Part shown: positions 1 through 24,709 of the stretch, in pieces
How the letters are laid out: each line of letters starts with the position of its first letter
Numbering within the stretch: position 1 is the first letter of the stretch
Assembly: GCA_040752415.1 (NCBI GenBank)
Contig: JBFMGU010000161.1
Coordinates: 1-24,709, forward strand
Reading direction: 5' to 3'
Source: Myxococcota bacterium
Lineage (GTDB): Bacteria > Myxococcota > JACRCW01
Length of the DNA stretch: 24,709 nucleotides
Position numbers and translations under genes: made by a program
Notes under the pieces: model-generated
The model's input: only the letters and a program-made list of their open reading frames with translations
The model's database searches: none
Told to the model about the DNA's origin: nothing

Positions 1-178
1 GGGCCCGCTGGCTCCCATACGTAACCGGCCAATCTGTACGGCGGCCGGCGCAAGTGCTTCAGAGGCGTATGGGATGTACCACCCTCACACGGTGGGCCGG
101 ACGGGCGCGGAGGAGTACCGCGGTATTCGTAGCAGCCGCGAATCAAATGGGACCCGCGGTGGGATTTCCCGTTTTTCT
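1..178 (-). mobile_element. Structured non-coding segment resembling the upstream (bridge/seekRNA-encoding) end of an IS110-family element; transposase would lie off the left edge
   Basis: Nested stems: 13-21/66-74 (TCCCATACG/CGTATGGGA), 25-30/43-48, 79-83/91-95, 3-7/102-106, 117-123/154-160, 125-129/139-143. The minus strand reads CATACGCCTCTGAAGCACTTGCG-CCGGCC-GCCGTACAGATT-GGCCGG-TTA-CGTATGGGAGCCAGCGGGCCC, a layout I recall from IS110 5' non-coding regions. No transposase is visible and the inner boundary is uncertain. Confidence 0.35.
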
Positions 179-361
179 TTCTCAACCCAACAGCAAGGAG
201 CACCCACGACGGAACACGCAAGAACGAAACGGAAAGACGGAAGGCGGAAGGCAGGCGGTACCGAAGAGATGAGGAAAGACGAAGCGGGTACCAGACGAGC
301 CCACGCCGAACGAGAAAACTCGAGACAGGTACCAGCGACGCGACTCGCGCTCGCGACGCAC
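179..361 (+). repeat. Dispersed ~180-bp repeat, left copy (inverted relative to 24529-24709)
   Basis: Matches the reverse complement of 24529-24709 except for two 1-nt indels and one substitution. Confidence 0.97.
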
Positions 362-730
362 CCGTGCGCTCCAAGGTGGGCGGTACCGAAGAGATGAGAA
401 AGACGAAGTGGGTACCAGACCAGCCACGCCAAACGAGAAAGCTCGAGACAGGTACCAGCGACGCGACTCGCGCTCACGCCGCATAGCCCTGTCCCGCTCC
501 GCAGGCTGACAACCGGGGCACATGCCAACGCGAAATGCGGACCGGGCACCAGGCGCCACGCCAAGCGTAAGAACGCAAGGCCATGGTGCCAGCAACGCGG
601 TTCGCGCTCGACGCACCCGTCTGCTCCGCAACTTCACGCCGGAAACCGACGAGAGATGGCGAACCACCGAAGCGGGCACCAAAACGCGCCACGCCAAATG
701 AGAACGCGCGAAACAGTGCTACCAGCGACG
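254..730 (+). repeat. Degenerate tandem array of four units with ~125-133-nt period, containing GGTACC palindromes
   Basis: 254-352 and 379-475 differ at 6 positions; weaker copies at ~543-627 and ~646-730. The CCACGCC anchor recurs at 301, 424, 556 and 689. Confidence 0.85.
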
Positions 731-808
731 TCGTTACTGTCCAGTAAGCGCTCGCATGCTCCTTGCACCAGCCCGACAGCGCGTTCAGGAAAGCTCACGC
801 GCCGGTCT

Positions 809-2083
809 TCAGTGCAGCACGCGCCACTGTCCGCAGATGGTGCTCGGGAGGTGCCCGGCGTACGGGCCGTCCTTGGCGAAGATGACCCTGTCCATGTTGC
901 TCGCCGGAACGTATTGCAGCGGCGCGTAGGTCCGTCCCCGCGTCCACACCACGCCCACGTGTGCCGGTGAGACCGCCAGGGTCCCGGTGGGCCCAAAGAA
1001 CGCCGTCACGTCCGCGCCGGAAAGCAGCGCCAGGCCCTCCAGCGAGTAATACGTACCCCCCTGTCCAATCCAGACGCGATGACGCGGGCTGCTCGTCGAC
1101 GCATCCACGAAATACGTCACACCGTTCTCGTCATGCGCCAGGAGCACGGGACGCCAGGCCCACTCCGCGCGAACCTTGCTGGCGCGACGGAGCGAGGTCA
1201 GGCGCTCCCCCTCCGGCACGGGCTCCAGGGGAACGGTCTCGTCGCCACAGTCCACGCTGGCGTTGCCACCCTCCAGCCGCAACACGGCGGTGCCCCGGTC
1301 GCGCACCACGGGGTCGGCCAGTTGCACCACCACGGCGGACCCCGCCGGTCTCGCCTCCACGACGTGCTGCACCTGCAAGGTGGCGGCATCTCCCGCGAAC
1401 ACCTCGGGATTGCCGGACTGCGACGAGCCATAGGCCACCATCAGCCCGCCCGGCCCCGTGAAATACCGGTGGTGCGGGTAGCGCGGCGTGACCGGCAGAA
1501 GCAGCGACGGCCGCTCCTGAGCCCGGGACGGAGTGAATCCCACCACGAGCTCCTTGAAGGGCAGGGGTTTCACCCGCGCCAGCTGCTCGGGCGGCGAGCG
1601 CATCGTCGGGAGGAGCGTGTCCAACAGGGCGGGAAGGGCCTTCCCCAGGGTGGCGTAGGTGGGTGGGTGGAGGCGCTGACGCACGGATCCCACCTCAACC
1701 AACGTGGGGGGTATCAGCAGGTCAAGGCGGAGGAACGCGCCGTCCCGGCGGTCCTCCACGGTCAGCAGCACCAGGACGTCAAAGTCGAGCGCGCGGAACA
1801 GGCGGAGGTCGCATTCCGCGCCGCTGCATCCCAGGCTTTGCCGTTCCAGCGCCATCTGCAGGTGGATGGAGATCATCTCCTCGGTGATCCCCTGGTGACC
1901 GCGACGGTTCAGCTCCGCCGCCACCATTGCCGCGGCGCCGCCCGACGAGACTTCTCCCGCCAGGCCAAACGCCGTGGGAGCAACGCGAATGCGCACCGGT
2001 GGGGAGCTGCGGTCGGGGCTGGACGGAGTGCCCCCGTCGGGAACGGTGTGCAACAAGGCCAACAGGAGAGGGGCGGCCCACAT
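809..2083 (-). CDS. Exported hypothetical protein (N-terminal LGC-x3-EC domain plus C-terminal myxobacterial-type domain)
   Basis: 424-aa ORF, GAAGGAG RBS, hydrophobic N-terminus. Motifs ERQSLGCSGAEC, LAHDENGVTYFVD and C-terminal GPYAGHLPSTIC resemble myxobacterial hypothetical families. Confidence 0.8.
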   Translation of the reverse strand: MWAAPLLLALLHTVPDGGTPSSPDRSSPPVRIRVAPTAFGLAGEVSSGGAAAMVAAELNRRGHQGITEEMISIHLQMALERQSLGCSGAECDLRLFRALDFDVLVLLTVEDRRDGAFLRLDLLIPPTLVEVGSVRQRLHPPTYATLGKALPALLDTLLPTMRSPPEQLARVKPLPFKELVVGFTPSRAQERPSLLLPVTPRYPHHRYFTGPGGLMVAYGSSQSGNPEVFAGDAATLQVQHVVEARPAGSAVVVQLADPVVRDRGTAVLRLEGGNASVDCGDETVPLEPVPEGERLTSLRRASKVRAEWAWRPVLLAHDENGVTYFVDASTSSPRHRVWIGQGGTYYSLEGLALLSGADVTAFFGPTGTLAVSPAHVGVVWTRGRTYAPLQYVPASNMDRVIFAKDGPYAGHLPSTICGQWRVLH

Positions 2084-2227
2084 GGCGCGGCTCCTTCGGA
2101 ATGGCCTGCGATCCTACCAGGGTCTCGGCGGGGAACGGGTTTGCACCTTCACTGCCGCTCAACTACGAAGCAGTTCTCCTCTTTCCGCTGCTCGGGGGCG
2201 GTGCTCCGTCGCAGCGCGCAGGGTGTC

Positions 2228-2803
2228 ATGACCACTCTCAAGACGTTGAAGGCCAACAGCCTGAAGTCCGCCGAGCGCGCGCTCGCCGCCGGTCAGATCA
2301 CGCAGGCGGAGTTCAAGTCGCTGACCGACGGACGCGTCTCCAAGAAGGACCTCGACGTGGCCAAGAGCGTGCTTGCCGACGCGCGCGCCGCGCTGCGCGA
2401 GCTCAAGAAGGACGGCGCGTCCGAGCGCAAGTTGGCCAAGGCCGAGGAGGAGGTGAAGGTGGCGCGCGGCCTGGAGACCGCCGTCCGGGCGCAGCAAGAA
2501 GCGCAGGTGAGCCGTCCCTCGACGGGCAGCGGCAAGGGTGTGAGCCGTCCCTCGACCGGCAGCGGCAAGGGTGTCAGCCGTCCCTCGACGGGCAGTGGCA
2601 AGGGCACCAGCCGTCCTTCCAGCGGCGGCTCGGTCCGACGTCCTTCCACGGGCAGCGGCAAGGGCGTGAGCCGTCCCTCGACGAACAGCGGCAAGGGCGT
2701 GAGCCGTCCTTCTGGCGGTGGCCACATCTCCCGACCCTCAACGGGCGGTGGCAAGGGCGTGACCCGTCCCTCGACGGGAACCGGCAAGGGCACTCCGCGC
2801 TGA
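2228..2803 (+). CDS. Basic 191-aa protein: ~93-aa helical N-terminal region plus nine tandem xSRPSTGSGKG-type repeats (putative multicore precursor peptide)
   Basis: ATG at 2228 is in frame with ORF 1079..2803, whose upstream part is only the antisense shadow of 809..2083. Codons are GC3-rich and the repeats vary at synonymous positions (GTG/GTC, GGT/GGC, ACG/ACC). The next gene starts 10 bp downstream. Confidence 0.9.
   Translation: MTTLKTLKANSLKSAERALAAGQITQAEFKSLTDGRVSKKDLDVAKSVLADARAALRELKKDGASERKLAKAEEEVKVARGLETAVRAQQEAQVSRPSTGSGKGVSRPSTGSGKGVSRPSTGSGKGTSRPSSGGSVRRPSTGSGKGVSRPSTNSGKGVSRPSGGGHISRPSTGGGKGVTRPSTGTGKGTPR
2507..2791 (+). repeat. Coding tandem repeat: seven 33-bp and two 27-bp units
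   Basis: VSRPSTGSGKG x3, TSRPSSGGS, VRRPSTGSGKG, VSRPSTNSGKG, VSRPSGGGH, ISRPSTGGGKG, VTRPSTGTGKG, then TPR-stop. Confidence 0.97.
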
Positions 2804-2813
2804 GCAACCCAAC

Positions 2814-3770
2814 GTGAAGCCGCAGGATGTGCTGGAAGAGCTGCTGGCTCGCGCGGACCGCACGCAGGCCGAGCTGAGAAGTGTCCACGGCGTGGAGGCG
2901 CGCTGGGAGCACCTGCCCAGCCGCACCACCAGCGAGGCGCTGGACCTGATGGCGGAGTGGATCCGTCTGCAGGTGCGTCGCATCGGGGCCAAGGGCTGTG
3001 TGGTCGGGGCCAGCGGCGGCGTCGACTCCTCACTGGTGGCGCTGCTGGCGACGCGTGCGCTCCCCGGGGAATGCAGCGCGCTCATCATGCCGTGCCGCTC
3101 CGATCCCCAGGACGAGAGCGACGCGCGGCAGCTGCTCGAGCTGTTGCGCATTCCCTACCGGGTCACGTCGCTGGAGCCCGCGGTGGACGCGCTGGTGGCC
3201 GCCATGGGTGACACCCCGACGAGCGTGGGCCGCATGGTCTCCGGGAACCTGGCCTCCCGCATCCGTGGCGCCCTGCTTTACTACGAAGCCAACCGCACCA
3301 GTCGACTTGTGCTCGGCACCGGCAACCTCGACGAGACCTACGTGGGATACAGCAGCAAGGGCACCACCGCGGACCTCTTCCCGATCACCGGTCTCCACAA
3401 GGAGGAGGTCCGCGCCCTGCTCTACCTGGGCCTCAAGGAGCTGGATGAGAAGCTGGCCGCGCGCCTGTCCCAACGCACCGCCACGCCGGGCTACTGGGCG
3501 GGCCAAGAGGCGGAGAAGGAGCTGGGCCTGCCCTACCGGCGCATCGGCGCGGCGCTGGATGTCATCATTGGCCAGTGCGCCATCGAGAACACCGGCGTGA
3601 TTCCGCGTGACGACGACGAATTCATCCGGGCGCTGGAGGGCTCCGGGGTGCCCGGGCAGGACATCCTGGATGTGGCCGCGCTGATCATGCGCAACCACCA
3701 CAAGGGCTTTGGCTCCCCCGCGCTGTGGCGACCCGAGCCGTACCTCCCGGATTCCGACGACACGGAGTGA
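2814..3770 (+). CDS. nadE: NH3-dependent NAD+ synthetase (NadE)-like PP-loop enzyme, divergent
   Basis: SGGVDSS PP-loop, GNLASRIR, GTGNLDE, DLFPITGLHKEEVR, GYWAGQEAEKELGLPY, NHHK; no glutaminase domain. Canonical TKYGDG is replaced by SKGTT, so orthology to housekeeping nadE is uncertain. Confidence 0.8.
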   Translation: MKPQDVLEELLARADRTQAELRSVHGVEARWEHLPSRTTSEALDLMAEWIRLQVRRIGAKGCVVGASGGVDSSLVALLATRALPGECSALIMPCRSDPQDESDARQLLELLRIPYRVTSLEPAVDALVAAMGDTPTSVGRMVSGNLASRIRGALLYYEANRTSRLVLGTGNLDETYVGYSSKGTTADLFPITGLHKEEVRALLYLGLKELDEKLAARLSQRTATPGYWAGQEAEKELGLPYRRIGAALDVIIGQCAIENTGVIPRDDDEFIRALEGSGVPGQDILDVAALIMRNHHKGFGSPALWRPEPYLPDSDDTE

Positions 3771-3776
3771 ACCGCG

Positions 3777-4208
3777 ATGTCACCACGTGAAGACTCGTCG
3801 GAGTCCCTGGATGCGCGCGTGGTGGAGCTCGCGTCGCAGGTCAAGCTGGTGGGGGGAAGGATGGTGCTGCCACAGGCCGCCTATGACGCGTGGCGGGAGC
3901 GCCTGGCGCAGGTCCCGTCGTCGGAGCAGGAGGAGGTCCTCGTGGGGCTGCTGGCCTTGGGCTCGCGGTTTGTGCGCGAGGCACCGGAGGCGTCCCGGGA
4001 CGCCCTGGGTCAGCTCATGTCGCTGGCGGCGGTGCTGTTGACGCCGGAGGATGCCGAGCAGCTCTTCTCCTCCATGGGGCTGGTGAGCCCCAACCAGCAC
4101 GCGGATGTCACCGGCGCGGCGCGCGTCTCCAACCGGCCCGTCACCACGGCGGGGGGCGCTGGCTCGTCGGTGATGGGGGTTCGGCTGGGGAACAAGAAGC
4201 GCAAGTGA
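3777..4208 (+). CDS. Hypothetical 143-aa helical protein with low-complexity basic C-tail
   Basis: ATG 6 bp after the nadE-like stop, GGAG upstream, normal codon usage; no family recognised. Confidence 0.8.
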   Translation: MSPREDSSESLDARVVELASQVKLVGGRMVLPQAAYDAWRERLAQVPSSEQEEVLVGLLALGSRFVREAPEASRDALGQLMSLAAVLLTPEDAEQLFSSMGLVSPNQHADVTGAARVSNRPVTTAGGAGSSVMGVRLGNKKRK

Positions 4209-4221
4209 AGCAGGACGTGCA

Positions 4222-4257
4222 GCGCGGCGAGTCGCGGATGACGTCGCGGCGCCGCGC
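4222..4257. terminator. GC-rich hairpin between convergent genes
   Basis: GCGCGGCG (4222-4229) pairs with CGCCGCGC (4250-4257); no U-tract. Confidence 0.35.
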
Positions 4258-4278
4258 ATGGGACTGCGCGAGTGTTCC

Positions 4279-5124
4279 TCAGCCACGTCCCCGCGCCACC
4301 ACCAACGTTCCCCCGACGATGAGCGCGGCCCCCACGACGCTGAGCGCGGTGGGAATCTCGTGGAAGACCAGGATGCCCAGCACGTACGCGAACACCACCT
4401 GCAGGTAGCTCACCGCGGTGGCCCGCCCGGCCGTCTCCGCGTGCAACCCGCGCGTCATGAACACCTGCGCCAGCTGCGTGGCCACGCCCACTCCAACGAG
4501 AAGCACCCAGTCCAGCGGTCCCGGCCACACCGCGGAGGGAATGGCCGCGGGGATGGCCAGCGGCAGGGAAACCAGCGGGAAATAGAACACGATCACCATG
4601 GGATGCTCGGTGTCGCGGAGCTTGCGCACAATCACGTAGGCAAACGCGCTGAACACCGCTCCCGCCAGCGAGACCAGCACGGCCCACCCGTCCAGGCTGG
4701 AGGTGCCGAAGAGGAACTGCGGCCGCACCACCATCACCACACCCACCAGGCTCACCACCATGCCCACCACGTCGTGCGCGGTCATGCGCTCACGCAGCAC
4801 CAGCGCGGCCAGCGCGGCGGTCAGGACGGGATTGGTGTATTGCAGCACCGTGGCGTCGGCGAGCGGGAGCGCGGTGATGCCGTAGTAGAAGCAGGACAGC
4901 CCGCCAAAACCCACCAGGCCACGCGCCACCAGCCAACCGCGTTGCGTGCCCCAGGGACGGATGCCCAGGCCGCGCAGCGTGACCACGCTCATCACCAGCG
5001 TCACCACCACGCGCGCCAGCACGATCTCCTGGCTGGGAATGCGCGCGCCGCACAGCTTCACCAGCGTGCTCATGACGCTGTAGCAGAAGGCGCTCACCGC
5101 CACGTGCCAGAGGCCAATGCTCAT
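4279..5124 (-). CDS. EamA/DMT family transporter
   Basis: 281 aa, about 10 TM helices in two EamA repeats (LPLADATVLQYTNPVLTAALAALVLRE; AGRATAVSYLQVVFA). Confidence 0.95.
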   Translation of the reverse strand: MSIGLWHVAVSAFCYSVMSTLVKLCGARIPSQEIVLARVVVTLVMSVVTLRGLGIRPWGTQRGWLVARGLVGFGGLSCFYYGITALPLADATVLQYTNPVLTAALAALVLRERMTAHDVVGMVVSLVGVVMVVRPQFLFGTSSLDGWAVLVSLAGAVFSAFAYVIVRKLRDTEHPMVIVFYFPLVSLPLAIPAAIPSAVWPGPLDWVLLVGVGVATQLAQVFMTRGLHAETAGRATAVSYLQVVFAYVLGILVFHEIPTALSVVGAALIVGGTLVVARGRG

Positions 5125-5263
5125 CCTGCCTGCCGCGTGGTCATTCTCAACACGCAGCCCACCTTGTCCCCCTGGAAGCCGCCCCGTGCCCCGCGGAATC
5201 CTGCACCGACGCGACCACGCGCAGCAACGCGGCCGGCTCCGCCCACGCCCACGCGGGACGTTC

Positions 5264-5857
5264 TCACGCGCGGAGCGCGGCCTTCATGGCCGGGAGGGCC
5301 AGGGCGCGGAACACGTCATCCATCTGCGTCGCGGTCATGCGCGCCTTGCCATCCGCCCACCAGGTGAGCAGGGAGAGGAACGCTCCGGTCAGGTACTGCA
5401 CCACCGCTTCCGAGGGGATTGCCGTCTCGCGCAAGCGGGGCACCTGCTCCTTCAGCTCGTTGCGGATGAGCGTGGAGAGCAGACGGTGGAACTCCTTCTG
5501 GACGATGGCGCCGCCGCGCGTTCCCACCATGCTGCGGTAGAGGTCGCGGTGTCCGGCGGCGTGCTCGAACAGCGGTCGACTGAAACCCAGCGCGCGCTCC
5601 TCCGGTGACCGTCCCGACGCCAGCGCGTGGCGTTGGGATTCCACCAGCTCCCTCTCCAGGTGCTCCATGCCCGCAATGAGCAGGTCCTCCTTGTCGGCGA
5701 AATGCGCGTAGAACGTGGAGCGTCCCACGTTGGCGCGGTCAATGATGTCCTGCACCGAGACATCCTCGTAGCCCTTCTCCAGGATCAGCTGCAGCAGCGC
5801 CCCCGTCAGCAGCTGCCGCGTCCTCTGCACCCGTCGATCCGGCTTCCGTTCCGTCAT
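5264..5857 (-). CDS. TetR/AcrR family transcriptional regulator
   Basis: MTERKPDRRVQRTRQ...VSVQDIIDRANVGRSTFYAHFADKEDLL HTH. Start placed at ATG 5857 (GAGG RBS) rather than the ORF-track 5977. Confidence 0.95.
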   Translation of the reverse strand: MTERKPDRRVQRTRQLLTGALLQLILEKGYEDVSVQDIIDRANVGRSTFYAHFADKEDLLIAGMEHLERELVESQRHALASGRSPEERALGFSRPLFEHAAGHRDLYRSMVGTRGGAIVQKEFHRLLSTLIRNELKEQVPRLRETAIPSEAVVQYLTGAFLSLLTWWADGKARMTATQMDDVFRALALPAMKAALRA

Positions 5858-5886
5858 CCGCGCCTCACTTCCTGGACAGTTGGCTC

Positions 5887-5910
5887 CATTCGTCCCGAAC
5901 CGGACGAATG
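5887..5910. promoter_or_regulatory. Candidate TetR operator 1
   Basis: Perfect 9-bp inverted repeat CATTCGTCC-N6-GGACGAATG in the divergent tetR/ABC intergenic region. Confidence 0.6.
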
Positions 5911-5966
5911 CGGGGGGCGTGTCGATTGCCCCCGCATTTCCGAACACTATGTTCATCACAGGATTC

Positions 5967-5984
5967 ATGTCCAACACCGGACAT
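5967..5984. promoter_or_regulatory. Candidate TetR operator 2
   Basis: ATGTCC-N6-GGACAT has the same GTCC-N6-GGAC core as operator 1; a related GAACA-N3-TGTTC lies at 5942-5954. Confidence 0.6.
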
Positions 5985-6006
5985 CCGTCTTCCTACGGGG
6001 AATACC

Positions 6007-6738
6007 ATGACGCCATCCCTCCCGCCGCTGCTCAAACTGCAAGACATCACCAGGATCTTTGAAACGCCCTCCGGGCCATTTGCCGCGCTCCGGGCGGTGA
6101 GCTGCGAGATTGCGTCGCAGGAGCTGGTGGCGGTGGTGGGGAAGTCGGGGAGCGGGAAGTCCACGCTCATCCACATGATGACCGGGATCGACCGGCCTTC
6201 GCACGGCGAGGTGATGGTGGCGGGAACGGCGGTGCATGCGCTGCCGGAGGGCGAGTTGGCGCGCTGGCGCGGGCGCAACGTGGGCGTGGTGTTCCAGTTC
6301 TTCCAACTGCTGCCCACGCTCACCGTGCTGGAGAACGTGGTGCTGCCCATGGACTTCTGCGCCACGCACCCGGTGCGGCAGCGTCGTGCGTACGCGTTGT
6401 CCCTGCTGGATCGCGTGGGGGTGGCGGACCAGGCCCACAAGCTCCCGCTCGCGCTTTCCGGCGGGCAACAACAGCGGGTGGCCATTGCCCGCGCGCTGGC
6501 CAATGATCCGCCGCTGCTGGTTGCCGACGAGCCCACGGGCAACCTCGACGTGCGCACCAGCGAGTCGGTGTGGCAGCTCTTCCGCGAGCTCGCCCGCGCC
6601 GGGAAGACCGTGGTGGTGGTGACCCATGACCGCGACGTGGCGCGCATGATGACCCGGATCATCACGCTCTCCGACGGCACCATCGTCTCCGACACCGGCG
6701 GGACGCCGTCCCCGCGGCACGAGGCGGCCCATGCTTAG
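6007..6738 (+). CDS. ABC transporter ATP-binding protein (LolD/MacB-type)
   Basis: Walker A GKSGSGKS, VFQFFQLL, LSGGQQQRVAIARAL, ADEPTGNLD, VTHD; start at ATG 6007. Confidence 0.97.
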   Translation: MTPSLPPLLKLQDITRIFETPSGPFAALRAVSCEIASQELVAVVGKSGSGKSTLIHMMTGIDRPSHGEVMVAGTAVHALPEGELARWRGRNVGVVFQFFQLLPTLTVLENVVLPMDFCATHPVRQRRAYALSLLDRVGVADQAHKLPLALSGGQQQRVAIARALANDPPLLVADEPTGNLDVRTSESVWQLFRELARAGKTVVVVTHDRDVARMMTRIITLSDGTIVSDTGGTPSPRHEAAHA

Positions 6739-9139
6739 TCCCCGCTGGCAGAAGCTCCTGCGCGACCTGTGGCTGGGGCGGGGCCGCCTGGCGTTGATGG
6801 TGACGGCGGTGGCCATCAGCCTTTCCGGCGTGGGCACGGTGTTGTCGGCGTACGCCATCCTGACGCGCGAGCTGACCCGGGCCTACCTGAGCACCACGCC
6901 CGCCTCCGCCACGTTGGAGCTGCCGCGCGTGGATGAGGCGTTGGTGCGCGCGGTGCGGGACCTCCCCGACGTCAAGGACGCGGAAGCGCGGGCCACCATC
7001 CTCGCGCGCGTGCAGGTGGACAACGCGTGGAGACCCATCCTGCTCTTCGTGGTTCCCGACTTTGACGGCCTGCGTCTCTCCACGTTCCTGCCGGAAAGCG
7101 GCGCGTGGCCACCGCCGGCGGGGACCATGCTCGTCGAGCGGACGGCGTACGCGGTCTTGGAAGCGCGGCCCGGCGACACGTTGCTGGTCCGCACTCCCGG
7201 CGGCACACCACAACCGCTGCGCATCTCCGGAACCGTGCACGACCAGGGCCTGGCGCCCGCCACCATGGAGCGCGAGGGCTACGCGTACATCACTCCCGCC
7301 ACGCTGGCGCTGCTCACGGGAAGCGCCGAGCTGGACCAGCTGAAGATCCTCGTCGCCGACCACAAACAGGACGCCGCCAGCACGGAACGCACCGCGCGCG
7401 GCGTGGCGGAATGGCTGCGGGCGCAGGGGCGCAACGTCCAGGAGATCCAGGTTCCGCCCGTCGGGAAACACCCGCACCAGGGACAGATGGTGGCGGTGAT
7501 CATGATGCTGCTGGCGTTCTCCCTGCTGGCGCTGCTGCTGAGCGCCGTGCTGGTTGCCAACACGCTGGCGGCCATCATGGCCCGGCAGGTTCGCGAGATT
7601 GGCGTCATGAAGGCGGTGGGGGCCAGCAACGCGCAGGTGGCGGGATTCTACACGGTGATGGTGCTGCTCCTGGGCGCGGCCTCGCTGGTGGTGGCGCTTC
7701 CCGTCGGGGTGTTCGGCGGACAGGCGCTCGGCGCGCTGGTGGCGCGCATGCTGAACTTTGCCATCCAGGACCAACATGTCCCCGTCTGGGTGCTGGGCAC
7801 GGTGGGGCTGGCGGGAATGCTCACGCCCCTGGCCGCCGCGTCATTTCCCGTCCGACGCGCCAGTCGCGTCAGCGTCCGGGAGGCCATTCATGACTTTGGC
7901 GTTTCCCCGCAGGCTCTTGGCTCCCGCGCCCTGGAGCTGGTGACGCGGGGACTGCCCGCGCTGGACGCCGTCACCATGCTCGGGCTGCGCAATGCCTTCC
8001 GTCGACCGGGACGGTTGCTGCTCACGCTGGGTCTCATGGCGTCGGGCGGGGCCATGTTCCTCACCGGTCAGAATGTCGCCGCGGCGTGGCGGGTCCGCGC
8101 CCAGGAGGTCAACACCACCCGTCGCTACGACGCGGAAATCCGCCTGCAACAGCCGCAGCCCACGCGTGAGCTGGTTGCGCTGGTGGAGGGCGTGGCCGGC
8201 GTGGGACGCGTGGAGACCTGGGACTACGAGGACACCTCCTTCACGCAGGAAGAAGGCATCCCGGTGATGCACACGTATCCCGACCAGGGGCACGGGAGCT
8301 TCCGCATCCTGGGCGCCCCCGTCGACACGCAGCTGGTCTCGCTCCCCGTGCTCGCGGGTCGCTGGCTGCAACGCGGTGAGCTCGACGGCGTGGTGCTCAA
8401 CCACATGGCCGCGGCGCTGGCGCCCGACGTAACCGTGGGCTCCAGGGTGACGCTGTCCGTGCATGGCAAGGCCACGAGCTGGAAGGTGGTGGGCGTGGTG
8501 CGTGACCTGGGCTCTCCCGCCGCGGCCTACGTGACCACGGAAGCCTTCGCCGGCGTGGCGGGCACCGCGGGTCGGACGCGGCTGGTGCGCGTGGCCGCAG
8601 GAGACGCGGATGAGCGGACCCGCAATGCCGTGGTGCAGGAGGTCGAGCGCGCGCTGGGTAACGCGGGCATGCCCATCTCACTGACCATCACCCGCACCGA
8701 GCTCAGCAACGCCGTGGGTGAGCACATGTCCGTGGTGCTGGGCCTGCTGTTGGCGTTGGCGGCGTTGATGACGTTGGTGGGGGTGCTGGGCCTGGCGGCG
8801 GCCATGAGCATGAACGTGCTCGAGCGCACCCGGGAGCTGGCGGTGATGCAATCCTTCGGCGCCACGCCCGCATTGGTGCTGCGCGTGGTGATGGGCGAGG
8901 GCGTGTTCGTGGGGATCCTGAGCGGCGCGGTGGCGCTGGTGCTGGCCATCCCCTTCTCTCTCGTCGTGGGAGAGGTGCTGGGGAGCCTCACCTTCCGCAT
9001 GCCCCTGCCACTGGTGGTGTCACCCGTGGCGCCGCTGGCGTGGCTGGTGGTGGTGCTGGTCTCGTCGACGGCGGCGGTGGCCATTCCCGCGCTGCGGGCC
9101 TCCCGCCAGACGGTGCGCGAAGGATTGGCCCACACCTGA
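6731..9139 (+). CDS. ABC transporter permease, duplicated MacB-PCD/FtsX type
   Basis: 802 aa with two FtsX-like signatures (RQVREIGVMKAVGAS; ERTRELAVMQSFGAT); overlaps the ATPase stop. Confidence 0.95.
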   Translation: MLSPRWQKLLRDLWLGRGRLALMVTAVAISLSGVGTVLSAYAILTRELTRAYLSTTPASATLELPRVDEALVRAVRDLPDVKDAEARATILARVQVDNAWRPILLFVVPDFDGLRLSTFLPESGAWPPPAGTMLVERTAYAVLEARPGDTLLVRTPGGTPQPLRISGTVHDQGLAPATMEREGYAYITPATLALLTGSAELDQLKILVADHKQDAASTERTARGVAEWLRAQGRNVQEIQVPPVGKHPHQGQMVAVIMMLLAFSLLALLLSAVLVANTLAAIMARQVREIGVMKAVGASNAQVAGFYTVMVLLLGAASLVVALPVGVFGGQALGALVARMLNFAIQDQHVPVWVLGTVGLAGMLTPLAAASFPVRRASRVSVREAIHDFGVSPQALGSRALELVTRGLPALDAVTMLGLRNAFRRPGRLLLTLGLMASGGAMFLTGQNVAAAWRVRAQEVNTTRRYDAEIRLQQPQPTRELVALVEGVAGVGRVETWDYEDTSFTQEEGIPVMHTYPDQGHGSFRILGAPVDTQLVSLPVLAGRWLQRGELDGVVLNHMAAALAPDVTVGSRVTLSVHGKATSWKVVGVVRDLGSPAAAYVTTEAFAGVAGTAGRTRLVRVAAGDADERTRNAVVQEVERALGNAGMPISLTITRTELSNAVGEHMSVVLGLLLALAALMTLVGVLGLAAAMSMNVLERTRELAVMQSFGATPALVLRVVMGEGVFVGILSGAVALVLAIPFSLVVGEVLGSLTFRMPLPLVVSPVAPLAWLVVVLVSSTAAVAIPALRASRQTVREGLAHT

Positions 9140-9157
9140 CCGCGCGCCGACGTCAGC

Positions 9158-10648
9158 TCAGTTGCAGGTGCCCGCGCCGTTGTTGTTGGAGATGTCCGTG
9201 CCCACGCCGATTCCGTCGCGCGCGAGGACCTGGTCCCGCAGCCCGGTGGCCTCACACTCGGGGAGCTGGTTGTTGAAGGTGATGGTGAGCTGGCCATCCA
9301 CCCGACGCAGCGCATCCATCCCCAGCACGGTGAGCGCGGAGTTCTCGACGATCTCCACGTTCCCCGCCACCGTCTCCAGGGCCGCCAGACCCGCCAGCGT
9401 GGTCAGTCCGTTGGAGGTGATGTCCAGCGCGCCGCCAATGGACGTCACGCCGGAGAGGGGCGCCACGTTGGTGAGCAGCGGGTTGTTGGAGATGGTCACG
9501 GGCCCGGTGACGCTCGTCAGGCCCTCCAGTCCCTCCAGGCTGGTCAGGAGCGGATTGTCGACGATGTCCAGCTGCGTGAGGGTGCTGAGCGCGCCGGAGA
9601 GCACGGAGAGGCTGGTCAAGCTCTCATTGTCATCAATGACCAGCGCGCCCGTCAGCGCGGTGATGCCCTCCAACCCCGCCAGGCTCACCAGCTCGGGGTT
9701 CTCATACACGCGCAGCTCCGGCACCGACGTCAGCGCGGAGAGCGCGGTGAGGTCGGTGAGCTTGTCATTGCTGCCGATGTAGAGCGAGCGGCCGACGCTG
9801 GTGAGGCTCTCCAGGCCATCCACGCTGGTGAGCTCGTCGTTGTAGATGATGTCCAGCGCGCCACCCACGGTGGTGAGGCCGGAAAGCCCGGTGAGGCTCA
9901 CCAGGGCGGTGCTGTCGATGGTGATGTAGCCTCGCACGATCTGCAGGCTCTCCAGGCCGGCCAGCGTGGTGAGGTCGGTGCTCTGGATGCGCAGGTCACC
10001 GGTGATCTCCTGGCAGCCAGCCATGGCGCGGAGGTCCAGCGTGTTGCTGATGTCCACGCTGCCTTCCACCACCGTGCACGGGTTGCCGTTTCCGTTGCCG
10101 TTGGCGCCGTCACACACATAGGTGGGCGTGCCGCTCTCCTCGCCCACGTCGAGGATGCCGTTGTCGTTGACGTCGACGCCGCTGAGCACGCGGGTGCCGC
10201 CATTGGGACAGTTGCTGCCCGCCGGCTCATCCTCCGTGCGCACCACCGCGGCGTGCCCGTCCTGCCCGTCTTCTCCGTCCCGCACGGTGACGTTGGTTCC
10301 GTCGGTGCAGGTGATGGTGCGGGAGCCGTCGGCGTTGGTGGAGATGCTGCAGCTGGTGCCGTCGTCACCGTCGTTGCCGTCGTTGCCGTCGTGCACGGTG
10401 GCGGTGGTGCCGTCGGGGCAGGTGATGGTCTTGCTGCCGTCGGCGTTGGTGCTCACCGTGCACGTGGTGTTGGCGTTGTTCTCATCCCCGTTCTTGAGGA
10501 CGGAGGACGTCCCATCCGGGCAGGACATGGTGCTGGTCCCGTTGCCATTGTCCTTCACGGTGCAGGACTCCTCCTCACCGCCCGTTGCCGGATCATCACA
10601 ACCCACGCCCGCCACAAGAATGATTCCCAACCACGCTGCCCTGCGCAT
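9158..10648 (-). CDS. Lipoprotein with Cys/DG-rich N-terminal repeats and C-terminal receptor-L-domain/LRR-like solenoid
   Basis: GAGGAGG RBS, lipobox VGVGC, three T(I/M)(T/S)C(P/T)DGT repeats, an EPAGSNCPNGG..DVNDNGILD..YVCDG module, and repeated LTSLxGLExLTSVGGxLxIxxN units. Confidence 0.88.
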   Translation of the reverse strand: MRRAAWLGIILVAGVGCDDPATGGEEESCTVKDNGNGTSTMSCPDGTSSVLKNGDENNANTTCTVSTNADGSKTITCPDGTTATVHDGNDGNDGDDGTSCSISTNADGSRTITCTDGTNVTVRDGEDGQDGHAAVVRTEDEPAGSNCPNGGTRVLSGVDVNDNGILDVGEESGTPTYVCDGANGNGNGNPCTVVEGSVDISNTLDLRAMAGCQEITGDLRIQSTDLTTLAGLESLQIVRGYITIDSTALVSLTGLSGLTTVGGALDIIYNDELTSVDGLESLTSVGRSLYIGSNDKLTDLTALSALTSVPELRVYENPELVSLAGLEGITALTGALVIDDNESLTSLSVLSGALSTLTQLDIVDNPLLTSLEGLEGLTSVTGPVTISNNPLLTNVAPLSGVTSIGGALDITSNGLTTLAGLAALETVAGNVEIVENSALTVLGMDALRRVDGQLTITFNNQLPECEATGLRDQVLARDGIGVGTDISNNNGAGTCN

Positions 10649-10775
10649 GTGCGTTCCCTCCTCGAGAAAGGGCCTTCCTTGGGGCAGCGCCCCGGGTCCT
10701 GTCAACAAAACCGCTGCGTGGCGGCGGTGTGCACATCCCGCGGGACGCAGCGCTGCCCGGCGACGCGGACAAAAC

Positions 10776-10808
10776 TGACACAAGGCTGTCAATCCACCTC
10801 GCTACGCT
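10776..10808 (+). promoter_or_regulatory. TGACA-N6-TGTCA palindrome followed by a -10 box (WYL/PafBC-type activated promoter) for the GFA gene
   Basis: TGACA CAAGGC TGTCA at 10776-10791; TGTCAA-N10-TACGCT with the -10 at 10803-10808; AGGAG RBS at 10825. Confidence 0.5.
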
Positions 10809-10837
10809 GCCACCCAACCTCAACAGGAGCGAGCCAC

Positions 10838-11284
10838 ATGGAACAGCATGCACTCCAGAAGACCACCGGGATGGACCAGCACGTGGGAACGTGCCACTGC
10901 GGCGCGGTGCGCTTTGCCGTAACCGTCGACCTCGGGAAGGGCGGGACGCGCTGCAACTGCAGCATCTGCATCAGGGTCAGCCAGCTCTCCGCCATCGTGA
11001 AGCCGGGCGAGTTCACCCTGCTCTCCGACGCGTCGGCGCTCTCGGTCTACGCCTGGGGCGGCAGGACGGGACGTCGCTACTTCTGCACGCAGTGCGGGAT
11101 CCATTGCTTCCTGCGCGGCAACCTCCCGGAGCTGGGCGGCGAGTACGTCTCCGTGAATCTCAATTGCCTCGAGAATGTCGAGCTGACCGAGCTGGCGGTG
11201 GCCTACTGGGACGGCCGCCACGACAACTGGCACGCCGGACCCCGTGAGCGCCCGTGGCCCATCCTCACGGCGCGTCCGGCATGA
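10838..11284 (+). CDS. GFA / CENP-V family zinc protein
   Basis: GTCHCGAVRF, RCNCSIC, RYFCTQCGIH, VSVNLNCL, WDGRHDNW; ATG 10838 with AGGAG RBS. Confidence 0.93.
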   Translation: MEQHALQKTTGMDQHVGTCHCGAVRFAVTVDLGKGGTRCNCSICIRVSQLSAIVKPGEFTLLSDASALSVYAWGGRTGRRYFCTQCGIHCFLRGNLPELGGEYVSVNLNCLENVELTELAVAYWDGRHDNWHAGPRERPWPILTARPA

Positions 11285-11347
11285 GAATGGCGGGATCCAT
11301 GGGCGCGGGACTCGCGCGCAGGTCGGGGCGGGGGCTATGGTGTCGGC

Positions 11348-14300
11348 GTGCGTCTCTTCACCGCTGCACCGTTGCTCGTGGTGCTCGGCCTCCTTGGTTG
11401 TGTCCCGCTTTCCTACAAGTGTGAGTCCGCTGACGACTGCGCCGCCGGTTACGCCTGCGCACCGGGCGGCACGTGTCGACGCACGTGCAGCGACGTGAGC
11501 TTCTGCCCATCCGGCGAGGTATGCCGCGCGGGCATCTGTGAGACCTCCGGCGTGCTCCCCGCGCCCGCCGACGCATCCTTCTCCGACGCCACGTCGTCCG
11601 ACGCATCCTTCCCACCCGACGCCGCCGGGCCCGACGACGCGGGCCGTCCCGACGGGAACGTGGCGTCACGGGATTCCGGCGCAGCCGACGCTTCCCTCCC
11701 GCCCGACGCAGGTGACGCCGGCGCTCCCGACGCGCAGGTGCTCCCGCTCGACGCGGGCCCCGGCGACGCCGCCCTCCCCGACGGCGCACTGCTTGTCGAC
11801 GCCGGCGAGGTGGACGCGGGCGTCAATCAGCCTCCGGTCATCGACGTGTTGCTCCTGAGCCCGGACACCGTGGACAGCCCCGGCAGCGTCGATGTGACCG
11901 TGCAGGCGCACGACCCCGACCGGGACCTGCTGTCCTACGGGTACGCGGTGACGCCGGCGCACCCCGGCATCACGCTCGACACCACGCTCCCCGCCACACC
12001 CCGGCTGGAGCTCGACGCCACCGTCCCGCGCGGCACCTATGAGCTCGCGGTGACCGTGTCCGACGGGAGGGGCGGCAGCGTCGTGGGTCGGGCGGTGCTG
12101 GGGGTGAACAACCACGCGCCCACGGTGACCACGCTGGTGCAGGTGTCGCTGGCGCCCGGGACCGCAACGGAGGTGACCCTGCCCGTGGAAGACGTGGACC
12201 TCACGGCCGCACCACCGGACGAGCTGCAGTTTGCGTGGAGTGGCGCGGACGGCGGCGCGCTTCCCTTTGGGCTGGGCGTCACTCCGTCGGGCGCCAGCGC
12301 CACCATCGTGGTGCAGGGCGGCGGCGCGTACGTCCAGGACCCCGCGGACTACCACGACCGCCACGTCCTGCAGGTGCGCATCACCGACGACCAGGGCCTG
12401 CAGACCGTGGCCAACGTGGAGGTCACCGTGCTGGATGTCCGGGGTCCCTACGTCGACAACACCTGGCCCGTGGTGGAACCGTGCGGCGCCCTGTTCCAGC
12501 CCTGCGGCTCCATCACCACCGGGCTCACCAACCTGGCCAGCGCCAACGCTGCGGGCGCCAACCTGCCCGGGGAGGTCCGCGTGGCCACCACCGGCATCAC
12601 CTACGAGCAGGCCGCCACCATCACGCTGGAGGCCGGCACCGGCATCCGCTGCGGCTACGATCCGACCACACCCGACGAGAGCGGCGACTGGGCGCAGGTG
12701 GCGGAGCGCACGCCCATCCGTTTCTCGTCGACCACGGGGTTGCTCCTGCAGGACACCGGCGGCAGCGGGCAGGGAATCCTCGTCGAGAAATGTGCGCTGG
12801 AGATGGCGCCCGCCGCCACCAGCGTCGCGGTGCGCGACGTGGTGCAGATCAACAACGCCGTCACCACGCTCCGGGACACCCTGCTGCGCTCCTCGCTCGA
12901 CGCGCCCCTTGCGCAATACACCACCGCGCTCCACGTGGTTGGTGCCGGCGCGGCCCCGGTTCTCGTCGAGGGGAGCGAGTTGCACGGGGGTGAGGCCAGC
13001 TCCATCTCCTCCGCGGTCTGGTGCCGCACCACCGCCACGCAGCCGCTCACCCTGGTGGAAAGCGGCTTCCACGGCGTGGGCGGACCCAACACCTACGAGA
13101 CGGTGGCGGTGTGGCTGGAGGGATGCCGCGCGGAGGTCCGCAACGCCACCATCACCGGCGACACGGCCCAGGTCACGGTGGGACTCCTGATGTACCAGGG
13201 AGGAACCGTGGAGACCTCCAACGTCGACGGAGGCGCTGCCACCGCGAACGCCGCCTATGCGCTGCTCACCTATGGGCTGGGGGTGGACGTCCTGGACAGC
13301 GACTTCTCCGTCCAGAGCGCCGCCACCTCGTTCCACGTCGTCAGCATCCAGTCCAGCGGCGCCAGCACGTTCCGCCAGTCGCGCGTGAACGGTGGGAATG
13401 CCGGCGTGACCGCGCTGGGCTTCTACTCCGCCAACGGCGCCATCACCGTCGAGGATACCGTGGTCTCGCCGGGCACCGGCCCCACCTCCATCTACGGCAT
13501 CTTCGTGAACAGCCCCGCCGTGCTCACGCGCAACACCGTGCGCAACCGCGGCATCAGCGCCACCAACGTGGGCATCCAGTCGGGCAGCACGCTGGAAGCC
13601 ACGGACAACGTCGTGGAGCCCGGCGCCGCCAGCGCCAACAACTTCGCCATGCTTGCCGGCGGGAGCTCGGCGGTGACCCTGACGCGCAACGTGTTCCAGG
13701 CGGGAGACGCGGGCGGTCCGGGAGGTGCGTGGGGTGCGCTGCTCTATGGTCCGGCGCCCTCCCTCGTCGACAACCAGTTCGTCGGCGGCGGTGGTGGCAC
13801 GTACGGCATTGGCCTGGACCTCTTGAACAACGTGCCGGTGGTCATGTCCGGCAACACCGCGGTGGGCGTACCGACAGGAGCAACCACCGCCAACGCGTGG
13901 GGCATGCGGGCGCTCAGCACCGTGGGCGGCGTCATCCCCGTCTCCTCCACCAACGACGTCTTCCGCAGCGGCGCCGGCACCGCCGACGCGCGCGCCCTCC
14001 AGGTGCACGCGGGCCTGGTGACCATGGACGGCGCCACCGTCGAGGCGGGCGACCCCCTGAGCGGCACGGTGCCGAACGCCTACGGCGCGGTGGTGTACGC
14101 CAACAGCTCCCTGACCTGGACCAACACCAACGTGGTGGTGCACGACGCGGCGAACAGCAGCATTGGCATCTATGCCACCCCCGGCCACGCCGGCCTCACC
14201 CTCGACAACTCCACCATCACCACCGGCGCCGCCGCCGACACCTCCTCGGCGCTGAGCCTGTACGGGGGCAGCATCAACGCCTCCCGCTCCACGCTCACCG

Positions 14301-15457
14301 CCGGGAGCAGCGCCATCTCCGCCGCGGCGCGCCTGTTCTGCGGCGACGCCGGGACGTACCGCCTGGACGCGTGCCGTCTCGAGGGGACCACCGCCACCAA
14401 CTACAGCGCGGGTCTGGTGGTGGCCGGACCGTGTCACAACCTGGCCATCCTGGACTCCGACGTCACCGACGCCTTCCCCAGCGTGATCCAAGCCGGCAGC
14501 GGGTTGACGTCCTACGCGGTGTGGAACGCCAGCGCCGCGGCAAACAACCTCACCATCGACGACACGACGCTGCGCGGGGGACCGGCCACCCAGTTCTCGA
14601 GCGCGCTGGTGGGAAGCCTGGCGGTGTCCGGCTGGCGGGTGGCGCGCTCCAGCTTGACGGTGGGCAACAGCGTGGGAATCGGCAGCCACGCGCTGTGGTT
14701 CCAGGGACCGTGCAGCGGGTGTCGCTTCCTGGGCAACGTGGTGGATGCGCGGTCTCCCGTGGCGCCGCCCACCGGCTCCGTGGGGGTCCACCTGCCGACG
14801 CATCGGCCCATCAGCGCCATGACGGTCTTCGCCAGCAACCTCGTTTTCGGGGGCTTGGCCACGTCGGAGGCCGCGGGCTTCTACGTCGACAGCGACGCGG
14901 GGGAGAACCTGTTGCTGTTGCACAACACCGTGCTGGGCGGGGAGGCGGAACGGACCGCGGCCATCCGTCTGCGCGCCACGCAACCCGCGAGCTACGTGGC
15001 CTCCCTCGAGATGATTCCGCCATGCGCGGCGGTGGGGAACATCCTGGACCCCGGCAGCGGCACCACCGAGGCGGTGGGCGTGGAGGAGTCGTGCGCGGCG
15101 GGAGATGCCTATGCGCGCGCGGTGCAGGCCTCGCGCCTCACGTACACGCTGTTTCCCGACGCCATCCCCGGCACCTACCTCCGCGACGCGCTCAAGGCCG
15201 GCAACGCCTGCAGCACCACCGACGTCACCAACCCCGCCAACGTCAACGCGCCCGTGGGCAGCGCCGGCAACATGGTGGCCGCACCCGGCTTCGTGGCTCC
15301 CGCGACGGACGACTACCACCTCGACGCCACGTCACCGGCGTTGGGCGCGGCGAACACCGCGGCGGACTGGAACGCATTGCTGGCCGCGGAGCGCGTGGAC
15401 CTTGACGGCGAGACCCGCGCGGGCCCTTCCTACGACGTCGGGGCCGACGAGCGGTGA
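11348..15457 (+). CDS. Large surface lipoprotein: Cys-rich domain, DAG-rich linker, Ig/cadherin-like domains, long right-handed beta-helix, choice-of-anchor-Q-like tail
   Basis: 1369 aa; lipobox LLGC; CESADDCAAGYAC...C repeats; NQPPVI..DPDRDLLSY..VTVSDGRGG; parallel beta-helix periodicity; ends DYHLDATSPALGAA...DLDGETR...YDVGADE. Confidence 0.9.
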   Translation: MRLFTAAPLLVVLGLLGCVPLSYKCESADDCAAGYACAPGGTCRRTCSDVSFCPSGEVCRAGICETSGVLPAPADASFSDATSSDASFPPDAAGPDDAGRPDGNVASRDSGAADASLPPDAGDAGAPDAQVLPLDAGPGDAALPDGALLVDAGEVDAGVNQPPVIDVLLLSPDTVDSPGSVDVTVQAHDPDRDLLSYGYAVTPAHPGITLDTTLPATPRLELDATVPRGTYELAVTVSDGRGGSVVGRAVLGVNNHAPTVTTLVQVSLAPGTATEVTLPVEDVDLTAAPPDELQFAWSGADGGALPFGLGVTPSGASATIVVQGGGAYVQDPADYHDRHVLQVRITDDQGLQTVANVEVTVLDVRGPYVDNTWPVVEPCGALFQPCGSITTGLTNLASANAAGANLPGEVRVATTGITYEQAATITLEAGTGIRCGYDPTTPDESGDWAQVAERTPIRFSSTTGLLLQDTGGSGQGILVEKCALEMAPAATSVAVRDVVQINNAVTTLRDTLLRSSLDAPLAQYTTALHVVGAGAAPVLVEGSELHGGEASSISSAVWCRTTATQPLTLVESGFHGVGGPNTYETVAVWLEGCRAEVRNATITGDTAQVTVGLLMYQGGTVETSNVDGGAATANAAYALLTYGLGVDVLDSDFSVQSAATSFHVVSIQSSGASTFRQSRVNGGNAGVTALGFYSANGAITVEDTVVSPGTGPTSIYGIFVNSPAVLTRNTVRNRGISATNVGIQSGSTLEATDNVVEPGAASANNFAMLAGGSSAVTLTRNVFQAGDAGGPGGAWGALLYGPAPSLVDNQFVGGGGGTYGIGLDLLNNVPVVMSGNTAVGVPTGATTANAWGMRALSTVGGVIPVSSTNDVFRSGAGTADARALQVHAGLVTMDGATVEAGDPLSGTVPNAYGAVVYANSSLTWTNTNVVVHDAANSSIGIYATPGHAGLTLDNSTITTGAAADTSSALSLYGGSINASRSTLTAGSSAISAAARLFCGDAGTYRLDACRLEGTTATNYSAGLVVAGPCHNLAILDSDVTDAFPSVIQAGSGLTSYAVWNASAAANNLTIDDTTLRGGPATQFSSALVGSLAVSGWRVARSSLTVGNSVGIGSHALWFQGPCSGCRFLGNVVDARSPVAPPTGSVGVHLPTHRPISAMTVFASNLVFGGLATSEAAGFYVDSDAGENLLLLHNTVLGGEAERTAAIRLRATQPASYVASLEMIPPCAAVGNILDPGSGTTEAVGVEESCAAGDAYARAVQASRLTYTLFPDAIPGTYLRDALKAGNACSTTDVTNPANVNAPVGSAGNMVAAPGFVAPATDDYHLDATSPALGAANTAADWNALLAAERVDLDGETRAGPSYDVGADER

Positions 15458-15525
15458 CCCGCCCCGGCTCCGCGTGACGTCGTCAGCGGCCGGGTCAGAG
15501 AAGTCCCACGCCGCGCCGTCAGGAC

Positions 15526-17052
15526 TCAGGGGAACGACCCCACGCCGTGGACGCCCTGGCGATCCTCCGGCGGGAGCTGCACACCGGTGCGCGCGAACAG
15601 CAGGTAGAGATCGTCGACGTAGGTCAGGTACCAGCCCGTGGCCCCAGCCAGGTGCGGTGCCACCGGCGCGTTGCGCGGAACCAGCACCACGTCGGGCGGG
15701 AAGTCCGCCAGCACCGCCTGCCATTCCGTGGGCGCGTCGTAGAAGTCCCGCAGGCGTCGCCACACCGCGAGCTCATACGCACCTTCGAAGCGCGTGTCGT
15801 TGCTGACCAGGCCACCCTGCGGGAACAGCTTCCACATCACGTAGCTGCCCTCCACGAACGGCGTCATCACCCGTCCACGGAAGCGGTGTCGCTGCAGGTA
15901 GTCCACCGCGCCCACGGGATAGGCGGGCATCCCCAACGCGCGCTGCCATGGCTGGTCCGGCACCACCAGCTCCCAGGGACGCGCCGGCAGCGACGACGCC
16001 ACCGCCACCGCACCCGCGAGCCACGCCGCCGGCGCCAGCACCCTGGCCCGCTCCCGCAGCACGCGCTCCACCGCGTTCCCCAGCGGCGTGCGCGAGAGCC
16101 ACGGCGTCACCGTGATGAACCAGACCACGGCAAGGATGGAGATGTGTCGGAAGCCCAGGAACGGCGCCACCAGGCACACCGCCACAATGGCCGCGCCCGG
16201 CGCACGACGAGGTCCCAGGTGCACCAGCGCATACAGGAATCCCGCGAGCATGACGACGTAACCGCCGCCCACGAGGTCCCATCCCAGCCGCAGCGGAGCC
16301 CACTCGGTGATGTCGTTCTGACGGGGCAGGAGCAGGATGCGCAGCAGGTAGGGCACGTAGTCCCAGCCCCACGGCGTGGCGAGCGGAAGCAGCGGCAACG
16401 CGACGAGGAGGACCAGCAGGTGGCGCCCGCGCTCACCCCGGGACGCCTGCTCCACGACGTGGAAGAACAACATCCCCGCGCCAATCACGAACGCGGCATG
16501 CACGTTCACCCACACCAGGTGCAGCAGGAGCCACGGCGCCACCCAGCGACGTTGCCCCGCGCGGTCCCCGGCCAGGCACAGCATGAGCGCGGCCACGAAG
16601 AGCAGCGTCAGCAGCTGCGCGCGGATGGTGGTGAACGCAAAGTGCATGAGCACCACGGCGGGAAGCGCGCACACCAGCAGCACCACCGGCGTGGCCCCAC
16701 CGACGAGGGCGCCGCGCACGCACAGTGCCAGCAACGCCGCCACCAGCAGGTACTTGAAGGCCAGGAACGCGCTGGCGCCGAGGGAGGACACGGCCAGCCA
16801 CAACACGCCCGCGCCCCATTCATGGTGCAGACACGGCGTCACCGTGCCGGTGAAGGAGAAGATGTCCGTGCTGGGGAGTCGCCCGTCCTTGAGCGCCTCG
16901 CGCGCAACGGCCATCTCATGCCACACGTCCGGGTCGACGAACGTCAGGGTGCTCATCAGCAGCAGCGTGAGCGCAAGCACCAGGAACGCGCCCGCCACCA
17001 CCACCGACCGCAAACGGGGCTGGCCTGCCGGGCTCGTGGCGACGTCTGACAT
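15526..17052 (-). CDS. Multi-pass membrane protein, putative GT-C fold glycosyltransferase
   Basis: DPDVWH..DIFSFT..HHEWG periplasmic loop, WVNVHAAF, ATPWG, ITEWAP, NDTRFEGAY, about 11-12 TM segments; start taken at ATG 17052. Confidence 0.75.
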   Translation of the reverse strand: MSDVATSPAGQPRLRSVVVAGAFLVLALTLLLMSTLTFVDPDVWHEMAVAREALKDGRLPSTDIFSFTGTVTPCLHHEWGAGVLWLAVSSLGASAFLAFKYLLVAALLALCVRGALVGGATPVVLLVCALPAVVLMHFAFTTIRAQLLTLLFVAALMLCLAGDRAGQRRWVAPWLLLHLVWVNVHAAFVIGAGMLFFHVVEQASRGERGRHLLVLLVALPLLPLATPWGWDYVPYLLRILLLPRQNDITEWAPLRLGWDLVGGGYVVMLAGFLYALVHLGPRRAPGAAIVAVCLVAPFLGFRHISILAVVWFITVTPWLSRTPLGNAVERVLRERARVLAPAAWLAGAVAVASSLPARPWELVVPDQPWQRALGMPAYPVGAVDYLQRHRFRGRVMTPFVEGSYVMWKLFPQGGLVSNDTRFEGAYELAVWRRLRDFYDAPTEWQAVLADFPPDVVLVPRNAPVAPHLAGATGWYLTYVDDLYLLFARTGVQLPPEDRQGVHGVGSFP

Positions 17053-17083
17053 CGGAGAGGGTGCATAACACAAACTCCCACCC

Positions 17084-18043
17084 TCACTTCACCGCGAGCC
17101 CAAAGAACTCCAGCGCCAGGGCCGTGGCGTCGGGACCGCGATGGTCACTGAAGGGAAGCCACCACGGGCCACCACTCCAGCCGTGTCCCATCCCGTGGAC
17201 CTGCACCAGCTCCACGCGCGCTCCCTCCACCGGGGGATAACGCGTCACGGTGTAGCCCAGGCCTCCGTCATCGCCGTCCCGCTCCACCACCTCCACCGGC
17301 GTGATGGCGCTCCGCCATCCGGCCTCGCCGTGCTCCAGGAGGTGGTTGGCCCCGGCAAACTGCTTGGCGGTCTGGGGCCCCTGATGCGGCAGGGAGATGA
17401 CGTCCCACGTCCCGTGGATCACCAGCACGGACACCGGCCGGCGCGCCCGTCCCTGCTCCAGACACCGCAGCGCGCGACGCGTCATGCGTTCCCGGGCCGG
17501 GGCCAGCTCGCCCAGGAGGGTGTCCGGCGGCAGGGCCACACCGTAGGGAGCGCCACCCACCACCGCGCCCGCCTCGAACACGTCCGAGCGACACGCGAGC
17601 AGGTGCGCGGTCATCACGCCGCCCGCCGAGAGGCCCATCACGTACGTGCGCGTCTTCAGGAGCGGAAAGCGCGCCTGGTAGTCCTTCACCAGCGCAACAA
17701 TCTCGTTCATCTCGTACGCGTCGTCGCCCAGGAACCAGTTCCAACACTTCCACGGATTGCGCAGCCGCGACTGCTCCGGCATCAACACCGCAAAGCCCCG
17801 CTGCTCCGCCCACTCCTCGAGACGCGTGGTCCGCAGGGAGTGCCAGGTGACCTGCTGGCAGCCGTGCAGGTACACCACCAGCGGAATGCGCTTGGCCGCG
17901 GGGGCCGACGCCGGGAAGTAGAAGCGGTGCCCCCACGCGCTGATCACCGTGGGCCCACGCGCGCCACGCTCATGCGCTAGACACCCCAGCGCCGAGCACC
18001 ACGCCACCACGACCACCAGCACGCTGCGCCACACGCCGCTCAT
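17084..18043 (-). CDS. Extracellular PHB depolymerase family esterase (LpqC-like)
   Basis: Signal peptide, PLVVYLHGCQQ, CWNWF, GLSAGG nucleophile elbow, HGTWD, GMGHGWSGG..FSDHRGPDAT. Confidence 0.92.
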   Translation of the reverse strand: MSGVWRSVLVVVVAWCSALGCLAHERGARGPTVISAWGHRFYFPASAPAAKRIPLVVYLHGCQQVTWHSLRTTRLEEWAEQRGFAVLMPEQSRLRNPWKCWNWFLGDDAYEMNEIVALVKDYQARFPLLKTRTYVMGLSAGGVMTAHLLACRSDVFEAGAVVGGAPYGVALPPDTLLGELAPARERMTRRALRCLEQGRARRPVSVLVIHGTWDVISLPHQGPQTAKQFAGANHLLEHGEAGWRSAITPVEVVERDGDDGGLGYTVTRYPPVEGARVELVQVHGMGHGWSGGPWWLPFSDHRGPDATALALEFFGLAVK

Positions 18044-18286
18044 CAGCGCGGGATTGAAGCGTAACCGGTCGATAGGGGCAACCTTGCGTGCGTTGGAGAC
18101 TCGTTTCCACGACGGAATACCGGCCGCGATTCAGATCCGGCTCAACAAAATGCAGCGGTCGGCCGGGTGCCCGGTGACGTCGATCTTTGTTTGAACATTG
18201 ATCTTCGCGCGCGTTACCAGTGGCGTTGCGTGCGGGAGCGTTCCCGTCGTGCGGGGCGCAGGACGTGCTCCACGGAGGAAACAGGA

Positions 18287-19330
18287 ATGAAGAGCTTGCT
18301 GGGTGGTGTGAGGATGGTGGCCTTGGCAGTCCTGGCGGTGGCGTGCGCGCAACCCGCAACCACCACGCCGACGGGGAGCGAGAACAACGGGATGCCGGCG
18401 TCCTATCGCGTGGTGCGGGGCAAGATGGTGTCCCCGCGCGGCATCCAGTTCAGCCACGTGGTGGCGGTGCGCGCGCAGACCGGCCCGGCCTCGTCGGTGC
18501 GGGCCCCGGTGGCGGCGGACGGCACGTTCTCGCTCCAGTTGCCCAGGGGCGCGCGTTACGTGGTGAGCGCGGAGTCCGGCGGACGCCTGGTGGCAACGCT
18601 GAAGTATCCGGCCAACGCCAGCGGTCAACGCACCGCGCTGCTGCCCGTGGCCGCCGCCCCCACCTCCGGCCAGGCGCTGGAGGACGAGACCGACCTGGGC
18701 CAGGTCACCGACGAGGGCACCGGCGAGGCTTCCACCGAGAACAACCCGCTGGAGCAGGAGGACTCCGACCAGGACGGCACCTCCGACTACGCCGACGATG
18801 ACGACGACGGCGACGGCCAGGATGACGCCGAGGACGAGGACGACGACAACAGCGGCGCGGCCGACGACGACGAGGACCACGATCAGGATGATGACGGCGA
18901 CATCGACGGCCTGGACGAGGATGACGACGGCGACGGCGAGATGGACGTGGCCGACGCGGACGACGACGGCGACGGCCTGCCGGACGAGGAGGAGGACGAC
19001 GCCGACGAGGACGGCGAGGCCGATGCCGAGGACGAGGACGACGACAACGACGGCATCCCCGACGCGGAGGACCCCGAGTCCGATGACGACGGCGTCTCCG
19101 ACACGCCCGATGACGCGGACGAGGACGGCGTGGCCGACGAGGCCGACACCGACGACGACGACGACGGCATCTCCGACGAGGCCGACACCGACGACGACAA
19201 CGACGGCATCTCCGACGAGGCCGAGGCTGAGGACGGCGACGCGGACGACGACGGTGAGCCGGACGAGACCGACACCGCCGACGGCGAAGACGGCACCGAC
19301 GGCGGTGAGGACTCCGGCACCAATCCCTGA
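18287..19330 (+). CDS. Lipoprotein with very acidic TSP3-like Ca2+-binding repeats
   Basis: GGAGGA RBS, lipobox LAVAC, ~190-aa D/E-rich tail with DxDDDNDGIxD units (near-exact 39-bp duplication, DEADTDDDxDGIS). Confidence 0.88.
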   Translation: MKSLLGGVRMVALAVLAVACAQPATTTPTGSENNGMPASYRVVRGKMVSPRGIQFSHVVAVRAQTGPASSVRAPVAADGTFSLQLPRGARYVVSAESGGRLVATLKYPANASGQRTALLPVAAAPTSGQALEDETDLGQVTDEGTGEASTENNPLEQEDSDQDGTSDYADDDDDGDGQDDAEDEDDDNSGAADDDEDHDQDDDGDIDGLDEDDDGDGEMDVADADDDGDGLPDEEEDDADEDGEADAEDEDDDNDGIPDAEDPESDDDGVSDTPDDADEDGVADEADTDDDDDGISDEADTDDDNDGISDEAEAEDGDADDDGEPDETDTADGEDGTDGGEDSGTNP

Positions 19331-19351
19331 CCCGCGGTCCCGAGGACGGAC

Positions 19352-19402
19352 GCCGGGCCTCCCTGCCACGGTGATGGGTGCGCTGGGAGGCCCGGTGCTT
19401 TT
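19352..19402 (+). terminator. Hairpin terminator between the convergent lipoprotein gene and recA
   Basis: 11-bp perfect stem CCGGGCCTCCC (19353-19363) / GGGAGGCCCGG (19385-19395), followed by TGCTTTT. Confidence 0.55.
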
Positions 19403-19411
19403 CCACCCCGC

Positions 19412-20446
19412 TCAGTTCAAAGCGTGGGAGCGGGTGGTCACGCGGCTGACGTTCTTGTGCGCCAGCACCTGCTCCTCCAGCGAGGAGAGCAGACCGGAGT
19501 TGGCGCGGAGCGCTTCCCGGGCCTTGTCGCGACCCTGTCCCAGGCGCTCACCCGCGGCGCTGATCCAGGTGCCGTTCTTCTCGATGATGCCGGCCTCCTC
19601 GCCCAGGTCCAGCAGCTCGCCCACCTTGCAGATGCCGCTGCCGTAGAGGAGGTCGAACTCCGCCTCACGGAACGGCGGGGCCATCTTGTTCTTCACCACC
19701 TTGACGCGCGTGCGGTTGCCGGAGGCGTTCTCACCGTCCTTGAGCGACTGCACGCGGCGCACGTCCAGGCGCACGCTGGCGTAGAACTTCAGCGCGTTGC
19801 CACCGGTGGTGGTCTCCGGGGAGCCGAACATCACGCCGATCTTGTTGCGGATCTGGTTGATGAACAGCACCGTGGCCTGCGTCTTGTGGATGGTGCCGGT
19901 GAGCTTGCGCAGCGCCTGGCTCATGAGGCGCGCCTGCAGACCCACGTGCTGGTCGCCCATCTCCCCCTCGATCTCCGCGCGCGGCGTCAGCGCGGCCACG
20001 CTGTCCACCACCACCAGGTCCACGGCGCCGCTGCGCACCAGCGTGTCGACGATCTCGAGCGCCTGCTCGCCGTTGTCGGGCTGGCACACCAGCAGGTCCT
20101 CCACGCGCACGCCCAGCCGACGGGCCCACGCCAGGTCCAACGCGTGCTCGGCATCCACGTACGCCACCACGCCACCCAGCCGCTGCGCCTCCGCCGTGGC
20201 GCTGAGCGCCAGGGTGGTCTTCCCACTGCTCTCCGGCCCGTACACCTCGACAATGCGCCCGCGCGGCAGGCCGCCAATGCCCAGCGCCACGTCCAGCGCC
20301 AGGCTCCCCGACGGGATGACACTGGGCTGCTCCGCCACCGTGCCCTCCTCACCCAGCAGCATCACCGCGCCCTTGCCAAACTGCTTCTCAATGGCGCTCA
20401 CCGCCGTGGCCAACGTCTTGTTGCTCTCCAGAAGACTTCCGCTCAT
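19412..20446 (-). CDS. recA: Recombinase RecA
   Basis: [86 protein letters not shown] before ATG 20446. Confidence 0.99.
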
Positions 20447-20565
20447 GACATCTCCATGGCCTTCCACCACGTCGGGTGGAACGGCTCAAAATCCACGCGC
20501 CCATCCCGGGCAACCGTGGCAATCGTTGAAATTGCCCGCCGCCATTGGCGGACGCGGCGCCACAG

Positions 20566-20582
20566 AGCAGCACCCGTGCCAA
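20566..20582 (-). promoter_or_regulatory. Candidate sigma54 (-24/-12) promoter upstream of recA
   Basis: Minus strand TTGGCACGGGTGCTGCT gives GG-N10-GC, with one mismatch to TGGCACG-N4-TTGC. Confidence 0.6.
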
Positions 20583-20758
20583 GCGCGTTCTCCCTCGAGA
20601 ACCAGGCTGATGAGGGCGGCGGAGGTGTCCGGGATTTGGACAGGCTGACTGAAAATCGGACACCTGGCCCGCGCGGCCAAACGCGTGCGCCGGCAGGAGC
20701 GCGGAGCGTCACACCGGTGTGTATCCCAGGGTCCCCGGCACGCGGGGGCTGCGCCGGA

Positions 20759-21022
20759 ACAAGATGTCCAGCGGGACTGCGGACGTCGTGAGCGAGCCAC
20801 GACCTGGAGTGCGGCGGGCCCTCGCCGCCCTGGCCAGCGCCGAGTGGGTGGTACTCACGTCAACGGTCGACGGTCGCGCAGACGTCGACGCGCCCTCGCG
20901 GCCAGGCCGAGGACCAATCCACACGTTGATAACGCGCTCGGCGCTGGCCAGGGCGGCGAGGGCCCGCCGCACTCCAGGTCGTGGCCCGCCCACGACGTCT
21001 GCAATCCGGATGGGCATCTTGT
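20759..21022. repeat. Long inverted repeat (86-bp arms, 92-nt spacer); REPIN-like doublet of GGAG-type REPs
   Basis: 20759-20844 vs the reverse complement of 20937-21022 shows 7 mismatches, with the inner 49 bp identical. Each arm contains TGGAGT-GCGGCG-GGCCCT-CGCCGC. Confidence 0.9.
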
Positions 21023-21064
21023 AAAGCGGTACCCATTGAGATTGACCGGGGAAAGTGATGGCAA

Positions 21065-21335
21065 TTGGCCGCGGAATCGCAGACAGGAATGGCCGCGTCA
21101 CGGGCATTGAGCCGTCGCTGTCGTGTTCCCGCGGGGCATGGGGCCAATGGACCGTGGCGCAGCCATTCTTGTCTGCGATTCCGCGGCCAAGGCCATCTCC
21201 TCGCGGGTGTCACGTTTTCACCCGCCGCCACCACGGTCGACTTCCACAGCACCCTTTGGCCGGACTTCCACCGTGCGCCGTCGTCGCTGGCGACCCAGAT
21301 CCCTTCCCCATGGCCTGGGCATTCCTGTCTGCGAT
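21065..21335. repeat. Second inverted doublet (45/46-bp arms) plus a third partial copy; GTGG-type REP-like family
   Basis: 21065-21109 pairs with 21145-21190 (GTGG-CGCAGCCATTCTTGTCTGCG); the core CATTCCTGTCTGCGAT recurs at 21320-21335. Confidence 0.8.
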
Positions 21336-21359
21336 GCGCGAGGGCGCCTCAATCCACGG

Positions 21360-22352
21360 TCAACCTGTCCCGGAACCACGGTCTTGGGCGGCCCAGCATG
21401 TGGGCTCGGGGTGACCGACGCGCCAGGCAGCGGCGGCGCCGCGCAGGTCCTCCAGGCTCTTCACCCGGCCGAAATCCAGCGACTTGATGAAGCCCACGGT
21501 GTCCGACTGCAGCTCCTTGCCGCAGCGCTGACCGGTCCGCGTGCGCAGCGTCTGACCCGCATCCACCACCTGCTTCCACGCGCTGTCCTTGCCGGTCTTC
21601 ACCATGTCCTTGAGGCTCTCCTTGCCCGTGGCCTCGTCGGAGGTGGCCTGGCGCTGCTCCACCAGGCGCAACACCCCCTCCACCGTCATCTGGTCCAGCA
21701 TGTCCAGGTCATAGACCACCTGGCTCACGCGGCTGACCGGCGTGGGATAGTCGCGGTCACAGGTCTTGCTCACGTGACGACGATCCCGCCAGTCCATGTT
21801 GAACCCGCACGGACCCATGTGACGGAAGATGGCGTCGGCCACCACCACGCTGAATGCCACGCTGCGGTCGGAGAGGCGGTGCTTGATGGCGCGGATGCTG
21901 TTGAGGGCGCCGGTCTCGCCGTGCATGCAGTAGCGGTCCTTGGGGGAGACCTTGGGGAGGTTGTCCTTGAGCGCGTCGTGCAGGAGCGCCGCGGTGCGGA
22001 CCGCGCCCACGTGCGCGCCCTCCGCGCTGGCGAAACGAAGCGCGCGTTCCTCCATGCGCAGGCTGTGCAGGTCCGTGGCGCTGCCCGGCTGCACGAACTC
22101 ATGCAGCGCGCGCACCGCCGCACCGCGCTCCAGGGTGGTGAGGTCTCCTCCCAGCGAGGTCTCCGGGATCATGCCCACCAGGGTGCCCAGGAACCACAAC
22201 GCAAACCCGGTCCACCACGCGGTAGCGCCCAGCGCGGCGGTGGCCAGCGTGACCCGTCGGAAGCGACGCGCCCGCGGGCTGAAGAACAGGATGACCGGAC
22301 CCACCGTCCAGACGAACAGGGTCTCCAACACCTGGAGCAAACGGGCCTTCAT
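21360..22352 (-). CDS. Membrane-anchored HD-domain phosphohydrolase
   Basis: N-terminal hydrophobic segments, then LHSLRM..AALLHD..HGETGA..AIFRHMGP..VYDLDMLD; start taken at ATG 22352. Confidence 0.8.
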   Translation of the reverse strand: MKARLLQVLETLFVWTVGPVILFFSPRARRFRRVTLATAALGATAWWTGFALWFLGTLVGMIPETSLGGDLTTLERGAAVRALHEFVQPGSATDLHSLRMEERALRFASAEGAHVGAVRTAALLHDALKDNLPKVSPKDRYCMHGETGALNSIRAIKHRLSDRSVAFSVVVADAIFRHMGPCGFNMDWRDRRHVSKTCDRDYPTPVSRVSQVVYDLDMLDQMTVEGVLRLVEQRQATSDEATGKESLKDMVKTGKDSAWKQVVDAGQTLRTRTGQRCGKELQSDTVGFIKSLDFGRVKSLEDLRGAAAAWRVGHPEPTCWAAQDRGSGTG

Positions 22353-22452
22353 GCGCCATCCACCTCTTCCCCGGCACGGGGATGTCGCCATGTTAGCGGG
22401 CCGCGCCTGTCCGCGCTTGCTTCATGCCTCCGCTCACGTCCGCGTTGTGGTC

Positions 22453-23751
22453 CTACCGTTGTCCACCCCTGCGGTGACGACGGAAATACACCAGCAGCCC
22501 GACCAGCCAGGGGTTCGGCGGTGCGGACGCGCAGCTCCCCGGCGCGGGTGATGCCTCCTCCCCGGGGTCCTCCGGTGACGACGACACCGCCGTCCCTCCA
22601 TCCTCCGCCACCGGCGAGCTCTCCGCGCCGGCATCCGGCGTCCCGGGTTCCGCCGCGTCGGGAGGTGACCACGTCGCCGCATCGGTGGTCTCGGCCGCAT
22701 CCGCCGGCTCCCCCGCGTCCGGCGGCGCACCGGCGTCCGGCTCCGTCTCGACGGGCGCGGCGTCGGGTGACGACGAGGGGGACGCATCCGGACGTGACAC
22801 CACCCCCGCGTCACGCGGCACACCGGCGTCGGGAGTGGGCGCGGGGAGCGGGACCAGTCCCACGCTGCACCAGGTGGTCTCCCCCGACGTCACCGTGCAG
22901 GTCCGTTGCCCGTCCTGGTAGCCGTCCGCCGTGACCCGCACCACCACCTCGCCCGCTTGCGCGGTCAGGGTCCATTCCGCGTCGGCGCCGCTTGCCACGG
23001 TGGCGGTGTTGGTGCCCACCAATCTCACGCTGGCGCCGGTGATGCGGATGGACATGTCGGCGGTGCCCACGCCCTGGTCCTCGAACACCACGCCGCGCAC
23101 GGTGCCGGTCTGGGGTGCGGGATTTCCTCCGCCCCCCTCGCAGGTGTCGCCGGGCAGGCCGCCGTAGCTGCCCTGCTGGACCCAGTAGCTGACCGGTCCG
23201 GCGCAGTCGCCGCGGTAGGGATCGTCGGAGACGTTGTTGGCGTGGCGCACCTCGAAGTGCAGGTGGGGGCCGGTGCTGTTTCCCGACGAGCCCACCTTGC
23301 CAATCGCGGTGCCGCACGTCACCTGGTCACCCACGGAGACCAGGAGGGAGTTCTTCTTGAGATGCGCGTAGTAGGTGCGCTTCCCGTCGGCGTGGTCGAT
23401 GCGCACGTAGTTGCCAAAACCGTCCGCGCAGTCGCACGAGCCGGTGGTGCAGCGGTCAAAGCACCCGTCGCGCACCGCGGCCACCTCCCCATCCGCCGCC
23501 GCCACCACCACCCGGCTCCCGTCGTCGAAGACCGCGAAACCGCCAATGCCGATGTCCGTGCCCTTGTGGTTGTTGTACGTCTCGCTGCCGCACCGGTAGT
23601 CATCCAGCGCGTCGCCGGAATTGTTGTCGCGGTGCGCGGTGATGTAGGGCTGGGTGCCGCTGGCGGGTCGCCGGATGGGGAAGCGGTAGCTCTGCGCGTG
23701 CGCCGCGCCGGAGCACAACAACAGCAGCCAGGGCATGACGCGCGTGATCAC
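22453..23751 (-). CDS. Secreted M23 family peptidoglycan endopeptidase with carboxypeptidase-regulatory-like domain, PDA-rich stalk and MYXO-CTERM-like tail
   Basis: Signal peptide AHA-Q, HKGTD, GNYVRIDH..YYAHL, STGPHLHFEV; ends GSCASAPPNPWLVGLLVYFRRHRR; GTGA overlap with the upstream gene. Confidence 0.92.
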   Translation of the reverse strand: MITRVMPWLLLLCSGAAHAQSYRFPIRRPASGTQPYITAHRDNNSGDALDDYRCGSETYNNHKGTDIGIGGFAVFDDGSRVVVAAADGEVAAVRDGCFDRCTTGSCDCADGFGNYVRIDHADGKRTYYAHLKKNSLLVSVGDQVTCGTAIGKVGSSGNSTGPHLHFEVRHANNVSDDPYRGDCAGPVSYWVQQGSYGGLPGDTCEGGGGNPAPQTGTVRGVVFEDQGVGTADMSIRITGASVRLVGTNTATVASGADAEWTLTAQAGEVVVRVTADGYQDGQRTCTVTSGETTWCSVGLVPLPAPTPDAGVPRDAGVVSRPDASPSSSPDAAPVETEPDAGAPPDAGEPADAAETTDAATWSPPDAAEPGTPDAGAESSPVAEDGGTAVSSSPEDPGEEASPAPGSCASAPPNPWLVGLLVYFRRHRRGGQR

Positions 23752-24419
23752 GGCAGCACCCCCGTCGCGCCGCTGTCCACGTCAATGAACCAGGTGGCGT
23801 CGCCGGCGTCGTAGATGACGCGGGAGCCTTCCTGGCGCAGCACGCGCACCGGCGGCGGGACAAACCGGTCTCCCAGCGCGCCCGGCCGCGCGTGGTGGTT
23901 GGTGAGCTGGCGCCAGCCGCTCCCGTCGAGATTCGCCACGTACAACGACGCCACGCCCCCGCGGTCGGCCACGAAGAGCACCCGCCCGTCGGGCAGCACG
24001 GTGGGCTGGCCCTCCGCGCCGGGCCACGTGAGCCACGGCCGCGCCTTTGCGTCATCGACCTCGACGATCCACAGGTCGGCCTGGCCGGGCTCCTCGCTCC
24101 GCGTGGCCAGCACCTTCCCGTCCCCGAGCACCGCGGGCACGCCCACCACCGCATCCAGCAGCACGCGACGCTGCACTCCGTCGGTGAGCACCAACCGGCC
24201 CGGCTCGTCGACCACCACGGCGCGTCCGTCGGGGAGCACGGCGGAGGCACGCACGTGGCCCAGGTCCAGGCGCGCCACGCCGTCGTCAAAGTGGGCGGGC
24301 TGCACGCGTGGTTGGTCCGTCTCCGGACGGCCGGGCAAAGGCGCGCCCAGCTGCACGGCATCCACGGGTTGGGAGCACCCCAGCGCCGCGGCGAGGAGCA
24401 ACACGGAGATTCGAATCAT
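23748..24419 (-). CDS. TolB-like (PD40 beta-propeller) lipoprotein
   Basis: Lipobox ALGC; LTWPGAEGQPTVLPDGRVLFVADRGGVASLYVANLDGSGWRQLTN; start at ATG 24419 (alternative TTG 24428). Confidence 0.82.
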   Translation of the reverse strand: MIRISVLLLAAALGCSQPVDAVQLGAPLPGRPETDQPRVQPAHFDDGVARLDLGHVRASAVLPDGRAVVVDEPGRLVLTDGVQRRVLLDAVVGVPAVLGDGKVLATRSEEPGQADLWIVEVDDAKARPWLTWPGAEGQPTVLPDGRVLFVADRGGVASLYVANLDGSGWRQLTNHHARPGALGDRFVPPPVRVLRQEGSRVIYDAGDATWFIDVDSGATGVLP

Positions 24420-24528
24420 GGCGCGCAACCTAGGTCCGCGCCCGGAAGCTCCGCGTCCGCCAGGGGACCTCGGTCAGTTGTCCAGGGACGGTTGCGGTCC
24501 CGGAAATCCATGGGAAACGCGCAGGGGT

Positions 24529-24709
24529 GTGCGTCGCGAGCGCGAGTCGCGTCGCTGGTACCTGTCTCGAGTTTTCTCGTTCGGCGTGGGCTCGTCTGGT
24601 ACCCGCTTCGTCTTTCTCATCTCTTCGGTACCGCCTGCCTTCCGCCTTCCGTCTTTCCGTTTCGTTCTTCCGTGTTCCGTCGTGGTGCTCCTTGCTGTTG
24701 GGTTGAGAA
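24529..24709 (-). repeat. Dispersed ~180-bp repeat, right copy, truncated by the window end
   Basis: Reverse complement of 179-361 with three differences. Confidence 0.97.

Follow-up and report, generated by a model that had tools for sequence, protein, structure and literature searches.

The stretch of DNA analysed here (the window) comprises 24,709 nucleotides from a Myxococcota bacterium and holds, at positions 2228–4208 of the forward strand, three closely spaced genes of the same orientation, separated by 10 bp and then 6 bp. The features are:

809–2083, minus strand: divergent ORF of 424 aa, upstream of gene 1
2084–2227, no strand: 144-bp intergenic region 5' of gene 1, between divergent starts; presumed promoter region
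2228–2803, plus strand: gene 1, 191 aa; N-terminal helical domain, then nine 11-residue repeats
2228–2506, plus strand: N-terminal helical domain of gene 1 (residues 1–93), conserved in L088, G002 and G034 (alignment A3)
2507–2803, plus strand: C-terminal repeat tail of gene 1, nine 11-residue units and the stop codon; proposed substrate with Lys as putative acceptor
2814–3770, plus strand: gene 2, 318 aa, GTG start; PP-loop enzyme of a NadE clade
3012–3029, plus strand: PP-loop S-G-G-V-D-S (residues 67–72 of gene 2), the ATP pyrophosphate-binding motif
3357–3374, plus strand: shortened loop K182-G-T-T-A-D187 of gene 2
3699–3704, plus strand: H296-K297 of gene 2
3777–4208, plus strand: gene 3, 143 aa; small protein, a helical bundle with a disordered tail
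4279–5124, minus strand: EamA transporter, convergent with gene 3

These coordinates agree with a preliminary description of the locus, which had reported three co-directional genes with 10- and 6-bp gaps between a divergent and a convergent neighbor. The same description had found no second NAD-pathway gene in the window, and a scan of 17 window ORFs likewise returned none. The surroundings are a chromosomal housekeeping context, RecA included, and the PADLOC defence-protein models recognized no family in the proteins of genes 1, 2, or 3. A scan for promoters and terminators yielded nothing above shuffled sequences and the sigma-70 consensus matched no site in 2084–2227, so that the promoter upstream of gene 1 was not located. 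The gene order 1-2-3 recurs in three other genomes or contigs at an enzyme identity of 51–69%; the arrangement therefore goes beyond chance.

Gene 2 matches Pfam NAD_synthase at 2e-40 and Asn_synthase at 2.8e-4, and reaches 130.9 bits against the TIGR00552 nadE domain model (cut-off 63.65). It scores below every full-length NadE equivalog cut-off, for instance 157.5 bits against 255 for NF010587, and QueC (PF06508) was found in neither Pfam nor NCBIfam searches at E-values up to 0.1. Its close relatives form a discrete set: 21 sequences score at least 234 bits, followed by the next match at 118 bits, and an exhaustive search returned 11 of 11,710 family representatives at 280 bits or above, the next best standing at 209 bits. 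Phylogeny splits this set from canonical NadE with 100/100 support and a long separating branch. Both approaches place the gene 2 enzyme in a small, rare, and sharply separated NadE clade. A search among longer proteins, in itself weak evidence, detected no fused forms at E-values up to 1e-20. The same genome encodes a glutamine-dependent NadE (nitrilase-NadE fusion) on contig C20, and a further NAD_synthase match of at least 73 bits lies elsewhere in all ten clade-bearing genomes. By this gene content the gene 2 enzyme is always a second copy beside canonical NadE and probably not the genome's NAD synthetase. Its earlier designation as a divergent NadE paralog thus holds, and the separate canonical nadE that had been proposed as a check is present.

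The AF2 model of the enzyme (pLDDT 89) retrieves F. tularensis NMN synthetase 3fiu, H. pylori 1xng, and P. horikoshii 2e18 as best Foldseek matches (probability 1.00, target-normalized TM 0.77–0.82), with 3fiu as the best structural match; the fold is that of NadE (PF02540). The likeness extends to the SGGxDS PP-loop, to the Glu that binds Mg and the Lys that binds PPi, and to the positions in contact with deamido-NAD (NaAD). Unlike NadE, the modeled enzyme carries an extra N-terminal helix (3–32) and an insert of ~40 residues (255–293), lacks a strictly conserved Asp, falls short of the full-length equivalog cut-offs, and always occurs as a second copy tied to a repeat protein.

Within the active site, the PP-loop is invariant in 25/25 clade sequences, and the catalytic positions S67, D71, S72, R151, T169, E174, and K196 are kept. 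A two-residue deletion in the loop K182–D187 takes out the ammonia-site Asp, which is absent from 25/25 clade sequences and present in 13/13 canonical sequences of the alignment. The lost residue is equivalent to B. subtilis Asp173 and M. tuberculosis Asp497 (Table S4, PMC3376133), a position that PMC6946656 describes as strictly conserved and as the last ammonia position in NadE. Because Table S4 (PMC3376133) also assigns it a contact with the ATP ribose, its loss may mean altered ATP binding and not a new nucleophile. NaAD contacts were mapped manually, via alignment to 2e18 and the alignment of clade and canonical sequences, with roles taken from Table S4 (PMC3376133). Retained are N145, R149, Y156 (F in group B, the sister group of the one represented in this window), L165, Y179, S/T181, K182, D187, E236 (D in some), H296, and K297. 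The pair H296-K297 is invariant in the clade and aligns with the canonical (H/F/Y)-K, which contacts adenine and pyrophosphate of NaAD (Table S4, PMC3376133). As the equivalents of N145, R149, K182, and D187 also build the dimer interface according to the same table, these four could be kept for structure alone. An acidic C-terminal tail was considered as a general docking feature of the enzyme and dropped, since neither the net charge nor the tail is constant among clade members. The C-terminal end ..[DE][FYL]E[SN]E is conserved only in group B.

Gene 1 is a composite of two parts. Tandem Repeats Finder identifies a 33-bp unit in 9.0 copies at 2507–2791 (72% matches), with the consensus V-S-R-P-S-T-G-S-G-K-G, in line with the nine-unit S/T/G/K/R array after a ~93-aa N-terminal region that had been noted before. 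In the translation, G-K-G is read in 7/9 units, and the other two are degenerate and without Lys. The repeat part contains no Asp or Glu, again as previously noted, and is predicted to be disordered. Among four homologs the columns R, P, S, T, G, K, and G are invariant, and the genome holds no second copy of the array elsewhere at the DNA level.

Across genomes, a repeat ORF with GGxK or GxGK motifs lies directly upstream of the enzyme gene at 9/13 loci. The motif is TGxGKG in the group of this window (group A) and R..GGxK or R-x-G-G-x-K in group B; the carrier varies from stand-alone proteins to fusions with a helical domain, but the motif is kept, with no variation in its R, G, G, and K columns. 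Group-B substrate candidates are stand-alone repeat proteins without the N-terminal domain. At the remaining loci (L009, L010, L013, and L175) no repeat gene is adjacent, and for L009 and L010 no repeat protein could be assigned as a partner. The group-B repeat profile (A5) matches 7/401 genomes of the phylum, the same seven that carry a group-B enzyme, a count that overstates independence because the profile was built from six of these seven genomes and the genomes are related. In two of them (G141 and G233), enzyme and repeat genes reside on different contigs. Conserved adjacency and the occupation of the same genomes tie enzyme and repeat protein functionally, and a group-B repeat family found in exactly the genomes with the group-B enzyme, twice unlinked, argues for a core module of two genes. 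Flanking genes differ at every locus viewed, and no conserved protease or exporter accompanies the module (13 loci, genes within ~3–4 kb).

The N-terminal region of gene 1 and gene 3 follow a distribution of their own. Homologs of the N-domain that lack repeats occur in three genomes devoid of the enzyme (G001, G072, and G017), at three of these places with a gene-3 homolog directly 3'. Since the region is found free of repeats and beside gene-3 homologs in enzyme-less genomes, this distribution marks residues 1–93 as an independent conserved domain and not a RiPP leader. Gene-3 homologs are present at 4/4 group-A cassettes and absent at five group-B loci with an adjacent repeat gene (L011, L012, L014, L172, and L177), and their distribution thus tracks the N-domain, not the enzyme. 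By this pattern, gene 3 is accessory, accompanies only the N-domain form of gene 1, and stands outside the core. Of the co-occurrence predicted by the preliminary description, the association with upstream repeat ORFs stands, and that with gene 3 as a partner in a three-gene system does not.

The gene 3 protein itself offers few clues to its role. It belongs to no family in Pfam, NCBIfam, or PADLOC, and a word-based homolog search recovered only the query. The AF2 model contains helices at 13–99 followed by a tail with pLDDT below 50. ESM Atlas scores of 0.88 or lower serve as leads only, and the best hit of a wide VIA-align search (Z 8.6, a helical bundle) lies inside the stated noise range. 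A complex prediction for gene 3 with the gene-1 N-domain scored 0.20 (mark 0.32) and weighs neither way. Gene 3 was rejected as a homolog of the gene-1 N-domain at an hhalign probability of 0.2%, and so was a 273-aa protein downstream of L009 as a homolog of the gene-1 family (0.3%).

We propose, with a rough probability of 0.4, a two-gene core in which a NadE-derived ligase would place an activated carboxylate, most likely NaAD, on the repeat lysines. The enzyme would bind ATP and the carboxylate and form an acyl-adenylate as in NadE, which would then be attacked by a lysine epsilon-amine in place of free ammonia. The acceptor would be the Lys within the glycine-flanked motif of a dedicated, disordered, basic repeat protein, and the product an array of amide-linked nicotinoyl-adenine-dinucleotide groups along the tail. 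Lysine in place of ammonia, already suggested in the preliminary description, fits since the Asp is missing in 25/25 clade members and the repeat Lys is invariant. NaAD as an external acyl donor, suggested there as well, is plausible given the retained NaAD-contact positions of Table S4 (PMC3376133), and is the best-supported candidate. The full version, in which a NadE paralog would join NAD-like dinucleotides by amide bonds from the nicotinoyl carboxyl to many lysines of the carrier, is more doubtful and on the whole rather improbable. The clade, the lost Asp, the kept contact residues, and the adjacency and co-occurrence are observations, from which we infer the lysine modification, the identity of the donor, and every downstream function. 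Gene 3 may be the older partner of the N-domain, which would make the two a pre-existing pair onto which repeats and enzyme were grafted.

The choice of donor is where this proposal meets its closest competitor. The enzyme might instead transfer another adenylated carboxylate (a small acid or NaMN) to the repeat lysines or the C-terminus, or might amidate or cross-link a peptide carboxylate, in each case with NaAD not being the donor. Such chemistry would explain the enzyme–repeat pairing equally well, the nearest structure is the NaMN-preferring 3fiu, and PP-loop relatives activate many carboxylates, as the Asn_synthase match recalls. Moreover, the flexible loop over the nicotinate is altered in group A (Ala to Pro, Leu to Tyr). 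Group B, however, retains the canonical A-G-L over the nicotinate, the AMP-half contacts Y156/F, L165, D187, H296, and K297 are invariant or conservatively replaced, and the repeats are free of Asp and Glu. We regard a donor other than NaAD as unlikely.

Less probable still is an ammonia-dependent NAD (or NMN) synthetase kept as a spare isozyme, with the repeat protein as its regulator, chaperone, or an unrelated neighbor. The NadE fold and the ATP, Mg, and NaAD residues would suit this role. Gene 2 also still passes the TIGR00552 nadE cut-off, an observation that counts against a ligase. A spare isozyme would nevertheless have lost, in 25/25 members, the Asp that PMC6946656 calls strictly conserved, would score below all full-length equivalog cut-offs, and would always coexist with canonical NadE; the long separating branch and the co-occurring unlinked repeat genes are unexpected for a housekeeping enzyme.

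The resemblance of gene 1 to a leader followed by tandem repeats had led the preliminary description to a RiPP pathway, in which the repeats would be cores that undergo modification, excision, and export, with gene 3 as a leader-binding or immunity protein. This framing, and with it the leader role of the 93-aa region, does not survive well: the N-domain pairs with gene-3 homologs in enzyme-free genomes, group-B substrates lack it altogether, the 13 loci share neither a protease nor a transporter within the ~3–4 kb viewed, and gene 3 is missing at five group-B loci with an adjacent repeat gene. A RiPP pathway is thus very unlikely. Least probable of all is a repeat protein that, as a non-substrate partner, binds nucleotides or polyanions through a Walker-A-like G-x-G-K or activates or scaffolds the enzyme. 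T-G-S-G-K-G and G-G-G-K-S resemble the end of a P-loop only superficially, disorder is predicted for the tail, and its units are far too short for a P-loop fold. The Walker-A mimic was dropped because in group A the Lys is followed by Gly and not Ser/Thr, and because G-x(4)-G-K-[ST] calls for an upstream Gly that is missing.

NadE is commonly treated as a housekeeping enzyme with one function, and the literature searched contained no NadE-like enzyme with a peptide or protein as its substrate; the work on "lysine nicotinylation" appears to be a different matter. If the ligase proposal is correct, this would be the first enzyme of its family to modify a protein and, after the QueC-like Cap9, the second independent case in which an amidotransferase for a cofactor or nucleobase became a protein ligase. 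With NaAD as donor, the product would be a covalent protein–NAD conjugate of a kind that the literature searched does not describe. The carrier might then act as a tethered pyridine-nucleotide "swinging arm" or store, with possible roles as bound redox cofactor, ADP-ribose donor, or NAD-precursor reservoir. As the module comprises two genes only and offers a clear mass-spectrometric read-out, the proposal is directly testable.

The nearest precedent is found in the QueC family. Cap9 of type IV CBASS and QatC are reported to link the carboxylate of a 7-deazaguanine to an amine of a protein (10.1101/2025.04.06.647259; PMC13279940), and in Cap9 this amine takes the place of ammonia in the attack on the AMP-activated carboxylate (10.1101/2025.04.06.647259). 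The gene 2 enzyme would likewise be a PP-loop amidotransferase of cofactor biosynthesis repurposed to accept a protein amine in place of ammonia. It differs from both in belonging to another PP-loop family, as judged by the empty QueC search, and in that its donor would be a dinucleotide. Cap9 targets a single N-terminal amine of a folded enzyme and sits in a defence operon, whereas the candidate acceptors here are many lysines of a repeat tail and the genes have no PADLOC match.

Multicore RiPPs and lasso peptides, whose cyclases are asparagine-synthetase homologs, share with this module a tandem-repeat peptide encoded beside an enzyme of the PP-loop superfamily. Unlike multicore RiPP precursors, the gene 1 N-region shows no leader-like behavior, no protease or exporter is conserved, and some of the proposed substrates exceed 150 aa or are unlinked from the enzyme gene. 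A further parallel is provided by the ATP-dependent amide ligases EpmA/EF-P, RimK/RpsF, PafA/Pup, BirA, and LplA, each of which serves a single dedicated protein substrate. The dedicated acceptor and a Lys in a flexible context of small residues are common to these systems and to the module proposed here; their folds are unrelated to that of gene 2, and they modify single sites, whereas the lysines of the repeat proteins are laid out in tandem arrays.

The three co-directional genes lie where the preliminary description placed them, with gaps of 10 bp (genes 1 and 2) and 6 bp (genes 2 and 3), between a divergent and a convergent neighbor:

809-2083, minus strand, divergent ORF of 424 aa, no known family
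2228-2803, plus strand, gene 1, repeat protein of 191 aa
2814-3770, plus strand, gene 2, NadE-like enzyme of 318 aa, GTG start
3777-4208, plus strand, gene 3, protein of 143 aa
4279-5124, minus strand, convergent EamA transporter

An ORF scan bore out the absence of any other NAD-pathway gene in the window, whose remaining genes (a TetR regulator, an ABC/FtsX transporter, RecA, an M23 peptidase, and others) are ordinary chromosomal context. For genes 1 and 3, searches against Pfam, NCBIfam, and PADLOC models gave no match. Two large ORFs of high GC3, at 11348-15457 (+, 1369 aa) and 15526-17073 (−, 515 aa), have no Pfam match at 1e-5. Several direct-repeat families (248-716, spacing 123-134 bp, copies 61-96% identical) occupy the first ~700 bases, upstream of the ORF at 809-2083 (−), and look like a degenerate non-coding tandem array.

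Profile matches place gene 2 among NadE-like proteins (Pfam NAD_synthase, 2e-40; TIGR00552, 130.9 bits, cut-off 63.65), under the cut-off of every full-length equivalog (e.g., NF010587, 157.5 versus 255). Contig C20 of the same genome carries a separate canonical nadE, a nitrilase-NadE fusion of the glutamine-dependent type, so that gene 2 is a paralog, as had been supposed. Searched by word index, 5.8 billion clusters yielded 40 proteins, 21 of them at 234 bits or more (45-100% identity) and the next at 118 bits (37% identity). Among 1.84 billion representatives searched exhaustively by profile, 11,710 match the NadE family at E ≤ 0.001; just 11 of these reach 280 bits, and the twelfth scores 209.5 bits. 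Both searches point to a clade that is small and clearly set off by score. In a maximum-likelihood tree built from 25 clade members and 12 canonical NadEs, the split between the two and an inner group B (8 rows) each have support 100/100; the other 17 rows, among them the window's enzyme and together called group A, come out monophyletic in just 46% of bootstrap trees and may represent a grade rather than a clade. Within a 401-genome sample of the phylum, clade members occur in ten genomes at 11 loci (two in genome G113), and all ten genomes have a second NAD_synthase match of at least 73 bits elsewhere. Relatives are labelled as Myxococcota MAGs, apart from one contig labelled Xenobia and one protein labelled Eremiobacterota. 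The two paralogs of G113 are of different type, the group-B one (L014) with a repeat gene upstream and the group-A one (L009) without. Group-B enzymes end in ..T-T-R..[DE]-[FYL]-E-[SN]-E at seven of seven loci (L011, L012, L013, L014, L172, L175, L177), a tail not shared by group A.

Tandem Repeats Finder resolves the array in gene 1 into 9.0 copies of a 33-bp unit (2507-2791, 72% matches). Of the nine near-identical cassettes reported earlier, the translation, read by eye, retains the number but not the uniformity, with G-K-G in seven of nine units and the other two degenerate; the repeat part does lack Asp and Glu. Thirteen distinct clade loci were compared (the window, L088, L008/G002, L007/G034, L009/G113a, L010; L011/G330, L012/G281, L013/G141, L014/G113b, L172/G400, L175/G233, L177/G313), nine of which have an ORF rich in glycine-flanked lysines directly upstream of the enzyme. 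At the group-A loci with such an ORF (window, L088, G002, G034) a helical N-domain precedes (S)-R-P-S-T-G-x-G-K-G units (alignment A3); at five group-B loci the upstream proteins are short and basic, carry (V)-R-x-G-G-x-K-x-G units, and have no N-domain. The R, G, G, and K columns are invariant in alignment A5, which comprises six group-B-type repeat proteins. L009 has no adjacent upstream repeat gene, and a 273-aa helical protein downstream of it ends in a single G-G-G-T-T-K-G-K; none was seen adjacent at L010, which is cut by a contig end. L013 and L175 have a PilZ gene upstream instead, and their genomes, G141 and G233, carry homologous repeat genes on other contigs, found by pattern search and then with the A5 profile. 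The unlinked gene of G141 (L184 1462-1773 (+)) is divergent from a ~400-aa ORF (L184 141-1406 (−)) that starts with a similar M-T-R-V...G-W-K stretch and is otherwise folded-looking.

Against the 401 genomes, the A5 profile matched exactly the seven with a group-B enzyme (G113, G141, G233, G281, G313, G330, G400), which are kin and of which only G233 is an independent match, because the other six supplied the profile. The remaining 394, of which 165 belong to the same family, gave no match; what is informative in the co-occurrence is this lack of matches, together with the two genomes in which the genes are unlinked. Enzyme and repeat protein very probably form a functional pair.

ATP, Mg, and NaAD (deamido-NAD) contacts, tabulated for 11 solved NadEs (Table S4 of PMC3376133), were transferred manually to the clade by way of two alignments, an HMM-based one with P. 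horikoshii 2e18 and a MAFFT one covering 25 clade members and 13 canonical NadEs. The clade keeps PP-loop S67, D71, and S72, R151, T169, Mg-binding E174, and PPi-binding K196, as well as NaAD contacts N145, R149, Y156, L165, Y179, S/T181, K182, D187, E236, H296, and K297, except that Y156 is F in group B and E236 is D in three group-B rows. Group B retains the canonical A-G-L in the loop over the nicotinate; group A has two substitutions there, Pro for Ala and Tyr for Leu. Of the universal residues only one is missing, the Asp in the loop K-(Y/W/F)-G-D-G (Asp173 in B. subtilis, Asp497 in M. tuberculosis), removed by a two-residue deletion in 25/25 clade sequences and present in 13/13 canonical ones; PMC6946656 describes this Asp as strictly conserved and places it at the end of the ammonia path. 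Sequences from the exhaustive search agree: the loop pattern matched 21 of 28 proteins inspected (seven unmatched), nine with the short loop (exactly P0001, P0010, P0044-P0049, P0052) and all 12 among P0053-P0069 with the canonical one. Since Table S4 counts this Asp among the residues that contact the ATP ribose, its loss is suggestive, but not proof, of a changed nucleophile. The AF2 model of gene 2 (pLDDT 89) has an added N-terminal helix (3-32) and an insert (255-293), with 3fiu, 1xng, and 2e18 as best Foldseek matches.

The best-supported reading of gene 2 is a dedicated protein-lysine ligase, and we put the probability that it covalently modifies the repeat lysines at about 0.55. The enzyme would make an acyl-adenylate, as NadE does, and a lysine in a flexible glycine-rich motif would take ammonia's place as nucleophile. 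Conservation of both halves of the NaAD site would make NaAD the likeliest donor of the acyl group; a NaAD-derived attached group is proposed tentatively, at below even odds. A different donor is the foremost rival, set between those conserved halves and the altered nicotinate loop of group A. A less likely role for the repeat protein is that of a non-substrate partner of the enzyme. A plain NAD synthetase isozyme would fit the retained contacts, and faces the lost Asp and the second NAD_synthase match in every clade-bearing genome.

Gene-3 homologs (35-49% identity) lie downstream of the enzyme at 4/4 group-A cassettes and are absent at five group-B loci with an adjacent repeat gene (L011, L012, L014, L172, L177); of the two co-occurrences earlier suggested for checking, that of the repeat ORF was borne out, at nine of the 13 loci by direct adjacency, and gene 3 was found to track the N-domain rather than the enzyme. 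The 93-residue N-domain alone matched seven of the 401 genomes, three with the enzyme (G000, G002, G034) and four without: G001 (the window's own family), G017, G072 (two places), and G184, whose weak match (8.4e-4) is probably spurious. The homologs in G001, G017, and G072-C20 lack repeats and have a gene-3 homolog directly downstream; that on G072-C95 has none adjacent. In G017 the homolog makes up the C-terminal part of a 587-aa reading frame (L192 1360-3123 (−)) with an oxidoreductase-like front, which is either one fused gene or two genes sharing a frame; the gene-3 homolog downstream overlaps it by 4 bp. Since they are paired without repeats in enzyme-less genomes, N-domain and gene 3 form an older pair; group A has the enzyme gene inserted in the middle of this pair and the repeats added at the end of the N-domain. 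As an accessory, gene 3 accordingly belongs with the carrier and not with the chemistry. A true RiPP pathway, for which an N-domain preceding tandem repeats had spoken, is hard to square, as regards the N-domain as leader, with repeat-less pairs in enzyme-less genomes. Gene 3 is modelled as a helical bundle (13-99) with a disordered tail, and its fold search gave no informative match. The tail (window 4113-4208) resembles a degenerate single repeat, S-(N/K)-R-P...A-G-K-G in the L088 and G002 homologs, its Lys being lost in the window and G034; it might be a pseudo-substrate.

Full-text literature searches turned up no paper in which a NadE-family enzyme has a peptide or protein as substrate. 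The protein-lysine ligase reading joins two known kinds, ATP-dependent amide ligases that serve a dedicated protein substrate and PP-loop amidotransferases that have been turned to protein conjugation; new relative to these are the enzyme family and the acceptor type, and, should the NaAD conjugate prove real, the modification would itself be new in kind. Cap9, a QueC-like PP-loop enzyme in which a protein amine takes ammonia's place in attacking an AMP-activated carboxylate (10.1101/2025.04.06.647259), is the closest mechanistic precedent for this reading of gene 2.
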